Under the pieces are notes generated by a model that was given only the letters and a program-made list of their open reading frames with translations, had not been told where the DNA came from and did not search any database. Positions 1 through 64,000 of a stretch of DNA of 64,000 nucleotides are shown piece after piece; positions within the stretch are counted from its first letter, which is position 1, and every line of letters begins with the position of its first letter. The DNA comes from Candidatus Bathyarchaeota archaeon. GTDB taxonomy: Archaea; Thermoproteota; Bathyarchaeia; Bathyarchaeales; Bathycorpusculaceae. Location: assembly GCA_963777155.1 (NCBI GenBank), contig CAVZPM010000011.1, positions 1-64,000 of the forward strand. Direction: 5' to 3'. The position numbers and the translations under genes were made by a program.

Positions 1-69
1 CTTTCTGGTCGCTAAGTTTGAGTTTTCTTCCTAAAATGCAATTTCCCAAAACTGCTTAAAGATGAAAAA

Positions 70-1349
70 ATGCTGACGGAAATCTTAAATTTATTCTTCT
101 TGTTTTCAGCTTTAATAATCAGTGCTTACCTAATTCGTCATTACATTTTCACCTTAACTGTTTTAAGAAATGTAAAAAACAAGTCTATTAACGCTGCCAC
201 TTGTAGGACCGTGTATGAACCCTCGGTTTCTATTTTAATCCCTGCCCATAACGAGGACAAAGTAATTGGCAGATTACTGCAGAAAATGACTGAACTATCC
301 TATCCCAAAGATAAACTGGAAATCATTTTGATAGATGATGCATCAACAGATAGTACAGGACAAATCGCTGAAGATTACTCAAACCAGCACAACTTCATAA
401 AAGTGCTTCATCGAGACAAGCAAACGGGCGGCAAAGGTAAGGCTTCTGCTCTAAACGCAGCTCTAAAGCAGGCAACAGGTGAGATTGTGCTTTGTTTTGA
501 CGCGGATTATCTCCCGCACTCTGATATCGTAGTTAAAATAGTGGAAAAATTTGCTGATCCAAAGGTTGGGGCAGTTCAAGGACGACCGGTCGTCCTAAAT
601 GAACCCCGCAATATTGTAACCCGATTAATAACCCTAGAACGGATTGGCGGGTACAGAGTTGATCAGGAGGCTCGTGACATTTTAGGTCTTGTACCCCAAT
701 TTGGCGGTACAGTTGGCGGCTTTAGGCGAAGTATTGTGAGTGGTTTTGGCGGTTTTGATGAATCCATGTTGACCGAAGATACCGATCTTACTTTTCAGAT
801 TTACTTGGCTGGCTACAAAATCCGTTACGCAGGTGACGCAGAATGCTACGAGGAGGCGGTTGACACTTGGAAGGCTTATTGGCGGCAAAGGCACAGATGG
901 GCTAAGGGACATATGCAGGTTTGTTTTAAGCATGAATACCAAGTTTTGACAAGTAAAAAATTGACGTGGAAAGTGAAAATCGATGGTTTGCTGCTTCTAC
1001 ACATTTACTTTATGCCAATCATTACTTTTCTCTCTTTTCTAGCAGGTGGATTCCTTATTCTTTTTGGTTCACCAGTTGCAGGAGCTCTATGGTTTGTTGT
1101 ACTCGTTTCTTTCTATAGTTTTGTAGGCAACTACGCACCTTTTTTTGAGATAGGGATAGGCGCATATTTGGATGGTAGAAAGCGCGTTCAATGGTTGGCG
1201 CCTTTGATGATTTTCTCTTTTTGTATAACGTGTTCATTTGTACAAAGGCTTTTTTCGATTTGATAGTTGGTAAATTGTTGGGTAGGTCTCACATTGATTG
1301 GGAGAAGACTGAACATTTAGGGAATGGAAATTGTTATATTGAGAACTAA
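70..1349 (+). CDS. GT2 family glycosyltransferase (cellulose synthase-like), frameshift near the 3' end
   Basis: PAHNE, DDAS, FDAD, TED and QRHRW motifs plus TM helices; a second frame continues as ...IDWEKTEHLGNGNCYIEN* to 1349. Confidence 0.85.
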
Positions 1350-1371
1350 ACAATAAGGCATTTCTGATGCT

Positions 1372-1629
1372 ATGATTCCCTTTATTCCATTACTCGTCGC
1401 TTTTCCATTGACTGCCATTGTTGTTATTTTGATGTTTTTACCAGCCCTTATCGAAGTAAAGAGGCCTCAAGATGCAGGACCAAGATTAATAGCTAGCTCC
1501 TTTACACAATTGCGTTTGCACACCATAAGAACAGTCTTGTCAGATATTGAAGAAGAATTGAACTTCGATAGTCAATTAGCCAGCAAAATCGCGATTTTTC
1601 TTGCTTTTGTTCCAAACCTGGAGGCTTAA
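1372..1629 (+). CDS. small membrane protein downstream of the GT2 gene
   Basis: 85 aa ORF with an N-terminal TM segment, co-oriented with GT2. Confidence 0.6.
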   Translation: MIPFIPLLVAFPLTAIVVILMFLPALIEVKRPQDAGPRLIASSFTQLRLHTIRTVLSDIEEELNFDSQLASKIAIFLAFVPNLEA

Positions 1630-1630
1630 G

Positions 1631-2668
1631 CTATTTGAATATCAACTTTGCGTTCTTCCATTGGTCTCTCGCAAGTGTTAGGTGACCTTTTGGGCTTCCG
1701 TGAAGTGAATAGAACATATAGCAGAGATAGTTGCATTGAGTGCATTCATTGTATATCTGTCGCAGTTGCTTAAATTCTGTACTTTTCCATTTTTTGGGCA
1801 ATTCAAAGATTGAGCCTGCGAAGTTGTGGTTGTGGCAACCTGCAACTCTTCCCAAGTGGTCAACCACCAAGAATTGGTTGAGTGCTTGACATTTCCAAGT
1901 TCTGTTGCTGTCTTCCTCATACAGACTTCGCAGTGCTATAAGCAGTTTATCGGTCATGAGAATTTTCCTATTTTTCTTCTTCATTTCAATAAGCTGGTTG
2001 CAGAGGTTAACCATTGCTTGCTTGTCAGTTATCACTAAATCGTCGTTTTCTTTACCTATTTTGAACAATTGTTTGTTGTCTATTGAAGTATCATAAGAAT
2101 AGAGACAATACCAAACTGGGATTCCTTTTCCTGTAAAGTGATTTGTTATATCAACGATTTCATGGAGATTCTTTTGGGAAATCGTCGGTGTAACACTGAC
2201 TTTTATTCCTTCTTTGTGAAGAGTTTCTACGGCTTGCGTACCACTTTTCCAAGCACCAGGTATATTTTTTAGATAATCATGTTTTTTTTCGTCGAGGCTG
2301 TCGATGGAAATTGCTACAAAATCAGCTTTTCGCAAAACATCTATTTTTTGTGCAGCCAAACTTCCATTGTCATAAACCGTTGTAACAAATAATTTTGTTG
2401 CGTAATCGATAATTTCGCCAATGTCCTCTCGAAGCAGTGGATCTCCACCAGAAATTACGAGCTCAACAATGCCGAGTTCCTTTAAAATATCTAAACCTTT
2501 CTTTATTTCGTCGGCTGAGAGTTCTATTTGGTCTTGTTCTTTCCAAACGTTGCAGCCGCGACATTGATAGTTACATTTTCTAGTGACTAGCCACTGCGCA
2601 TGATGCGGTTTGCCAGAAGTAAGTGAACGTGCTGTTATTGATGCTGCTTTCCTGAAACCCGACGTCAA
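1631..2668 (-). CDS. radical SAM protein with a Cys-rich (SPASM/twitch-like) C-terminus
   Basis: CNYQCRGC motif, SGGDPLLR, C-terminal CTQCNYLC. Confidence 0.85.
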   Translation of the reverse strand: MTSGFRKAASITARSLTSGKPHHAQWLVTRKCNYQCRGCNVWKEQDQIELSADEIKKGLDILKELGIVELVISGGDPLLREDIGEIIDYATKLFVTTVYDNGSLAAQKIDVLRKADFVAISIDSLDEKKHDYLKNIPGAWKSGTQAVETLHKEGIKVSVTPTISQKNLHEIVDITNHFTGKGIPVWYCLYSYDTSIDNKQLFKIGKENDDLVITDKQAMVNLCNQLIEMKKKNRKILMTDKLLIALRSLYEEDSNRTWKCQALNQFLVVDHLGRVAGCHNHNFAGSIFELPKKWKSTEFKQLRQIYNECTQCNYLCYMFYSLHGSPKGHLTLARDQWKNAKLIFK

Positions 2669-2803
2669 ATAAATGTCACTAGCCGATTAATTGTTATTAC
2701 CTATCTCAAGTTGGAACTATAAAAACCAATATTGTAAACGTGCATTATCGTTCTTGATTATTTCAAACGGAAAACATGGAGTACTTTCTCTATTTATCTT
2801 TGT

Positions 2804-3811
2804 TTAACGAGCTAATGCAATCCAAAGGTGGTCTGAAATGGGTTTTGGCAGCATTTCTATCGAATCATCTTTGTGTATAAGCATGCGCTTGTTTGGGTTC
2901 AAATTAAATTCCCCAATTACATCAGCGTAAATATGTTCTCTGCAGAGATTATCAACTATTTTGTTTGCCGCCTGAGGATCAGCAGCAATGAGTAAAGCAC
3001 CCGAACTTATCAGTTGAAGCGGGTCTATTTCGTAGAATCTGCAGATTTTAGTGGTTTCCGGTTCAACGATGATTTTTTCTTCTATGACGCGGACACCTAA
3101 ACCTGCTGCATCAGCCATCTCGTGGATACCGTTTAGGATTCCACCTTCAGTTGGGTCATGCATAGCGTGAACTCCTCCTGATCTATAAGCGATTAAGGAA
3201 TCTCTTACGATGCTTATTTGGTTGTAGAAGCCCTTGGCGGTCTCCAGCAGGGTTGAGCTAAAGGTTTTTGAGAGTTGGGTTTCGCGGTCTGTGGCCAATA
3301 TTGCAGTGCCCTCGATTCCTGCGCTCTTAGTTAAGATTAGTTTGTCACCCGCTTTGGCGCCTGCGGCAGTTACGTATTGACCTTTTTCGGTTATGCCCAT
3401 TGTGCAACCCACAACGATAGGGTTTGATAAACCAGGAGTGGATTCGCAGTGGCCGCCCACTATAGCTATGCCCAACTCTTTTGCAGCGTTGTGCATTTGG
3501 TTGCTTATGGTTTCGATGATTTTACTATCAGCGCCCTCTGGAAGCATTATGCATGAGAAGAAAAACGCCGGTTCTACGCCAAAAGTTGCTACATCGTTGG
3601 CATTGATGTTTATAGCTTCCCATCCTATTCGTTCTACCGCGCCGGTAATGGGATCCATGGAAACTATGGCGTTTTTGTTTCCTATATTCAAAACTGCTCC
3701 GTCCACTCCTGCAGCTGGACCTAACATGACTTCGCTGCGGACGACACCCAAGTTTTTGAAAACTACATTTTTTAAGATATCGATTGGAATTTTTCCAGGC
3801 GGAAGCTTCAT
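2804..3811 (-). CDS. AIR synthase-related (PurM/HypE-like) protein
   Basis: MKLPPGK start, SMDPITG, NANDVA, GGHCE, MHDPTEGG. Confidence 0.85.
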   Translation of the reverse strand: MKLPPGKIPIDILKNVVFKNLGVVRSEVMLGPAAGVDGAVLNIGNKNAIVSMDPITGAVERIGWEAININANDVATFGVEPAFFFSCIMLPEGADSKIIETISNQMHNAAKELGIAIVGGHCESTPGLSNPIVVGCTMGITEKGQYVTAAGAKAGDKLILTKSAGIEGTAILATDRETQLSKTFSSTLLETAKGFYNQISIVRDSLIAYRSGGVHAMHDPTEGGILNGIHEMADAAGLGVRVIEEKIIVEPETTKICRFYEIDPLQLISSGALLIAADPQAANKIVDNLCREHIYADVIGEFNLNPNKRMLIHKDDSIEMLPKPISDHLWIALAR

Positions 3812-3830
3812 GTTTATTCCTCTATTTAAT

Positions 3831-4427
3831 CTAGCTTTTAAGTTGTGGGATAACACGGAAAACCGCGTGCATTACTGGTACCGCAACTATTAAGCCGATA
3901 AGCATCTGTACAATATTAAAGGGAACTTCTGCTAAAGCAACCGCGAATGGATAGCCTATAACGAATTGTTCATAAAGAAAATATCCTGCAACCATTTCTA
4001 AACCCCCTATAATGACTGAGATAGTGGCGCACAGAGTAAGGTTTGAGATTCGCTTTCTAAGATTCACGTTCAAAAAGCCAACGATTAATCCTTCTCCACC
4101 TTTGATGAACAGGGTGCCTGGAGCAAACAATCCAAAACCTAGGAAGACATCCGATAGTGCTGAGCCTATTCCCCCAGATAATGCGCCCACCAGCGGACCA
4201 AAAATCAGGGCTGTAACGTAAATGGTTGTTTCTCCGATGTTGAAGTAACCCGACGTAGCGGGGATTGGTATGGGCGGAATCTGCGAAGTGACAACAAACA
4301 CGAGTGCGGCGAAAACTGTTGCTACAGTAATCTTGAAAACTGCGGATTGGTTATACCCATGTTGTTTTGCTGCTGGTTTCTGTTTTTGCTCATTCATTGA
4401 CTTCACAGCTTCAAGTTTCAGAGACAA
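3831..4427 (-). CDS. ECF transporter S component
   Basis: IPIPATSGYFNIGE and GGIGSALSD motifs, multiple TM helices. Confidence 0.85.
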   Translation of the reverse strand: MSLKLEAVKSMNEQKQKPAAKQHGYNQSAVFKITVATVFAALVFVVTSQIPPIPIPATSGYFNIGETTIYVTALIFGPLVGALSGGIGSALSDVFLGFGLFAPGTLFIKGGEGLIVGFLNVNLRKRISNLTLCATISVIIGGLEMVAGYFLYEQFVIGYPFAVALAEVPFNIVQMLIGLIVAVPVMHAVFRVIPQLKS

Positions 4428-4602
4428 ATATTTTAAATCGCACTATTAAAACATCCGTGCTAAATCTATGCCAAAAAGATTTTGTCTTAAAATAAGGAAG
4501 CTACAAGTTTCCGCCAAACCAAAGAAGTAATACGTTGCAGAAGGGGAAAATCTAAATGTGACCTCTTCGCAGAATAATACAGAACTAAAAGAGTTGCAAA
4601 AA

Positions 4603-5007
4603 ATGAGCACAGTTAGAGAAGACCCAATTAAGATGCATAAGGATGCTAACGCATTAATGGAAAACGGCAAATACGCTGAGGCACAAGACCTCTTCGTCAA
4701 GGTAGCTGAACTCTACTATAAAGGTCAAAACTATTTTGGCGCAGCAGAAATGAACTATAAAGCAGGCGAATGCAGTTTTTCACTAAAAGATTACAAGAAA
4801 GCCGCAGAGCTCTTCACAAAATCCGCTGATATTGCCTTAAGCAAAGGATTTGACCGTTATGGCGTTAGTGGACTTGAGCAGGCGCGGGAAAGCCAAAAAG
4901 TGTTGGGCAACACTAAAGAAGCTGACGAGTTAACTAAGAAAATTAATGACCTAAACAAGAAGCAGGAAGAGCCTGAAGGGGAATCATCCTTTTCAGTATT
5001 CTCTTAA
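4603..5007 (+). CDS. TPR-like / alpha-SNAP-like helical repeat protein
   Basis: repeated A-x-x-x-F/Y-x-K-A/S-A/G-E/D helical-hairpin pattern; start uncertain (4558 or 4603). Confidence 0.6.
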   Translation: MSTVREDPIKMHKDANALMENGKYAEAQDLFVKVAELYYKGQNYFGAAEMNYKAGECSFSLKDYKKAAELFTKSADIALSKGFDRYGVSGLEQARESQKVLGNTKEADELTKKINDLNKKQEEPEGESSFSVFS

Positions 5008-5144
5008 GCTTGTCCATTTGCCTTAAAGCCTTTCTTTCTTTGATTGCTAGATTTTTCGCACCAACATTGGCTAAACGCTTAGTTACGGCTAATTAAATAG
5101 GCAGCTGGTACGCTATCTGTATAGAAATAATTTTAGGATCAACC

Positions 5145-6839
5145 ATGCCTGCGCTCTTCAAATCACTCTCTGAACTGCTAGAAAAAGTCGAAGCGACCAA
5201 AAAGCGCCTCGAAATCATAGAGCAAACCGCAAACTACCTGAAAACGCTGGATGCAGATGAGATAGAGCCTGCCGTAAACATGATGGTTGGACTAGCCTTC
5301 CCACTGTACAGCCAAAAAAACCTAGAAGTAAGCTGGTCAACTCTCATTCGCATATTTGAACGCACGAGCACATTTAACTGGGACCTATTCCGCCAAGCTA
5401 TGGCAAGCACAGGTGACATCGGCTCAGCCACAAAAATCATTCTTGAAAATTCCAAACCTAAAAAACAAACCCAACTAACCCAAACATGCCTAACACTTAC
5501 CGAAGTTAGACGTGCATTTGGTGCCATCGCTCAGGCGCAAGGTTCAGGATCAAGAACCAAAAAAGAACGTCTAATCACTACACTGATGAGCCAAGCTACA
5601 CCAGTTGAAGCCAAGTACCTTGTCAAGATTTTTACAGGAGAAATGCGTACGGGTTTGAATGAAGGCTTAATGGAGCAAGCCGTTGCACTTGCCTTCGATG
5701 TTCCTCTCCCAACGGTTCAGCACGCCGGAATGGTTTTAGGTGACATCGGCGAAGTTGCAGAGACCCTGAAATCCCAAGGTCCCAAAGCCATAGAAAAAGC
5801 AGGTTTCATCGTATTTCGCCCTGTAAAGCTCATGCTTGCGCAAAACGCTCAGTCAATTGTCGAAGCGCTGGAGATGCAAGGCGGCAAATCCGCTTTTGAA
5901 TACAAGTACGATGGGGCAAGAGTGCAAATTCACAAACAGAACAACGTGGTTCAGGTCTTCAGTCGAAGATTAACCGATGTAACTGCGAGTTTGCCAGAGG
6001 TGGTTGCAGCCATAAAACAGAACATACCTGCCCAATCCGCCATTGTGGAAGGAGAAGTGATTTCGTTGGATAGCTCGGGCTACCCAATTGCATTCCAGCA
6101 TTTAATACGAAGGTTCAAACGAGTTCGAGACGTTGGCGGAATGATGCATAAGATTCCCTTAACCCTATACCTCTTCGATATACTCTACTTGAACGGCGAG
6201 AGCCTAATTGCCAAACCCTACATCGAACGAAGGAAAATCTTATCTCAAAACATAGGCGACATTCTCCTGACCAGCCAAATGGTCACCAACCAGCAGTCAC
6301 AAGCTCAGGACTTCCTCAAAGAAGCCATAGACGCGGGGCACGAAGGATTGATGGCTAAGAAAACAGACAGCCAATATACGCCTGGGCGTAGAGGCAAACG
6401 GTGGCTTAAAATAAAAACAATCCTTGAACCTTTAGACCTTGTCATAACAGCCGCAGAATATGGTTACGGCAGGCGAAAAGGTTGGCTTTCTGATTATTAT
6501 CTTGCCGCAAGAAACTCTGCCACAGGCGAATTCTTGAACATTGGAAAGACCTTCAAGGGGCTAACTGACATTGAAATCATAGAGTTGACTAGGCGTCTAA
6601 AGGAATCTGCCCTTGACCAAGATGGTCACCGAGTAATAGTCATGCCGAAAATCGTAGTTGAAGTTGCCTACAACGAAATCCAGCAAAGCCCCAAGTACAT
6701 GAGTCAGATGGCGTTACGTTTTGCGAGAATCACCCGTATAAGAGACGACAAAACACCGGAGGAAGCCGACACAATTGGTCGGGTTAGGGAAATATATGAA
6801 AGGCAGTTCCGCAATAAAGGCAAATACAGCACACGTTAA
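5145..6839 (+). CDS. lig: ATP-dependent DNA ligase
   Basis: EYKYDGAR adenylation motif, EGLMAK, WLKIK, ALRFAR. Confidence 0.95.
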   Translation: MPALFKSLSELLEKVEATKKRLEIIEQTANYLKTLDADEIEPAVNMMVGLAFPLYSQKNLEVSWSTLIRIFERTSTFNWDLFRQAMASTGDIGSATKIILENSKPKKQTQLTQTCLTLTEVRRAFGAIAQAQGSGSRTKKERLITTLMSQATPVEAKYLVKIFTGEMRTGLNEGLMEQAVALAFDVPLPTVQHAGMVLGDIGEVAETLKSQGPKAIEKAGFIVFRPVKLMLAQNAQSIVEALEMQGGKSAFEYKYDGARVQIHKQNNVVQVFSRRLTDVTASLPEVVAAIKQNIPAQSAIVEGEVISLDSSGYPIAFQHLIRRFKRVRDVGGMMHKIPLTLYLFDILYLNGESLIAKPYIERRKILSQNIGDILLTSQMVTNQQSQAQDFLKEAIDAGHEGLMAKKTDSQYTPGRRGKRWLKIKTILEPLDLVITAAEYGYGRRKGWLSDYYLAARNSATGEFLNIGKTFKGLTDIEIIELTRRLKESALDQDGHRVIVMPKIVVEVAYNEIQQSPKYMSQMALRFARITRIRDDKTPEEADTIGRVREIYERQFRNKGKYSTR

Positions 6840-6855
6840 CAAGGAGAACAGTCAA

Positions 6856-7890
6856 ATGGATTTGGCAGAAAAACGGTCATTTGCCAGGGAATTCTACAGT
6901 CGTCAGACCATACTCAAAGAGTTGGGCCAGAAGGGGCAGCAGAAGCTTGCGGAATCTAAAGTCGCCGTCATCGGCGTAGGCGGATTAGGTACAGTATCTT
7001 CACTTTACCTGGCTTTGACAGGTGTTGGTTACATCCGTTTAATAGACCAAGACACCATCGAACCACATAACCTCCACCGCCAAATCCTCTACAACCCAGA
7101 CGACCTGCACTACCCCAAAACCGAGGTTGCAGCAAAACGGCTGGAAAAACAAAACCCTCTGGTAAAGGTTGAAGCGATCCCCGAAAACGTGAATGCAGGT
7201 AACGTTGAGCGGCTTCTGAAGGGTGTTGACTGCGTTGTAGATGGGTTAGACAACATGGTCACCCGTTACCTTGTTAATCGCGCCTGCGTAAAACTGGGCA
7301 CCCCCTATGTTTTTGGAGCAGCCATCGGCATAGAAGGCAACTTATCCATTTTTACCCCACCCGAAACAGGTTGCCTTGAATGTTTAATGCCTAATCTCTC
7401 CGACTCAGACCTGCTAACCTGCAACACCCGCGGTGTCCTAGGAGCCACAACTGGAATAATCGGCTCCCTACAAGCGATGGAAACAATAAAACTCCTAACA
7501 GGCGTAGGCTCTACCCTAAAAAATAAGCTGATGGTTTGTGACTTCAGTGACATGGACTTCACCACAATTGACATCTCAAAAAACACCCGTTGCCCCGTAT
7601 GCCACGGCGAAGTAGCGTCGATTGCGGGCGGCGAGCGGTTGGTTTGGCTCTGCGGCAAAGAAACCGCCAACATCAACCCCGAAACCCCTCTTAAACTCAA
7701 CCTCGACGATATCTACCCAAAGGTAAGCAGGCAGTTTCAAATGCGTTTGAAATCACGGTTAGCCCTAATGTTCAATTATAAAAGCTATGAGATCAGCCTT
7801 TTCAACGGCGGACGCATGCTCATCAAAGGAGTAATGGACGAAAAAACTGCTTTAGATGTTTACCGGGAAATCCTAAAGAAATTGTTCTAA
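6856..7890 (+). CDS. HesA/MoeB/ThiF family E1-like adenylyltransferase
   Basis: YSRQ, GVGGLG, NLHRQ, CLEC and CPVC zinc motifs. Confidence 0.9.
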   Translation: MDLAEKRSFAREFYSRQTILKELGQKGQQKLAESKVAVIGVGGLGTVSSLYLALTGVGYIRLIDQDTIEPHNLHRQILYNPDDLHYPKTEVAAKRLEKQNPLVKVEAIPENVNAGNVERLLKGVDCVVDGLDNMVTRYLVNRACVKLGTPYVFGAAIGIEGNLSIFTPPETGCLECLMPNLSDSDLLTCNTRGVLGATTGIIGSLQAMETIKLLTGVGSTLKNKLMVCDFSDMDFTTIDISKNTRCPVCHGEVASIAGGERLVWLCGKETANINPETPLKLNLDDIYPKVSRQFQMRLKSRLALMFNYKSYEISLFNGGRMLIKGVMDEKTALDVYREILKKLF

Positions 7891-9233
7891 AAGAGCTTGA
7901 ATCCAAGCACGCTTATCTCTACCCACAAAATTGTTGCGGCAATTGCAACCTGCGCAACTGACAGTGTGGCGCCGACTTTGAGGTATTCTTTTAGACTGAT
8001 GTCTACGCCTCTACGCCGCATGATTTCCAGCCACATCAAAATAGCCAGCGACCCCAACGGGAAAAAGTGTGGACCCAAATTGTTGCCGATGATGTTGCTG
8101 AACACCAGGTTGGTTAAGGTTGGTCCAGTTACCGCTGCTTGATGAATGCTTAGCATACCCAGGATAGTCATGGGCCAATTGTTCATGAAACTTGCTCCAA
8201 CAGTCACAACCATGCTTGGCGCAAAAACTCCCAGTGCAGATGGGAGCTTGCTGGATGCCGTGAGGGCTGATGCAAGTAAGCTTGTGACGCCTGCCACTTC
8301 CAATCCCTCAACAACTATGAAAATACTGAGCATAAAAAGGACAATGTCCCAATTGATATCCCTTGCCAACCCAAAGAGACCTTTCTTCTCGCCATTGACA
8401 GAGCCATTGCGTTTTAACGCAAACCAATAAACCGCTATCAAAAACACCGTGCCGCTACAAATCACCAATGAAACTGGGAATCTGTTCAGGGAAGTCAATA
8501 CGTAACCAACATCAATTGCCACAAGCGTTATCAAACTTATTTTTAGCAGAATGGGTGAAATCACGGGTTTTCCTATGGTTAGGGAATCTGCTGCTCTGAT
8601 GTCGTAGGTTGTGGGAATGCTCTTTCGGAAGAACAGCCAAATCATTAGCAAACTGCTCACAAGAACCACCACTGCCACGGGACCCATGAAAATCAAGTGG
8701 TCGATGAAGGTGTACTTGAAGTAATCTGCGCTTAGGATGTTAATGGGGTTGCTTGTTATTAGGGGCATAGCGGCGGTGTCAGCGATTAGTCCTGCAGTGA
8801 AGAGGAAAGCAAGTTTTCCCTTTTTGTCGACACCCAGGCAAGTTACTATCTCCAGCACAATCGGGGTGAGAATCAAAACCGCGCTGTCGTTAGCAAAAAG
8901 TATGCTCACAGCCGCGGTTAGGAGGGCAATGTAGAAGTAAAGCCTCAGCCCGCTTCCGCCAGCCGCCCTCACCACTCGTAGTGCAGCCCACCTAAAGAAA
9001 CCCATCGCGTCCAAAGTCACAGACAACGCGATGATCCCAAGAAACGCTAACGCAGCATCCCAAATGTCTAAAAACGACTGCGCAGCCTGCCCCAAACTCA
9101 CCGTCCCCAACAAAAGTGATGCCACCGCGCCGATGCCAGCTGCATAACCGAGCCGTAAACCCCGCGGACGCTTAATCATCAAGAAAAGCGTTACAACAAA
9201 GATCGCCAACGCAGCAACGACTAAGTAGTCCAA
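7887..9233 (-). CDS. ArsB/NhaD family ion transporter
   Basis: NDSAVLILTP, SNPINI, GSLAILMW, about 12 TM helices. Confidence 0.85.
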   Translation of the reverse strand: MDYLVVAALAIFVVTLFLMIKRPRGLRLGYAAGIGAVASLLLGTVSLGQAAQSFLDIWDAALAFLGIIALSVTLDAMGFFRWAALRVVRAAGGSGLRLYFYIALLTAAVSILFANDSAVLILTPIVLEIVTCLGVDKKGKLAFLFTAGLIADTAAMPLITSNPINILSADYFKYTFIDHLIFMGPVAVVVLVSSLLMIWLFFRKSIPTTYDIRAADSLTIGKPVISPILLKISLITLVAIDVGYVLTSLNRFPVSLVICSGTVFLIAVYWFALKRNGSVNGEKKGLFGLARDINWDIVLFMLSIFIVVEGLEVAGVTSLLASALTASSKLPSALGVFAPSMVVTVGASFMNNWPMTILGMLSIHQAAVTGPTLTNLVFSNIIGNNLGPHFFPLGSLAILMWLEIMRRRGVDISLKEYLKVGATLSVAQVAIAATILWVEISVLGFKLF

Positions 9234-9356
9234 GAGGGTGCCTCGTATCTTTTAGCATGTGTCGGTTTCAGGTATAAAGATTAGCTTGGAAAAAAAGCAA
9301 GTAATTAAGGCGTACTCAAACCGAAATTTAGGGTACAAAGAACGTTTGAGGAGTGA

Positions 9357-10241
9357 TTGTATGCAGGTACCAGTTTCACTTTCACTCTACCCTCCAATGT
9401 TATGGAATGTTGCTTGGTTGATAGGTTAAATAGGCTATTCGTGCGTAATGCGTTTTTGTGGAAAGATATGCAACAGACTCTACTGCAACAGAACCTAATA
9501 ATGAAATCTTCAACGGCACAAACAGTACTAACAAGGTTTGCTTTTAATATTCGAGACATCGATGGACTTTTTCCCGGTTTCAAAGCAGGGGACTTCGCTG
9601 TACTATATGGTCCCCAATCAGTTACTTCTTTGATGTCTAAACTCTGCGCTCGTGCTCAATTACCTGTGAAACTTGGCGGACTAGAAAGCAACGTTGTTTT
9701 CATTGATTGCGCAAACAGCTCTTCATTTTCAGACATCGGACACGCAGCAAAGATTGAACAATTAGACGCAGAAGCAGCACTTGAACGAGTCCACAACATA
9801 CGAGTGTACACAGCATACCGACTAACTTCTTTGATAATGGAAAGACTACAGGAAGCCGTAGAAACACATGATGCTAGACTTGTAGTAATCTCCGACATAG
9901 CAGGTCCATTCCTACATGACAATGTTGATGACCAAGAAGCAAGAACATTCTACAGTCAAATCACAAGTTACCTCGCCAACTTTGCGAAAAAACATCGTCT
10001 AATAATAATCGCAACTTATCTCTCACATGAAACTAGTAGAAGAAACAGTATTCTGCAAGAAATAACTACTTCAAAAGCAAGTACAGTTCTACGCTTCACT
10101 AAAACACCTTACACCAAAGAAGTAGAGTTAGAAAAGCATCCATCCTACATGTTAGGCGTCGTTGATTTGACCTCAGAAAATCAAGCCTTAACTGATTTTA
10201 TTGGTGCGGCTAGTGACAGCAAGGATTATTTTTTGATGTAA
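9357..10241 (+). CDS. RadA/RadB-fold protein with a degenerate Walker A (inactive RadA paralog)
   Basis: IDGLFPGF..G, LPVKLGGL..VVFID, LVVISD; the P-loop reads YGPQSVTS; start uncertain. Confidence 0.75.
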   Translation: MYAGTSFTFTLPSNVMECCLVDRLNRLFVRNAFLWKDMQQTLLQQNLIMKSSTAQTVLTRFAFNIRDIDGLFPGFKAGDFAVLYGPQSVTSLMSKLCARAQLPVKLGGLESNVVFIDCANSSSFSDIGHAAKIEQLDAEAALERVHNIRVYTAYRLTSLIMERLQEAVETHDARLVVISDIAGPFLHDNVDDQEARTFYSQITSYLANFAKKHRLIIIATYLSHETSRRNSILQEITTSKASTVLRFTKTPYTKEVELEKHPSYMLGVVDLTSENQALTDFIGAASDSKDYFLM

Positions 10242-10277
10242 TGAAGATTTAGAAACTAAAGAAGAAGAAAAAGAGTT

Positions 10278-11339
10278 TTACTCTTTCTTTTGTTTGGGAC
10301 GTAGAGAACGCACGGTTTCGCCTGCACGCCACATTTCACTGTTGCCCATTTCTTTGAGTTCGTCAGCGAGTTTCTGGCGGTAATCGGGTGCTTTGCTCTT
10401 TTCTAGAACAATGCGTGTTTCTTCACCTGCTGCGACAAGTTCGTAGAGTGAGTCAAACACTGGTTGAGTTGCTTCGCGGAAACGGCTTCTCCAACGTAAT
10501 GCTCCGATACGTGCCGTTTCGCTACAGTTGCAGTACATCCAGTCCATACCGTTTTCATCGACAAGGCGGATTAAGCTTTGTGTGAGTTCTTCGACACTTT
10601 CATTAAATGCTTCGCTCGGGCTGTGTCCATGTTCACGCAAGGTTTTGTATTGTGCCTCCAGAATACCTTCGAGCGCACCCATCAATGTTCCTCGTTCGCC
10701 TGTTAGATCACTGTAAGTTTCCTTCTCAAATGTGGTTGGAAAGAGGTATCCTCCACCGATGGCGATTCCAAGAGCTTTAGCGCGTTCTTCGGCTTTACCT
10801 GTTGCGTCTTGGAAGACTGCGAAACTGCAGTTAATTCCGCTTCCATCAACAAAGTTTCTCCGAACAGATGTTCCTGAGCCCTTTGGTGCAACAAGAATTA
10901 CGTCAATGTCTTTGGGTGGGATAACGCCTGTTTGTTCTTTGTAGACTATGCTAAAGCCATGGCTAAAGTAGAGTGCATCGCCAGCTTTCAGGGTTGCTTT
11001 GACTTTCGACCATACTGCTTTTTGTGCGGCATCGGTCAGAAGGAACAGTTTGATGGTGCCTTTTTTGGCGGCTTCTTCCATTGGGAAGAGGTTTTTGCCT
11101 GGAACCCAGCCATCTGCGACTGCTTTGTCCCATTCTTTCTTGAAAACACCTTCTTTTTCTTGTCCAACAATTACTTTTATTCCTTGGTCACGCATGTTAA
11201 GCGATTGAGCTTGACCTTGTATACCATAGCCGAGTGAGACTACAACCTCATCCTTTAGGATTTTTTGGGCCTTTGCCAACGTGAATTCTTCTCTAGTAAT
11301 GACGTCCTCTTTGACGCCTCCGAAATCGATTTTCACCAT
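10278..11339 (-). CDS. ilvC: ketol-acid reductoisomerase
   Basis: GYGIQG, FSHGF, APKGSG, SDLTGERG. Confidence 0.95.
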   Translation of the reverse strand: MVKIDFGGVKEDVITREEFTLAKAQKILKDEVVVSLGYGIQGQAQSLNMRDQGIKVIVGQEKEGVFKKEWDKAVADGWVPGKNLFPMEEAAKKGTIKLFLLTDAAQKAVWSKVKATLKAGDALYFSHGFSIVYKEQTGVIPPKDIDVILVAPKGSGTSVRRNFVDGSGINCSFAVFQDATGKAEERAKALGIAIGGGYLFPTTFEKETYSDLTGERGTLMGALEGILEAQYKTLREHGHSPSEAFNESVEELTQSLIRLVDENGMDWMYCNCSETARIGALRWRSRFREATQPVFDSLYELVAAGEETRIVLEKSKAPDYRQKLADELKEMGNSEMWRAGETVRSLRPKQKKE

Positions 11340-11370
11340 TTTTTATGTTACCTCAGCTTCTCCATTTAGC

Positions 11371-11416
11371 GGACGGCATAATTAAGAATTATGTTATAAA
11401 AATTGGGGATAATTAT
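11371..11416. repeat. dif/att-like site 1 (left hybrid): GGACGGCATAA-TTAAGAA-TTATGTTATAA plus an ATAATTAT box
   Basis: shares the 18-bp TAATTAAGAATTATGTTA and a GATAATTAT box at identical spacing with site 2. Confidence 0.7.
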
Positions 11417-11462
11417 TTCAACTAGCCACTAAGAGAGTCGTATAAAGAAAGCGCTAAGTGCA

Positions 11463-11660
11463 CTAAGCGTCATCGAAGATAAACAATTCATCGATAGTAG
11501 TCTGCAGAACCTTTGCTATTTCGTGTGCCAGTTTTAGAGAAGGATTATAGTTCCCTTTTTCTATGAAGAGTATGGTTTCTCTTCGCACGCCTACCTTTTT
11601 TGCCAAATCATCTTGCGTGAAGTTGTATCTTGCCCTTAGCTCTTTGATTCTTGTTCGCAT
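11463..11660 (-). CDS. XRE-family HTH transcriptional regulator
   Basis: [28 protein letters not shown]. Confidence 0.9.
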
Positions 11661-11665
11661 CGCCT

Positions 11666-12001
11666 TCAAGGTTCCCCTTTTATGCCAAAATGCCATCGGA
11701 GCACAAGAAACGACACGCTTGACACTAAAAGCGCTACTATCATCGGGTAACCCGCTTCGATTTCTGGCATACCAAAGAACTCTCTTCCGACGATGTTAAC
11801 CAATAAATATGCTACAATGAAATATTGACCCATGAACATCGCATAGTATGCAGCTTTCCAATTTAGCCTCTGTGTCCGTTCATCATCCAATGGAAATCCG
11901 GACTTTTTGTCTTTGAGTTTTTTCCAAAGAACTAAGATGCCAATTAAAATCATCAACGCAAGTATTCCGATGCTTACACTTGACCAAGTGAAATCTGCCA
12001 T
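11666..12001 (-). CDS. DUF2178-like membrane protein
   Basis: DERT...KA motif and 3 TM helices, adjacent to the XRE HTH gene. Confidence 0.75.
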
Positions 12002-12180
12002 CACGCCACCTCCCGTTTTATGACTTGCACCTTTAGCTTTCTTCTTGTTTTGATAGCGCTTACAATCGATAGCAGCACACCAGCACCGATTAATGAGTAG
12101 CCAATCAGCCAATCTTCGGCAAATACGATTCCAAGAATTACGAACGTAAAGGCAAGAGGTGTGAGTTCTTTGTTTCTCAT
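12001..12180 (-). CDS. small 2-TM membrane protein
   Basis: GGAGG RBS upstream; stop overlaps the next start codon. Confidence 0.65.
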   Translation of the reverse strand: MRNKELTPLAFTFVILGIVFAEDWLIGYSLIGAGVLLSIVSAIKTRRKLKVQVIKREVA

Positions 12181-12210
12181 TTGGTCTAAACCTCCATTAT
12201 TTATTAGTTT

Positions 12211-12250
12211 TAACACACTTTATGTTAGTTATATATAACATTTAGAGTTA
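12211..12250. promoter_or_regulatory. candidate operator inverted repeats flanking the TATA box of the HTH operon
   Basis: TAACA-N7-TGTTA (12211-12227) and TAAC-N7-GTTA (12236-12250) on either side of TATATA. Confidence 0.45.
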
Positions 12251-12388
12251 AAAACATTGTGGTGTTTTCAATCCAACCCCATTTGATTCCAAGAATAATA
12301 AAGGAAATAAAATCCAAATGAATAGTTGCGTCACCATATGTTTGTGCTCGCAACAAGTATGCTATTCCACCTGGAATATATGAGGTTA

Positions 12389-12451
12389 ATAATTATCCCT
12401 AAATTCTCGTCGCTAATTAAGAATTATGTTAAGAATTACCCTGATAATTAT
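12389..12451. repeat. dif/att-like site 2 (complete junction site)
   Basis: ATAATTAT, then ATTAAGAATTAT, then ATAATTAT; left half matches site 3, right half matches site 1. Confidence 0.7.
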
Positions 12452-12534
12452 GCTGAGAATATCAAAAAATATTCTAGGGATATTCCTTACCGTGTCTAAC
12501 TGAAACACTCTTGAAGCATCTGTGGCTTTTGATT

Positions 12535-13053
12535 TTAAGTTGTCTTTCCCATTTCTCTGAAGCGAACCAGGGTGCTCTTGTCTTTGTCTAAGAACATTTT
12601 TCCGCTCTCAACCCTTAGATATGCAGCAAGTGTTCCCAAAGTAGCCATCCCATGAACCACCTTTGTGTTTGGTAGTGCACTCTTGATTCCTCCAAAACCA
12701 GCCATGCAGCTTAAAGCGATTGCGGCATCTGAACCTTCGTAAGCTTTAGCTATGCGGCTTCGGGCTTTCTGATCTAACTGGCAGTAGGGCGGTTGGGGAA
12801 GGTTGAAGTACTTTACGTTTGCAGTTTTTCCTTTACTCTCCAACAATTCCTTTAGGCGATTAGCCTCTTGACCCATCGGGTACGGTTCAAAACGGAAACC
12901 AAAAAGCGATACTCTCCCGATTTCGGCCACGTTCTTGGCGTATCCGATGCTTTGATTGGCACAGTATGGGCACTCAAATATAGTGATGTTTTTTGCGTCT
13001 CCAACTTCTCGAAGAATGTATGCATCGCTTGCAATTTCAGAATAACTTCCCAA
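12535..13053 (-). CDS. Cys-containing hypothetical protein resembling the MetV N-terminal domain
   Basis: IFECPYCA...YCQ...IALSCMAG pattern. Confidence 0.55.
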   Translation of the reverse strand: MGSYSEIASDAYILREVGDAKNITIFECPYCANQSIGYAKNVAEIGRVSLFGFRFEPYPMGQEANRLKELLESKGKTANVKYFNLPQPPYCQLDQKARSRIAKAYEGSDAAIALSCMAGFGGIKSALPNTKVVHGMATLGTLAAYLRVESGKMFLDKDKSTLVRFREMGKTT

Positions 13054-13465
13054 AATAAATCACCACTTTCTCTTATAGTCAAAGTTGTATTTAGCATTAT
13101 TCTAAGTTGAATTTACAGTTAAAAATGATGCAGTGTTTGACTTTAGGCGACTTTATTATGTTATTTGCAGCCGTTACTGGATTCTGACCATGCCTACCCT
13201 ATATTGAAATCTGAATTACGTTAACTCTACATCTGATTATTCATAGAATCATACGTGTATAGCTTGAATCCTGTAAACCCCCCTTAACCAAGCCTGTTTA
13301 TTCCAGAACCATCCAGCGTCGTCATCAATTTTTTTTAAAATTTAATCTATAGGTTGAATATTTTTTCATTGCCTAAACAAGCGTGCGCTTTCGGGGCCTT
13401 TCCGTTTTTTCGCTTTCTCTTCAGAGAAGCTTCTGCTTTGAAAATGAAAGCAAGTAATTGTAACC

Positions 13466-14018
13466 TTAGTTTAGTCCGTTTATGTTTGTGTCTTTAAGGT
13501 TAAATTCTATATAGTAGGTTTGATTTTCAAAAATTGTCGCATAAACAATTCTAACGGGCCACAGAAGAACTTTATCTATGTAATATGTAGCGTTAATTGC
13601 TTCGTTGGTGTAATCGTAGGCTATGCATTCTCGTGTTCCTATGCTTCTAACGGTTATTTTCGTGTTATAGGTTCCTGCAAGTGTTTCACCTTTAGGCTGA
13701 AAGTTAATGTTTGTTTTGTTGACCCATAAAGTGGTTTGGTCGGTTAATGTTGGCGCAAAAGATGTTGCAATTGATGAGTTAGTTTGGATTTGCACGTGGG
13801 TGGCGTTTAAGTCAGTGACTTGTATTGTTTCGTTTATGCTACCTGGTATAGAAAGTGAGTCTATTTGGCCTTCGTATGTTGCATATGCCCCTTTAAACAT
13901 CCAAGACTCAGCCATGCTTTGCTGGGTATTATCTCATAGGTTGGTATCCAATAATCAAAACTAAAGTTGAAATGGCTAAAACGATTGTGAACCCAACAAT
14001 TATCCAACTTTTTCCCAT
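13466..14018 (-). CDS. secreted or membrane-anchored hypothetical protein (frameshifted)
   Basis: signal anchor MGKSWIIVGFTIVLAISTLVLIIG from 14018, continuing in ORF 13466-13915; many N-x-T sequons. Confidence 0.55.
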
Positions 14019-14144
14019 ACTTAGCTAAGGAATGAATTGCGTTAAAAGGGTTATCATGTTTAACAATTTTTCCCTATCCTTTAAGTGTGTATCCAGAAGC
14101 CTCAGCAAACCCAATTTTCTTTACAGTTTACACGTTCCAGATTT

Positions 14145-14194
14145 ATAATTATCAGGCATTTTTCTGACCTTATTAAGAATTATCCCTAAAAACA
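14145..14194. repeat. dif/att-like site 3 (right hybrid)
   Basis: 14145-14183 aligns ungapped with 12389-12427 (28/39 identical by manual count). Confidence 0.7.
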
Positions 14195-14257
14195 CAGCTA
14201 ACTAGTCATCTACAAAAAGCGTAAACCACTTAAACCGTTCTTGTCTAATACCGAATT

Positions 14258-14737
14258 GTGGCATTAAACAAATTCACCCCTGAGCTCATCGCCCCTTGCG
14301 GAATGAACTGCGGGTTATGCAAATCCTACTTAGCTTATTCAAGGGGAGTACCCACCGAAAAAGGCAAAGTATCACATTGCACTGGCTGCCGAATTAGAGA
14401 CAAAAACTGTGCTTTCATCAAGCGGAACTGTCCAAAGAAAGTCGGAAAACAACTCATGTCCTGCTCCGAATGCGATGAAATGCCTTGCAGACGACTGGAA
14501 CATTTGGATCAACACTATCGAGAACATTATTGCTTCAGCATGGTCAATAACCTCAAAGAAATTAAAGAAAAAGGCATGGAAAAATTTCTCAAGGATCAAG
14601 AGGCGAAGTTTCGATGCCCAAGCTGCGGTGATGTTGTCTCTGTACACGATGGCAAATGCTATGCTTGCGGCTACAACTCACCGAATATTGGCAGACGCCC
14701 GGGAACTTTTTGGAAACCAGTCAAAAAAGGTGAGTAA
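14258..14737 (+). CDS. DUF3795 family Cys-rich protein
   Basis: APCGMNCGLC, CTGCR, CSECDEMPC, CPSCG. Confidence 0.85.
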   Translation: MALNKFTPELIAPCGMNCGLCKSYLAYSRGVPTEKGKVSHCTGCRIRDKNCAFIKRNCPKKVGKQLMSCSECDEMPCRRLEHLDQHYREHYCFSMVNNLKEIKEKGMEKFLKDQEAKFRCPSCGDVVSVHDGKCYACGYNSPNIGRRPGTFWKPVKKGE

Positions 14738-14777
14738 CGGCAACAGAAAGTTGTGAGTGCCAGCACTTAAATCTAAA

Positions 14778-15690
14778 TTACGCGCCCATTAGATTGAGAT
14801 AAATCGCCTTTGCCGCATACAACCTATTTTCTGCTTGCTCATAAATCACCGACTTCGGGTTCTCTATGGCTTCTGCGCTGATTTCGTAGCCCCGGTGAAT
14901 AGGCATATCATGCATAATGAAGGCGTTGCTTCCTAGTAGCAATTGGGAATTGATTTGGAAGGGCATCATTAACTTTATGCGCTTCTCTTTTTCTGATGTA
15001 AACTTGGGGTCGGTGAAAAACTCCATGTCAATCCACGTGTCGGTGTAAACGAAATCTGCATCCGCAACCGCCTTCTTTACATCCAATGTTGATTGCCAAA
15101 GCCCAGTTTTTTTCGCCTCAGAGAGTAAATCTTCATCTTTTGAGGCTTCGTTGATGATGGGTGTGACAGTGATGAGTTTGACACCTGTCTTGGTGCACCC
15201 TTCAATCAGCGAGTTGGTTACGTTGTTGTGTACACCGATGTAGACGAGTTTGGCGCCTTTAAGTTTGCCATGTTTTTCCTTGATAGTGATTAGGTCTGCC
15301 TAGTGCTTGGCTTGGATGGTACTTTTCGTCGCAGCCGTTAATAATGGGAACACAGGAAGCTTTCGCCATCTTCAGCAGATCCGAATTGCAAAGTAGCCGC
15401 GCCATGATGCAATCGACATTTCGCGACAGGTACTGTATCTCATCTGTTATGTCTGCTAGAGCAAAGTTGGTTGTTCGCCAATCAATGTACAGAGCGTGGC
15501 CGCCAAGCTGGGTCATTGCAACTTCAAACGAGACCCGCGTGCGGGTGGAAGTCTTCTGGAAAATCAACGCTGCCGACTTACCCTCGAAGGTCTTGAGGTA
15601 TTTCTTGGGATTGCTCTTAACTTCAATGCCCAAATCGACGAGTGCGCCAAGTTCTTGACCTGACAACTCTTTGAAATTGATCAGATGCAT
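14778..15690 (-). CDS. argF: ornithine carbamoyltransferase-family enzyme (frameshift near 15300)
   Basis: FQKTSTRT, HPSQA, QAENR; variant HDMP motif. Confidence 0.85.
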
Positions 15691-15792
15691 CTTTTCCGTA
15701 CCTTCCACAGACGCAGAATCAAGCGTGCAATTATAAGCTTTATGCAAAAACCTTTTCCACTAAACTATACAACCACAATAAGGGGAACATCA

Positions 15793-16615
15793 ATGATTCT
15801 GCTAGTAGCTTCAAACAAGGATATAGCAAGCCTGAACATAAAAGACCAAATCCTAAACAACTACGACTTTCTCAAAACCGGAGTTTTCCAGGAAAACCCC
15901 ACTTATACCGCTGATGTAAATGGCAAAAAAGTGACTTTGGCAACTTTAAACGAAGAATCAGTCAAGGCTCAATATCTCCCAAAGGATTTTCCAACCGCAA
16001 AACTGATTGTGTTCATCTCAAGGCATAGCAGCCAAAGCGGCAAACCAACCTTGTCTGTTCATACACCCGGAAACTTTGGCGATGCAGAACTTGGCGGATT
16101 GCCCAAAACCCTCTCGGTTTCACCTGCCCAAGCTATGCAAATTGCCCTAAAAGCGCTCATGCACTACAAAGAAACGTTAAACCTCAATTATGAAGTATCC
16201 TTCGAATGCACCCACCATGGTCCAAGCATAAATGTCCCAACAATGTTCGTTGAGTTAGGAAGCTGCGCCGAGCAATGGAGCGATTTGAAGGCTGCAGAAG
16301 CTGTTGCCCACTCTGCCATGACTGTTATTGCCAACTTTACAGCACCAACCAACTACAGCGGTTTTGGGAATTGGCGGAACCCACTACAATCAGAGGTTCA
16401 CGCTTATGACTTTAGTCGGTGAAGTCGTTTTCGGTCACATGATTCCCAAATATGCTGTCCACCTTATCGACTCCGAAATGTTAAGGCAGTGTGTTGAGCG
16501 AACTTTGGAGAAAGTGCCGCTGGCGGTTCTGGATTGGAAAGGCATCAAAAGTGAAGATAAACCAAACCTGCTATCTGCTTTGGAAACAGCTGGGTTGCCC
16601 TACAAGAAAGTATGA
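15793..16615 (+). CDS. dtdA: D-aminoacyl-tRNA deacylase (frameshift near 16355)
   Basis: SRHSS, SVHTPGN, ECTHHGP, FVELGS, GGTHY, GHMIPKY. Confidence 0.9.
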
Positions 16616-16725
16616 TATCTCAAGTTAAAGGAACGTTTAAAAGTCTTGTTACAGTAGTTTTTTAAACTAAAAAGTTAGAGTAACGTTTATTATATAATAG
16701 TGAAATCTTGAGTGTGCGGTAAAAT

Positions 16726-16932
16726 ATGGGCATAAAATCTTGGCTACAACAGGCAGCAAGAACCTTAAAGCTAGCTGTAAAACCGGGGCGTGAAGAGCTT
16801 TGGCTCTCCATAAAAATCAGCCTCTTAGGTATAGGTGCAGTAGGCTTAATCGGGTTCGTAATTAAACTGTTATCTTATGCAGTGGGCGGCGCAACATCAG
16901 GCACATCAGTAACGCCAACACCAATTCCTTAG
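16726..16932 (+). CDS. secE: protein translocase subunit SecE / Sec61-gamma
   Basis: LKLAVKPGREE followed by a TM helix; canonical position before spt5. Confidence 0.9.
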   Translation: MGIKSWLQQAARTLKLAVKPGREELWLSIKISLLGIGAVGLIGFVIKLLSYAVGGATSGTSVTPTPIP

Positions 16933-16945
16933 AAGGACACTTACC

Positions 16946-17420
16946 ATGGACAAGAAAGAAGAGCTAAATCAAGTAAAAATTTTCGTTGTAAAAACAACGA
17001 CTGGTCAAGAACGCAACGTAGCGCGTCTAATCGCATCAAAAGTTGAGATGGCTCATATTCCAATAAAATCTCTTCTTGTTCCAGATACACTCAAAGGGTA
17101 CGTGTTTATTGAAGCTGATGGACCACACCTGGTGGAAGAAGCAATCACAGGTGTTAGACATGTTCGCTCCAGAATTCCAGGGTTCGTAAGCTTTAGCCGA
17201 AATTGAACGGTATATAGTGCGTAAACCAGTCATGGAAGACCTCAACGAAGATGACGTTGTCGAAATCACTGGTGGCCCATTCAAAGGTATGCGCGCTAAG
17301 ATAACAAGACTTGACAAGTCAAAAGGCGAAGTTACCCTCGAGCTCTTAGAGGCAACATTCACTTTGCCCATCACAGTACATTCAGACTATGTAAAACTAG
17401 TAGAAAAAGCAAAAGCATAA
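16946..17420 (+). CDS. spt5: transcription elongation factor Spt5 (frameshift near 17197)
   Basis: NGN domain (KTTTGQE, KGYVFIE) and KOW motif GGPFKG in the second frame. Confidence 0.92.
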
Positions 17421-17431
17421 AGTGAAACAAA

Positions 17432-17923
17432 ATGGCAGACAAAAAAGTTGTAGAATTGATCGTTAACGGCGGACAAGCCAACGCAGGTCCACCATTAGGG
17501 CCAGCTCTTGGTCCTTTAGGCGTTAACATAGTGGCTATTGTCAACAAAATCAACGAAATTACAAAAGAATATGCTGGAATGAAGGTTCCAGTGAAAATCA
17601 GCGTTGACACTGAAGAGAAAACCTTTGAAGTTACCGTTGGTACACCCACTGCATCCGCACTCATTGTTGCTGAACTTAAAGTTGAGAAGGGTTCAGGAAC
17701 ACCCAACTCAGTAAAAATCGGCAACCTATCTATGGAGCAGATAGTGAAGATAGCAAAAATTAAAGGTCCACAGTTGCTAGCCCCAACCGTTAAGAAGGCA
17801 ACAAAAGAGTTACTTGGCACCTGCGTGAGTTTAGGCGTAACAGTGGAAGGCAAAGATCCCCGAGAAGTCCAGAAAGACATCGATGCTGGCAACTACGAAC
17901 AACTATTCGGTACCGAACAATGA
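17432..17923 (+). CDS. rpl11: 50S ribosomal protein uL11
   Basis: GPPLGPALGPLG. Confidence 0.97.
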   Translation: MADKKVVELIVNGGQANAGPPLGPALGPLGVNIVAIVNKINEITKEYAGMKVPVKISVDTEEKTFEVTVGTPTASALIVAELKVEKGSGTPNSVKIGNLSMEQIVKIAKIKGPQLLAPTVKKATKELLGTCVSLGVTVEGKDPREVQKDIDAGNYEQLFGTEQ

Positions 17924-17978
17924 TAAGCGAATATTTTTATAATGGGTTTCCAATCCCTCATTGGCACGAGGCTTAAAA

Positions 17979-18632
17979 ATGCCCCTAGACAACAAGACTA
18001 TAACTGAAGCAATTAAACAGGCAAAGGCGAAGTCTGGTCAGAAGAAATTCAACCAGACCGTAGATTTGATTCTCGACATCGTCGAGATCGACATGAAGGC
18101 GCCAGAAGGCAAAATCCAGGAGATTGTAGAGCTTCCCCATGTAACGGGTAAACCCAACAAGATCTGTGTAGTTGCTTCAAGCGGAGATTTTATCACAAAA
18201 GCAAAGAATACAACGGCTGACAAAGTACTGGAACGCGCAGACTTAGACGCCCTAAGCGGCAAAAAGAAGGAATTGCGTAAACTCGCAAGCACCTACGACG
18301 TTTTTATCTGCGAAGTGCCCTTAATGCCGCTTGTAGGTAGGACTCTTGGTCCAGTTTTAGGTCCCAGAGGTAAGATGCCTATTCCTGTTCCACCAAACGC
18401 TGACCTTACAGCCTTAATTAACAAGCATCGCAAGACCGTGGTTGTGAGGATGCGTAGTCAACCAATCATACAAGTTTCCGTCGGCTCAGAACAGATGAAG
18501 GATGAAGAACTAGTCGAAAACACAATGACGGTTCTCCGTGTGCTCGATGGAAAACTGAAGCGCGGATTGAAAAACGTAAAGTACGCGTTCATCAAGACCT
18601 CCATGGGTGAACCAGTCAAAATTAAAGCTTAA
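17979..18632 (+). CDS. rpl1: 50S ribosomal protein uL1
   Basis: KFNQTVDL, LGPRGKMP, KTSMG. Confidence 0.95.
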   Translation: MPLDNKTITEAIKQAKAKSGQKKFNQTVDLILDIVEIDMKAPEGKIQEIVELPHVTGKPNKICVVASSGDFITKAKNTTADKVLERADLDALSGKKKELRKLASTYDVFICEVPLMPLVGRTLGPVLGPRGKMPIPVPPNADLTALINKHRKTVVVRMRSQPIIQVSVGSEQMKDEELVENTMTVLRVLDGKLKRGLKNVKYAFIKTSMGEPVKIKA

Positions 18633-18646
18633 AGAGAAGAAAGATT

Positions 18647-19510
18647 ATGCCGTCCCAACAAGTATTAGAAGCAAAATCAAACGAAGTCGATGCGATAAAG
18701 GACATACTTAAAGAGTACAAGTCAGTTGGCATTGCCAGCCTCAAAAAGGTTCGTGCTTCTCAATTGCAAGAACTGAAGAAAAGTATGGCTGGAAAAGTCT
18801 ACCTCCGCGTCCTAAAAAACACGCTTATTAAAATCGCCATAGACGAAATGAACCAGGAAGACCTTAAAAAAATCGAGGAATACTTGGAAGGATCAAACGT
18901 TTTCTTGTTTACTGACCTTAACCCCTTCAAACTGGCACTTCTGTTGGAACACGGTAAAGTTAAAACAACTGCCAAAGCAAACGACATAGCCGCAATGGAT
19001 GTGGTTATTCCAGCGAGCAACACTGGTCAACCTCCAGGACCAGTCATCAGCCAACTAAACGCTGTTGGTTTACCAACCCGCATTGAATCCGGTAGCGTCT
19101 GGATCAGCAAAGACACCCTTGTCGTCCGCAAGGGCGAGGTAATAAACGACCGTTTAGCTGGTGTTCTCTCAAAACTCGGCATAAAAGCCGTAGAACTCGG
19201 CATCTCTATGCGTGCAGTCTTCGACAACGGCTTAATAATTACCGGCGACCAACTCAAAGTTGATGTTGCTGCAACCCGCAAGAGCGTTGAATCAAGCAAC
19301 CAAGAAGCCTTCGCGTTAGCACTTGAAATCAACTACATAACCCAAGATACCATTAAGCCACTGCTACAGCGTGCTCACCAGAAAGCCGTCTCACTATCTG
19401 TCGGTGCAGCTATCCCAACAAAAGAAACCATCGCAGACATAATTCGCAAGGCAAACTCGGAAATGACAAGCTTAAGCGGCGCCGTAGACAAGGTTAAGCC
19501 CAAAGCTTAA
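18647..19510 (+). CDS. rpl10: 50S ribosomal protein uL10 (P0), without an acidic tail
   Basis: KNTL, TGQPPGP; operon position. Confidence 0.95.
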   Translation: MPSQQVLEAKSNEVDAIKDILKEYKSVGIASLKKVRASQLQELKKSMAGKVYLRVLKNTLIKIAIDEMNQEDLKKIEEYLEGSNVFLFTDLNPFKLALLLEHGKVKTTAKANDIAAMDVVIPASNTGQPPGPVISQLNAVGLPTRIESGSVWISKDTLVVRKGEVINDRLAGVLSKLGIKAVELGISMRAVFDNGLIITGDQLKVDVAATRKSVESSNQEAFALALEINYITQDTIKPLLQRAHQKAVSLSVGAAIPTKETIADIIRKANSEMTSLSGAVDKVKPKA

Positions 19511-19776
19511 GCCCATATTTTCAATTTTTCTTATTCTAAAACTGCGCTTTGTGTTTTGCTCCTTAGTATTCCATTAGCGTTAGGACTCAGCTTTGCTCAG
19601 ACAAAACTGGTTAAACTTGAAAAACCTTAGGCAAGATTCTTATTTTATTTCTATTTGAGCATAAGAGGAAAAAAGTGCCATAACAACCTTTAGTTGTTGT
19701 TGTCTCGTGTAGCCCACATTATTTTATATTTTGAGCAAGCGATAGTGTGTTAACAGAAAGGAGAAAGAGCCCCAGT

Positions 19777-19862
19777 AGTTAGGCAGATCTGGCAGCAGGT
19801 ATGGACAAGGTTTTGCATTTTTTCCTTGTATTATGTCTGCTCACGGCTAGGTCTGCCTAGCT
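19777..19862 (+). ncRNA. long hairpin, candidate structured RNA
   Basis: 34 pairs (27 Watson-Crick + 7 G.U), no mismatches, two bulges; TTTTATAT box at about 19722. Confidence 0.6.
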
Positions 19863-19922
19863 TCCGCTTTTAACGGTTTGTTCTCAAAAATATTGGCTTT
19901 TCAAAGAAAATGATTTGGTATT

Positions 19923-20399
19923 TTATAGGCGTTTTGTCATTACGTATGCGTCTTCGCCGTCGGAATAGTAGCCGTTGACTGTTCGGGTTATTTCAAAGCC
20001 CAGCTTCTTGTAGAGTGAAATGCCTGTTTCATTTGTTACGCGCACTTCAAGGAAGCATTGTTTGCCCTTGTAGTATTCAATGCCTTCTAGTGCTTTTTTA
20101 ATTAATGCTGAAGCTATGCCTTTACGTCTGCTCTGTGGCATTACAGCGATGGAAACCACATGTCCTTTTCGTATTAATCCGCCTAGCCCAAAATTAGATA
20201 ATCCGACTTCGATTCGGCACATGATGTAGCCTGCAACTTTTCCGTTTTCTTCTGCTACAATGAAGGCTTCTGGGAACCTTTGGTGCAAGTCCACGAAGAA
20301 GAAGTCTGTGTAGTTTTCTGGTAAGCATACCCGGTTGATTTGCATGACGTTTTGTAGGTCGTCGGGGACGAATTTGCGTATCGTAAAGGTTTGCTGCAT
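19923..20399 (-). CDS. N-terminal acetyltransferase (Ard1/RimI family)
   Basis: CLPENY, GHVVSIAV, RRKGIA, LEVRVTN, YYSDGEDAY. Confidence 0.9.
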   Translation of the reverse strand: MQQTFTIRKFVPDDLQNVMQINRVCLPENYTDFFFVDLHQRFPEAFIVAEENGKVAGYIMCRIEVGLSNFGLGGLIRKGHVVSIAVMPQSRRKGIASALIKKALEGIEYYKGKQCFLEVRVTNETGISLYKKLGFEITRTVNGYYSDGEDAYVMTKRL

Positions 20400-20484
20400 C
20401 TTTTCGCCTTATCCTAAACCAGATTTCACCGTTTAGACTTAAAGGTTGCGCTTTAAGAATCAACCAATATTTTAACTCAAATGT

Positions 20485-21768
20485 CTAAGCTTTGGTTTCC
20501 TCTGGCGCCTTAAACACTGGCAAGGTGTGGTTACCCTGTGGCATCGCCCAAACACGTGACGCTGAACCAGCAATCTTTAAGGCTTCGTTCAGCGCATCGT
20601 TGACGGCGCGGGCGGTTTTGAGTTTGAAGATGCTTGTTGCGTAATAATCGGGCATGGAGGAGACCAGTATGATTTGGTGGTTTTGCAGCGCTTTTAATAG
20701 GTAGTAGGCTTTGTGTCCGCCCATAACAAAGTTGCGTTTAACTTCACGTTCGACGTTTTTAAGGTCTCCAAGACGGGTCATCCAGTCGTAGAACACTTGA
20801 TTTCCGTGTCCCTCGGGGCATTCAGCGACCAAAATAATGACTCCCCCTCGTTTAACAGCTTCCAACGCGTTGTCTATGCCTTTGTAGGCTTGGTAGAGGT
20901 TCATGTCGTCTGGGTATCCGCCTGCGCTGACAACAATAATATCTGCTCGTCGGTCAATATTGACACGGAACATTTCATCAACCAGCTTAACGCCTTCTAA
21001 GAATGCTGCCTCCAAATCGCCGGCGAAGGCTTTTACGATTTCACCTTTCTTGTTTTCGACTACGTTAACTATGAAATCGACTTTGGCTAAGCGTGCTGCT
21101 TCAGTCATATCTATATGCACGGGATTATCTTCGAGGTTGCCTGTCCTAGCATTAGCATTCAACAATAGGGAATGGTTGTTTTGGATGGTTTCGCCACCGC
21201 AAATGGCTGGCAGGACACTTTTTCTGCCACCGCCATAACCTGCATAATAATGAAGATTTATGTCTCCAAGCAGCACTTTTACGTCTGCTTCTGCGAAGGT
21301 ACGATTAACGTAGATTTTGTTACCGTGCGTTTTGGTGGTACCTACGTAAACCAAATCTTGGCCAGTGCAGCAATGGCTTAGACTTCTCACACGTTTGAGA
21401 GCTTCTTCACCGATTAATTCTGTTGCTTCTTCAGGTTTAACCGCCCGATGGGTTCCGCAGCCAAAAATAACTGAAACATTTTCATCTTTTACACCTGCTG
21501 CGTTGAGCTCAGCCAGCACTGGTACAAGCATCCTTTCACTGGGTGCTTTACGGGTGGCATCATCCACTACTATAGCGACTTTGCTCTCGGGTTTAGCAAT
21601 TTCACATAGTTGTTTGGAGCCAATGGGTTCCTTGAGCGCCCGTTCAACTTCTGCTTTGGGGTCGGCGGCTCCTCGTTGGTCTTTAGGTTCGATTGTACCA
21701 AGTAAGTTTCGGGCTGGAATTCGGACGCATACGTCGGTTTTTCCGTAGGGAAGCCAAACATCAACCAT
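20485..21768 (-). CDS. larA: nickel-pincer lactate racemase family protein
   Basis: DDATR, GTHR, HYYAGYGGGRKS, GGYPDD.NLYQ; substrate unknown. Confidence 0.85.
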   Translation of the reverse strand: MVDVWLPYGKTDVCVRIPARNLLGTIEPKDQRGAADPKAEVERALKEPIGSKQLCEIAKPESKVAIVVDDATRKAPSERMLVPVLAELNAAGVKDENVSVIFGCGTHRAVKPEEATELIGEEALKRVRSLSHCCTGQDLVYVGTTKTHGNKIYVNRTFAEADVKVLLGDINLHYYAGYGGGRKSVLPAICGGETIQNNHSLLLNANARTGNLEDNPVHIDMTEAARLAKVDFIVNVVENKKGEIVKAFAGDLEAAFLEGVKLVDEMFRVNIDRRADIIVVSAGGYPDDMNLYQAYKGIDNALEAVKRGGVIILVAECPEGHGNQVFYDWMTRLGDLKNVEREVKRNFVMGGHKAYYLLKALQNHQIILVSSMPDYYATSIFKLKTARAVNDALNEALKIAGSASRVWAMPQGNHTLPVFKAPEETKA

Positions 21769-21970
21769 GATAGGTCACGTACTGAGTTATCATCTCGACG
21801 TAAGAAACTATTAAGCCTTATCAAGATAGCGATATTTTCGAAGAAAAGAAATACAGAGAAAACTGTGTAAGGGGTTATTTTTTCTTGCGAGCATTAATGC
21901 GCCAAGCTTTTTTGAATGCATAACTTCTTTAAAACGCTCCTAGCATAGTTATTTGTGAGGAATCAAGACA

Positions 21971-22660
21971 ATGTCAATCAAGAAAACTCCCGAGAAGAAT
22001 AGCGTACTTTTTGTTTGGCTCAACAACTACGCGGGAATACTCTTGAAAACTCCGTCAAAAACACTTGTTATCGATCCAGTTGACGTTAAAGCCAAAAACC
22101 TCCAAAATATCGATGCTATCCTCATTACCCATGAACACTACGATCACCTTGATCCACACTTAATCACAGAGATTCAGAAAGCCACGGGTTGTATTGTAAT
22201 CGCTGATGTTGCATCTGCTAAAAAACTCCAACTTGCCATACCCAAAGAAAAACTTCAAGCAATCAAACCCGGAATGGAAACAAAAGTCGGCGAAGTATCA
22301 GTCAAAGCGGAAAAAAGCAACCACCCAGCACAAGCCCCAGTAACCTACATTATAACCAGCGAAGACCAAGTCAAAATCTACCACACCTCAGACAGTTTAC
22401 CCTTCCCCGAACTGGCCAAGATGGGGCAAAAAGAGAATTTTGACGTTGTATTCTGTACAGTCGGAATTGCTCCGAGTTCTACGCCGCAAACAGGTTTTGA
22501 GATTGCACGTCTAACCAAACCACAAATAGCAGTCCCGTATCACACTGCAACCGCTACAGGCCAAAAGGAATTTGCGGAGCTGATTAAGATGGAGCTCCAT
22601 AGAACGGCATGTTTGATCCCTGAACAAAACAAGATTTATCAGATTTCAAAGAGGAAGTGA
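21971..22660 (+). CDS. MBL-fold metallo-hydrolase
   Basis: THEHYDH, IYHTSD, VPYH. Confidence 0.85.
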   Translation: MSIKKTPEKNSVLFVWLNNYAGILLKTPSKTLVIDPVDVKAKNLQNIDAILITHEHYDHLDPHLITEIQKATGCIVIADVASAKKLQLAIPKEKLQAIKPGMETKVGEVSVKAEKSNHPAQAPVTYIITSEDQVKIYHTSDSLPFPELAKMGQKENFDVVFCTVGIAPSSTPQTGFEIARLTKPQIAVPYHTATATGQKEFAELIKMELHRTACLIPEQNKIYQISKRK

Positions 22661-23298
22661 AAAATGTGAAAACCCAACCTGCAAACATTCCCCAGAAAGA
22701 ACGAATGGCAAATATACTGTTCAAGATTGATGCCTTAAAATTCGGAGTCTTCAAGCTTAGTAGCGGAAAAGCAAGTCCCTACTACGTGGATCTGAGAGTG
22801 ATTCCCAGCTTCCCCGATCCTTTCCATGAAATCTGCGAAGCATACGCCCAATACATATCCCGCGAAATCGGAATCAAAAGCTTTGACCGCATAGCAGCCA
22901 TACCTCTGGCAGGAATCCCGTTTGCATCCCAAATCGCCTATAACCTCAAAAAACCCTTCCTTTACGTGCGCAAAGGCATCCACTTGCACGGTAGAGAGCG
23001 AAGAGTAGAAGGAATCCTATCTTCAGGAGACAAAGTCTTGTTAATCGACGACTTACTCACAACAGGCTTAACGTTAAAGAAAGCAGCTGGCGCTGTAAGA
23101 GCTGAAGGTGGAGTTGTTACAGAAGCGGTTGTTTTTTTGGATCGCGAAGAAGGCGGAAAACAGCTGCTTGAGAAGAACGGAATGCGACTTCATGCGTTAT
23201 TAAAAATGAGTGAAGTAGCCAATACGCTTTATGAAATGGGCGCAATTGATGAGGAAAGCCTAAAGACCATTCTAAAACAGGTAAAAAAGCCGCGTTAA
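22657..23298 (+). CDS. pyrE: orotate phosphoribosyltransferase
   Basis: FKLSSGKASPYYVDLR, LIDDLLTTG. Confidence 0.9.
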   Translation: MKNVKTQPANIPQKERMANILFKIDALKFGVFKLSSGKASPYYVDLRVIPSFPDPFHEICEAYAQYISREIGIKSFDRIAAIPLAGIPFASQIAYNLKKPFLYVRKGIHLHGRERRVEGILSSGDKVLLIDDLLTTGLTLKKAAGAVRAEGGVVTEAVVFLDREEGGKQLLEKNGMRLHALLKMSEVANTLYEMGAIDEESLKTILKQVKKPR

Positions 23299-23302
23299 AG
23301 GT

Positions 23303-23863
23303 TTAATCGTAGAAGATCAGAGTGGTTTGTTCGAGTAGCGTATGCAATTTATCCACCGCATCAAAGACATCCTGCTCTTTTTTGGCGCCTGTACAGACCA
23401 GTTTTCCGCTGGCAAAAAGCAGGATTACAACTTTCGGCTCCACCATACGGTAAATCAAGCCAGGAAACTGCTCAGGTTCATACATGGCGTGCTCTAGGGT
23501 GTAAGCCGCTTTTTCTAGATCAATCATGCCTCCAAGCCCGCCTGAAGCAACTATGTTTTGGATTTTCATTTCAGGTTTGCTGATGATTATTATGCCGCCT
23601 TTCTTAAGTTCCTTGACAACTTTCATAACTGCCCGACGGGCTTCTTTCTCTGATTTTGCACCTGTGCAAACCATCTTTCCGGAACTGAAAATTAGTGTGG
23701 CAGTCTTTGGGCGTTTTAGGCGAAAAACCAAGCCGGGAAACTGTTCAGGTCGGTATTCTACTCCTGGGTAGCCTTTCACGACTGCGTTTAAGTCGACTTT
23801 TTGGTTAAGTGTTGCAGAAGCGACAACGTTCTCGACGCTTATTGTTGCTTTAACCTTTGGCAA
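23303..23863 (-). CDS. tbp: TATA-box binding protein
   Basis: two repeats of ENVVAS/QNIVAS and YxPEQFPGL, with SGK.VCTGAK. Confidence 0.97.
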   Translation of the reverse strand: MPKVKATISVENVVASATLNQKVDLNAVVKGYPGVEYRPEQFPGLVFRLKRPKTATLIFSSGKMVCTGAKSEKEARRAVMKVVKELKKGGIIIISKPEMKIQNIVASGGLGGMIDLEKAAYTLEHAMYEPEQFPGLIYRMVEPKVVILLFASGKLVCTGAKKEQDVFDAVDKLHTLLEQTTLIFYD

Positions 23864-23932
23864 ACAGTTTCTCCCTCTTAAATTCGCCTTTCTTGAATGT
23901 TCATTTATCAAATGCTTTCTTTATAAAGACAT

Positions 23933-24607
23933 CTATACCGCAGTAGTCTTTGCGGTCTGTTGTTCAGATCTAATTCTTTTCTCTTTAACTATCGGCAGCA
24001 CAAATTCGATGACCACAAGCAAAACTATGAGCGCAACAACCAGCGGCAAAGCCCAATCATTGCCTTTCATGAAGAGTGTTATCCAACCAAACCATGGAAT
24101 TCGCAAAATAACCTTGCCTTCGACGAGGTCTTGGGGAACGCCTCTTGAATCAGGAATGTTATCATAGTAGTTTGAAACTGCAGGATATTTTATGGGTGAG
24201 TTGCCATCGCCTTTAGTTTTGAAGTATAGGGTGCCATTAATTTCTTGTTTTTCAACTATGCGGTGAACTATGGGTGTGACCCCGTTGGGGTTTTTGTAGA
24301 CTATGATGTCGCTGTTTGGGTAGTTGGCGTTTAGATCAGCTGGATTTACAGCTTGAATAATTATGATGTCACCTTTGTGTAAGGTTTGGGCAAACGGATG
24401 ATTCAATGAGAGCCAACCATCACATGCGCTGTCATAGGGAACGCACATGCTACCGCTCTCAACTACTCTGACTGGAACAGGTGTCCCCAGAGCCAGCACC
24501 ATACCAACATAGAAACCTACTAAAATTGCGATAATCAGACCGATTGCGAGAGCAGTTTTGAAATATTCGTTCTTCCACAGCTTCCTTAAGTCAATCACTT
24601 TTTGCAT
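23933..24607 (-). CDS. signal peptidase I (Sec11-type)
   Basis: VESGSM, KGD, IVHR, TKGDGN. Confidence 0.9.
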   Translation of the reverse strand: MQKVIDLRKLWKNEYFKTALAIGLIIAILVGFYVGMVLALGTPVPVRVVESGSMCVPYDSACDGWLSLNHPFAQTLHKGDIIIIQAVNPADLNANYPNSDIIVYKNPNGVTPIVHRIVEKQEINGTLYFKTKGDGNSPIKYPAVSNYYDNIPDSRGVPQDLVEGKVILRIPWFGWITLFMKGNDWALPLVVALIVLLVVIEFVLPIVKEKRIRSEQQTAKTTAV

Positions 24608-24723
24608 CGGACCTGAATATCCCGTTGATTAACAAATGCTTGGTTTTAAAACTACCGCTTTCTGCAAAAAAAGAAAAAGTAGAGAGAGTGCGAATATGCA
24701 CTCTTTTTGGGTTAGGTTGCAGT

Positions 24724-24897
24724 TTATATTTTTTGTTTACTTAGTACTTCGCGGAATACGTTGCCGCATTTTGTTGGGCATTCGTAGAGTCCGATTTCTA
24801 GTTGCATGCGTTTTCCAGCTTTATCTGGACGCCCTGCCATTTTCCATGTCTTTTTTGGCTTTGCTACTTCGGTTCCGCATTTTGGACATTTAGCCAT
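24724..24897 (-). CDS. Cren7-like chromatin protein with a Zn ribbon (57 aa, absent from the ORF track)
   Basis: MAKCPKCGTEVAKPKKTWKMAGRPDKAGKRMQLEIGLYECPTKCGNVFREVLSKQKI; GGAGG RBS. Confidence 0.75.
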   Translation of the reverse strand: MAKCPKCGTEVAKPKKTWKMAGRPDKAGKRMQLEIGLYECPTKCGNVFREVLSKQKI

Positions 24898-25203
24898 TTA
24901 TTTTCCTCCGTATAGTCGCTTCCATGCTTTAGATTGATGGAATAAAAGACTTTCCGTAGCTTTCCCATAGATATTTTTCCTTTCAACATTCCGATTAGAC
25001 ATTTTCTTGTCAAGCACATGGAGGAAGGATAAAAGAAGCATCAAAAATCAACAGTTGAATACGTAGATATTCGCTTAGAACAATACCAATAAAACACCCC
25101 ATAACCAAAAAAACGTTAAGACCCCTTCATAACCATGACTTTCCGCCCCAACTTCTTTTATACCCCAAACTAAGCATATCTTTCGAAGAGTAGAGGTTCA
25201 ATT

Positions 25204-28077
25204 TTGCAATCCACTTCTGAAAATGCCTTTGAAATGCTCGTGAAGCCAGTGCGAAGGCTCGTTGAGCAGAAGGGATTCCAAAGGCCAACTGAACCTCAAC
25301 AGAAAACAATACCTCTAATCCTTGAAGGCAAAAATGTCCTTTTACTATCACCAACCGCCACAGGCAAGACAGAAGCTGCATTCCTTCCCATCCTAAGCAT
25401 GCTTCTGCAGTTGCCAAAAACCCCTGGCATAAAAGTGCTTTATATAACACCTCTTCGGGCGCTCAACCGTGACTTGCTTGAACGGCTCCAATGGTGGTGT
25501 AACAACCTAGATATCAAGTTGGCTGTGCGGCACGGCGATACCGAGACCAAAGAGCGTACTCGCCAATCTCGATGCCCCCCAGATATCCTCATAACTACCC
25601 CCGAAACCCTCCAAGCCATACTTACCGGGTGGTTGTTGCGTCAGAGCTTGCAAAGTCTTCGCTGGATAGTCATCGACGAAGTGCATGAGCTTGCGGACAG
25701 TAAACGCGGAAGCCAACTCTCCCTTGCGTTGGAACGCATTAGAGATTTAATCGGTAAGGACTTTCAGATGGTTGGGTTGTCAGCAACCGTAGGTAGCCCA
25801 GATAAAGTTGCCCAGTTCCTGGTCGGCGACAAAAGACCCGTTGAAATTATCAGAACCCCAGTTGCCAAGCTGGTGAAGCTTCAGGTAATCTACCCTAAGC
25901 CAACCGAAGAAGATGCCCATTTTGCCTCCAAAATCTATACCCACCCTGAAGTGGGTGCTAGACTGCGCATAATCCGCGACTACATGACCAAACACAAATC
26001 GGTGCTTCTTTTTACAAACACTCGGTCGGTTTCGGAGGTTTTGGCTTCCCGCTTCAAAGTTTGGGATGTAGATTTCCCAATTTCAATTCATCATGGTTCT
26101 CTTGCTAAACCTTCACGCATAGCTGCTGAAACTGGTCTCAAAAAAGGAGCACTCAAAGGGCTAATCGCCACCAGTAGCCTTGAACTCGGCATCGATGTTG
26201 GACACATAGACTTAGTAATTCAGTATATGAGTCCAAGACAGGTTTCACGGTTGATTCAGCGGGTTGGCAGGGCAGGGCACACCTACGGGAAGCTGTCTGA
26301 AGGCGTAATTATCGGTATGGATTCCGATGACACTCTTGAAGCGTTGGTTATTGCGCGACGGGCTTTGGGCGAAGAGCTAGAACCTCTTTCTATTCCCGAC
26401 AAGCCCTACGATGTCTTGGCGCATCAAATCGCTGGGCTACTACTTAAAAATCGCCGCTTTGCCTTCAACGAGATTTTGCAGATCGCCAAAAACGCAGCGC
26501 CATTCGAAAACCTAACGATAGCTGACGTGGAAAAAATTCTCAAATATATGCACAATCGTTTCCCCCGTTTAGCCTGGGCATCTTTTGAAGACCAAGTTGT
26601 TTTGCGTCCGCAACGGACCAAAGCGTTGTTTGAATACTACTTTGATAACCTCTCTATGATTCCAGAGGAAAAGCAGTTTCTAGTTATAGATGAATCAACG
26701 GATACGTCTATCGGAGTTTTAGATGAAGCCTTCATGGCAGAGTATGGTAAACCTGGGACCAAATTCATTATCCGAGGCAGCCCATGGCAAATCATCCATG
26801 TAACCGAAGAAAAAGTCTACGTTCGACCTGTCGATGATCCTACAGGCTCAATTCCCAGCTGGATTGGCGAGGAAATTCCTGTTCCATACGAGATAGCGCA
26901 GGAACTGGCCGAAATAAGAGGTTTCGTGGAGGAGAAGACCCAAAGCGGTGCTTCAGGCGAACAAATCAGCGCAATGCTTGCTGAACGTTACCCCGCCGAC
27001 AAAGAGACGATTCTGCATGCTCTTGAAGAAACCTTGGAGCAAGTGCATAGCGGATATCCTGTTCCCACTCCCAAGCGCATTGTCGTTGAGGATTGGACTG
27101 AATTCGTCATTGTCCACTCGAATTTTGGTTCCCTCATAAATCGAGCGTTCGCCCAGTTTTTGGGGCAAATATTATCCGACAAACTTGGACGCGGCATAGT
27201 GGTTCAGCATGACCCCTACCGTATCTTTGTACAAACCATGGGAGCCATGACAGCAGAGCGACTCGTCGAAGTACTAAAAGAAATACAGGGTATGAATGAA
27301 CAAGCAATCAAGAACACGCTAACGTTGTCAACCGTAAAAACTGGATTGTTTAAGCGCCGCGTCATTCAGGTTGCAAGACGTTTTGGTGCATTAAAGAAGT
27401 GGGCTGATTTTGGTAGCGTAAGCATCCAAAAGCTGATAACGAGTTTTGAAGGAACCCCAATTTATGAGGAAGGGCTCAAAGAAGTTTTCTCCAAAGACCT
27501 CGACGGAGATGGATTAGTAATGGTGCTTGGACGACTACGCGATAGTTTGGTGCGGTTGCAGGTGGTCGAGACAGGCGGTAACGCGACTCCTGTTGCTCGG
27601 GTAGGCATTGAACGAGTCAGCATGAAGACTGATCTTATTCCACCCGAACAGATGCGCGCTGTGCTGGTTGAATCAGCTAAGGCACGGCTGCTAAACGAGA
27701 CAGGCAACTTTGTCTGTACCGCTTGCTGGGATTACATGGAGTCAATACGTATCAAAGACCTTCCCGACAAACCCAAGTGCCCAAGATGTGGATCTTTTGC
27801 GATTGGAATGCTGAAGATTGAAGAGGAGAAGGCTTTACCGCTGATTGAAAAACGTGGTGTAAAGTTGGCGAAGAATGAGGAGAAGATGCAGATGCACGCT
27901 CGGCAATCGGCTGAGTTGATTGAAAAATATGGCAAAGCAGCTGCAGTCGCGTTGAGTGGACGAAGAGTTTCCGCGGCAGATGTTAGAGCTGTCTTGGAGA
28001 AGGAGCCTAAGCTTTCAGACAAGCTCTACGAATTAGTTTTGGAAGCTGAAAGAAAGGTACTGAACAAGCGGTTCTGA
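25204..28077 (+). CDS. lhr: Lhr-like SF2 helicase with a C-terminal Zn finger
   Basis: PTATGKT, TTPETL, DEVH, LSAT, QRVGRAGH, CTAC/CPRC. Confidence 0.92.
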   Translation: MQSTSENAFEMLVKPVRRLVEQKGFQRPTEPQQKTIPLILEGKNVLLLSPTATGKTEAAFLPILSMLLQLPKTPGIKVLYITPLRALNRDLLERLQWWCNNLDIKLAVRHGDTETKERTRQSRCPPDILITTPETLQAILTGWLLRQSLQSLRWIVIDEVHELADSKRGSQLSLALERIRDLIGKDFQMVGLSATVGSPDKVAQFLVGDKRPVEIIRTPVAKLVKLQVIYPKPTEEDAHFASKIYTHPEVGARLRIIRDYMTKHKSVLLFTNTRSVSEVLASRFKVWDVDFPISIHHGSLAKPSRIAAETGLKKGALKGLIATSSLELGIDVGHIDLVIQYMSPRQVSRLIQRVGRAGHTYGKLSEGVIIGMDSDDTLEALVIARRALGEELEPLSIPDKPYDVLAHQIAGLLLKNRRFAFNEILQIAKNAAPFENLTIADVEKILKYMHNRFPRLAWASFEDQVVLRPQRTKALFEYYFDNLSMIPEEKQFLVIDESTDTSIGVLDEAFMAEYGKPGTKFIIRGSPWQIIHVTEEKVYVRPVDDPTGSIPSWIGEEIPVPYEIAQELAEIRGFVEEKTQSGASGEQISAMLAERYPADKETILHALEETLEQVHSGYPVPTPKRIVVEDWTEFVIVHSNFGSLINRAFAQFLGQILSDKLGRGIVVQHDPYRIFVQTMGAMTAERLVEVLKEIQGMNEQAIKNTLTLSTVKTGLFKRRVIQVARRFGALKKWADFGSVSIQKLITSFEGTPIYEEGLKEVFSKDLDGDGLVMVLGRLRDSLVRLQVVETGGNATPVARVGIERVSMKTDLIPPEQMRAVLVESAKARLLNETGNFVCTACWDYMESIRIKDLPDKPKCPRCGSFAIGMLKIEEEKALPLIEKRGVKLAKNEEKMQMHARQSAELIEKYGKAAAVALSGRRVSAADVRAVLEKEPKLSDKLYELVLEAERKVLNKRF

Positions 28078-28100
28078 GAACACTATTACTTTTTTATTAC

Positions 28101-28123
28101 ACTCAATTTTTGGCAAATTGAGT
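28101..28123. terminator. inverted repeat between the convergent lhr and GT87 genes
   Basis: ACTCAATTT-N5-AAATTGAGT in a T-rich context. Confidence 0.45.
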
Positions 28124-28130
28124 TTTCTAG

Positions 28131-29060
28131 TTATGAGTTCATATTAGCTTGTATTTGCCTTTGAGATTTTGTTTCACTTAAAAAACGTACCTTCAGTCTC
28201 TTTTCAAATATCGTAGCTACCTCAAGTACGGATAGTGCTGCGACGGCGATTATAGGAACTAAATCGTATGAATATATCTGTGAGACGATGTCGCTATTAA
28301 CTTCGATTCGCAAAAAGTCTAGTCCTATGTTGTAGTAAAAGAAAAAGGGCAAGTTTAACGCCGCAAGAAATGCAACTATACCCACACCGAACTTTAGCAG
28401 TTTTTGCCTGTTGTACCATAGAAGCAGAGGAAGCGCAAGAAGAGCAACACGTGGATCAAATGCGCCTATTGCAAATAGCAACGCGGAAAGCCATGGTTTT
28501 TTAGAGAACCCAAAATACAAAGCGCCTACGATAAGAGAAGTCTGAATTATATGGGCGTTTGCTTGAGCATAGCCCCAATAGTAACCTGGTTGGAAAGCAA
28601 CTAAGATGACGAAGGCTACTACAGCGGCTCCTACAAGCTTTTTGTCTTTAACAATTTTGTAGACAAAAAATGCTAGGGCAAAGATAGAAATAAATTGTAG
28701 TATGTCAAAAACGTTAAGCGCATTTTGGTAACTTAAACTCAAAAAAGGTGCAAAAAAAACCAGGAAGGAAGGCGTGTACTTGAAGGTTTGGACGTTTGGG
28801 GGAATGTAGTAATCGCCTGGTTGATTGCCGCCTATGTAGATTGTGGTCGGATTGTTGAATAATCTCCACTCTCCGATGTAGTAAGCAGAAAAATCTCGTG
28901 CATAAATTGATGACATCGGCTTAAATGTTTCTGGATAGGCAAGACTAAAAGTGTAAGCGTTTAGCGCCAATGCTATGGTTATGACTGAAATGAGGATTAA
29001 CTTGTTGGTTTTCGACTGCAATTTCCGTTTTACCCAACATTTGGGTGGAAGAGATTTCAT
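28131..29060 (-). CDS. GT87/DUF2029-like GT-C membrane glycosyltransferase
   Basis: RDFSAYY, FKYTP, QAN motifs; polytopic. Confidence 0.75.
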   Translation of the reverse strand: MKSLPPKCWVKRKLQSKTNKLILISVITIALALNAYTFSLAYPETFKPMSSIYARDFSAYYIGEWRLFNNPTTIYIGGNQPGDYYIPPNVQTFKYTPSFLVFFAPFLSLSYQNALNVFDILQFISIFALAFFVYKIVKDKKLVGAAVVAFVILVAFQPGYYWGYAQANAHIIQTSLIVGALYFGFSKKPWLSALLFAIGAFDPRVALLALPLLLWYNRQKLLKFGVGIVAFLAALNLPFFFYYNIGLDFLRIEVNSDIVSQIYSYDLVPIIAVAALSVLEVATIFEKRLKVRFLSETKSQRQIQANMNS

Positions 29061-29176
29061 TATTTTACCAAAAGTATTGTAACAAGTTATTAGCTTTTCG
29101 TGAACTCAATAATAAGATATTTCCTTATAATTTTGGAAGTGTTGAGCATCCAAAATCATTTCGTCTTCTCATCCCA

Positions 29177-30625
29177 TCACCTTGGGATAACTGCTAGAAA
29201 TGGTTCGGGGCTCATTTCTACGGTTGCGTACACTGCTAGGGCTATGCTCCAGAAGACGTCGTCATGTGTTCCGTTTGGATGTGAGTAGCCTATGGCGCCA
29301 TCCTTCCGCAGGTCATAGCGTTCGACGTTTAGCTCTGTACAGATGTCGCCTCGGTAGGGTCGTTCCCAGTTTAGCAGTGGATAGTAGAATTTGCCGTTGG
29401 TCATGCGCTGCTTTAGTAGGCTTGCCATCTCGCTTTTTCGTGGCACGCTAAAGTTTACGCCTTCAGCGTTGTCGATTCCAGCGGTTGTCATGTCGGCAAT
29501 TATGCTTGGTCCTTCACGAGTGAAATCTACACGAATTTTTTGGAATCCGCCCCAACGATCTTGAAGCGCCTTGAGATAACCAAGGACTTGAGCGTACATC
29601 GTTGGCTGCTTGAAAATCTCGATGTGCCTCAAAAAAAGGCTGTCGTTCAGCCGCTCAATAACTGAAAGCACGCAGTAATCCCTTGTTTGAGCCAGGTCTA
29701 ATCCCGCAAAGAAATCGCCTTCATAGGTGTCTTCAGGATTGTACTCTTGAAGGTCGACGCCGCAATTCTTCTTGGTGCCAATACAGCTAACAATTAGGCT
29801 TTGAGATAGCCAAACGTCTTCATCCTCAGCCCACTCAGCCTCCATCTCCCGACACCAACGTTGTGGATCATTCCCGAACTGACGCTTAATCTTCTCAACC
29901 ATCGCAGGATTCAAAGGACCATCAGGTGCCATGGCATCGCTCCATCGCACATGAGACCGCGCAAAATCATCAAAATCTTTATGGTTAAACATTCTCCAAA
30001 ACAAACTATCGGTATTAAAAGGCGTGGAAGTAGCAATCAGTTTGCCGTTGGTCGTTCCAAGCGTAAATAGAACCGAATCATACAAATCCTCGTCATTTGG
30101 AATAAAATTTGCTTCTTCGATCCAGATTACTTTGAAGGTTGGTCCCCTTATTGTATCGGGGTTGTTTGGAAAAGCCTCAATCACGCTACCATTGGGTAGA
30201 GTTATCCTGGTTTTTTGTATTTGCAATCCTGGTTGCTGAGGAAGCTTTCTAGCGAAACCTCCCATTCGCCTGATGTTTAGTTTTGTTTGGCGAAAACTGG
30301 GTCCAACAATCGCAATATAGCTGTCAGAATGATCCCACGCATATTTCAGAAGCAAAGCTGAAACACAAAAACTCTTGCCCGTTTGACGAGACCAGCGGAC
30401 TGCAGTAAACTGATTCTTATCAAATAAATCTGCCAATTCGAGTTGATACTTAAAGGGAGTAAAACCGAAAATCTCTTCAAAGAACCGTTTAGCATCTCCC
30501 CTTAGGGCGTAAGCTTCAGCGCCCTTTTCTATTTCAATTGCGCATTCATTCTCGAAGAGCCGTGCCCGCTCGGAAAAGAGCCTATTAGGACTTAGGGTTC
30601 TGCGATTTTTTGATGACTTCAGCAT
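29177..30625 (-). CDS. terminase large subunit (Terminase_6 family)
   Basis: YQ adenine motif, RQTGKS Walker A, IRG, WIEEA Walker B, TSTP, RNase H-like GLDLA / RVD / HDD. Confidence 0.9.
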   Translation of the reverse strand: MLKSSKNRRTLSPNRLFSERARLFENECAIEIEKGAEAYALRGDAKRFFEEIFGFTPFKYQLELADLFDKNQFTAVRWSRQTGKSFCVSALLLKYAWDHSDSYIAIVGPSFRQTKLNIRRMGGFARKLPQQPGLQIQKTRITLPNGSVIEAFPNNPDTIRGPTFKVIWIEEANFIPNDEDLYDSVLFTLGTTNGKLIATSTPFNTDSLFWRMFNHKDFDDFARSHVRWSDAMAPDGPLNPAMVEKIKRQFGNDPQRWCREMEAEWAEDEDVWLSQSLIVSCIGTKKNCGVDLQEYNPEDTYEGDFFAGLDLAQTRDYCVLSVIERLNDSLFLRHIEIFKQPTMYAQVLGYLKALQDRWGGFQKIRVDFTREGPSIIADMTTAGIDNAEGVNFSVPRKSEMASLLKQRMTNGKFYYPLLNWERPYRGDICTELNVERYDLRKDGAIGYSHPNGTHDDVFWSIALAVYATVEMSPEPFLAVIPR

Positions 30626-31037
30626 ATTTTCTGTTCGACTCCAAAAGTTGAGCTTCTAAACCGCGATAATCAACGTAGTCTGAGAAAAGCTCCTTGTAGA
30701 TTTTAACGCCAGAAATGATACTTCTTAACCGTAAAACTTCGTTTTGCTCTAAACCAGGAGTCTCTAATGCAGTTAAAGCCGCACTTAACGTCTTTAAAGC
30801 TGTTTCTACGCTTGGAAGCTCTGCAGGTAAGGACAGCTTTAAGTTAAAAGAAGAAGAAGCACCCTGCACGCGACCTTCTTCTTCTTTTAAACCTAAATCA
30901 AGCATCTTCTGGTAAATAGCATTCTTAGAATACTTACCCTCAAAACTGAAAACTAGAGAGTCGAGACTAACGCCCATCTCTACCCAATCCTTAAGCTTCT
31001 TTTCATCTTCAATGTCCCATGGTTTGCCTTTAGTCAT
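30585..31037 (-). CDS. HTH (GcrA/Myb-like) plus helical protein, candidate small terminase partner
   Basis: KPWDIEDEKKLKDW...SKNAIYQKMLDLGL; overlaps the terminase ORF. Confidence 0.65.
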   Translation of the reverse strand: MTKGKPWDIEDEKKLKDWVEMGVSLDSLVFSFEGKYSKNAIYQKMLDLGLKEEEGRVQGASSSFNLKLSLPAELPSVETALKTLSAALTALETPGLEQNEVLRLRSIISGVKIYKELFSDYVDYRGLEAQLLESNRKYAEVIKKSQNPKS

Positions 31038-31130
31038 GTTTTTTGCCCCACAAACAACCCAACGACCCTCCGCTCAGTCTAGTAATTGAAGCGAAAATCT
31101 CGGCATTCCACATATGCAATAAAATAGTCA
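31034..31130 (-). pseudogene. remnant of a small hydrophobic ORF coupled by an ATGA overlap to the HTH gene
   Basis: LLHMWNAEIFASITRLSG, then in a shifted frame VVGLFVGQKT* with the TGA overlapping ATG 31037. Confidence 0.4.
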
Positions 31131-31533
31131 TGGGTACTCTTCGAATCTTTGAAGGATTATCAGATATCATCTTAAGAATACTATAGGGCAAAACAATCGA
31201 AAGACGCTCTAATGCACGCTTGTAGCTTTTGAATTTAGTTTTTGCACCATCTTGGTTATACGTTTCATTCGTTGGCATGAAAATCAATGGCTGAGTGGGG
31301 TAGAAAACTGATATAGCTTATTAGCCCATTTGGGTCAATAACGCTTAAATGGCAATTCAGGCAAAATTTTTACAGCTGTTTTTTGTTGTAACTATTTTGA
31401 ACATTTCTACTGCGTGACCAAAAAGAGGTTGAATAGGTGAACTCGAGCAAATTCTTGGATTTAACAGCAACTTTTTAAGTTTAAAGCCGCTTATTTTTGC
31501 TATCTGCTTGTTATACTTATAGGAGAACAAAAA

Positions 31534-31860
31534 GTGGAAATAAGCCGAAAAAACCTGCGCAACGAAGTTTTGGAACGCGTCAAATACGTCAAAACATGTG
31601 TGATGGCACGAGAACTTTGTTTGCTGGTCCGCACAAACAGAGCAGTTTTAGAACCAAAAGACGTTCAAGAAATCTGCCAGCATATCTCAGGTCTATGCAA
31701 AGAAGAAGGATGCAGTGAACCTAGCGAACTATGCACAAAAGCCGCTCACGCTCTCAGCAAAGCGGAAGAAGAGAAATACCTAGAGTTGTGTTCGCAGAGT
31801 TGCGCTAAATGTGGCGAAGCAAAACGACCGCACCCCAAAAAAGACGCTTACGTGGCATAG
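31534..31860 (+). CDS. Cys-rich hypothetical protein
   Basis: 108 aa with 9 Cys including C-terminal CSQSCAKC. Confidence 0.65.
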   Translation: MEISRKNLRNEVLERVKYVKTCVMARELCLLVRTNRAVLEPKDVQEICQHISGLCKEEGCSEPSELCTKAAHALSKAEEEKYLELCSQSCAKCGEAKRPHPKKDAYVA

Positions 31861-31893
31861 CAACATGTACGTCTATCTTTTAGAGAAATAAAG

Positions 31894-32370
31894 ATGTTTA
31901 TCGCTCCTTTTGTTCCAAGCCCAACACCTGTCGTAGAATACATGCTTAAACTGGCAGATCTAAAAGCAGGCGAAGTCCTCTTTGACATGGGTTCAGGCGA
32001 CGGCAGAACCGTGATTATGGCTGCAAAGACTTTTGGCGCTCGAGGCGTAGGCATCGAGATGCGTGAAGATTTAGCCAAAAAAGCAATGTGTTCAATTCAT
32101 GAGCAACATCTCGATGACCGCATAACAATCATGAACGATGACATGTTCAACGTAAACCTGTCCGCAGCAGACGTGGTCTACTTGTATCTGACAACGAGTG
32201 CAAATGAGAAAGTTAAACCCAAACTCGAAAGCGACCTCAAGAAAGGTGCACGCGTGGTTTCCCATGACTATGAGATTATTGGTTGGCGTCCAACTAAAGT
32301 TGAGAACTTCTGCGAAAACCCCCAGCTCGGCTACCCCTCCCACACGATTTACCTCTACAGAAAACCCTAA
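31894..32370 (+). CDS. class I SAM-dependent methyltransferase
   Basis: APFVPSP, DMGSGDGR, VYLYL, RVVSHDY. Confidence 0.88.
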   Translation: MFIAPFVPSPTPVVEYMLKLADLKAGEVLFDMGSGDGRTVIMAAKTFGARGVGIEMREDLAKKAMCSIHEQHLDDRITIMNDDMFNVNLSAADVVYLYLTTSANEKVKPKLESDLKKGARVVSHDYEIIGWRPTKVENFCENPQLGYPSHTIYLYRKP

Positions 32371-32519
32371 TCCTTCAACGTGTTTTTGACCTGGAAAAGC
32401 TCTAATAAAACCAGCCCCCTGAGACTGTTTTTAAGTTTTTCTTTGCCTCATCAACGAAAACTGTTTCTTTAGTGGGAATAAATTTAATTCGCTCTTTATC
32501 TTTTTTGAGGTGATTTAAG

Positions 32520-33035
32520 ATGCAGTTTGTTCCATGGCAGAACGTTGCGGATTGGCGTTGCAAAGCTTGCGGTTACTGTTGCAAACTCTATAGCGTCGTG
32601 CTGGGTTTTCCTGAGTGGTTAAACATCTCTAAAACATTCGGCACAGAAACCACAGTTTCAGGCTTAAACCGCTTCTACATCAAACGCACAAGCGACGGCT
32701 CCTGCGGATTTCTCTGCAACAAAACAAATTCCTACTACTGCGGGTTGCAAGGCATGAAACCGGAAGCCTGTAAAATCTGGCCTTTCAAAGTTCTCGCTGA
32801 ACCAAAGTACGGCGAACCCAACCAAGCAGCATACGATTACCATGGAGTGCGACTATATGTTTACGCAGACACCATGTGCAGTGGCTTGCGATATGGCGCG
32901 CCAACTTGGGATTTTCGCTACACTACAATAAAAGAATTCACAGAACTCGCACTGGGCTTGAGGCAAATACAGTACAAGACCACTCGGGCAATCGGCGTTG
33001 GTCAGAACCAGTGGGGTAGACAGCTGTTCCAATAG
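32520..33035 (+). CDS. YkgJ family cysteine cluster protein
   Basis: CKACGYCC, CGFL, KPEACKIWPF. Confidence 0.85.
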   Translation: MQFVPWQNVADWRCKACGYCCKLYSVVLGFPEWLNISKTFGTETTVSGLNRFYIKRTSDGSCGFLCNKTNSYYCGLQGMKPEACKIWPFKVLAEPKYGEPNQAAYDYHGVRLYVYADTMCSGLRYGAPTWDFRYTTIKEFTELALGLRQIQYKTTRAIGVGQNQWGRQLFQ

Positions 33036-33099
33036 CTTACAGTTTGGGGAAGGCTTAAAACCTAACCGTGCATCTCTAAAATGGCAAAGAGGAATTACT

Positions 33100-33981
33100 T
33101 TGAAGGTTATCTCTGGTCCAGCATCTAAAGAGCTCGCTGAAGCAGTTTCGGCGCAAACTGGTTACCCAAACGTTCCTGTTGTCGCCAAGATTTTCCCAGA
33201 TGGAGAGTCATATGTCCGCTTAGATGGGAATGTGCAGGGTGAAGAGGTCGCTATTATACAGACTACTTGTCCTCCGGCGCAGGATGGGCGGCTTTTCCAG
33301 TTGGCATTCATGGCTGACTCAGCTAAGCGTGCAGGCGCAAAAAAAGTCACCGCCGTCGTACCTTATTTGGCGTATGCTAGGCAGGACAAAATGTTCCTAT
33401 CAGGCGAGGGCATAAGCGTTGAAACCATCGGGCGCATGCTCAAAGCCGCTGGAATAGACGAGTTTCTAACGGTAAACATCCACTCAGAGACAACACTTGG
33501 GCAGTTTCCGTTTCCAGCCAAGACACTAAGCGCCATCCCCCTTATTGCAAACTACTTCGTTAAAAAAGGCTACAAAGGTGCATACGCCCTATCACCCGAC
33601 AAAGGTGCCATGTACATCGCACAGCAAGCCCAAACCGTTTTAGGCGGCGACGCTGGGCACCTTAGCAAAAACCGCGACCGCTACACAGGCCAAACCGTTC
33701 AAACCGCTGAAGGCTTAAACGTCAAAGACCAAACCGTCGTAATCCTCGACGACATCATTAGCACAGGCGGCACCATTGTTGGAGCAGCAAAAATCCTTCG
33801 TGAAAACGGCGCCAAACATGTCTTCTGCGGATGCGTCCACGGATTGCTCATCGGAGACGCTGAGAAGCGGATACTTGATGCGGGTGTAGAAGAGATTGTT
33901 GGAACAGATAGTGTCCCTGGAAACATTAGTAAAGTTTCTCTTGCGCCTCTTATTAGTCAAGCTTTGAAAGGCGCTGTTTAG
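33100..33981 (+). CDS. prs: ribose-phosphate pyrophosphokinase
   Basis: FPDGE, PYLAYARQDK, SPDKGA, DDIISTGGT. Confidence 0.95.
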   Translation: MKVISGPASKELAEAVSAQTGYPNVPVVAKIFPDGESYVRLDGNVQGEEVAIIQTTCPPAQDGRLFQLAFMADSAKRAGAKKVTAVVPYLAYARQDKMFLSGEGISVETIGRMLKAAGIDEFLTVNIHSETTLGQFPFPAKTLSAIPLIANYFVKKGYKGAYALSPDKGAMYIAQQAQTVLGGDAGHLSKNRDRYTGQTVQTAEGLNVKDQTVVILDDIISTGGTIVGAAKILRENGAKHVFCGCVHGLLIGDAEKRILDAGVEEIVGTDSVPGNISKVSLAPLISQALKGAV

Positions 33982-35054
33982 TGCCTAAACTCTTCTTTTT
34001 ACTCTCAGGCGAGAACGAGTCGCTGCCAGCCGCAGAAATTAAGGCAATTTTAGAAACAGAAGGCTACACCTACGAGAATGTAGAAGAGTTTGATCAGGTT
34101 CTGCGGTTAGAAGCCGAACTCGAATGTGTTAGAGTTGTTCCAGTCCGTTCCGCTTTCACGCGAGTCTGTGCACAGGAGCTCTTCGTATCCAACGCAAACA
34201 TGAGCGACATCGCCAAAATCGCCGCCGGGACAGACTTCAAAAGTATACTGAAACCTGGCGAAAGCTTTGTAGTCCGCATAAACCGAATCAAAAACTATGC
34301 CGACCAAGCCATAAACACCATGACTCTTGAGGTTGAACTGGGCAAACAAATCCTCAGAGCTACAGAGGGCACAAGAGTAAACCTGAAAAACCCTGATAAA
34401 ACTTTTATTGGCATAATAACTAATGAAAAACTTGTTTTAGGATTAAAACTAACCGATATAACCTCCAAAACCTTCTCGGAGCGGCGTCCACGCAAAAAAC
34501 CCTTCTTCCACCCCTCAGCCATGCCATCTAAAATGGCACGATGCATGGTTAATTTGGCACATGCCAAGGCTGAGTCGATTCTGCTGGACCCTTTTTGCGG
34601 CACAGGGACGTCCCTTATCGAAGCCACCTACATCGGCTGCCGAGCAGTCGGCATAGATGCGCAAAAACGAATGATTTTAGGCACCAAAAAAAACCTACAA
34701 TTCTTCAACATCGCCGCAGAAGGTCTGGTACATGCAGATTCTCGCAAAATCCCGTTATTAAAAGTTGACGTCATCGTAACTGATCCACCATATGGGCGTT
34801 CCTCGAGTACACTCAAATCCACTACCAAACAGCTAGTCCAACAAGTCTTAACTACTTCATATGAGCTTCTGGGTTTGGGACAACGGATTTGTATAGCTTT
34901 GCCTATAATGGTGAACGGAGAAGGTAAAATTTTGCAAATGTCTACTGAAGTAAGCGAACTCGTTGAAAATCTTGGCTTTCGCACAATTGAATCTCACAAG
35001 GTTTTTGTTCACCGATCTTTAACTAGGGAAATCATGGTTTACGAAAAGGAATAG
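33981..35054 (+). CDS. trm11: THUMP-domain tRNA m2G10 methyltransferase
   Basis: THUMP domain, RKKPFFHP, DPFCGTG, TDPPYG, HRSLTR. Confidence 0.9.
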   Translation: MPKLFFLLSGENESLPAAEIKAILETEGYTYENVEEFDQVLRLEAELECVRVVPVRSAFTRVCAQELFVSNANMSDIAKIAAGTDFKSILKPGESFVVRINRIKNYADQAINTMTLEVELGKQILRATEGTRVNLKNPDKTFIGIITNEKLVLGLKLTDITSKTFSERRPRKKPFFHPSAMPSKMARCMVNLAHAKAESILLDPFCGTGTSLIEATYIGCRAVGIDAQKRMILGTKKNLQFFNIAAEGLVHADSRKIPLLKVDVIVTDPPYGRSSSTLKSTTKQLVQQVLTTSYELLGLGQRICIALPIMVNGEGKILQMSTEVSELVENLGFRTIESHKVFVHRSLTREIMVYEKE

Positions 35055-35071
35055 CCATTTCTCCTCTATTT

Positions 35072-36160
35072 CTATTCGATCACTGGTTCAACCAATACCA
35101 GCTTGCCTTTTTCAGTTTGCAGTGTTTGGAGAATTTTTTCGGGGATTTGGATAATTCCTTTGGCGTTAGATTTTGTGTCGTTTATTGCTCTAAACTTGCA
35201 AATGGTCTTTTTGCCATCCGAGGCTTCGATGTTTACCCTTGTGATTTGTTTGCCCTTATAGAGATCGTTCCATCTTGTTATTACTTCACCGTCGATCCGC
35301 ACGGTATCAGTTGGTACAAGTAAACCCATGATTTTTTGAACCAAGAACTGATTTTTGGGCGGCTGTGAATGATTAGGTTCAGAACTTAAAGATACAGGTA
35401 GGTCAGTTTTGGATTCAGGATCAGCTATTTTCCCAGTAGGCACAACTTTTTCCTTGGTCCCTTTACGTTGAGGCGTCGGTTTGTTCATTTGCTCTCGTAT
35501 TATCATGCCATCTCGCATCTCAAACACTTTACTAGTCATACTAGCAATTGATGGGTCATGAGTAACTATAATGACTGTTGCGCCCTCATGGTTGGATAGA
35601 TCTCGGAGTGCGTTTACAACTTCTTTGCCTGTTTTAGAATCTAAGTCGCCTGTAGGCTCATCTGCCAAGACAATGGAGGGCTTGTTTGCGAGTGCTCTGA
35701 CAATTGCTACACGTTGTTGCTCTCCACCGCTCAGTTCATCAGGCCTATGATGAATACGATCTGCTAACCCAACCATTTTCAGTAACTCTTTTGCTCTATT
35801 TTCCCGTTCTTTTGATGTTACACCCGCAATTAACATGGGTAATTCGACGTTTTCAATGGCTGATAAGACAGGAATTAAATTATAAAATTGAAATATGAAT
35901 CCGATAGTTCTTCGCCGGAGCTCCGTTAAGTCTCTTTCTTTCAGCAGGGTTAGGTCTATTCCGTCAACATAGATTTTGCCTTGGGTGGGTTTATCCAAAA
36001 CACCGATTAAATTGAGAAGGGTTGTTTTGCCTGAACCAGAAGGACCCGTAAAAGCGACAAACTCGCCCTTCTGGAGCTCCAAGTTGACTCCTCTTAAAGC
36101 TTGAACTTGGTTTTCTCCAAGTTTGTATGTTTTTTGGACTTCAACGACTTTGACAGACAT
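35072..36160 (-). CDS. LolD/MacB-type ABC ATPase with an extra C-terminal domain
   Basis: GPSGSGKT, LSGGEQQRV, ADEPTG, VTHD, then a linker and a ~90 aa domain. Confidence 0.9.
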   Translation of the reverse strand: MSVKVVEVQKTYKLGENQVQALRGVNLELQKGEFVAFTGPSGSGKTTLLNLIGVLDKPTQGKIYVDGIDLTLLKERDLTELRRRTIGFIFQFYNLIPVLSAIENVELPMLIAGVTSKERENRAKELLKMVGLADRIHHRPDELSGGEQQRVAIVRALANKPSIVLADEPTGDLDSKTGKEVVNALRDLSNHEGATVIIVTHDPSIASMTSKVFEMRDGMIIREQMNKPTPQRKGTKEKVVPTGKIADPESKTDLPVSLSSEPNHSQPPKNQFLVQKIMGLLVPTDTVRIDGEVITRWNDLYKGKQITRVNIEASDGKKTICKFRAINDTKSNAKGIIQIPEKILQTLQTEKGKLVLVEPVIE

Positions 36161-36207
36161 TTTTTTGTCCTCAAAACTGTTAAATATGTATTGGTCAACG
36201 AGTAATC
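36119..36207. repeat. 89-bp direct repeat, copy 1 (ATPase 5' end and upstream region)
   Basis: identical to 38056-38144; similarity decays over about 55 further bp. Confidence 0.9.
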
Positions 36208-36362
36208 GTAAGGTTGTTTTGATTAAAAAAGGTTAGGGGAACCGAAAAATTGAAGGCAGAAAAGTCCTTATGTTCGAAAACGAATTTTTGTGGAGTAGTA
36301 ATTCATAAAATATATTAGAAAACTACCATGGAAACTAGTGCTGGCAAAGAATAGGTGAGTAG

Positions 36363-36530
36363 ATGAAAAAGACAAATCAGGAAATTGATTACGTTGAAGC
36401 CATTCTTGCAATGAGAACAATGCTGTCACTAAACCATGCTCATGTTCATAAATCAGACATGAGAGACTTTGTTTGTATCGAGGCTATTAATAATAATTGC
36501 ATAGAACAATCTATCAAAAAGCAAAATTGA
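36363..36530 (+). CDS. 55 aa hypothetical protein
   Basis: GGTGAG RBS; MKKTNQEIDYVEAILAMRTML... Confidence 0.4.
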   Translation: MKKTNQEIDYVEAILAMRTMLSLNHAHVHKSDMRDFVCIEAINNNCIEQSIKKQN

Positions 36531-36672
36531 TTGTACTACTAAAGTAACTGTAAAAACAGTATAATAACGACTTATTACTTCTGTATTTCATGTTCTGGAA
36601 TTTCCGACTATGTAAATGAGACCGCAAGTCCTAAGGGCTTTGTTGCTTAGTTAAGTTACCATTGTTTGTGGT

Positions 36673-37869
36673 TCATTTCCTTTGTTTTTTGATGACTAAT
36701 ACCACGGTGCTTGTAATGGTCGCTACTGCTACTATGGCTGCTATGGCGTAGATTGTTTCTGGAGGTGTAATGTTTGTTGTTGCGTTTGTAGTTTCAGGCT
36801 TCGTCATTGGAGTTGACGTAGGTGCAAGTTTCGGGGTCGGGGTCAAAGTTAGTGGGGACGTTGGAGTTTTTGTTGGGGTGGGAAGCGGTGTTGGTTCAGC
36901 AATTGGAGTAGGTACTGCTGTCGGAGTTGGTGTTGGAGTGGGTGTTGGGGCTTGAGTTGGGGTAGGCGTAGGTGTAGGTGGTTGCGTAGACGTCTGAGTC
37001 GGGGTAGGAAATGGAGTTGGTGAAGGCGATTGGAAAAACGAGGACAGAAAAGATAGGACCGCAGATAATGTTTCTTGATGTTGCTGGTCAACAGTTATAT
37101 TCGCTGTTTCGCTGCCTACTATTGGGATAAGAGGATCGACTATTCCTTCAACATTAACCATGTTTTGGTCTAAATATTGAATATGGTTTCCGCCTTGAAG
37201 AATCGTCAAATTCTTGTTTGGAGCTTGAAGTTCAGTATTGTAGTATTGGATTGCTGAACTGTACATCGTTTTTTCTTCGCTTCCTAAAATTATTTGTATT
37301 GGAACAGAAAATGTGGTTGGTTTTGGAAGCGGATACCCTGAAAGGTCAAATGGTGGAGACCATGCTGAAACCGCTCTAATTCTGTTGTCTGCGGTCGCCG
37401 TTACTAAAGCTGATAAGGCACCCAAACTATGTCCCATAGCTATTATTTTGTCGAAGTCTGCTTTTCCAGCAAGTTGCGATTGCATTTCCAGTGCACTGAT
37501 GCAATTGAAAGCGGCAATGTAAACAGAAACTCGCTGTGAAATGTTACCTATTAAGTCTGCAAACATTCCGTCTGGAATTTCAAGCATAACAAGAATGTAA
37601 CCTGCATCAGTGAAGGGCCGATACGTCCAACTATACCACGTGTTTGATGAAGCAAAACCGTGAAGAAACAGGATAACTGGAGCTTTAACCATACTTGATT
37701 TGTAATAGACAGTTGCGTGTCCTGTAAGATAAGTAAAGTTGAATGATTGGTAAGTACCCTGTGAATATACTGGTTTCACATAGACAAAAGACAGAGATGC
37801 AATCAAGATAATGAGTAACAAAGCAAGAAGTTTTTCACCTGTCCAGAAAGTGGAAGACGTGTTTTTCAC
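36673..37869 (-). CDS. secreted alpha/beta hydrolase with a Pro/Thr linker and C-terminal TM anchor
   Basis: signal peptide, FLHGF, GHSLG, GGNH, (PT)n linker, TM helix + KKQRK. Confidence 0.85.
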   Translation of the reverse strand: MKNTSSTFWTGEKLLALLLIILIASLSFVYVKPVYSQGTYQSFNFTYLTGHATVYYKSSMVKAPVILFLHGFASSNTWYSWTYRPFTDAGYILVMLEIPDGMFADLIGNISQRVSVYIAAFNCISALEMQSQLAGKADFDKIIAMGHSLGALSALVTATADNRIRAVSAWSPPFDLSGYPLPKPTTFSVPIQIILGSEEKTMYSSAIQYYNTELQAPNKNLTILQGGNHIQYLDQNMVNVEGIVDPLIPIVGSETANITVDQQHQETLSAVLSFLSSFFQSPSPTPFPTPTQTSTQPPTPTPTPTQAPTPTPTPTPTAVPTPIAEPTPLPTPTKTPTSPLTLTPTPKLAPTSTPMTKPETTNATTNITPPETIYAIAAIVAVATITSTVVLVIKKQRK

Positions 37870-38055
37870 TTCTCTGAAACTTAAGTCAATTTACTATTGG
37901 CGTCATTCTTATATAAAGTTAAATTTGACAATTGTTATCGCATTCTAGATTCCGACTATACTTATGTTTTAAGGTTTATGCCAAATCATAAATCGACAAG
38001 GAGAATAAGAAACGAGGAATTGCGGGTCAAGTCACTAAATACAATTGGTTTGTCG

Positions 38056-38144
38056 AAGTTTGTATGTTTTTTGGACTTCAACGACTTTGACAGACATTTT
38101 TTTGTCCTCAAAACTGTTAAATATGTATTGGTCAACGAGTAATC
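38056..38144. repeat. 89-bp direct repeat, copy 2 (orphan ATPase 5' fragment)
   Basis: identical to 36119-36207; encodes MSVKVVEVQKTYKL on the minus strand, then diverges. Confidence 0.9.
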
Positions 38145-38188
38145 ATAAGGCTGTTTTGATTATAGAAGGTTATAGGGGAACAGAAAAA

Positions 38189-38596
38189 GTGAAGGCGTCG
38201 AAAGCTGGAACTGTTGAATTATTGTTTATTTTTATTTTTGGAATTTTCCATTTTGCCTTGCCGTTTATTTTGACCCCAAATCCCAATGCAAAAATTAATT
38301 TGTTTGTAACGTTGAATATTTCGGACTTTGTGTTTCCTGGATGCTTTACTTTAGCAATCGTAAGTATCATTTTTTATGTAACACATAACCGTTATTTTGC
38401 AGTACTACTTGCATTCCTATACAGCGGAGGAATTTTTTTTCACTTGTTGTATTTTTTAGGTATTGTTGAATCGGTAATTATTGTTCCAAACAATATAATT
38501 TTGGCTATCGGCATTCCAGTTGATGCATTTGCGGTTGTGGCTACATATGATTATTACCGTCGGGTTCGCTCAATTCCCATGCTATTGCCTAATTGA
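38189..38596 (+). CDS. 4-TM hypothetical membrane protein
   Basis: probable GTG start after AGGGG; hydrophobic segments. Confidence 0.55.
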   Translation: MKASKAGTVELLFIFIFGIFHFALPFILTPNPNAKINLFVTLNISDFVFPGCFTLAIVSIIFYVTHNRYFAVLLAFLYSGGIFFHLLYFLGIVESVIIVPNNIILAIGIPVDAFAVVATYDYYRRVRSIPMLLPN

Positions 38597-41324
38597 TTCA
38601 ACAATGTTTTGCTTTGAAGCTTTGTTCGCAGGATAAACTGCGCCAATCACTGCAGTTAAGAGGGCAAGGAACAGTGTAATTGTGATGGCGTCAACGGGTA
38701 TTATGAAGGCCATTGGGAAACCAGCGACTCGCATGTAGCTAACTGTAACTCTGTGGAACATTAACCCCACAGTAATTCCCATCGCGAAACCTACCACGCC
38801 GAGGAATGTTGCTTCACCGATTATTGAGGTTATCACTTGGGCTTTGCTCATACCTTGGGATCTGAATATTCCGATTTCTCGGCGGCGCTCTGCTACATTC
38901 ATTATCATTATTGCGGCTACACCTATCCCTGCATTTAAAACAGCAAAGGCAACAACGGCGTAAAGTATGTAAAATATTTGGTCAATAGAACTCTTTACGC
39001 GTTGAACCGCATCATTGTATGTGGTTATGCTTAGCTTGTATTCTTTTCCATAGGAGTCTTGTATGTTATTTTTGGTTTGTTCGATGTTTGCGTTCTGGTC
39101 AATTTTTACGAAGAAGATATTTGCTGTGTCGTTGTAATCAGTAAAAGAAGTGGGAAACGTTTCGTTAAGATTACTATAAGAAATATAGGATGCTTCTGAA
39201 AGCATAAAGTTCCCGAAGGACATTATGTCCAGCCAAGCTCCCTGTGCAATGCCAACAACAGTGAAATTTTTCCAAGCAAGAACTGGCACAGTGTAATTGT
39301 AATGTACCACAACTTGTTGAGGCCCATAGGGGGTGGAGATTTCTACAACTTGGTCTGCTACGCGGTTTTCGTAATCTAGGTATCGGATTTTCACTTCATT
39401 GCCGACTGAGGCGTTGAGTGAATTAGCTAGCGGGGAAGTCAAAATTATTGTGTTAGGGTCGTTTAGTTTATCGAAAACATTTGATGGTGTGTCATCGCTA
39501 AAAGTCATTAACATAACTTTGGGATAAGAATACGTGTCAATCGCAAGTACAGTTGAGGAAGAATTTATTGGTGTAGAAGATGCGTTATTTTGTATTATGG
39601 TTTGGTCAGGAACTACAAGAAGCGGCGTAGTGGCGTTTACTGTTGAGAGATTTGTGATATTATCGGCAAAAGATTTTTGGTATCCTGCCATCGGAGATAA
39701 CCGTCAAATCTGAGCTTGAAAAAGAACGAATTACATTTTCAACGCCGGCTACTGTGCCGACTTGTGCTCCGCTCATGACTACAACTAAGCTCAATGACAT
39801 ACCGATGAGTGCGAAACAAATGGTGCTTCTAAGGAGGTTACGTTCTACGTTTCGCGAAATAATTTTTCTAGTTTTGCCGAATCCGAATAGGCTGCGTTCT
39901 ATTACTGGACCGCCGCTCCTCAGTAAGCCAGCTACAAGCAGGGTTACTCCAAGCATGGCTATTGGAGCAAGTGCTGATACCACGTATAGACCAATACCGT
40001 ATTGGGAGAATATGTCAAACCATACAAAGATGAATGCGCCAAAAATTGTGAGAGGTAATCCAATTAGAACAAGTTTTATTGCTGTTCTTTGTTTACCTGG
40101 TTTTCTCATCGATGGACGTAGAGCATTGATTATATCTGTTCTACATGCTGATAATGATGGAAAAAGTCCGCCTATCATTACTGTCAGTAAACCTGCTGCA
40201 GCGCCTAGGATAAGATGCTGTCCAGTTGTTGACGGCAAAACAAATTTGAATTCGATTCCTGGTGAGAAGGGTTGGAAGATTTTGGAGGTTAAATAGCGGA
40301 AAATGTCTGTTACAAATAATCCTAGAACAAGCCCTATGGCTACGCCAATTAGTCCTAAGATGAGGCTTTCTGAGAAGAATATCCAGAAAATCTGTCTTGT
40401 TGAGGCGCCTTGCGAACGTAATATGCCGATTTCGTGGGTGCGCTCACCAATGTTCATGTACATAGTGTTTAGAACGATGACTATGGCGACACAAAGCGCC
40501 ATTACTGACATTATTTGTAGGCCACTTTGTAAACCCACAGTTGCTCTGCTTACGATCGCCAGAACGCTTTCTTTTACTGGGTTAACTATATAGTCGCTGC
40601 CTAATTTGTTGTTGAGGTCATTAACGATATTGGTTGTTTGTTTTGAATTCAGAAGTTTAATGCTAACAGAGTTGATTTTCTCTGTAGCGTTTAGCATCGT
40701 CTGAGCTTTTGTTAAGTCAACATAAACTCGGTATCCAGTATACCCTTGACCAAATACTCCTCCGTATTGATTTTCAAATTGACTGGAATGGTATAGGCCT
40801 ACGACTTTAAGAGTGTAGTTTTCTGATTGAAATGTTGGGAAAGAGCCGGTTTCAACAGTAATTTCAAATTCTTGCCCCATAGTGTAGTTTAGTCTGTCAT
40901 CAACTACTGCCTCTGAACTGTTGATTGGCAGATGCAATTGACCAGTGATGTTTGTTGCTAAAGAATCAGAATAGTCAAAGTCAGAGGTGGTGTTAACCCC
41001 TATTAGCGTAGTGCTAACCCAATCTTGAGGTTCAGAAGCGTTGGCTCGGCCATTTAGTCTTCCATAGTAATCTCCAATACCTGCTGTTTGGTTTATTGTG
41101 GTTAAAATTGTTTGGTTGAAGGGCAAATTTAAGCCTGATCTGACGCTTATGTCAACGTTTCCTATGGCTTGATTGACGGTGGAGCCGAATTGGTCATAGA
41201 CGCTGTCAAAAGCTATGTTGACGCCTACTATTAACGTAACACCCAGGATTACGGCAATAATTGTTAAGGAGTTACGGAGTTTACGCTTGGGAATGTTCCT
41301 TAAAGCTATTGTAGTAAAGGACAA
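38582..41324 (-). CDS. FtsX/MacB-like ABC exporter permease, duplicated type (frameshift near 39680)
   Basis: ERTHEIGILRSQGA and ERRREIGIFRSQGM motifs with extracellular loops. Confidence 0.88.
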
Positions 41325-41496
41325 AGGGGTTTCCTCCTTTCCCTGTTATAATGTGGATCAGTTTTCAGTTATTGAAAGTGGTATTTTGTTATATTTAAGA
41401 GTTAAATACTAAGATTTATATAGTAAATTTGGGGAGCGAGGAAGCTAATTGCTTCCTTAGTGATGCTTTGGCTTTGAAAGGGGTAGTTTGTAGAAG

Positions 41497-42492
41497 ATGT
41501 TTACGAACCTTAAAATCGGAACGTATGATTTTCTTGGAAAACGTGAATACTTCAAAAACAGACAATTGAAGAAACAGTGGACTTCAATGGCTCTCATCGG
41601 GGAGGATGGCGATGCTATTGAAACTGTAACTCGATGTCCCACGTGGTTTTCTTCTCTTATTTCGGGAGCAACAACTTATTTTCTTAGAGGTCAAGGTGTT
41701 GCTGGATTGGTTGATTTAGCTTATCCTATGGCGAATCCACTATTTGGTGATTTATTTGTTAGCCAATTTAAAATTGGCAAGGTCGATGCGACATTGGTGC
41801 CTAGTTTTGTGCCCCTTGCGGTTACAGAGGTAAAACCTCTCGAAAAGAGTGTCGTGGTGTCCTACAAGGGAATAGGTGGAGGACCTGATTTGATTAAATT
41901 AATGTCAAGTGGCGCTTTAAGTTGTACTGAACGACCTTCAAATCCAAATGGCAGAGCGTTTGATACTGAATATAGACTTTACAGGAAGGTTGTTATTGGT
42001 GTAGATGATACCGATTCAGCGGCTAAGGGTGCAACTTTTAACACAGCAGTGCAATTGGCTTCGATTCTAGATAGGGCATCTAGTGATTATCATTTTCTGA
42101 GGTTAACGTTGTCATTTAATTGGCCTGCTAATCCTGTAAAGACTACCAATAATGCCTCTTCAGGGTTGGTTTTTGCTGTTACTCCAGGAAAAGAAGAGGA
42201 GTTAATTCGAGATTTTGAAGGGTTAATTAGAAAACATTCGATTTCCAAGGAAACTGGAATGGTTGTTAATAAAAATGTTCGTGCACCTGAGGTTCTTAAG
42301 AATTATTCGAGGAAGGTTAAGAGAGAGCAAGTTAGTGTTTCTGAAGCGTTCAAAGCAGCAGAGCAAGCTGGTGTTAGAGCCATACCAATAACTGGTGAGC
42401 GGGGTTTAATTGGAGCGTTATCAGTGGTAGGTTTAGTTGATGATACTGAAGAGGCTATTACCCCAGTCACGAAGGATGTACCAGTTGGATAG
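41497..42492 (+). CDS. Mmp11 (methanogenesis marker 11) / TiaS N-domain-like protein
   Basis: YKGIGGG, VIGVDDTD...GAT, NPVKTTNN, GERGLIGAL. Confidence 0.7.
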   Translation: MFTNLKIGTYDFLGKREYFKNRQLKKQWTSMALIGEDGDAIETVTRCPTWFSSLISGATTYFLRGQGVAGLVDLAYPMANPLFGDLFVSQFKIGKVDATLVPSFVPLAVTEVKPLEKSVVVSYKGIGGGPDLIKLMSSGALSCTERPSNPNGRAFDTEYRLYRKVVIGVDDTDSAAKGATFNTAVQLASILDRASSDYHFLRLTLSFNWPANPVKTTNNASSGLVFAVTPGKEEELIRDFEGLIRKHSISKETGMVVNKNVRAPEVLKNYSRKVKREQVSVSEAFKAAEQAGVRAIPITGERGLIGALSVVGLVDDTEEAITPVTKDVPVG

Positions 42493-42501
42493 GTGTGTCA
42501 A

Positions 42502-43146
42502 ATGAGGTTTCCAAGAGGCAAATGGATAACCGCTGCCATAATCTACTTGTCTTGGCAAGTGGTTTTTTCTATAGCCGTTTCCCCTCTTGGTTTTGGGATT
42601 TTGTCAGCAAAACAGATGGGTTTTACTCTTGATACAGTGTGGCTTGGGCTTCTGGTTGCCGCTGTAGTGTTAGCTTTAACAACATTGCTTGCTCGAACAA
42701 GTTTGGCTTACGGTTTATACACTAAAGGTCTAAGGTACATTAAAACAAAAGAGGATTTTGAAAAATTCTGGAGTACTTCTCTTAGAGGATGTGACGATGG
42801 TGTAATAGCTGAAACACATTGGAGCGGTGCAGTATTGCCGCTTTTAATGGTGGGTTTCTCAGTTATAGGTATCCCTTTTCCGTTTAATGCGATTCCAGCT
42901 ATTTTTACTAGGTGGGGGATTCATGTAGGGGCGCATATGGCTTTTCCAAAGGAAAAGTCTGGTGAGCGAATGTTTGGTGGCATGAACTTTATCGCTAAAG
43001 GTCTTGCCTATGAGGATACTGTGGCCTCAATTAGTTTTCTGTTATCAGGGAACATTATTGCACCAGTATTACTCCATCATTTAGGCGCTTACATTTCGAC
43101 TTTTGCTGGGAACAAAGAGCGGATTGCAAAACACATAGGTTTATGA
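42502..43146 (+). CDS. divergent CPBP/Abi intramembrane metalloprotease-like protein
   Basis: polytopic; GVIAETHW, HVGAH, SGNIIAPVLLHH. Confidence 0.55.
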   Translation: MRFPRGKWITAAIIYLSWQVVFSIAVSPLGFGILSAKQMGFTLDTVWLGLLVAAVVLALTTLLARTSLAYGLYTKGLRYIKTKEDFEKFWSTSLRGCDDGVIAETHWSGAVLPLLMVGFSVIGIPFPFNAIPAIFTRWGIHVGAHMAFPKEKSGERMFGGMNFIAKGLAYEDTVASISFLLSGNIIAPVLLHHLGAYISTFAGNKERIAKHIGL

Positions 43147-43158
43147 TCCTAAGAAGAG

Positions 43159-44351
43159 ATGGTTAAAATGAAAACGAAACCAATAATGCTTCTGTTAATT
43201 CTTTCTATAAGTTGCTTTTTCTTAGTACAGCAACCGAATACTAAGGCTCAGTCTAGCTCCAACATTGTAGACGTTCCATTGACTTTTCACAGTCATTCTT
43301 TGCTTCTTAGAGATCCAAATGGTTCCTTTTGTGTTTACGATGGAGCTGATGGTGCCGCACCTACCTCGGCGACTCCGACACAAACAAATTTAGTGGCACA
43401 AATTTCGGGTCAACAGTCTGGTTTCAGTTACTGGTCTGCCAGTATCCTCTGGACAATTAAGCTGCAAAGCGATTTACATGTTGTAGGTACTGTTAACGTC
43501 AAAGCTTACATTAGTAGCACCTTTCAACTAAGCGGATTATTCAGCGGCGGAGGATACGGAATGGGGTTGGTTGATATTGACGAGAACAACAATGAAATCA
43601 AACAATTCATAACGCAAGGTCCAATATCAATCGGTAGTAACCCCTTTACTGCCTCACCTGCGGAGTACAGCCTAAATACTAATGTTGATTATATTTTTAA
43701 GAAGGATCACTCGATAGGTTTTGCCGTTGGCTTAGGCGCAACGGTTCAAGGGTTCACTGCGACAGTATTTTTTGACTCCTTAGACAGAAACTCAGGGGCT
43801 ACATTACCTGTTGAAGACAAATCGCAAAGCAACAGTTTCACCGCTATCACGAACGGCACCTCACAAAACATTGTAGTTGTAAGTGACTCAGCTATCTCGA
43901 ACTACGAATTCAATTCCGCTTCAAATAGCATTCGGTTTAAAGCTCAAGGAATCAACTTCACCACAGGATACTGCTACGCTAGTGCTTCCAAAAACACTCA
44001 TGCAAACACCATTCACAGTAACCTCAGGTTCCCACACAATAACAGCAACTTTAACTGAAAACTCAACCTACTACCAACTCTACTTCACTCATGCACGTGA
44101 TTCCAACCCCATTCAAATAACTGGGAGATCCATTTCTACTCAACCAACAACTCAACCCACAACATCAACGATGCCATCATTGTCGACGACTCCAGTGACG
44201 ACCTCTCCAGGTGAAACATCAGCAACTTCACCAGATGCGAGCTCACAACAAGGATCAATTCCAGAATACCAACTTCTAGCTCATCCCCGTGATTATAATT
44301 GCAGCTGCCGCAGTATTTGCAGTAATACTAAAGAAAAAGCTCAAAAAATGA
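43159..44351 (+). CDS. secreted surface protein with a Ser/Thr linker and PEF-CTERM-like sorting signal (2 frameshifts)
   Basis: signal peptide; IPEY, then in a shifted frame LIPVIIIAAAAVFAVILKKKLKK*. Confidence 0.65.
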
Positions 44352-44387
44352 AACGCAGCCTATTTTTTACTTTTTCTAAAGGAAAGG

Positions 44388-44561
44388 CAAGAGATTTGTA
44401 CAGCACTTCCCATAACGGTGAACGGAATAGCAAAAGTAAACCGCATGTCTGAAGACGTGGCAGAGTTTGTTAAGGGTTTAGGATATAAGACGATTGAGTC
44501 ACACATGGTGTATATTCATCGGTCTTTAACACGTGAAATAATGGTTTACGAAAAAACTTAG
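44388..44561 (+). pseudogene. trm11: second copy of the trm11 3' end (no 5' part)
   Basis: QEICTALPITVNG...IESHMVYIHRSLTREIMVYEKT*, 37/57 aa identical to the Trm11 C-terminus (manual count). Confidence 0.9.
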
Positions 44562-44682
44562 CTTCCTGAAGTTAATTGCCCTGGTGGCAGGTACAAGGGA
44601 GTTGAAAACTGCGATGCTATCTCTTTAATTTGAACGGTTAAAAGCCTTACGATTATACTCTGCGCTGAGGTGGGGCACCAAA

Positions 44683-45123
44683 TTATTTCAGATAGATATC
44701 CAGATTTGTTTCTCCTACTGTAAGCTCAGGAAATGTCGCGATCAGCTGTTTTGCTAATTCAGCTATTATCATTTTAACTCCCTCTGTTTTCTCAACTTCA
44801 ATCTTTGGATAAAGCCTAACGACAACTCCATCGTTTCTTCCAGATATCATTGTAAGGAAAACGGTCTTCTTGCCAGCATCAATAGCTAACGAATCTATAA
44901 GTATCACGTTTTTTTCTCGCTCAAGATAAACATCCGTTGTCTTTAGAATGCTGTTTTCATTTCTCATCATCAACGGTTTTAATTCTTTGAAAATGTCCTC
45001 GATTGCAGCTTCACCATTTAAAACAACATGAGGCAAAACAACTCCTCCATTTTTAAAATGATAAGGGGAAGCAAATATTAGATTTTCCAATCTTAAAAAC
45101 AAATAACCAAACAAACAACACAA
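44683..45123 (-). CDS. conserved-looking hypothetical protein
   Basis: likely starts at LPHVVL after a GGAGG RBS; VVVRLYP..EKTEGVK. Confidence 0.6.
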   Translation of the reverse strand: MCCLFGYLFLRLENLIFASPYHFKNGGVVLPHVVLNGEAAIEDIFKELKPLMMRNENSILKTTDVYLEREKNVILIDSLAIDAGKKTVFLTMISGRNDGVVVRLYPKIEVEKTEGVKMIIAELAKQLIATFPELTVGETNLDIYLK

Positions 45124-45207
45124 GACGTGGCTAGATAAGAAGGCTTAAGAAACAGGCACACCTCTCCTTTTTCAATCATCAACTCGAGAGCATATCGAGG
45201 GCGTTAG

Positions 45208-46191
45208 ATGAGGGAATTCTCGAAACCTGTTGTAGTAGTTTCAAAATGTATTACTTTTGAACCTGTTAGATGGAATGGCCAAATAATAGCTAGCGAATTC
45301 GTGGAAAAACTTAAGCCCTATGTAAATTTTATCCCTGTTTGTCCAGAAGTTGAAATAGGACTTGGCGTGCCCCGCGACCCTGTCAGAATAGTATTAGTAA
45401 ACGGAGAAAAAAAACTCCTGCAACCAGCAACAGGTTTCGACTTCACAGACAAAATGACAAAGTTCTCGGAGTCTTTCTTGGATTCCTTGGATGCAGTTGA
45501 CGGTTTCATACTCAAGAGTGTCTCTCCGAGCAGTGGTTTTAAAAATGTAAAAGTTTATCCAAGCATCGAAAGAGTCTCGTCAATAGAGAAAGCCCCTGGC
45601 TTCTTTGGGGGAGCAGTTCTTCAGAAATTTCCAAATTTGGCAATTGAAGATGAGCGCCGCCTGCTTAATCCAAGGATAAGAGAACATTTTCTTACGAAAC
45701 TTTTCACTTTAGCTAGTTTTAGAGAAGTAAAAAAATCTGGGAAAATCAGAGATCTGGTCAAATTTCAATCCGATAACAAATACTTGTTTACGGCTTACAA
45801 TCAAACAGAGCTAAGAATCTTGGGAAAGTTGGTGGCAAACCAGGAACACAAAGCTTTTGATGAAACAATGATGAGTTATGAGACTCACTTGTATTCTGCT
45901 TTGGCGCGTACTCCCAGTGCTGGCGCGAACATAAATGTCATGTTAAAGATAATGGGTTATTTCTCACATCAACTTTCAAAGGATGAGAAATCCTTCTTCC
46001 TTAATTCTGTCGATAATTACAGGGCAGGAAGGTTGCCCTTGAGTGCATGCTTGAACGTTTTGAAGGCTTGGATAGTTAGGTTCAAACAAGAATACTTATC
46101 GAGTCAGACTGTGCTTGAACCTTATCCTGAACAGCTTGCAGAACTGGAAACTGTTTTCTCAGAGGTTGATGGAAAGAACTATTGGAAATAG
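45208..46191 (+). CDS. YbgA-like DUF523/DUF1722 protein
   Basis: VSKC...VRWNG, CPEVEIGLGVPR, KSVSPSSG, EDERRL, IMGYFS. Confidence 0.88.
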   Translation: MREFSKPVVVVSKCITFEPVRWNGQIIASEFVEKLKPYVNFIPVCPEVEIGLGVPRDPVRIVLVNGEKKLLQPATGFDFTDKMTKFSESFLDSLDAVDGFILKSVSPSSGFKNVKVYPSIERVSSIEKAPGFFGGAVLQKFPNLAIEDERRLLNPRIREHFLTKLFTLASFREVKKSGKIRDLVKFQSDNKYLFTAYNQTELRILGKLVANQEHKAFDETMMSYETHLYSALARTPSAGANINVMLKIMGYFSHQLSKDEKSFFLNSVDNYRAGRLPLSACLNVLKAWIVRFKQEYLSSQTVLEPYPEQLAELETVFSEVDGKNYWK

Positions 46192-46213
46192 AAAACATGA
46201 ATGAATAGGCAAC

Positions 46214-47135
46214 TTAATCAAAGTTATTTTTCAAAAAATTGTGCACTCGCTCGTCTTTTATTGCCAAGTTAATTGCTTTGATGGCGCTTTTTTCTTTATC
46301 TTTGATCTCCAACATTATATCGAAGTCGAAGGGTTCAGTTTCTTTCAATAACAGGTCAAAATCTTCTATATCAATTGTCTCGGAATGTTGTCTTGGCAAT
46401 CCATTAGGTTCTTGAGAGCTGTAGTCAACCATTGGAATTCCATCTCTTTTTTCATTCCATGTCTTTGTAGTAAGCTTGAAAGATTCCTCAGTTGTCTGGT
46501 TCCCTGAATTGTTGAGTTTGTGATGAAAGACATCAAAAAGAATTGGAATTTGGATTTGTGCATTTATTTTTAGGCAGTCGTTCAAATCGTACAAGTTTAT
46601 CGTCGTTCTCGATTACTAAGCGGCGAATTATTGAATCATCAAGCACACCGAATCTTGTTACAAATCTCTCCATGCTTTTCTCTTTGTCTCCGTAAGCTCC
46701 GCCGACGTGGATTTGAATCTTTGCCGATGTATCTAGTTTCATCAAGTCAAGTATTTGGGCGTGATATTTGAGTTCATTTTTGCTTCTTTCGAAAATATCC
46801 TCTTTAATTGAGTTAATTAGGGTGAACTGGTCTGGATGCATTGAGATTCGCATTCTATTTTTGGTAATGAACTCGCCGATTTCTTCAAACTCTTCTTGGA
46901 AATGCTCTTGCCAGTTGAACTTATTTATTGGATGAGACGCAAAAGGGACTAAGTCTGAGGAAATTCTAAAAAAGAATAGCCTATGCTCAAGATTGAACTG
47001 CAAGATTCTTCTCAAGCAGTCTAGGTTATTTTTCACTGTCTGCTTAAGTCGGGTTTCAGAGTAAGATTTTAGCCGAAAAGTGCTGTTTGCGGTGCAGTCA
47101 ATAGTTCTATTGATACAAGGATAACCTATTCTCAT
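46214..47135 (-). CDS. uvsE: UV DNA damage endonuclease (frameshift near 46595)
   Basis: GYPCIN, FFRISSDL, SMHPDQF, IHVGG, END, FDVFHH, MLEIKDKE. Confidence 0.92.
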
Positions 47136-47276
47136 TACTCATCCTTCTTCCTTAAACTTAATTGATCATCTGTCTTAAAGCTCTCCATTTTCGTAGTCAA
47201 CGCAGAATAATCTTGCCTGGATGATGAGTACTCTAAAAAAGGAGAAGGGATAATTTAGTAATTGCTGGTGTTAGAA

Positions 47277-47750
47277 ATGACGAAGGTAGAGATGCCGAAA
47301 ATGAAAGAAAACGAGATCGAAGAACTAATTAGAGAACAATTCCTTTGTCGAATAGCTTTCAAAGGTGACTTGCAGCCTTACATCGCTCCTTTTCAATACG
47401 CTTATGTTAATGGTATTCTTTACTTTCATTTCACTGATTATGGGAAGAAGATGAGTTTTTTCAAGCAAGAAACTCCAGTTTGCGTGGAAATTGAACGATA
47501 TACTCCAAATCTTAGCGAATATGGGTTCGTGGTGCTTACTGGAAAACTAAGATTGGTGGAGAATCGAGAAGAAAGGAAACTGGCTATTGAAAAGATGGCT
47601 GAAGTGGGCAAACAGAAAATTTCAAAAAACTTTCTGTTGGCTCATGGCTTTTCCATGGGTTCCGATTGGAGCGATTTTACTGTAGACAAACCGATTTTGA
47701 TAATAAAGCTTGATGAAGTGACTGAAAAGATAGGGCTCAAGTCACCTTAG
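47277..47750 (+). CDS. pyridoxamine 5'-phosphate oxidase-like flavin-binding protein
   Basis: CRIAF..PYIAP..LYFH...GKK...VCVEI. Confidence 0.8.
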   Translation: MTKVEMPKMKENEIEELIREQFLCRIAFKGDLQPYIAPFQYAYVNGILYFHFTDYGKKMSFFKQETPVCVEIERYTPNLSEYGFVVLTGKLRLVENREERKLAIEKMAEVGKQKISKNFLLAHGFSMGSDWSDFTVDKPILIIKLDEVTEKIGLKSP

Positions 47751-47883
47751 CTTACCACTAAAACTATTGTAAGCCAGAGCTCGCAAACTAAAATTTGTGC
47801 ATTATCATATTTCAAAAGAGCGCAAAAGTATTTGAGAATCAAGTTTTGACTTATTGATGAATGTTCTTGCAGGAGCTATGACC

Positions 47884-48765
47884 ATGAACGAAATGAAAGG
47901 GAAAATATGCATTATAACTGGGAGTAATTCTGGAATAGGGAAAGAAACTGCAATAAGTTTGGCAGAGATGAGTGCATCCGTTGTCATGGTCGTGCGTGAT
48001 CAAGAACGAGGTGAGAAAGCTCGAAGAGAAATAGTCAAACAAACCGGAAACAATTCAATCGATTTAATGATCTGTGACTTATCTTCTATGGATTCAATCA
48101 GGCGCTTCGCAAAGGAATTCAAAAGGAAATACGACAGACTCGATGTGCTAGTTAACAATGCTGGAGCGATATTCAATAAGCGAGAGGTTACTTCAGAGGG
48201 CTTTGAACGAACCCTTGCCGTTAATTATTTAGGGCCGTTCCTGCTCACGCATGAGCTGCTGGATTTGCTGAAATCAAGTGCTCCTTCCAGAATAATCAAT
48301 GTAAGTTCTGGACTTGCCAAAAATGGCAAGGTAGATCTTGAAGATCTCCAGAGTGAAAAGAACTATGCGGGAACGAAAGCTTATGCACGCGTGCGGGCAC
48401 CAGTTTACGCTAACACTAAACTGATGCTAATGATGTTCACTTATGAACTAGCTAGGCGGCTGAAAGGATCAGGGGTAACAGCAAACGTGCTCATGCCTGG
48501 TTTTGTAGCAACAAATCTTGGGAAAAACAGTGGCAGACTAAGTTCGTCTCTTATGTTCAAAATGGTCCGTCCAATGCAGGTAAGTGCCAAGAAGGGAGCG
48601 GAAACGTCTGTTTACTTAGCCTCCTCAGACGACGTAAGGGATGTAACCGGAAAATGCTTGGTTAAGAAAAAGGAAGTAATGACTTGCCCTGCATCATACG
48701 ATGAAGGACTGCAAAAACACTTGTGGAAAAAGACGGAGAGCATGCTCGGATTAGCTCCGGAATAG
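47884..48765 (+). CDS. SDR oxidoreductase of the retinol dehydrogenase/WWOX-like subfamily
   Basis: TGSNSGIG, CDLSS, NNAG, NYLGPFLLT, YANTK, GAETSVYLA. Confidence 0.85.
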   Translation: MNEMKGKICIITGSNSGIGKETAISLAEMSASVVMVVRDQERGEKARREIVKQTGNNSIDLMICDLSSMDSIRRFAKEFKRKYDRLDVLVNNAGAIFNKREVTSEGFERTLAVNYLGPFLLTHELLDLLKSSAPSRIINVSSGLAKNGKVDLEDLQSEKNYAGTKAYARVRAPVYANTKLMLMMFTYELARRLKGSGVTANVLMPGFVATNLGKNSGRLSSSLMFKMVRPMQVSAKKGAETSVYLASSDDVRDVTGKCLVKKKEVMTCPASYDEGLQKHLWKKTESMLGLAPE

Positions 48766-48809
48766 AAAAGGGGAGCGTTAGGACTAAACATAAGAAATAT
48801 TAGTTTAAT

Positions 48810-49091
48810 TTGAAAGCAGTAGATATGGAGAAAACAGAAATGACCAAAGGGAAATTAGAGAAAACAATTGTCGATCCCTACTTACCCAGCAAGATTGTTC
48901 CTCCTGAGTATATTCGGGATGTTTTGCATGAAGCAAATAACGATTTTCCATCAATTGAGTTTGAATATGAACTACCCCACAAATGGAAAGACGAAGAGTA
49001 CAAGAATCGATACGAGGAATTGGAGCGCCAAATGATGGAAGTTTTAAACTGGCGGTCTCGTTGGTTCGGAAAGCTGGATGCAAACAAATAG
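48810..49091 (+). CDS. hypothetical protein
   Basis: 93 aa ORF co-oriented with the SDR gene. Confidence 0.5.
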   Translation: MKAVDMEKTEMTKGKLEKTIVDPYLPSKIVPPEYIRDVLHEANNDFPSIEFEYELPHKWKDEEYKNRYEELERQMMEVLNWRSRWFGKLDANK

Positions 49092-49138
49092 GCGAAACGC
49101 AGCTTTATTTTTAAACTCGACTAATATGCTTAAAGAAA

Positions 49139-49645
49139 TCAGTTCACGTTGAGTGTTTGCCGTGGGATGTAGCCTATTTTTTTCAAGGACATGTCGATGA
49201 ATTCGATCTTCTCAGGCTCAACTCTTACTAGTTCTACCCCTGTCTCTGGGAATGTCTTAAGGCCAAGTTCCCTAGCAGTTTTTTCCCATTGATATGCTGC
49301 CAAGCCTTCTTTAAATTCGATCGAGTTCTCTCTGAAAATTATCTTTGCTTTTCCTGTGATTTGTGCTCCTTTGGCGCTGTCCCAACCTTTGTATGGGAAG
49401 AAAATGCCGATGCTGACGTTGGGGTTCTTCTTCATATTTTCCAGTTTTGTGCCTGGTTCACCCACGAAGTAAATAGTGATTCCTTTGGAGCGATACTCAA
49501 TCGGTGTAGCCCTAGGACGCCCATCGCCACATGTCGCAAGCACACACATATTCTGTGCCTTAAGAAACTCAATAATGCGCTCCTCCAAAACTTTGGTTGG
49601 CATGGATTTCTTAACGAATGTTTGACCTCTTGATTCAGAACTCAT
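49139..49645 (-). CDS. pyridoxamine 5'-phosphate oxidase-like protein
   Basis: CVLATC.DGRPRATP, K..NMKKNPNVS, QITGKA. Confidence 0.85.
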   Translation of the reverse strand: MSSESRGQTFVKKSMPTKVLEERIIEFLKAQNMCVLATCGDGRPRATPIEYRSKGITIYFVGEPGTKLENMKKNPNVSIGIFFPYKGWDSAKGAQITGKAKIIFRENSIEFKEGLAAYQWEKTARELGLKTFPETGVELVRVEPEKIEFIDMSLKKIGYIPRQTLNVN

Positions 49646-49845
49646 AACACTACACCCTACATTTTCTTATTTAGCAATTTTTTCTATTTAGGGATAGCGA
49701 TTCCGAATGGACTCGCAGGATTATTCGCACTGCTAACCTATCTACAAAAAGTAAACAGACTCTAAATCAAAGGTATTGCGTCGTCTGTCACAAAAAGAAG
49801 CCTTTTAGCCTTAGAAAGCAGCTTAATGAATAGGAGAAGGTGTAA

Positions 49846-50583
49846 TTGCGTAGACGCTACAAAATACTGATAATTGTTCTGCTTGTTGCCTTAGTGATTT
49901 TCACAGGGTTCATTGTGTGGGCTGAAACCCCCCCATCGCCAATGAAGCAAGCCATCAACGCATTACAATCCGATTCAAACGTCACAGTGATAAGTGGTCA
50001 ATGGTTGACTTTTAAACCCACAACCACCAATTACACTACAGGCTTGATTATTTATCCCGGTGGAAGGGTAGATTACCGTTCATATGCACCGCTTGCTCAT
50101 GCAATAGCTAATGAAGGATACTTGACAATTATTGTGCCTATGCCTCTTAATTTAGCGGTCTTTGGGGCTAATGCAGCAAACGACGTAATCGCATCTCACC
50201 CAGAGATTACCTCTTGGGCCATAGGCGGTCACTCTTTAGGTGGAACCATGGCTGCACAGTATACCTATCAGAACCCATCGAAAGTACAAGGACTTGTACT
50301 CTGGGCGGCATATCCTGCATCGGGAAATAACCTATCAAAATACGATCTGCTAGTAACTACTGTTCACGGTAGTAACGATGGATTGGTCAGTACTTCCCAA
50401 ATACAGACTTCTCTGGAGATGCTTCCCCCAACAACAGTTTATGTTGAAATAGCGGGAGGAAACCATGCGCAATTCGGATATTATGGCGATCAATCAGGAG
50501 ACAATCAGGCGATAATAACAAGAGAAGCTCAACAAAGCCAAACGTTAAACGTGACAGTAGAATTATTGCAGAAAATCAAGTAA
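49846..50583 (+). CDS. membrane-anchored alpha/beta hydrolase (Abhydrolase_5)
   Basis: YPGGRV, GGHSLGG, GSNDG, GGNHAQFGYYG. Confidence 0.88.
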   Translation: MRRRYKILIIVLLVALVIFTGFIVWAETPPSPMKQAINALQSDSNVTVISGQWLTFKPTTTNYTTGLIIYPGGRVDYRSYAPLAHAIANEGYLTIIVPMPLNLAVFGANAANDVIASHPEITSWAIGGHSLGGTMAAQYTYQNPSKVQGLVLWAAYPASGNNLSKYDLLVTTVHGSNDGLVSTSQIQTSLEMLPPTTVYVEIAGGNHAQFGYYGDQSGDNQAIITREAQQSQTLNVTVELLQKIK

Positions 50584-50639
50584 CTTCAAGGGCAGGAATT
50601 CATCTAAACATGCCTTGTTGACACGCTTGATTTTGAAGG

Positions 50640-51152
50640 CTAAAGTTCTACTTCTATGGCTACTTCGTTTCTGCGCACAAACCAAGGGGTAAAAGGTCCA
50701 TTGTATCGCATCGTAAACACTTGACCAACAGTTTTAATTCCTGCTTTTGTGAGCTCTTCAAGCATTTCTTTAGATTTCTTTTTGAATATTGAATTTGACC
50801 AACGACCTGAAAACTTTAGCGCAGCAACGACTCTTTCAGGTATTTCCACAATTTTAACACGTTCATCAAGTGGCTCAGGCGTGGTTTCAAGCGTTAACCC
50901 TTCAGGCATCACAAAACCTATTGAATCAGATTCAGACAAAACCGGTGCCGTCATGGCTATTTGCTCCGAAACAACAGGCGCTGTCATCGCAATTTTAGAC
51001 TTTTGCCTGTTATTGCCCGTGATGAAACTAAAGAGAAGGTTAAAGCCACCATCGCCGTAACCATCAACCCTAGCGATCACCAAACTTGGATAACGTCTAA
51101 TCTCAACAATGTTGATTTCTCTTAGAACTTCATATTTTGCCTGCTCAACCAT
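50640..51152 (-). CDS. SOUL heme-binding protein
   Basis: EIRRYP, FITGNN, KIAMTAPV, FVMP, RRNEV. Confidence 0.9.
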   Translation of the reverse strand: MVEQAKYEVLREINIVEIRRYPSLVIARVDGYGDGGFNLLFSFITGNNRQKSKIAMTAPVVSEQIAMTAPVLSESDSIGFVMPEGLTLETTPEPLDERVKIVEIPERVVAALKFSGRWSNSIFKKKSKEMLEELTKAGIKTVGQVFTMRYNGPFTPWFVRRNEVAIEVEL

Positions 51153-51347
51153 AATCCCATACTAGAAACCATCTAAATATATTGATTTTCTTGAGCGTTC
51201 TAGCTTGGACAAAAATAAGAGACCTGAATTAAACAGAGACGTAGCTGATTTTAAATTTCCGCCAGAAGCTTCCTCAGCTTCAGAAGCGACCGTTAGGCTA
51301 ATTAATCTAAAACACCGAAAGAGAAACAGGAGAAAGGAGGAATAATT

Positions 51348-52179
51348 ATAAATTACAAAGAAAGACAGGAAATAATTGCCAAATCGCCCATATCTCTTGG
51401 GTATCTGAAAAAGTTCAACTTAGGCGCAGGAACACTGCAACTGATAAATGGTATTGTAATTCTGGCATTGACTTTTCTTTTAACTTGGCCTAAAGGAACA
51501 GACATCTACACCTTCTACCTCACATTCGCCCATGTTAGTCCAACAAACCCCGCAATTTTCGCAGCACCAAACCCACAAGTCCTCTTCACCGTAACTCATC
51601 TGGGGCTGTTACTTGCAGCTTTCCCGCTTATCTCAGCACTTGCACATTTCACTGATTGCTTTTCCAAAGAACAAAGCATACAACGAAAACCTCAAAAAAG
51701 GCATGAACCCCTACCGATGGTACGAATATGCTTTCTCAAGTTCGATAATGATCTGGATAATTGCCACCTTCGTGGGAATCTGGGACTTCTGGTCACTCGC
51801 AATGATATTTGTGCTCAACGCCATGATGATAATGTTTGGCTACCTCATGGAACTGGTAAATCAGAAAACGGAGAAAACAAACTGGTCATCGTTCCTTCTG
51901 GGTTGCATATCTGGCGGTTTTCCCTGGGTTGTTCTGTTTGCTTACTTCGGAGGAGCTGTAGCCTCAAGTGCAGGCAGTGTTCCAAACTTCGTTTATGTGA
52001 TATTCGTTGTATATCTGGCGCTTTTCATGAGTTTCGCGGTCAATCAAGTTCTGCAGTACAAGGCTGTTGGAAAATGGAGAGATTATCTTTATGGCGAAAG
52101 AACCTACATTGTCCTTAGTTTCGTAGCGAAAACATTTCTGGTTTGGTTAGTGTTTATTGGTTTATTCAGACCATTCTAA
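51348..52179 (+). CDS. heliorhodopsin (frameshift near 51650, apparent ATA start)
   Basis: ISALAHF, NPYRWYEY, GYLME, GERTYIVLSFVAK with the retinal Lys; AGGAGG RBS before ATA 51348. Confidence 0.9.
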
Positions 52180-52392
52180 CCTCCCCACTTTCTTTTTAAT
52201 AAATAGAAGCATAATTCAACTAACCTATGGGGAAAAACTGGTTATTCTACCAAGTATTACGCTCTATTGCCATTTGCCGTTTGCTAGTTTAAACCGAATC
52301 TGAACTACACGTCAGTCCTCACACCCAATCCTGCACATCTTTGAGAGAAGACTGTCATGTGTATCTTTTGGTGCAATGAAGAATTAGTGGGG

Positions 52393-52539
52393 CAACTTAT
52401 TTGTATCGCTTCCCCCAAAACATTAAACATAACCCGTCTTGGCGCCGAATTGGGCTTTAGACATGTTGAATCCCACTTTGCCTATGTCCATCGGAGCTTG
52501 ACGCGAGAGATTGCAGTGTTTGAAAAGGTGACAGAATGA
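52393..52539 (+). pseudogene. trm11: third (probably ancestral) trm11 3' end, overlapping the rnz start
   Basis: QLICIASPK...VESHFAYVHRSLTREIAVFEKVTE*; ATGA overlap with rnz. Confidence 0.88.
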
Positions 52540-53456
52540 GCATACGTGTAGTGTTTTTGGGAACCAGTGGTAGTGTACCGACTCTGAAGCGAAGTTTGCC
52601 AGCGGTAACGGTGCTGTGTCCCAGGGAACAGTTGATGTTTGACTGCGGTGAAAACGTCCAGCGTCAAATGATGCAAGCGAAGACAAGTTTTCATAAAAAA
52701 ACGAAAATTTTAATCACCCACTTACACGGTGACCATGTGCTTGGCTTGCCTGGGCTTCTGCAAACCATGGCGTTAATGGACCGCAAAGAGCCCGTTCAAG
52801 TCTATGGACCAGTCGGACTAAAAGACTTCCTTGACTGTACAAGAAAAGCCCTGAATTTTGGGTTAACATTTCCAGTAGAAATCAGCGAAATCCTATCTGA
52901 AGGCCTCGTCTGCGACACCGAAGAATACCGCATTATTGCAAAAAAAACTAACCACGCAATAGAAAGCTACGCTTTTGCGTTTGAGGAGAAACCGCGTCCA
53001 GGCAAGTTTTATCCCAAAAAGGCATTAGCGCTCGGAGTTGTAGTTGGTGAGTTGTGGTCTCGATTGCAGCGCGGTGAAGAAATCACATTAGCTGATGGCA
53101 AAGTGGTTAAGCCTGCGGATGTGATGGGACCGATGCGGACTGGAAGAAAAATTGTTTATACGGGTGATACGAGGCCCTTTGAGGCGTTCGCAAAATTCGC
53201 TGAAGATGCTGATTTAGTTATTCATGACTGCACTTTTGATGATTCGCTCACTGAAAAGGCAGCGCTAGATGGGCATTCAACGCCAACTCAAGCGGCAACT
53301 CAAGCGAAGCTAGCAGGGGTAAAACAGCTGATCCTATCGCATATCAGTGCAAGGTACCCAAACGCTGGGTTGCTTTTGGATCAAGCAAAAAAAGTATTCC
53401 CCAATACCCTGTTGGCTGAGGATTTTATGGAACTAGAATTGCCGCTAAGCGAGTAG
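52536..53456 (+). CDS. rnz: ribonuclease Z
   Basis: FLGTSGSVPT, DCGE, THLHGDH, GDT, HST, HISARY. Confidence 0.95.
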   Translation: MSIRVVFLGTSGSVPTLKRSLPAVTVLCPREQLMFDCGENVQRQMMQAKTSFHKKTKILITHLHGDHVLGLPGLLQTMALMDRKEPVQVYGPVGLKDFLDCTRKALNFGLTFPVEISEILSEGLVCDTEEYRIIAKKTNHAIESYAFAFEEKPRPGKFYPKKALALGVVVGELWSRLQRGEEITLADGKVVKPADVMGPMRTGRKIVYTGDTRPFEAFAKFAEDADLVIHDCTFDDSLTEKAALDGHSTPTQAATQAKLAGVKQLILSHISARYPNAGLLLDQAKKVFPNTLLAEDFMELELPLSE

Positions 53457-54227
53457 ATGCTTTAGTTTCTGGATGCTTTCAGGTACCTTATGCATAGATT
53501 CCACTATGACGCTTTTATCGTAGCCGATTTTTTCAAGCGTTTCAGCAAACCAGTTGTAGTCGATGTTGCCGTCTTCAACCCCGAAGTGTTGGTCTTCTGA
53601 GCCATCGTTGTTACTGGCGTGAATGTGAACTATTTTGTCGGCGAGTTGGTTAAAGAAGGGCTGGATTTGTCCCTCGAGATTGGCATGTCCAAGATCCAAC
53701 GTTATACCGATGGGTAAGTTAGTTTCCTTGTACATTTTCTGGAATTCTTCAGGAGTATTCATCAAGAACCAATATTTCGCAGGCAAGTTCTCCAGGGCGA
53801 TGTTTATGCCGTATTCTTCCGCTTTAGCGTAGAGCTGCTCGATGCTTTGGCACATCTGTTTGAAGTCAGCACCCGGATAGAATTGGCCTATTCCAGTGCG
53901 TTGTCCCGGGTGGAAGACCCACATTTTAGCGTCTATTGCGTTGGCATTTGCCAGCGATTGGGTTAGGCGTTTTAGTGAAGCGTTTAGCAGGGGCTTAACT
54001 GGTGAGGCGATGTTGACGTCGGCGAAGGGTGCATGCAGGGAGTATGTTAGGTTGTATGATTTTGCGGCTTCTTTGAGTAGCGTGATGCGTTGTTTGTCGA
54101 GGTCATGAGTGCCGTCATCTAGAATTTCAATGTACTTTGTATCCATGGTGCCTAAGCGTTTTACCATGCGCTTGAAGGGTTCGCCTAGGCAGTAGAGCAT
54201 TGAAACGCCGATTTTTGCTTTAGACAT
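53445..54227 (-). CDS. sugar phosphate isomerase/epimerase (TIM barrel, AP endonuclease 2-like)
   Basis: LHAPFAD, FHPG, LEN, DLGHA, HIHASNN. Confidence 0.85.
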   Translation of the reverse strand: MSKAKIGVSMLYCLGEPFKRMVKRLGTMDTKYIEILDDGTHDLDKQRITLLKEAAKSYNLTYSLHAPFADVNIASPVKPLLNASLKRLTQSLANANAIDAKMWVFHPGQRTGIGQFYPGADFKQMCQSIEQLYAKAEEYGINIALENLPAKYWFLMNTPEEFQKMYKETNLPIGITLDLGHANLEGQIQPFFNQLADKIVHIHASNNDGSEDQHFGVEDGNIDYNWFAETLEKIGYDKSVIVESMHKVPESIQKLKHLLA

Positions 54228-54354
54228 AAGGGTTCCTCAGTGTGAATTGGAATGTTTCTGGTAGAAAGCTAAGCTACCTAAATAACTTAATCCCTAAAAC
54301 TTCAAGAACTGTTTAAAAACCCAAGTCAGCAACCATTTGAGGCAGAAAATTTAA

Positions 54355-54575
54355 TTATTTTAGAAGTTTTTGAAACTCTTTCTTAGTTCAAACCTGCTTC
54401 TTCTATAATCGCCATCAACAAACCTCTCTTTATCTGCGTTATGTTTTGGAACAGGCACAATTCTCTCATTTTTTACAAGAATTAAATGGCTGCCTATTTG
54501 TCGCTCGACTTGGAAAGCCATGCCTTGTTAGAGCTTAATTACTTCACGCCATGAGATCAGAGGGAGCTTCGACAA
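54355..54575 (-). pseudogene. HicA-like toxin with several frameshifts
   Basis: pieces read LSKLPLISWREVIK, FQVERQIGSHLIL, VPVPKH, GLLMAIIEEAG. Confidence 0.65.
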
Positions 54576-54778
54576 TTACTTCAGCCTTTTCGCCTTTAGT
54601 TTTTTTGGTCAAGAAGTTTTGCTTTACCTTCCAAGTAGCCTTCGATGGCTTCTTTAATGTTGCTCAACGCTTCTTCTTTGGTTTCGCCTTGTGTTGCTAC
54701 TGGCAGCTCCAAGGCTTTAACTATAAAACCGCCTTCTTCAGCTGGTTCAAGTAAAACTGTGAATTTACGGGCAACCAT
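54544..54778 (-). CDS. short HicB-family antitoxin (3' frameshift)
   Basis: EEGGFIV...TQGETKEEALSNIKEAIEGYLE. Confidence 0.8.
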
Positions 54779-54925
54779 ATGCAACGCACCGCATAACTCT
54801 TACCTTATACCTAGCATAAGAAGATATTCCAAAATGTAGGTTAATTTCTTAACTCTTGCCAAGATTGCATAACAGTTTTAAGCTTAACCGCAATCTCCCA
54901 TAAGAGAAGGATTGACTGAACTGAC

Positions 54926-55708
54926 ATGGATACTTGGCGTTTGCTTCCATTAGAAACCAACAATGCGTCTATGAACATGGCAATCGACGAGGCAATCTTA
55001 AATGCACGCGTCGCTGGGCAGGTTCCCAATACCCTACGCTTTTACCGCTGGAAACCCTCCGCAGTGAGCATCGGCAAAAACCAAAACCCCGAGAACGAGG
55101 TTTACCTTGATACCTGCAAAAAACTCGGCGTAGATGTAGTTCGACGCATCAGCGGTGGGGGCACTGTTTACCATGATTTCGAGGGGGAAGTAACCTATAG
55201 CGTCGTAGCCAAAACATCCGACTTGGGCACCGCAGACATAACCACCGTTTATTACAAAATCTACGAAGCCATAACTGATGGGCTCCGTCTTTTGGGGGTT
55301 CCAGCAGACTTCAGCGGTGGAGATGCCAAAAACTGCCCAAACCTCACCGTTGGCGGCAAAAAAATCTCAGGCAGCAGCCAAACCATCACCCACGGGGTTG
55401 TCCTCCAACATGGTACCATTTTGAGAAGTCTTGATTTACCTAAAATGTTCCAGCTCCTAAAACTTAGAGACATAAGCTGCAGCGTCGCGGCGGATATTGG
55501 GAAGCGTAAAATCACCAGCATCCAAAACGAGCTCGGCCACGAAATCAGCCCCGACACTATCTCCAATGCTTTGATTCAAGGATTCAAGGCTATCCTTAAA
55601 ATCCAGCTCGAATCAGGCGAACTCTCCGAAACCGAAAAAGAAACTGCGGACAAGCTCTGCAAAGAAAAATACGCATCAAAAGAATGGAATTTTAGCGGCA
55701 AAACCTAA
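54926..55708 (+). CDS. lipoate-protein ligase family protein
   Basis: NMAIDEA, RRISGGGTVYHD, KKISGSSQ, LQHGT. Confidence 0.9.
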   Translation: MDTWRLLPLETNNASMNMAIDEAILNARVAGQVPNTLRFYRWKPSAVSIGKNQNPENEVYLDTCKKLGVDVVRRISGGGTVYHDFEGEVTYSVVAKTSDLGTADITTVYYKIYEAITDGLRLLGVPADFSGGDAKNCPNLTVGGKKISGSSQTITHGVVLQHGTILRSLDLPKMFQLLKLRDISCSVAADIGKRKITSIQNELGHEISPDTISNALIQGFKAILKIQLESGELSETEKETADKLCKEKYASKEWNFSGKT

Positions 55709-57130
55709 GTTTTCTCTTTGTGCCACCTTACACCTTGCGCAGTGTCTTCAAGCACTATACCCATAGCTTTCAGCTGCGTCCGTATTCCATCTGCTTCTTT
55801 CCAGTTTTTTGTTTTGCGGGCTTCTTCACGTTTTTGTACCAATGCATCAATGTCAGCGGATAATGTTTCTTCAACTTCAACCTTGCCTATAACGCCCAAA
55901 ACCGCATCAAACTTCATCATCAAACCACCGACGTCAGCAGCTTCAGATTTACTTACCGAGTTAGCATCGAGCAAATTGTTGATTTCACGGACAAAATCAA
56001 ACAGCGAAGCCAACGCTATACCAATGTTTAAGTCGTCATCCATCGAACCGCCAAAACAAGCCTCAACTTTGTCCATGAAGTTGGCTACTTTTCCGCCGCT
56101 TTCCTTACCATCCGCTTCATGTAGGCGCCTGACAAAGTTTCGGAGCCGGTCTACTGCACCCTTTGCAGATTCCAAACCTTCAAAGGTGAAGTTGAATTGC
56201 TGACGATAATGCGTTGACATTAACAAATAGCGAATCGCAATCGGGTCATATCCCTTCGCCAACAAATCGCGGAGGGTGTAGAAGTTGCCGAGGCTTTTGG
56301 ACATTTTTTTGCCCTCCACCTGTAAGTGCTCGTTGTGCATCCAGTAATTCACGAATTTCTTGCCCGTTGCCGCTTCGCATTGTGCTATTTCGTTTTCGTG
56401 GTGGGGGAACATATTGTCGACACCGCCGCAGTGAATGTCGAAGGTTTCGCCCAGATACTTCATGCTCATAGCACTGCATTCGATGTGCCAGCCCGGTCTG
56501 CCTTTACCCAGTTCAGTTTCCCAAAACACATCGCCGTCTTCTGGTGTCCAAGCTTTCCAAAGCGCAAAATCCTGCGCTTCCTCTTTGGCATATTCATCTT
56601 GGCTCACTCTTGCCCCAACCTTCAGTTCACCTACTTTGATGTTGGACATTTTGCCGTAATCTGGGAATTTGCATACGGAGAAGTAGATTGAGCCGTCTTC
56701 GCCCTTGTAAGCGATGCCTTTAGCCATCAGTGTTTTGATTAGTGCCAACCATTTCGGGGATGTGGTCGGTGGCTTTTGGGTAAACATCTGCAGGCTCAAT
56801 GTTTAGGACTTTTATGTCTTCAAAGAAGGCTTTAACGTAGAAATCGGTGAATTGCTGTAGCGGCACTCCTTGTTTTTGGCTGCCTTTTATGGTTTTGTCA
56901 TCGATGTCAGTTAGGTTCATGACATGGGTTACTTTGAAGCCCCGCTGAATCAACCAACGTTTAAGCAAATCCTCAAAAAGAAAAGCCCGAAAATTTCCAA
57001 TATGCGCAAAATCATAAACCGTGGGGCCGCAAGTGTACATTTTTACTTTGTTCTCTTCCAATGGTTTAAAAATTTCTTTTTTGCGTGTTAGTGTGTTAAA
57101 AAAGCAGATGCTTGATTGTGTGTTGATCAC
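55705..57130 (-). CDS. cysS: cysteine-tRNA ligase (frameshift near 56747)
   Basis: CGPTVYD, HIGN, DFALWK, GRPGWHIECS, KMSKS. Confidence 0.95.
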
Positions 57131-57205
57131 TTTCTCAGCCGAACAAAATACAGAGCCGAAATTATTTAAGTATTCACATAAGAATGGAAAACAGGTTATT
57201 TTTTT

Positions 57206-57260
57206 CTCGACCTGAGGAGGTGTGTCGCCGCTAAGAAGTCGTAAGGATTTCAACACAGCA
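57206..57260 (-). ncRNA. candidate C/D-box-like guide RNA
   Basis: two segments complementary to conserved 16S rRNA sequences; degenerate boxes; AT-rich TATA-like element at about 57275. Confidence 0.4.
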
Positions 57261-57304
57261 CAAGTTTCGATTCTATATTAATGGTTATAGCCAGGAATTA
57301 GCAA

Positions 57305-58600
57305 CTAATTTTCGTGGAGTTCTCCTTTCAGATAGGTTCCCAAAGCCTCAACCACCTTAACCTGCAAGGTTTTGCCAAGCAATTTATCGTTGCTTTTTAT
57401 GACAATTGGTTTGTAGGCGAAGTTGCGTCCAATCCATGAACCCTCCACTTTTCCCTTCTCATCCACAAACACTTCCCCACTCCAACCAACCCAACGAAGG
57501 TTTCGCTCAGCCGAAAGCCGCTTCGCTAACTCCGACGCAACGGTGCTTCTCCGCTTGATTTCTTCCTTCTCAACTACACATTCTTTCATTCTGGCTGCCA
57601 CAGTCTTTGGTCTGGCGAAAAACTTGGAAACATTAACTATGTCAGGTTTAACTTCTTCTAGAAGCTTGAGCGTATTCTCAAAGGCTTCTTTTGTTTCGCC
57701 TGGAAAACCAACGATAACGTCGGTTGCCAACGTTAACTGTGAAAATTCACCTCTAAAAGTATCCACGATTCCTTTGAACTCTGCTGCCGTATAGAATCTA
57801 CGCATGTGTTGGAGCACTGTATCATCGCCACTTTGCACTGGAAGATGCAGAAACTTGAAGATCTTCGGGTTGTCAAACGCAGTGATCAGTCGGGTTTGCA
57901 TTTCGGTAACCAAGTTTGGCGTCATCATGCCAACCCTGACCCGAAAATCCCCTTGTAATCTGCCTATCTCTGACAGCAGGTCTGCGAGGTCAATGTATAA
58001 CTCCCTGCCATAGCTTGCTGTATCCTGTGAAGTAAGCCAAAATTCTCTGACTCCAGCAACATAGTCACTTTTTACACGTTCCACTATTTCTTTTATGCTA
58101 TAGCTTCTTAGGTGCCCCCGTGCGAAAACGACGCAGCAGTAGCTGCAGCTGCCCAAGCAACCAAAGTTTATGGGAACGATGCTTATGACTGGATTGGCTG
58201 TCTGCCTTGGAAGACTCAGAAGCGGTTTCTCTTTAACTGAATCTAAATCCACCACTTTCTCGCCAGCCAAAACACGTTTGACAACGTTAACGATTTCACC
58301 GCCAACCGCTGGACCAACCGCACCATCAAAATGCACCTCGCGCAGTAGTCGCTCAAAACTAATCTTGGGCAAGCAGCCTGAAACCACGATTTTTTTATCT
58401 GTTGGCGCGTGTTTTAAATCGTCGATTATGCGGTTCTCAGTTGGTCCTTTAACTGCGCAAGTGTTGAAGATTATCAAGTCAGCTTCTGCTTCTGAGCTGG
58501 TTAATTGAAATCCTGCTTCGGCTAGACAACCGGCTATGACTTCGCCGTCAGCCGTATTGGCGGAACAGCCATAGTTTTTTATGAAGACCTGCCAGACCAT
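57305..58600 (-). CDS. tRNA t6A37 methylthiotransferase (archaeal MtaB)
   Basis: YGCSAN, NTCAVK, GCLGSCSYC, HLPVQSG, TRAM domain. Confidence 0.9.
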   Translation of the reverse strand: MVWQVFIKNYGCSANTADGEVIAGCLAEAGFQLTSSEAEADLIIFNTCAVKGPTENRIIDDLKHAPTDKKIVVSGCLPKISFERLLREVHFDGAVGPAVGGEIVNVVKRVLAGEKVVDLDSVKEKPLLSLPRQTANPVISIVPINFGCLGSCSYCCVVFARGHLRSYSIKEIVERVKSDYVAGVREFWLTSQDTASYGRELYIDLADLLSEIGRLQGDFRVRVGMMTPNLVTEMQTRLITAFDNPKIFKFLHLPVQSGDDTVLQHMRRFYTAAEFKGIVDTFRGEFSQLTLATDVIVGFPGETKEAFENTLKLLEEVKPDIVNVSKFFARPKTVAARMKECVVEKEEIKRRSTVASELAKRLSAERNLRWVGWSGEVFVDEKGKVEGSWIGRNFAYKPIVIKSNDKLLGKTLQVKVVEALGTYLKGELHEN

Positions 58601-58809
58601 GGTTTATTCGCAAGTTAGTTGCTTCAACAAGGCATAAAAACGTAATCCTTACAGAGCTTGAATTGACAGATACCTGTCATCAAGCATCTTTCTAACTTTA
58701 TAAGTAGTGGAACGAACATGTTATAAGCATATTTACAGTATGATATATAGAAGTATAACCAAGAATACATGTTTTAGATATTCATCCAGAAGTTACGGGA
58801 GAACCCTCT

Positions 58810-58965
58810 ATGAAACTAATCACTCTGTATTTACCTGAAACGTATATAAAAGCTTTGGACCAGTTGGTTGACGAACGGTTCTATCCGAATCGTGCGGAAG
58901 CCATCAGGGTCGCAATCCGGGATCTAATTAGTGCTGAAGTTTGGAGGCGTAAAGGCGTTGACTAA
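58810..58965 (+). CDS. CdrS-like ribbon-helix-helix regulator (51 aa, absent from the ORF track)
   Basis: MKLITLYLPETYIKALDQLVDERFYPNRAEAIRVAIRDLI. Confidence 0.85.
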   Translation: MKLITLYLPETYIKALDQLVDERFYPNRAEAIRVAIRDLISAEVWRRKGVD

Positions 58966-59246
58966 ACATCTGCATGATGATGCTTTGAAATGTCCATTAG
59001 GCATCGATGATGTCAAGATGGAAGTTGTTCCAGAAAGCATCAACCCAACTATGGTTCTTGCTTCGATCAAACATAAACCGTAAACCTAAAGGAAAAATGA
59101 AAGTCAGGATGGTTAAATCTAAAGTGACATCTAGAAAAAGCCGTTTGGAAAAAGCTACCAGTCACCTCTATGACCTTGAAGACTGCAGTGGACCAGAAAA
59201 AACCTTAAACATCGATTTCGGTCTGTATCAAATGGAAGAGTATTGA
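58958..59246 (+). CDS. small hypothetical protein coupled to the RHH gene (probably frameshifted)
   Basis: TTG overlapping the end of the RHH gene; ends LYDLEDCSGPEKTLNIDFGLYQMEEY*. Confidence 0.45.
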
Positions 59247-59321
59247 GTTACTTTTTTTCCCTTTTTACATTGATTTTGTTTTTGGAAAAGCTATTATTTC
59301 CCCGAACGCCAATTGTTAGCC

Positions 59322-60032
59322 ATGACCAATGTCCTAGAACAAATTAGAGCTGACCTAAAAGCTGCCACTGACCTAAAAACACAGCAGAGTTTTCAGCGTT
59401 TCTTCAAAGAACAAGTAAAATACTACGGCGTCAAGACAGAAACTGTTGGCAAAATCGCTAAGAAATATTGGCCTCAGGTAAAAGATTTGAGTAAACAGAA
59501 GCTTTTTGGGTTATGCGAGGAGCTTTATGGTTCCGATTACACCGAGGAAGCGTTCATTGTGTCATTCTGGCTCCCAAACTACATCGATCACCTTGAACCA
59601 AATGATTTATCGACGTTCAAGCGTTGGATTGAATGTTACATCAACAACTGGGCTAAATGCGACGGGTTCTGCAACCACACCATCGGCGACCTCATCCAAA
59701 AATATCCCCAAGCTATTGGCGAAATAAAGAGTTGGGCTAAAAGCAAAAACCGCTGGCTCAAACGTGCCTCCGCCGTATCGCTCATCGTTCCTGCAAAAAA
59801 AGGCTTGTTTCTGAAGGATGCCCTTGAAATCTGCGATACCTTGCTGGTAGATGGCGACGATATGGTGCAGAAGGGTTATGGATGGCTGCTCAAGGAGGAA
59901 AGCAGGAAGCATCAGAAAGAAATCTTCGACTATGTGGTTCGTAACCGAATGGTTATGCCGCGAACAGCCTTGCGGTATGCTATTGAGTTAATGCCTAAAG
60001 AGCTTAAAGCAGAAGCCATGAAAAAAGACTAA
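59322..60032 (+). CDS. AlkD-like DNA alkylation repair protein
   Basis: NWAKCD, RWLKR, MVQKGYGWLLKE, MPRTALRYAIE. Confidence 0.88.
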   Translation: MTNVLEQIRADLKAATDLKTQQSFQRFFKEQVKYYGVKTETVGKIAKKYWPQVKDLSKQKLFGLCEELYGSDYTEEAFIVSFWLPNYIDHLEPNDLSTFKRWIECYINNWAKCDGFCNHTIGDLIQKYPQAIGEIKSWAKSKNRWLKRASAVSLIVPAKKGLFLKDALEICDTLLVDGDDMVQKGYGWLLKEESRKHQKEIFDYVVRNRMVMPRTALRYAIELMPKELKAEAMKKD

Positions 60033-60149
60033 CAGTCAAACATCGTTCAAGTAAACCTTAACTTAGGCATATTCTCCACGAATATCAATTTTAAATATAA
60101 TCAGCAATTACAATTATCTTAAAGCAAAACTGTTCTGTGAGGTTAAGCG

Positions 60150-60704
60150 ATGAAGGTTGAACTTGGAGCAAAAAACTGTCTGTACCCTCTTCCCACCATA
60201 TTAGTTGGTGCCTTAGTAAACGACAAACCCAACTACATCACCATAGCCCACGTTGGCATAGCTGAACCCGCCGCTGTATCGTTAGGCATGAACAAAATCC
60301 ATTACACCAACCAAGGCATAAAAACCAACAAAACCTTCAGCATCAACATACCTTCAACTGCGATGGTTAAAGAAACCGATTACTGCGGCTTGGTCTCCGG
60401 CAAAGACGAAAACAAATCAGACATGTTTAAAACGTTTTATGGACAACTAAAAACAGCCCCCATGATTGAAGAATGCAGCATAAACATGGAATGTGAACTA
60501 ATCCAAACCGTTGATTTCCCAAACCACGACCTGTTCATCGGCAAAGTCGTTGCCACCCACTGCGACGAAGCTGTTCTCACCAACGGCGTTGTAGATTTAG
60601 GGAAGGTGCAGCCGATTCTGTTTGCGATGAATGATCGCAGCTACTGGAGCATCGGCAAGAAATTGGCGAAGGCTTGGAGCGTAGGTAAAGAGTATAAAAA
60701 ATAG
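60150..60704 (+). CDS. flavin reductase family protein (flavoredoxin-like)
   Basis: FSINIP, DYCGLVSG, APMIEEC, HDLFIG. Confidence 0.88.
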   Translation: MKVELGAKNCLYPLPTILVGALVNDKPNYITIAHVGIAEPAAVSLGMNKIHYTNQGIKTNKTFSINIPSTAMVKETDYCGLVSGKDENKSDMFKTFYGQLKTAPMIEECSINMECELIQTVDFPNHDLFIGKVVATHCDEAVLTNGVVDLGKVQPILFAMNDRSYWSIGKKLAKAWSVGKEYKK

Positions 60705-60771
60705 TCGCCGCCACTTTTTTCTATTAATGAATTCAAAAACTGCTCTTTCCTCAACCCTTACGTCTGTACAG

Positions 60772-61777
60772 CTAACGTTGTTTGTTGCCGACTCTGAGTT
60801 TTTCAACTTCTGTTCTTGCAGGCGGCGAAACCGTGACAGATTTGTCTAATTGAACTTTGCCATAATTCACCGTGACTTCGCCGTTTTTGGCATCTGAATA
60901 GGACTGCCGTCAATTCAGCAGCCGTCTTAATTGCTCCTTTGGTTTTTGGACCCTGCAAAAGGGTGACTGGACCCACAACCTTGGCTAACTCAAAGCAGAA
61001 GTCACTCGGCAACTTGTTGGCGCTTAAAAACTTGTTTTCTGCTTCGTTTCTGCCGACTATAAACTTGTTCTTACCCATGCGGAAATGTCTACCGACCCGC
61101 AGCAACGCCACATCCGCCATGGAAATCCTTTTCTTGTTTTCGAAGAGGTCGCGGAGTTTTTTAGCGTATTCTTCACATGTCAAAAGGCAACCGCCAGCAG
61201 GAGAAGGATACGTGGTGATACCGTATTCTTTAGCTAATTCAAACTGAGGCTTACGAGACCTACCCTGAATACTCAACAGTCTACTTCTATCAACCAACCC
61301 CTTCTTTTCTGCAACCGTTTCAGCCAACAACTTTGCCGACAACGGACGCAAAAGCTTCCCCTTCAACCCGGCTTCTACTGCAATGGTCTTTAATGCAGGG
61401 CCATGTTGAGACATAGGGCGTTCACCTAAAACTTCGCCAGTGAAGAGAAATTCTGCGCCGATTTCTTTCGCATATTTTTTTGCCTGTTTTAAGATGAAGA
61501 TTTTGCAGTCAACGCAGGGATTAAGGTTTTTGCCATAACCATGTTTAGGTTTGCGTAGCATCCGCAAATAATCATAATCGACAGCTACAATTTTTAGAGG
61601 CACTTTAAGTTGTTCGGCTGCTTGGGCGGCTTCACTTGTGCCGTCTTTTTTGGGGATGCCAAACGGAGTCTTCACGTTGAAAGCTATAACTTCGATGCCT
61701 TGTCTGCGGATTAGTTCTGTGGCAAGTATGCTGTCTAATCCACCTGATAGCAAACTGATGGCTTTAACGCGAGTCAT
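60772..61777 (-). CDS. PP-loop tRNA sulfurtransferase-like protein (ThiI/DUF814-like; frameshift near 60905)
   Basis: SGGLDS, NPCVDCK, TGEVLGERPMSQ, PAGGCLLT, GRHFR. Confidence 0.85.
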
Positions 61778-61895
61778 AACGGTGATATAGTTTGTCACGG
61801 CAAATAATAATTTACCTATTAACAACAGTCAAAAGGCCAGGAAAAAACATGGGATATGAATAATTTTATTTATTGCTTCGTCAACTTGGAAAGGC

Positions 61896-62765
61896 ATGAT
61901 TGGCGTAGCGTTGGCGATTCTTTCAGCGGTAACATCTGCCTTCTCGGTTGTCCTAGTTAGGAAATGCTCCAATCAATCAAGCTCCTTCAACATTAGCTTA
62001 GCCATCACTTGGGTTGGCATGCTGTTTCTTTGGCCCTTTGCATTGTTCCTGACTGATTTTTCTGCAGCAAACCTCCCAAGCATCCTTCTCTTTGCCCTAA
62101 GCGGAATCCTAACCCCCGGCTTTGTAAGGTTACTATACTATCAGGGCATGAATAAGCTTGGGGCAGCAGTAAACTCTTCATTCTTCTCAGCTTATCCCCT
62201 CTACACTTCTCTCTTAGCAGTGTTTTTCTTAAGTGAATTCTTGGCGCCAGGCAACTGGGCGGGTATCCTACTAGTGTTTTTCGGCGGGATTCTTGTGGAG
62301 TGGAGTACCCGCGGAGCCAGCCAAAACAAACATTCACGAAAAGACCACATCTATCCATTGCTAGGTGGCATAGTTTTGGGTGTCAGCAGCATACTTCGCA
62401 AGTCTGCCTTAAACCAGTTTGATGCCCCCCTTCTTGGAGTCGCCATTGCATACACTGTTTCTCTTCTACCCTTCCTTATAATGCTGGCATTTTCAGCGCA
62501 GACACGCAAAGAACTATCTTTGAAACGAGACACGCGTTTGTTCTGGGCCGCTGGAATCGGACAAGCAATAACTTGGCTGCTAAGTTTTTACGCTTTAACT
62601 TTCGAGGACGTGTCAATAATAACGCCACTTGTCTCGATAGAACCTGTGTTTGTGGCGATATTTGCTTTCTTATACCTTCGAAAGATAGAGAGCGTATCTT
62701 CCAAACTGATTGTAAGCATAATTCTAACTGTGCTCGGCGTAGTGCTAGTTACCTGGAAATTCTAG
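61896..62765 (+). CDS. DMT/EamA transporter
   Basis: two EamA repeats, about 10 TM helices. Confidence 0.85.
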   Translation: MIGVALAILSAVTSAFSVVLVRKCSNQSSSFNISLAITWVGMLFLWPFALFLTDFSAANLPSILLFALSGILTPGFVRLLYYQGMNKLGAAVNSSFFSAYPLYTSLLAVFFLSEFLAPGNWAGILLVFFGGILVEWSTRGASQNKHSRKDHIYPLLGGIVLGVSSILRKSALNQFDAPLLGVAIAYTVSLLPFLIMLAFSAQTRKELSLKRDTRLFWAAGIGQAITWLLSFYALTFEDVSIITPLVSIEPVFVAIFAFLYLRKIESVSSKLIVSIILTVLGVVLVTWKF

Positions 62766-62873
62766 CTTTCACCATGCCTAGAAGGCCTTTTTTGACTCGA
62801 CTGTAGAATAATTTAAAAAGCAATCTGTGAATATTTCCATTGGACTTTATAGAAATCTGCTTGAGGTTAAGAC

Positions 62874-63989
62874 GTGGACATCAGCATCTTCATCCCCGTT
62901 TACAAAGAATCCAACCAAATAGCAGGCGCTCTAAAAGAACTCGGCTCACAGAACGTTTCAAAGGAAATTTTTGTAACCGTAGATCAGCCAACCGAAGGCT
63001 TTCTTGAAACCTTAAAAGATCTTAAACAAGAGAATCCGGACGTAAAGTTTATCGTTAACAAGGAACGGATAGGAAAAGCAAACGCATGCAACCAAACTGT
63101 ACAACTCTCAACCGGCAAGATTCTGCTTTTCCTCGACTCAGACGTAGCAATTCCAAAAGACCCTGACTACATCCGAAAAATAATCATGGAAATGCAACAC
63201 ATCGACATATTAGACATCAAAAAGAGAGTCACCAAAGACAAATCCTTCCTGTCAAAAATGACGTATTACGAGTACCTAACCTTCAACATAAGCTCGTGGC
63301 TGGCGTCAAGGTACATGCATAAGTGTCCAGCTGTAAATGGAGCTGCCTTCGCGATTAAACGGGAAATGTTCGAGAAAGTCCATGGGTTCCGAACCGTTGT
63401 AGCTGAAGACATCGACCTTGCCACACGCGCTTTTCTGGAGGAAAGCAGCTTTGCCTACACGACTGACGTAGAAGTAAAAAATGAAGTCTACTCTGACTGG
63501 CATAAATGGTTCACTCAACGTCGAAGATGGGCAATTGGACAGGCTCTCTGGCTCAAAGATTGGTATAAACAGCTTGCCAGACGCTTCATCAAAAAACCGC
63601 AGGTATTCTTGCCTAGCATCTTTTTCCTCTACCCATCAGTTGTCGTATTTGTCTTAAGCGCGGTGATCCCAAGCATGTGGATGTACAATTCCTTCCTAGT
63701 TTTTTCATTGTTTCTCTCTGTAAAATTCAATATTGCCTTGCCCATTTTCCTGTTTTCGCTAGCCACAGCGGACTTGCTTAAAGTTTTAGTGATTTCGTTG
63801 AGTGGGTTTGCTATAACAGCGGGGATTTTCTATGGGTTTGGAAGAAAACTAGGCTTTAACCAAATAAAACTTCATGAACTATTCGTCTACTACTTCTTCT
63901 ATTCATCTATATGGTTCATAATCATTATTGTTGGGCACATCCAAGTGTTTGCTTTAGGCAAAAAAGCTGGACCAGGCTGGAAAACCTAA
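62874..63989 (+). CDS. GT2 family glycosyltransferase
   Basis: IPVYKE, GKA, LDSD, NGAA, AED, QRRRW. Confidence 0.88.
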   Translation: MDISIFIPVYKESNQIAGALKELGSQNVSKEIFVTVDQPTEGFLETLKDLKQENPDVKFIVNKERIGKANACNQTVQLSTGKILLFLDSDVAIPKDPDYIRKIIMEMQHIDILDIKKRVTKDKSFLSKMTYYEYLTFNISSWLASRYMHKCPAVNGAAFAIKREMFEKVHGFRTVVAEDIDLATRAFLEESSFAYTTDVEVKNEVYSDWHKWFTQRRRWAIGQALWLKDWYKQLARRFIKKPQVFLPSIFFLYPSVVVFVLSAVIPSMWMYNSFLVFSLFLSVKFNIALPIFLFSLATADLLKVLVISLSGFAITAGIFYGFGRKLGFNQIKLHELFVYYFFYSSIWFIIIIVGHIQVFALGKKAGPGWKT

Positions 63990-64000
63990 GGTACCTCCTT

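Follow-up and report, generated by a model that had tools for sequence, protein, structure and literature searches.

Gene cassettes at a 14-bp core upstream of ilvC point to a site-specific route of gene gain in soil Bathyarchaeia

Archaea are known to acquire genes by way of elements that carry an integrase and insert at tRNA genes, by casposons and, in a few MAGs, by integrons of bacterial type. The attC sites of integrons carry R'' and R' motifs at their outer ends, with the crossover at R', and pdif modules are flanked by inverted sites, each of 28 bp with two 11-bp arms around a 6-bp spacer. Integrons with IntI, attI and attC arrays are reported in archaeal MAGs in passages of PMC9668308. 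Archaeal XerA and dif are described in excerpts of PMC2958812 and PMC8371274, and AT-rich inverted repeats of about 23 bp are reported to surround dif in Thermococcales. Passages in PMC5137440 and PMC4779613 deal with casposons, tandem arrays included. The cassettes described below share features with each of these systems, and their analysis points to a route of site-specific gene gain and replacement in archaea that has not been described before; a literature search covering abstracts and selected passages found no description of these sites.

The window is the whole 64,000-nt stretch of DNA analysed, from the genome of a Candidatus Bathyarchaeota archaeon (G000). Its features between ilvC and a DUF3795 gene are as follows, in window coordinates.

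10278..11339, minus strand: ilvC (ketol-acid reductoisomerase; Pfam KARI_N and KARI_C), the fixed side of the insertion point
11340..11378, minus strand: B arm, the ilvC 5' region from start codon to core, which relatives keep and which is never replaced
11379..11392, plus strand: core copy 1, TAATTAAGAATTAT, the left junction (B-core-P')
11393..11417, plus strand: site 1 P' arm (GTTATAAAAATTGGGGATAATTAT), which forms the left end of cassette 1 and has box ATAATTAT at 11409
11393..12413, minus strand: cassette 1 (module A), three genes, all on the minus strand
11463-11696, minus strand: HTH_3 regulator of module A (Pfam)
11666-12004, minus strand: DUF2178 membrane protein of module A (Pfam)
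12001-12216, minus strand: small membrane ORF of module A
12386..12452, plus strand: site 2, complete (P arm 12386-12413, core 12414-12427, P' arm 12428-12452)
12453..13403, minus strand: module B, a 172-aa ORF (12535-13053) and about 350 bp of unassigned DNA (13054-13403)
13404..14141, minus strand: module C, with a 149-aa ORF (13466-13915)
14142..14183, plus strand: site 3 (P arm 14142-14169; core copy 3, TTATTAAGAATTAT, 14170-14183), the right junction (P-core-B')
14184..14737, plus strand: B' flank, beginning CCCTAAAAAC, and the DUF3795 gene (14258-14737, Pfam), the conserved far side

The first-pass annotation of this DNA had reported three exact copies of a 12-mer, ATTAAGAATTAT, and these are indeed present at 11381, 12416 and 14172. 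When up to one mismatch is allowed the window holds 4 matches, compared to a mean of 0.64 in shuffled sequence, and none of 100 shuffles reaches 4. The shared core is better delimited as the 14-mer TAATTAAGAATTAT at 11379, 12414 and 14170, the third copy reading TTATTAAGAATTAT; AGAATTAT lies at 11385, 12420 and 14176. The box ATAATTAT occurs at 11409, 12389, 12444 and 14145, in the spacings the annotation had given, which are 31 nt upstream (sites 2 and 3) and 24 nt downstream (sites 1 and 2). Several of its further details were reproduced: site 1 reads GGACGGCATAATTAAGAATTATGTTATAA, sites 1 and 2 share an 18-bp exact match (TAATTAAGAATTATGTTA), sites 2 and 3 are identical at 28 of 39 ungapped positions, and our own gene calls agree for ilvC, HTH_3, DUF2178, DUF3795 and the two hypothetical genes. 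Read across the window, the junctions run flank-core-arm, arm-core-arm, arm-core-flank, and within G000 the site model scores highest at site 2 (68.5 bits). Module B is without a core on its right side, and no recognisable site separates the 172-aa and 149-aa genes in the window. A Pfam search returned no family for either of these two ORFs, and Rfam returned none for window positions 11000-14600 except one snoRNA hit at chance level.

The sites follow a common architecture in which a right-hand arm opens each cassette (core-GTTGGNAAWT..GATAATTAT) and a left-hand arm, its inverted repeat, usually closes it (ATAATTATC..ATTTTC..core). Each arm has two conserved boxes, its terminal base being G in the arm after the core and C in the arm before it, and complete sites are imperfect palindromes of about 70 bp. 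Within an array all sites have one orientation, as direct repeats, and a 14-bp direct repeat flanks each cassette, with a single copy in the empty site. Some units in several genomes are without a left arm and still lie between cores, an arrangement that fits core-to-core recombination better than two-ended transposition. A hairpin reading was rejected for want of covariation, since the consensus fold has 9 box-to-box pairs and 0 with a compensatory change; arm complementarity is 7.3 within a site, 7.3 within a cassette and 6.4 for random pairs. An 11-7-11 reading of the site is possible, with the arms of the consensus complete site matching at 7 of 11 positions when inverted (hand count, alignment). 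No tRNA gene was found at the arrays in nine of ten loci scanned, and one lies about 470 bp away in L132.

Comparison with 80 relatives, whose loci were retrieved via ilvC, locates the insertion point. The empty site that the first-pass annotation had predicted between ilvC and the DUF3795 gene is present in four of them (L039, L078, L092 and L100), and consists of the ilvC-side flank, the 14-bp core and the DUF3795-side flank, the last starting with CC directly after the core, with no arms. Because the empty site has the core and lacks the arms, the exchange point is inside the core, and linked variants confine the exchange to between core positions 3 and 11. The core is found 37-41 nt upstream of the ilvC start in 76 of the 80 loci, a distance from the start codon that would put it at the expected TATA/BRE position of ilvC. 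Downstream of this core lies a P'-type arm in 49 of the 76 loci and the CC-start flank in 24, and the 200 bp that follow it fall into 64 unrelated clusters among the 76, while the relatives' homology continues through the stretch from ilvC to the core. Every event regenerates the core; thus, the ilvC promoter side is left intact and the site can be used again.

Towards the far side, the DUF3795 gene is no more than 8 kb from ilvC in 47 of the 80 loci, and the gap between the two ranges from 140 to 6355 bp. Different cargo between the same motifs, also predicted from the window, is seen in the loci of other genomes. For instance, two close relatives (L032 and L029) show 95.5% and 92.6% identity on the two sides of a replaced interior, and the breaks lie at the arms. 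Core orientation in the 80 loci is strongly biased (102 on one strand vs 11 on the other), compared to 17 vs 13 for a reversed-core control. The arm and core variant of site 3 recurs at the right insertion end in L037, L062 and L074 and internally in L073. Many arrays are without a clean right-hand junction, which, like the missing core to the right of module B, counts against the explanation preferred below. The empty sites and the order of junctions support the earlier interpretation of the three window sites as the left-hybrid, complete and right-hybrid junctions of inserted DNA, and we regard site-specific insertion of cassettes at the core as highly probable.

These breakpoints also bear on a reading in which the motifs are only transcription-factor operators (for the cassette's XRE-type regulator or an Lrp-type regulator of ilvC) with no role in DNA rearrangement. 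Short AT-rich palindromes make up both box and core, at a spacing of about 2-3 helical turns, and the 9 box-to-box pairs without covariation suit protein binding rather than a hairpin. However, gene-content breaks in relatives coincide with the cores, half-sites lie exactly at insertion ends, most cassettes are without an XRE-type or Lrp-type regulator, and the matches in G000 are three arrays (on C11, C12 and C36) and two single sites (on C33 and C6) rather than promoters at large, all of which renders this reading extremely unlikely. The two outcomes that the first-pass annotation had named as damaging to its proposal, a general promoter operator and breakpoints off the cores, are therefore contradicted by the same data.

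Replacement of cargo might also proceed without a dedicated enzyme, if accessory genes shared a palindromic promoter/terminator unit of about 70 bp and were exchanged by homologous recombination after DNA uptake, as has reportedly been proposed for the swapping of minimal mobile elements in Neisseria. Consistent with this, homology continues through the arms and breaks at the arm edges, repeats of 60-80 bp in direct orientation could give rise to deletions, the search for an enzyme was negative, and the core would occupy the TATA/BRE place of ilvC, judging from its distance. Yet no more than 14 bp are common to the empty site and the cassette sites, although the sequences after this core form 64 unrelated clusters in 76 loci, so that many different cassettes end precisely there; the sites of an array keep one orientation; and the genes of 49 distinct cassettes show no strand bias (7416 aa on the site strand vs 7754 aa on the other), which argues against a promoter role. 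Homologous exchange is thus a decidedly improbable explanation. The promoter and terminator scan used bacterial models and is uninformative for an archaeal host.

The first-pass annotation had counted two cargo-only cassettes in the window. The absence of a recombinase is borne out, in that no recombinase, Cas1 or polymerase was found among the 20 largest cargo proteins, but the count is not: the second "cassette" is two independent modules, the 172-aa gene (B) and the 149-aa gene (C), found apart in other genomes. Module A is 87-90% identical in G122, G132, G100 and G099, where it stands beside other neighbours. A metagenome contig of 1189 nt from run X5 joins 11396 to 12459, so that cassette 1 is absent exactly at the core; the contig matches the window with 0 differences on the ilvC side and differs from it at 16 of 1061 positions in module B, and this near identity, together with the junction at the core, indicates that cassette 1 is missing from a close relative. 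Module B occurs alone in G102 (95%), G010, G084, G012 and others, and module C alone in G135, G066, G012, G136 and others. In L113, module C is a cassette between two cores 805 bp apart, adjoining DUF3795. The 149-aa ORF is the frameshifted remainder of a 183-aa membrane-anchored protein: the 183-aa ORF of L113 aligns to the window only from residue 29 on. A joint of 12460 to 13404 is weakly supported by contigs from runs X1 and X2, whose sides measure only 25-29 nt; this joint and those of 14183 to 14269, 13932 to 14001 and 14847 to 15000 are represented by single low-depth contigs or short sides. The metagenome evidence consists of Logan assembled contigs, in which uncovered stretches and the small word shares of X6-X24 carry no weight. 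No cassette circles or excision products were seen in these contigs, a kind of data that would not reveal them.

A model of the site, applied in a genome scan of the kind that the first-pass annotation had suggested, matches 69 of 120 genomes of the genus, up to 21 times each, and gives no match in 128 genomes that represent 58 further genera of the order. The site family is limited to one genus of soil Bathyarchaeia. The distinct cassettes number 49 and span 48-5826 bp; most units hold complete genes, up to 5.8 kb, and non-coding units are found only at 48-119 bp. Identification of the units as MITEs was rejected on account of these complete genes. The cargo includes histidine kinases, TrmB and ArsR regulators, GT2, PAP2, TspO and beta-helix proteins.

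Taken as one statement, the explanation that seems on balance probable is that cargo-only cassettes entered the 14-bp core of the ilvC promoter sequentially, through conservative recombination by an enzyme acting in trans. An enzyme encoded elsewhere would bind the core, and probably also the two conserved boxes of each arm, and would carry out conservative site-specific recombination between the core on a circular cassette and the chromosomal core. The rapid turnover of cassettes could then be explained, because the recombination would be reversible. That the reaction is conservative recombination by a tyrosine recombinase in particular is an evenly balanced proposition.

A tyrosine recombinase is the most likely class of enzyme. 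Neither an integrase gene nor a Cas1 gene was found linked to the sites. Tyrosine recombinases are encoded in 113 of the 120 genomes of the genus. G000, which is 90.6% complete, has no match to PF00589 or PF00239, and its sole integrase trace is a C-terminal fragment at a contig edge (C7:39-152); a conserved Xer-like gene emerged neither in G000, beyond that fragment, nor among the integrases of the genus that were compared. Integrase genes in G001, G002, G003, G014 and G081 come no nearer than 8 kb to any core match (up to one mismatch). Five integrases of 257-306 aa from five genomes have 28-52% mutual identity and therefore are not one conserved XerA-like orthologue. One integrase family, the most widespread, occurs in 101 of the 120 genomes, with or without sites alike, and is missing at E<=1e-20 from the site-bearing G012, G024 and G137. 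Furthermore, the integrase loci L118-L127 and the Cas1 loci L143-L154, scanned with flanks of about 1.5 kb, contain no site at E<=1 bar one chance-level match.

The two arms are inverted repeats and so look like transposon ends, which an attP need not have. The units may accordingly be viewed as non-autonomous transposons, with the arms as terminal inverted repeats, the core as a 14-bp target-site duplication left by staggered cuts, and a casposase-like (Cas1-family) or other integrase that is supplied in trans and targets the core beside a leader-like flank, an alternative that we consider unlikely. Repeated use of a regenerated target would build tandem arrays with single core copies, the arms each have two boxes with the terminal G after the core and C before it, and the direct repeat is exactly 14 bp. 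Parallels with casposons, as described in passages of PMC5137440 and PMC4779613, extend to inverted ends, a 14-15-bp duplication, a target composed of the duplicated segment and a leader upstream of it, and tandem arrays in which one duplication is shared. Terminal inverted repeats and a 14-15-bp duplication are features of the present sites, and they fit an att core as well. A related and quite unlikely proposal is that a Cas1-family or new-type integrase duplicates the 14-bp repeat beside the leader-like ilvC flank, creating a CRISPR- or casposon-like array that stores working genes in place of spacers; the stand-alone Cas1 genes of the genus and the Cas1 pseudogenes of site-rich genomes would then be the living and dead forms of the enzyme.

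Stand-alone Cas1 genes do exist in the genus (394-404 aa in two loci scanned, in the L160, L161 region), and in G000 a Cas1 fragment of 45 residues with 2 stops (C36:135147-135281) adjoins a site, about 40 bp after S9. Against the transposon reading, no sites were found near ten stand-alone-Cas1-like loci, with about 5-10 kb searched on either side; the big ORFs scanned beside them encode beta-propeller, radical SAM and restriction proteins, with no polymerases and no other cas genes. Cas1 is present in just 51 of the 120 genomes and absent from the site-rich G002, G120, G121, G127 and G113, and, judged from the 20 largest cargo proteins, no arm-bounded element carries Cas1 or a polymerase. 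One-armed units still lie between cores, and fast replacement needs loss as well as gain. The Cas1 fragment of G000 is part of a segment of about 750 bp with three copies in that genome, and the widely shared part of the segment is a neighbouring small gene.

On the preferred reading of trans-acting recombination at the core, the sites would amount to a native, genus-wide archaeal cassette system whose site design combines a 14-bp core with a symmetric pair of two-box arms. Such a system would have several chromosomal entry points, one of them in the promoter of a housekeeping gene, and a very fast turnover, a single core having 64 different neighbours in 76 relatives. With the sites as a defined DNA substrate, one could look for a new archaeal recombinase or integrase, and the flow of accessory genes could be traced in uncultured Bathyarchaeia of soil and peat. 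If the transposon-like reading were true, they might represent a link between casposons and CRISPR arrays.

Among known systems, integrons resemble these arrays in being chromosomal series of small one- or two-gene cassettes without their own recombinase gene, with imperfect palindromes of about 70 bp, varied cargo of fast turnover, and arrays that have no adjoining integrase. Integron arrays without a neighbouring IntI are known, and the absence of IntI is thus not decisive by itself. The arrays differ from integrons, however, in that the break falls at the centre of the palindrome, in the 14-bp core, rather than at the outer edge; ATAATTATC and GATAATTAT form the outer boxes in place of the R'' and R' of attC; no IntI is near; each genome has several insertion points, one in the ilvC promoter; cassette genes face either way, without the orientation of a common promoter; and there is no sign of a selected hairpin. 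Likeness to dif lies in site 1, which resembles a dif-type site in the manner that the first-pass annotation had described, in a core with partly symmetric arms, in the possible 11-7-11 reading, and in the repeats reported to flank Thermococcales dif, which are much like the arms found here. As with dif and pdif, the gene for the enzyme that moves the cargo would lie elsewhere. Unlike pdif modules, the sites are all direct, and unlike dif they are many per genome, not at the terminus, and would have a spacer of 7 nt vs 6. Casposons are archaeal too and likewise have inverted ends and direct repeats (14 bp here) on both sides of the element, a sequence-specific target whose upstream flank is fixed, and tandem copies separated by a single repeat, but the present elements measure 0.05-6 kb, have no Cas1, no polymerase and no linked Cas1, and are in some cases one-ended. 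Compared to lambda-type elements, in which tyrosine integrases make hybrid attL and attR sites, the element is without an integrase gene, the arms are symmetric, and insertion is into a promoter core and not a tRNA gene; the likeness is in the B-P', P-P', P-B' order of junctions after successive integrations, the identical core of attB and attP, and a target that is regenerated.

The first-pass annotation had described a recombination-site-like motif, present three times between ilvC and a DUF3795 gene, and every detail of that observation is present in the sequence. ATTAAGAATTAT occurs exactly at 11381, 12416 and 14172, and with one mismatch allowed it has four matches in the window against a shuffle mean of 0.64, a count that none of 100 shuffles reached. 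ATAATTAT boxes are positioned 31 nt ahead of AGAATTAT at sites 2 and 3, and 24 nt past it at sites 1 and 2; sites 1 and 2 have 18 exact bases in common, and sites 2 and 3 are identical at 28 of 39 positions. The gene content is also as claimed, namely ilvC, an HTH_3/DUF2178 operon, two ORFs without a family, and DUF3795. The features of the region are:

11371-14194: interval holding sites 1 to 3, between ilvC (minus strand) and DUF3795 (plus strand)
11379: core (shared 14-mer) of site 1
11393-12413: module A, the first cassette
12414: core of site 2
12453-13403: module B
13404-14141: module C
14170: core of site 3

An alignment of 21 complete sites (A1) defines a site of about 70 bp, in which the core is flanked by two arms. 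The left half reads, in order, AATAATTATC, 4-5 variable bases, ATTTTC, 5-6 bases with a final C, and the core TAATTAAGAATTAT, after which the right half continues with GTTGGNAAWT, about 5 bases, and GATAATTAT. The left arm is an inverted repeat of the right arm, and the core is itself near-symmetric (TAATT-AAG-AATTA). A selected hairpin was considered for the arms and rejected, because the consensus fold consists only of nine box-to-box pairs, none with a compensatory change, and because arm complementarity is hardly higher within a site (7.3) or within a cassette (7.3) than in random pairs (6.4); the arms are therefore read as putative protein-binding sites. The site matched no family in Rfam. 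Core variants are tied to one or the other arm, placing the exchange between core positions 3 and 11, which fits a 7-bp overlap without proving that length.

The decisive comparison draws on 80 ilvC loci of relatives, taken with up to 8 kb of sequence on each side. In 47 of the 80, a DUF3795 gene is found upstream of ilvC at no more than 8 kb, with a gap of 140 to 6355 bp between the two genes, and the four loci with the shortest gaps (L039, L078, L092 and L100) read ...TTTAGAGGACGnnn-TAATTAAGAATTAT-CCCTCAA..., a sequence in which one core joins the left flank of site 1 directly to that on the right of site 3, without arms; the empty site that had been predicted thus exists. In 76 loci a core with at most two mismatches is found at a distance of 37-41 nt from the start of ilvC, and one of the four exceptions has no upstream DNA in the fetched locus. 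The core is followed by an arm starting with G in 49 of these loci (30 with a recognisable GATAATTAT box), by a flank starting with C in 24, and by other sequence in 3. Over the next 200 bp the 76 loci form 64 clusters, while ilvC is 84-98% identical, so that different cargo follows the same core, as had also been anticipated. We consider it very improbable that the motif is an operator only. Core orientation is biased by strand (102 versus 11; 17 versus 13 for a reversed-core control). A search of the 80 loci for the four cargo proteins of the window gave no match at half-length coverage or more. In the close relatives L032 and L029, identity is 95.5% across ilvC, the core and the first arm, and 92.6% from the last arm on, with unrelated interiors of 676 bp and about 1960 bp. 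A clean right-hand junction is missing from many ilvC arrays; the sites decay. Comparison of the ilvC loci in relatives supports site-specific insertion of cassettes at the ilvC promoter core.

The proposal of two tandem cassettes holds in part. When 11393-14171 was searched against 120 genomes of the genus, it divided into three modules with independent occurrence. The first cassette is indeed one module, A (the HTH/DUF2178 operon), with 87-90% identity in G122, G132, G100 and G099. The second is two units, because module B (a 172-aa gene; 95% identity in G102) and module C (a 149-aa gene; about 90% identity in G135, G066 and G012) are found separately in other genomes. In G066 (locus L113) module C is a cassette between two cores 805 bp apart, adjoining DUF3795, and in G012 it lies within an array at another locus. 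Between modules B and C in the window (13054-13403) there is no recognisable site, and in G102 the outer half alone remains of module B's arm.

Two genes in this part of the window appear broken. The module C gene (13466-14020) carries a frameshift near 13933, where L113 encodes a single 183-aa protein with an N-terminal membrane segment (the window match starts at residue 29), and contigs of other runs have 1-base indels at 13933-13935. An ornithine carbamoyltransferase-like gene (14778-15747) is divided between two ORFs (15259-15747 and 14778-15086), separated by some 170 bp in another frame; the split could be due to frameshifts or assembly error.

Assembled contigs of public metagenome runs, aligned to the window, demonstrate that other occupants are found in nature, and are evidence of occupants rather than of excision. 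A 1189-nt contig from run X5 matches 11295-11396 with no differences, continues into a variant arm, and then matches 12459-13520 with 16 differences; the first cassette is thus absent from a near-identical relative, with the break at the core. A contig from X3 joins 11401 to 13456, and loose ends at 11395 in X2 bear other arms.

The source genome, G000 (2.29 Mb, 39 contigs, 90.6% complete), in which the window lies on contig C11, holds seven occurrences of the motif's 12-mer, and a profile of the full site located additional sites, complete or half, on contigs C12, C36, C33 and C6. Its relatives are, by record titles, Bathyarchaeia MAGs of soils, peat and wetlands. A sequence model made from the 21 aligned sites (R1) gave 13 matches in G000, including one reverse-strand match to a palindromic site already counted, and matched 69 of 120 genus genomes, with a maximum of 21 per genome. 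Within a sample of the order, matches were confined to the same genus (6 of 12 genomes, plus G000), with none in 128 genomes from 58 other genera. Sites in other genomes form one-orientation arrays at several loci besides ilvC. A lone, armless core, AATAATTAAGAATTATT, at C14:26034 of G000 (minus strand), precedes a small gene by about 95 nt, with core and gene arranged as at ilvC, and may be another unoccupied entry point.

Stretches between consecutive sites, taken over all sequence gathered, amount to 49 distinct units of 48-5826 bp, with coding sequence balanced by strand (7416 versus 7754 aa). Among the 20 largest cargo proteins are PAS histidine kinases, NosD/beta-helix and PQQ/Ig-like surface proteins, TrmB and ArsR-type regulators, a GT2 glycosyltransferase, PAP2, TspO, and a beta-CASP nuclease; seven of the 20 could be assigned to no family, and there is no recombinase among them. 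A gene-free unit of 66-67 bp between two cores, consisting of the right-hand arm and about 40 bases, recurs in at least five loci (L002:383-477, L028, L130, L128 and L132), and in L131 its bases form the start of a DUF1801-type cassette, the second core being absent. The DUF1801-like gene starts with ATG in the C12 copy (C12:536) and with ATA in the C36 copy (G000:C36:134536), which may therefore be dead. The second G000 array (L001:3700-16300, or G000:C36:125700-138300) lies within an island rich in small paired genes that, by eye from ORF translations, look like VapBC-type toxin-antitoxin pairs.

The class of enzyme, the circular cassette intermediate and the length of the overlap are inferred. 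Two mechanisms are compatible with the site anatomy. In the model of the first-pass annotation, to which we give an even chance or slightly better, the core of a circular cassette would recombine conservatively with the chromosomal core. Such recombination would account for easy loss and replacement of cassettes, and for one-armed units still lying between cores, the 66-67-bp unit being, for example, the 5' part of a DUF1801-type cassette with an internal core. A search for the enzyme was without success. PF00589 and PF00239 had no match in G000; tblastn with genus integrases found a 37-residue C-terminal fragment of a tyrosine integrase at the very start of contig C7 (G000:C7:39-152), so that the apparent absence of integrases is partly an assembly effect, the gene probably having been truncated in assembly. 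Of the 120 genus genomes, 113 contain tyrosine recombinases, often in numerous copies; in five genomes none lay less than 8 kb from any core match. Five integrases of 257-306 aa share 28-52% identity between genomes, and the commonest family is found in 101 of 120 genomes regardless of site presence.

Transposition, with the inverted arms as element ends and the 14-bp core as target-site duplication, would explain the arm symmetry and a direct repeat of exactly 14 bp. Casposons (PMC5137440, PMC4779613) follow this pattern: they have inverted ends and 14-15-bp duplications, a target that combines the duplicated segment with a leader upstream of it, and tandem arrays with one duplication in common. 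Cas1 occurs in 51 of 120 genus genomes, and the genes at ten loci (L155-L164) look stand-alone, a further point for transposition: the scanned neighbours include no cas2, CRISPR array or polymerase. The large ORFs scanned beside them are beta-propeller, radical SAM and restriction-modification genes, and Pfam-confirmed examples encode 394 aa (L160:4766-5950, G085) and 404 aa (L161:9963-11177, G015). Also in favour is a Cas1 fragment about 40 bp after one G000 site (S9, on C36). This fragment (45 residues, two stop codons; G000:C36:135147-135281, L001:13148-13282) is part of a segment of about 750 bp with three copies in G000 (the others at C12:962-1708 and C12:23616-24283), of which the part widely common to other genomes is a neighbouring 79-aa gene (29 of 120 genomes). 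However, no site lies near the ten Cas1 genes, Cas1 is absent from the site-richest genomes, and no autonomous element was found, and we regard transposition as unlikely. Exchange by homologous recombination alone we hold to be more unlikely still.

Our literature searches turned up no paper describing such sites. There is a real resemblance between site 1 and a dif-type site, and a second to the Thermococcales dif, which is reported to have AT-rich inverted flanks of about 23 bp; both are leads only. The system does not pass the tests that define an integron or a set of pdif modules. Unlike in integrons, the break is central rather than at the edge of a palindrome, the boxes are unlike attC, the cassette genes are not co-oriented, and IntI was not found; unlike in pdif modules, the sites are all direct repeats, and Xer was not found. 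The likeness to both lies in cargo-only cassettes that are apparently moved by something encoded elsewhere.

Follow-up and report, generated by a model that had tools for sequence, protein, structure and literature searches.

A lone terminase pair of viral origin in a Bathyarchaeia genome, possibly retained as a satellite-like packaging module

The window, i.e. the whole 64,000-nucleotide stretch of DNA that was analysed, harbors two overlapping terminase genes on its minus strand. The large terminase subunit, TerL (29177..30625, minus strand), is an intact protein of 482 aa, identified by ORF call, Pfam, PHROG and motif alignment. It matches the Pfam family Terminase_6N (PF03237) above the cut-off (E 5.1e-16, 59.4 bits, cut-off 22) and Terminase_6C (PF17289) just below it (E 5.6e-4, 20.4 bits, cut-off 22.6), and its residues 47-467 match the PHROG family phrog_2, ‘terminase large subunit’ (E 9.4e-35). 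The motifs RQTGKS, WIEEA, TSTP, GLD, VD and HDD, which we take to be Walker A and B, the C-motif and the nuclease acids, are all present. Their equivalents are likewise retained in 30/30 intact TerL copies of the family that were aligned, both for the ATPase motifs (RQ[ST]GK[ST], [DE]E and [ST]STP) and for the acidic motifs (GLD, xD and (H/Y)DD). A preliminary description of this DNA had reported an orphan, apparently intact terminase module with a full set of ATPase and RNase H-like motifs, and this assessment proved correct for TerL as well as for its overlapping partner.

This partner, a protein of 150 aa (30585..31037, minus strand), shares a 41-nt overlap with TerL and is predicted to consist of an N-terminal HTH, a linker and a long C-terminal helix. 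In its AlphaFold2 model (26 sequences, pLDDT 82), a three-helix bundle (9-47) is followed by two helices (77-91 and 98-146). The bundle locally resembles the GcrA DNA-binding domain (5yiu), with a TM score of 0.80 on the target over 44 columns and a whole-chain E-value that is not significant; this agrees with the GcrA/Myb-type HTH suspected earlier from the sequence. We use the wording ‘TerS-like’, because the protein has no sequence or fold match to a known TerS: Pfam, PHROG, NCBIfam and PADLOC returned no match, and a Foldseek search of the model against the PDB yielded none at E <= 1e-3, with no solved TerS matched. Its gene lies directly upstream of, and coupled to, that of TerL, it has a predicted HTH and helical region, and almost all of the loci inspected, whether proviral or solo, have a homolog of it immediately 5' of TerL.

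A further open reading frame, orf85 (85 aa; 31030..31287, minus strand), ends in a stop codon that overlaps the TerS start (ATGA), the same arrangement as in related viruses. Its last 28 codons (31033-31122) are the stub of a hydrophobic viral gene, p80, which accounts for the hydrophobic ORF remnant of the preliminary description. The neighbours named there, a GT87 gene (Pfam 4.6e-9), an Lhr-like helicase and a methyltransferase, were recovered from ORFs and Pfam. A search for sequencing runs that contain the stretch listed none of RNA. Four DNA runs gave short contigs, some of which bridge the side between the TerL stop and GT87 (X2 records 11 and 12) or the side between orf85 and orf108 (X2 record 14; X3 records 20 and 21). 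Therefore, the arrangement is not peculiar to one assembly, with the proviso that one run may be the window's own source; none of the short contigs covering the stretch in the four runs displays an alternative junction.

These genes are part of an insert of 2,337 bp (29108-31444) between GT87 and orf108, with an 8-bp direct repeat, GTGAACTC, at both junctions (29100..29107 beside GT87 and 31437..31444 beside orf108). In two sister species the site is empty (L072 in G001 and L074 in G012) and contains one copy of the repeat, and the homology to these empty sites stops exactly at the copy beside GT87. The insert continues from there with a decayed stub of an ABC-ATPase/GNAT gene (29108..29172, minus strand), which we read by eye against G014a, L018, L038, L039 and L046; its first 8 codons are still discernible (MRRRNDFG vs MRRQRDFR), and a stop follows after 15 codons. 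Upstream of the pair lies a non-viral segment (31239..31350, minus strand) with a TATA-like GCTATATCA, a candidate promoter by eye, which is shared with two solo copies at other sites (L022, 76%; L019, 40 nt). No terminal inverted repeats were found in the insert, and its ends have no match at any other locus compared, so that movement as a defined element is unsupported. On either side, the breakpoints lie close to the pair, within the neighbouring viral genes and not at the TerS-TerL ends themselves, and the viral ABC/GNAT gene has AAGTTCAC at the position matching the repeat, which fits recombination at chance microhomology. The repeat evidence comes from one locus, because no second empty site was found; the sequences on the two sides of L022, a sister solo copy, never lie next to each other in 31 genomes. 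L020 and the C1 locus of this genome were compared as a further empty-site pair, and here the region is replaced and offers no clean empty site. Two further ideas were discarded. The first took an ‘ABC-GNAT cluster’ as the mark of an integration target, but the window's member of it (362 aa, 35072-36160) proved to be a regular ABC transporter ATPase, clustered via its ABC domain. The second placed tRNA genes beside solo TerL genes; ARAGORN and Rfam find none there, and only tRNA-3'-end-like pieces were seen by eye.

The viral ancestry of the insert is evident from its closest relatives. The nearest TerLs, at 82% identity, belong to two proviruses of the genome G014, and the window TerL groups with them. 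In the proviruses and in 10 IMG/VR contigs, the gene order is MCP...tail tube-neck-tail-p137-p80-TerS-TerL-ABC/GNAT, and the window retains stubs of both genes flanking the pair, p80 upstream and ABC-ATPase/GNAT downstream. By origin, this makes the stretch a provirus or virus fragment and not an ancient cellular gene. We are confident that its 2,337 bp derive from the genome of a head-tail virus of Bathyarchaeia and comprise the whole TerS-TerL pair and stubs of its two neighbours. Identity to viral p80 is 64% for the p80 stub, compared to 85-93% for viral p80s among themselves, and the window TerL is 81% identical to viral TerL, within the viral range of 74-86%. The expectation that TerL is normally followed by a portal gene, on which the preliminary description had relied, does not hold for these proviruses, in which TerL has no portal gene 3' of it; its absence here is thus by itself not abnormal. 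That G014a is a complete provirus is something we infer, because no portal or integrase was recognised in it by Pfam or PHROGs; it also has no convincing att direct repeat, the longest being 16 nt and located inside genes. Among viruses, TerS-TerL acts as a swappable cassette, and in one provirus it is missing exactly, from start codon to start codon.

The preliminary description had recognised no portal, capsid, tail or integrase gene around the pair, and this holds for the entire assembly. When 12 structural proteins of a related provirus were searched against it by tblastn, the p80 stub (28 aa) was the only match. The families Phage_capsid, Phage_portal and Phage_integrase (PF00589) have no match in this 90.6%-complete genome, while 14/14 control genomes gave matches to PF00589, and no MCP homolog was found in it. 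A provirus would have its genes for capsid, portal and tail within one element, whereas this insert spans only 2,337 bp and has a host gene on either side. Of the integrase and att sites of a satellite it has the 8-bp direct repeat and no PF00589 integrase, and of the hallmarks of a transposon it has the repeat at both junctions, no terminal inverted repeats and ends that the other copies do not share. A pac site, an integrase or a replication gene could likewise not be identified for the pair, and PADLOC has no match for TerL, the TerS-like protein, orf85, GT87 or orf108.

The preliminary description had also proposed to count copies and tabulate neighbourhoods, to compute dN/dS, to compare the phylogeny with proviral TerL and to search the genome for portal and capsid genes; the last of these has been dealt with above. 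In 15 genomes, 32/43 TerL loci have no structural gene within ~10 kb and are hence solo; in a wider sample of loci, each with >=6 kb of sequence upstream, 27/57 are solo, 22/27 of them intact. Intermediate, ‘partial’ loci make up 5/43 and 13/57, respectively. Across G000-G024, ~30 full-length, uninterrupted TerL genes compare with 13 MCP genes. MCP is present in 14/31 genomes, and it was not found in four genomes that have solo pairs (G000, G010, G011 and G022). About a fifth of the solo copies are broken; for instance, the C27 copy of this genome has a split TerS. G015, by comparison, contains a provirus with frameshifted structural genes and, side by side, three intact solo pairs. While the window TerL and the proviral TerLs of G014 fall together, the phylogeny also features a separate, solo-only clade of 14 members, to which no IMG/VR contig TerL is closer than 68%. 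Related solo copies occupy different sites, and TerS is much more diverged than TerL (30-52% identical). Based on these comparative data, solo terminase pairs are common in the genus and appear to form a genus-wide population with several members per genome, lasting at syntenic loci across species. A literature search, with subscription journals outside its cover, found no paper on lone terminase pairs in archaea.

Estimated with the Nei-Gojobori method (NG86), which is unreliable at saturated dS, a state that many pairs have reached, dN/dS is 0.06-0.19 for solo pairs versus 0.04-0.10 for viral copies. In the solo-only clade, where 30/78 pairs gave finite dS, the median is 0.093, versus 0.036-0.098 for viral pairs. 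At syntenic solo loci, TerL values are close to those of the flanking host genes: for L020, L042 and L047, which have UbiD and AcnX neighbours in common, dN/dS is 0.06-0.07 in TerL and 0.06-0.08 in the flanks, and for the syntenic pair L030/L035 it is 0.09 in TerL at a dS of 0.086, with flanks at a dS of 0.10-0.28. In one solo subclade, dS has a star-like pattern that does not follow host divergence. In the window itself, the viral stubs have decayed and the TerS-TerL pair (1.9 kb) is still open. Given these data, it appears fairly likely that the window pair has been retained by selection, and the lone pair is probably not a simple decaying remnant. More generally, lone pairs look preserved by selection, which suggests that they are still working, perhaps via the capsids of related viruses. 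Two points qualify this: since the window copy falls into the viral clade, its low dN/dS could in part go back to a period when it was still carried by a virus, and mosaic TerL genes (L024/L040) show recombination that could refresh dead copies.

The preliminary description had regarded closest homologs in complete proviruses, together with relaxed selection on solo copies, as signs of a simple provirus remnant. The former were found, at 82% identity in G014; the latter was not, as solo dN/dS is near that of viral copies. Its own proposal was a domesticated or independently mobile unit. The low dN/dS, the excess of solo pairs over capsid genes and the decay of the stubs favour a retained or independently spreading unit, while its suggestion of a dispersed gene transfer agent is unsupported, because no capsid gene was found in the genome.

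How might such a pair work? We tentatively propose, at somewhat less than an even chance for the statement as a whole including retention, that it is a satellite-like, capsid-less packaging module dependent on related helper viruses. The module would be active only with procapsids from a related virus. TerS would bind a site within its own locus or close by, and TerL would cut there and pump DNA rightwards, through TerL and the variable downstream cargo, into helper heads. Module and neighbouring cassettes could then spread in a satellite-like manner or by lateral transduction, with the helper bearing the cost, and in the recipient, a resident TerL gene would provide homology for recombination. 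As points against a packaging module we counted that this genome has no helper virus (no capsid, portal or MCP homolog), that the pair has no recognised pac site, integrase or replication gene, and that about a fifth of the solo copies are broken, dead copies being possibly refreshed by recombination.

Alternatively, the pair could be an inert right end of a virus genome, left behind by deletion or captured, without function and intact because it is young or overwritten by viral recombination. This would agree with the proviral nearest homologs, the stubs of both viral neighbours, the ‘partial’ loci, the broken solo copies and the mosaic replacement in L024/L040. We nevertheless consider it rather unlikely, since syntenic solo copies show the same dN/dS as the host genes beside them, even between deeply split species, the solo-only clade has no close IMG/VR counterpart, intact TerL genes outnumber intact MCP genes, the stubs have decayed around an open pair, and the breakpoints hug this pair on both sides.

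Another function, and one to which we assign a low probability, would be host defence: a domesticated terminase might compete with or mis-cut incoming DNA of related viruses, or package host DNA in their heads, and thereby lower their yield, as abortive packaging or superinfection exclusion does. Compatible with this idea are the purifying selection on syntenic loci of the chromosome, the occurrence of several TerS types of diverged specificity in one genome, TIR-domain and toxin-antitoxin-like genes among the neighbours and the prevalence of related viruses in the genus (as judged by MCP). Yet neither protein has a PADLOC match, the copies are often gained, lost or broken, and the star-like dS of one solo subclade looks horizontal rather than like that of a host gene; moreover, defence overlaps with the satellite-like packaging proposed above, and in silico the two cannot be told apart.

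It is considerably less probable that the pair is a self-mobile element, in which TerS (DNA recognition) and TerL (RNase H-like nuclease and ATPase) cut and move the pair, perhaps with adjacent cassettes. The 8-bp repeat around a clean 2.3-kb insertion, related solo copies at different sites, the precise absence of the pair in one provirus and the lack of a tyrosine recombinase family match in this genome would fit, but terminal inverted repeats are missing, the insert termini are not common to other copies, the breakpoints lie inside neighbouring genes instead of at the pair ends, and the sequence in the viral ABC/GNAT gene fits chance microhomology. Lastly, a dispersed gene transfer agent with head and tail genes elsewhere in the genome is highly improbable: multi-locus GTA ‘genomes’ are known (PMC5026251) and the terminase pair is conserved, but the assembly has no capsid or portal match and no structural homolog beyond the p80 stub, and MCP was not found in the four genomes with solo pairs listed above.

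Among known systems, the pair resembles the terminases of tailed viruses (Caudoviricetes), which combine a TerL of the Terminase_6 or ‘Mu gp28-like’ kind with a small HTH subunit: it has an ATPase N-domain, a probable RNase H-like C-domain, the full set of motifs and an overlapping small HTH/coiled-coil partner upstream; JGI names relatives ‘phage FluMu gp28-like protein’. Unlike in these viruses, portal, capsid and tail are absent in cis and assembly-wide, and the small subunit matches no solved TerS. Domesticated defective prophages, which Bobay and co-workers reportedly found to be under purifying selection in 2014, are similar in being virus-derived chromosomal genes with low dN/dS; here, by contrast, it is specifically the terminase pair that is kept, time and again, and a genome can have many copies of it with the remainder of the prophage gone. 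Lateral transduction is said to result from in-situ packaging (Chen and co-workers, 2018), and packaging from a chromosomal terminase/pac locus would likewise move adjacent host DNA. PICMI are phage satellites with packaging genes. Phage satellites in general are chromosomal, hold a partial virion gene set that includes the terminase, and could redirect helper packaging. The pair, whose helper dependence is putative, differs from them in having two genes only, with no integrase, regulator, replication or capsid gene; according to PMC10690885, SaPI/PICI carry TerS only, and cf-PICIs and Streptomyces satellites carry TerS, TerL and capsid genes. According to 10.1101/2025.02.15.638363, the only archaeal satellites described before 2025 were pSSVi and pSSVx, found with spindle-shaped and not with tailed viruses. 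Head-tail viruses of Bathyarchaeia have been described, namely a 46.8-kb provirus in a complete Bathy-6 MAG (PMC11697101) and the ‘Fuxiviridae’ and ‘Kunpengviridae’ (PMC10848311). They share the host class, and close relatives of this TerL reside in MCP-tail-terminase proviruses and IMG/VR contigs, but the window has 2.3 kb of virus only. Gene transfer agents of the RcGTA type also keep a terminase in a cellular genome, yet they retain head and tail genes (PMC5026251), none of which were found here.

Bathyarchaeia are abundant, uncultured archaea of sediments and soils, in which gene flow is poorly understood. If lone pairs are kept because they load chromosomal DNA into the capsids of other viruses, no smaller satellite-like elements would be known, and none had been tied to tailed archaeal viruses before; they would also offer a concrete and testable path by which the islands adjoining them turn over so rapidly. 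Even if they serve host defence or are slowly decaying relics, the recurrent survival of just these two genes amounts to a natural experiment, and a clean one, that shows what cells or selfish elements choose to keep from the gene set of a virus. A more far-reaching version, which we regard as unlikely, would make solo pairs a new minimal class of archaeal virus satellites: two-gene ‘packaging launch pads’ without integrase that would pirate the procapsids of related tailed viruses, transduce themselves and downstream cassettes, provide TerL as portable homology for incoming cassettes and be a main driver of island turnover in Bathyarchaeia. Such portable homology would explain tandem TerL 3' fragments.

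The DNA 3' of solo TerL genes is hypervariable, with toxin-antitoxin-like pairs, a TIR protein and surface proteins, and often ends in TerL 3' fragments. We counted this variability and these fragments as hints at the mechanism, along with L024/L040, the divergence of TerS and the cassette swapping. TerL fragments are predominantly C-terminal (at least 18 C-terminal-only versus 3-4 N-terminal-only), and the displaced fragment in L024 shares 92% identity with its L040 counterpart, the orthologous 3' end, in a match that takes in 128 nt of the flank as well.

The window holds a virus-derived terminase pair that is complete but lacks a virion, was inserted as a 2.3-kb unit and is one of many such pairs in related genomes. 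Three ORFs lie here on the minus strand in the same orientation: the large terminase TerL (29177–30625, 482 aa) shares 41 nt with an ORF of 150 aa (30585–31037), whose start is in turn overlapped, as ATGA, by the stop codon of an 85-aa ORF, orf85 (31030–31287). TerL matches Terminase_6N far above and Terminase_6C slightly below the cut-off, and PHROG phrog_2 at 9.4e-35. The 150-aa protein has no match in Pfam, PHROGs, NCBIfam or PADLOC; its AlphaFold2 model (26 homologs, pLDDT 82) begins with a domain of three helices, continues through a disordered linker and ends in a long helix. The modelled N-terminal domain locally resembles the DNA-binding domain of GcrA, in agreement with the GcrA-like HTH that the preliminary description had read from this N-terminus, and no solved small terminase was found to match the model. 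Because of its architecture and its constant place before TerL, we refer to the protein as TerS-like, or TerS.

The TerL family comprises 1,314 proteins at E <= 0.001 and was recovered from 33 of 41 related genomes; within the same genus, the figure is 21 of 24. When 20-kb TerL neighborhoods were compared by clustering and tblastn, six loci (G014a, a provirus in the related genome G014, and L018, L023, L028, L038 and L039) shared a common block of genes in the order MCP-p411-p149-p462-p339-tail tube-p154-neck-p182-tail protein-p137-p80-TerS-TerL-ABC-ATPase/GNAT, with the MCP assigned by PF05065 and phrog_267, the tail tube by PF18906, the neck by phrog_5 and the tail protein as YQBQ-like. Ten IMG/VR viral contigs have an identical gene order; in this virus family, therefore, the terminase genes follow the tail module and no portal gene comes next. 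The window TerL is 82% identical to both proviral copies of G014 and clusters with them in the tree. Its surroundings retain traces of the block: orf85 ends in a 28-codon stub of p80, the hydrophobic gene before TerS, and the 65 nt past the TerL stop are, as judged by eye, a decayed ABC/GNAT stub. By origin, the pair is a virus fragment. The ABC-ATPase/GNAT gene (L017:11474-12913 and homologs), the last of the proviral block and directly after TerL in proviruses, encodes a 479-aa soluble ABC-ATPase fused with a GNAT-like domain (phrog_293 and phrog_886); its stop codon marks the end of provirus homology.

The lack of virus genes around TerL, previously described for the window, extends to the whole genome (G000; 2.29 Mb in 39 contigs, 90.6% complete, the window being contig C11). 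In tblastn searches with the provirus proteins, nothing was found in it beyond TerS, TerL and the p80 stub, and the Phage_capsid, Phage_portal and Phage_integrase profiles gave no match in it but did so in control genomes (for Phage_integrase, PF00589, at E <= 0.001 across the whole assembly, in 14 of 14). The three Terminase_6N matches in G000 are all copies of the window TerL family, located on C11, C12 (64% identical to the window copy) and C27 (69%). A C-terminal TerL piece at the end of C9 (C9:166486-167159) overlaps the start of C27 (C27:1-674) at 96.7%; the two probably represent one locus, as strain variants, the alternative being a tandem pair of copies that broke the assembly. An orphan C-terminal fragment of 64 aa (C31:39501-39635) has a VapBC-like pair on one side and the gene of an aminoacyl-tRNA synthetase on the other.

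The insertion can be followed in related genomes. In G004 and G022, orf108, a methyltransferase gene and a CxxCxxCC gene come directly after the Lhr-like gene; in G001 and G012, Lhr and orf108 are separated by a GT87 gene; and in G000, TerL, TerS and orf85 occupy the space between GT87 and orf108. GT87 (28131–29060), which G000, G001 and G012 carry and G004 and G022 lack, is thus itself an accessory gene inserted between Lhr and orf108. Alignment of the intergenic DNA with the empty sites, which constitutes a single case, delimits the insert to 29108–31444. The octamer GTGAACTC stands at both junctions (29100–29107 and 31437–31444) and once at each of the two empty sites. It occurs three times in the window (1.4 expected); what gives it weight is that it lies at both breakpoints of homology. 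At the corresponding distance from the TerL stop, the viral ABC/GNAT gene has AAGTTCAC, so that a small virus fragment, circular or linear, recombining at a microhomology would explain the insert simply. No terminal inverted repeats were found in it, and its outermost 70–130 nt had no match among the other loci compared. A truncated TerS-TerL, reduced to TerS and the first ~135 TerL codons, lies ~3 kb upstream of Lhr in the two closest relatives (L070, G023:C5, 13381–14100; L071, G010:C19, 6606–7382), at a different site next to the same host gene.

Pairs without virus structural genes nearby, here called solo pairs, are the rule and not the exception. Among 43 TerL loci from 15 genomes, with the C9 and C27 copies of G000 counted separately and a 30-aa p149 match in L025 scored as spurious, six were proviral, five had some structural gene or ABC/GNAT, and 32 had none; two of these 32, the window and L036, retain a p80 stub and nothing else of the block. 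A second, independent and broader sample of GTDB species genomes, restricted to the best 80 of 162 relatives, included 57 with 6 kb or more of sequence upstream; these comprised 17 proviral, 13 partial and 27 solo loci, with TerL uninterrupted in 22 of the solo ones; this draw is biased towards relatives of the viral clade of the window copy and under-samples solo copies of the other clade. Across G000–G024, ~30 full-length, stop-free TerL matches stand against 13 such MCP matches. MCP is present in 14 of 31 genus genomes and was not found in G000, G010, G011 and G022, all of which have solo pairs; the genomes are MAGs, and some TerL copies lie at contig ends. One record titled as a Methanocella sp. 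MAG (L110) contains a partial TerL, 80–86% identical to the window family, and four structural-gene matches; it probably reflects either mis-binning of a contig or a cross-class virus.

The preliminary description had held that closest homologs in complete proviruses, together with relaxed selection on solo copies, would indicate a simple provirus remnant. The closest relatives of the window copy are indeed proviral (G014, 82%), and decay to a plain remnant remains a substantial alternative, above all for this copy; relaxed selection on solo copies, however, was not observed. By the Nei-Gojobori method, with synonymous sites saturated, dN/dS is 0.07–0.27 for TerL and 0.12–0.33 for TerS of solo pairs, 0.055–0.188 (median 0.093; finite dS in 30 of 78 pairs) for TerL of the solo-only clade, and 0.036–0.098 for TerL of viral pairs. 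The syntenic loci are most telling, because their divergence took place in the solo state. L030 (G002) and L035 (G011) have common flanking genes (dS 0.10–0.28), a TerL dS of 0.086 and dN/dS of 0.09 for TerL and 0.17 for TerS. L020 (G014), L042 (G022) and L047 (G023) all have UbiD-family and aconitase-X genes upstream, with similar dN/dS (TerL 0.06–0.07, flanks 0.06–0.08) and dN (0.12–0.15 versus 0.09–0.13). Read by eye, the ATPase and nuclease motifs are retained in 30 of 30 intact TerL copies, and G015 has a provirus with five frameshifted structural genes alongside three intact solo pairs.

The window has its own internal control: viral p80 proteins are 85–93% identical to a reference and the TerLs of the same viruses 74–86%, whereas against this reference the p80 stub of the window is 64% and its TerL 81% identical, and its ABC/GNAT stub is hardly recognizable by eye. 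The stubs have drifted; the 1.9-kb gene pair has not. Counter to uniform selection, about one-fifth of solo copies are broken, the C27 copy of G000 has a split TerS and its G011 ortholog a stop in TerL, and the TerL genes of L024 and L040 are mosaic. Maintenance of solo pairs by purifying selection is well supported, if indirectly.

In the TerL tree, proviral and solo copies mix in a clade of 13 that includes the window, and a clade of 14, including the C12 copy of G000, consists of solo copies only; no TerL of an IMG/VR contig was found nearer than 68% to the C12 copy. In one solo subclade, dS is ~1.0–1.3 irrespective of the species compared, whereas that of host Lhr ranges from 0.40 to saturation in the same species, which points to some horizontal spread in addition to vertical descent. 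TerS (42%) and TerL differ more from provirus to provirus than do the neighboring structural genes, and related viruses that share the MCP-tail module have, upstream of MCP, a Terminase_6N gene that is different and distant (447–449-aa ORFs) and lack the TerS-TerL of the window family after the tail genes (G014:C1:1705643-1706110 and 2499175-2499642; L076 and L077). The pair therefore acts as an exchangeable cassette, and packaging genes are swapped modularly among these viruses. In the decaying G015 provirus with the frameshifted structural genes (L078, G015:C2, 14440–14640), the p80 stop is joined to the ABC/GNAT start via the same ATGA, with TerS-TerL missing exactly, start codon to start codon.

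DNA homology between solo copies ends within ~10 nt of the TerL stop, and the variable DNA beyond encodes toxin-antitoxin-like pairs, a TIR-domain protein, PQQ-propeller surface proteins and glycosyltransferases. Isolated TerL fragments are overwhelmingly C-terminal (at least 18, versus 3–4 N-terminal). At five loci (L024, L025, L027, L040 and L042), such fragments lie 0.6–6.6 kb downstream of the full gene on the same strand, separated from it by small cassettes of toxin-antitoxin-like pairs and surface proteins, which looks like cassette insertion via the conserved TerL 3' end. At L024 (G023:C1, 5398–6514), the first fragment matches the 3' end of the orthologous gene in L040 at 92% identity, and the match runs on for 128 nt into the flank, whereas the 3' part of the resident gene is only 72% alike. 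A new 3' end thus came in together with cargo and displaced the old one, which fits recombination via the conserved TerL end. At L030, L035, L042, L043 and L047, pieces resembling the T-arm, acceptor 3' strand and CCA of a tRNA were seen by eye 30–60 nt past the TerL stop, on the opposite strand; no tRNA gene was detected there, and they may be remnants of old attachment sites.

We favor the interpretation that the solo pair is a packaging module without a capsid, which would depend on procapsids of a related virus. TerS-TerL would send itself and downstream cargo into these procapsids, in a manner satellite-like or akin to lateral transduction. Such a module would explain why both genes are under selection, why there are many copies whose TerS has diverged, why the pairs spread horizontally and recombine through TerL, why the cargo on the packaging side varies and why the pairs do not depend on resident capsid genes. 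A role of solo pairs in host defense overlaps with this reading. Known satellites either have only TerS or combine both terminase subunits with capsid genes (PMC10690885), and the archaeal satellites described to date accompany spindle-shaped viruses (10.1101/2025.02.15.638363); no paper in the literature searched was found to describe lone terminase pairs from archaea.

Upstream of TerS, solo and viral copies differ, as judged by eye: in members of the solo-only clade, a TATA-like TTTATAAG precedes TerS by 30–40 nt, whereas in viral copies TerS is coupled to p80. The window, L022 and L019 have in common a piece of non-viral upstream DNA with GCTATATCA, likewise seen by eye. The ~170-nt stretch L022:8707-8884 recurs in many copies across several genus genomes at 78–88% identity and may represent either a small gene or a dispersed repeat; some copies are located a few kb away from fragments of MCP.
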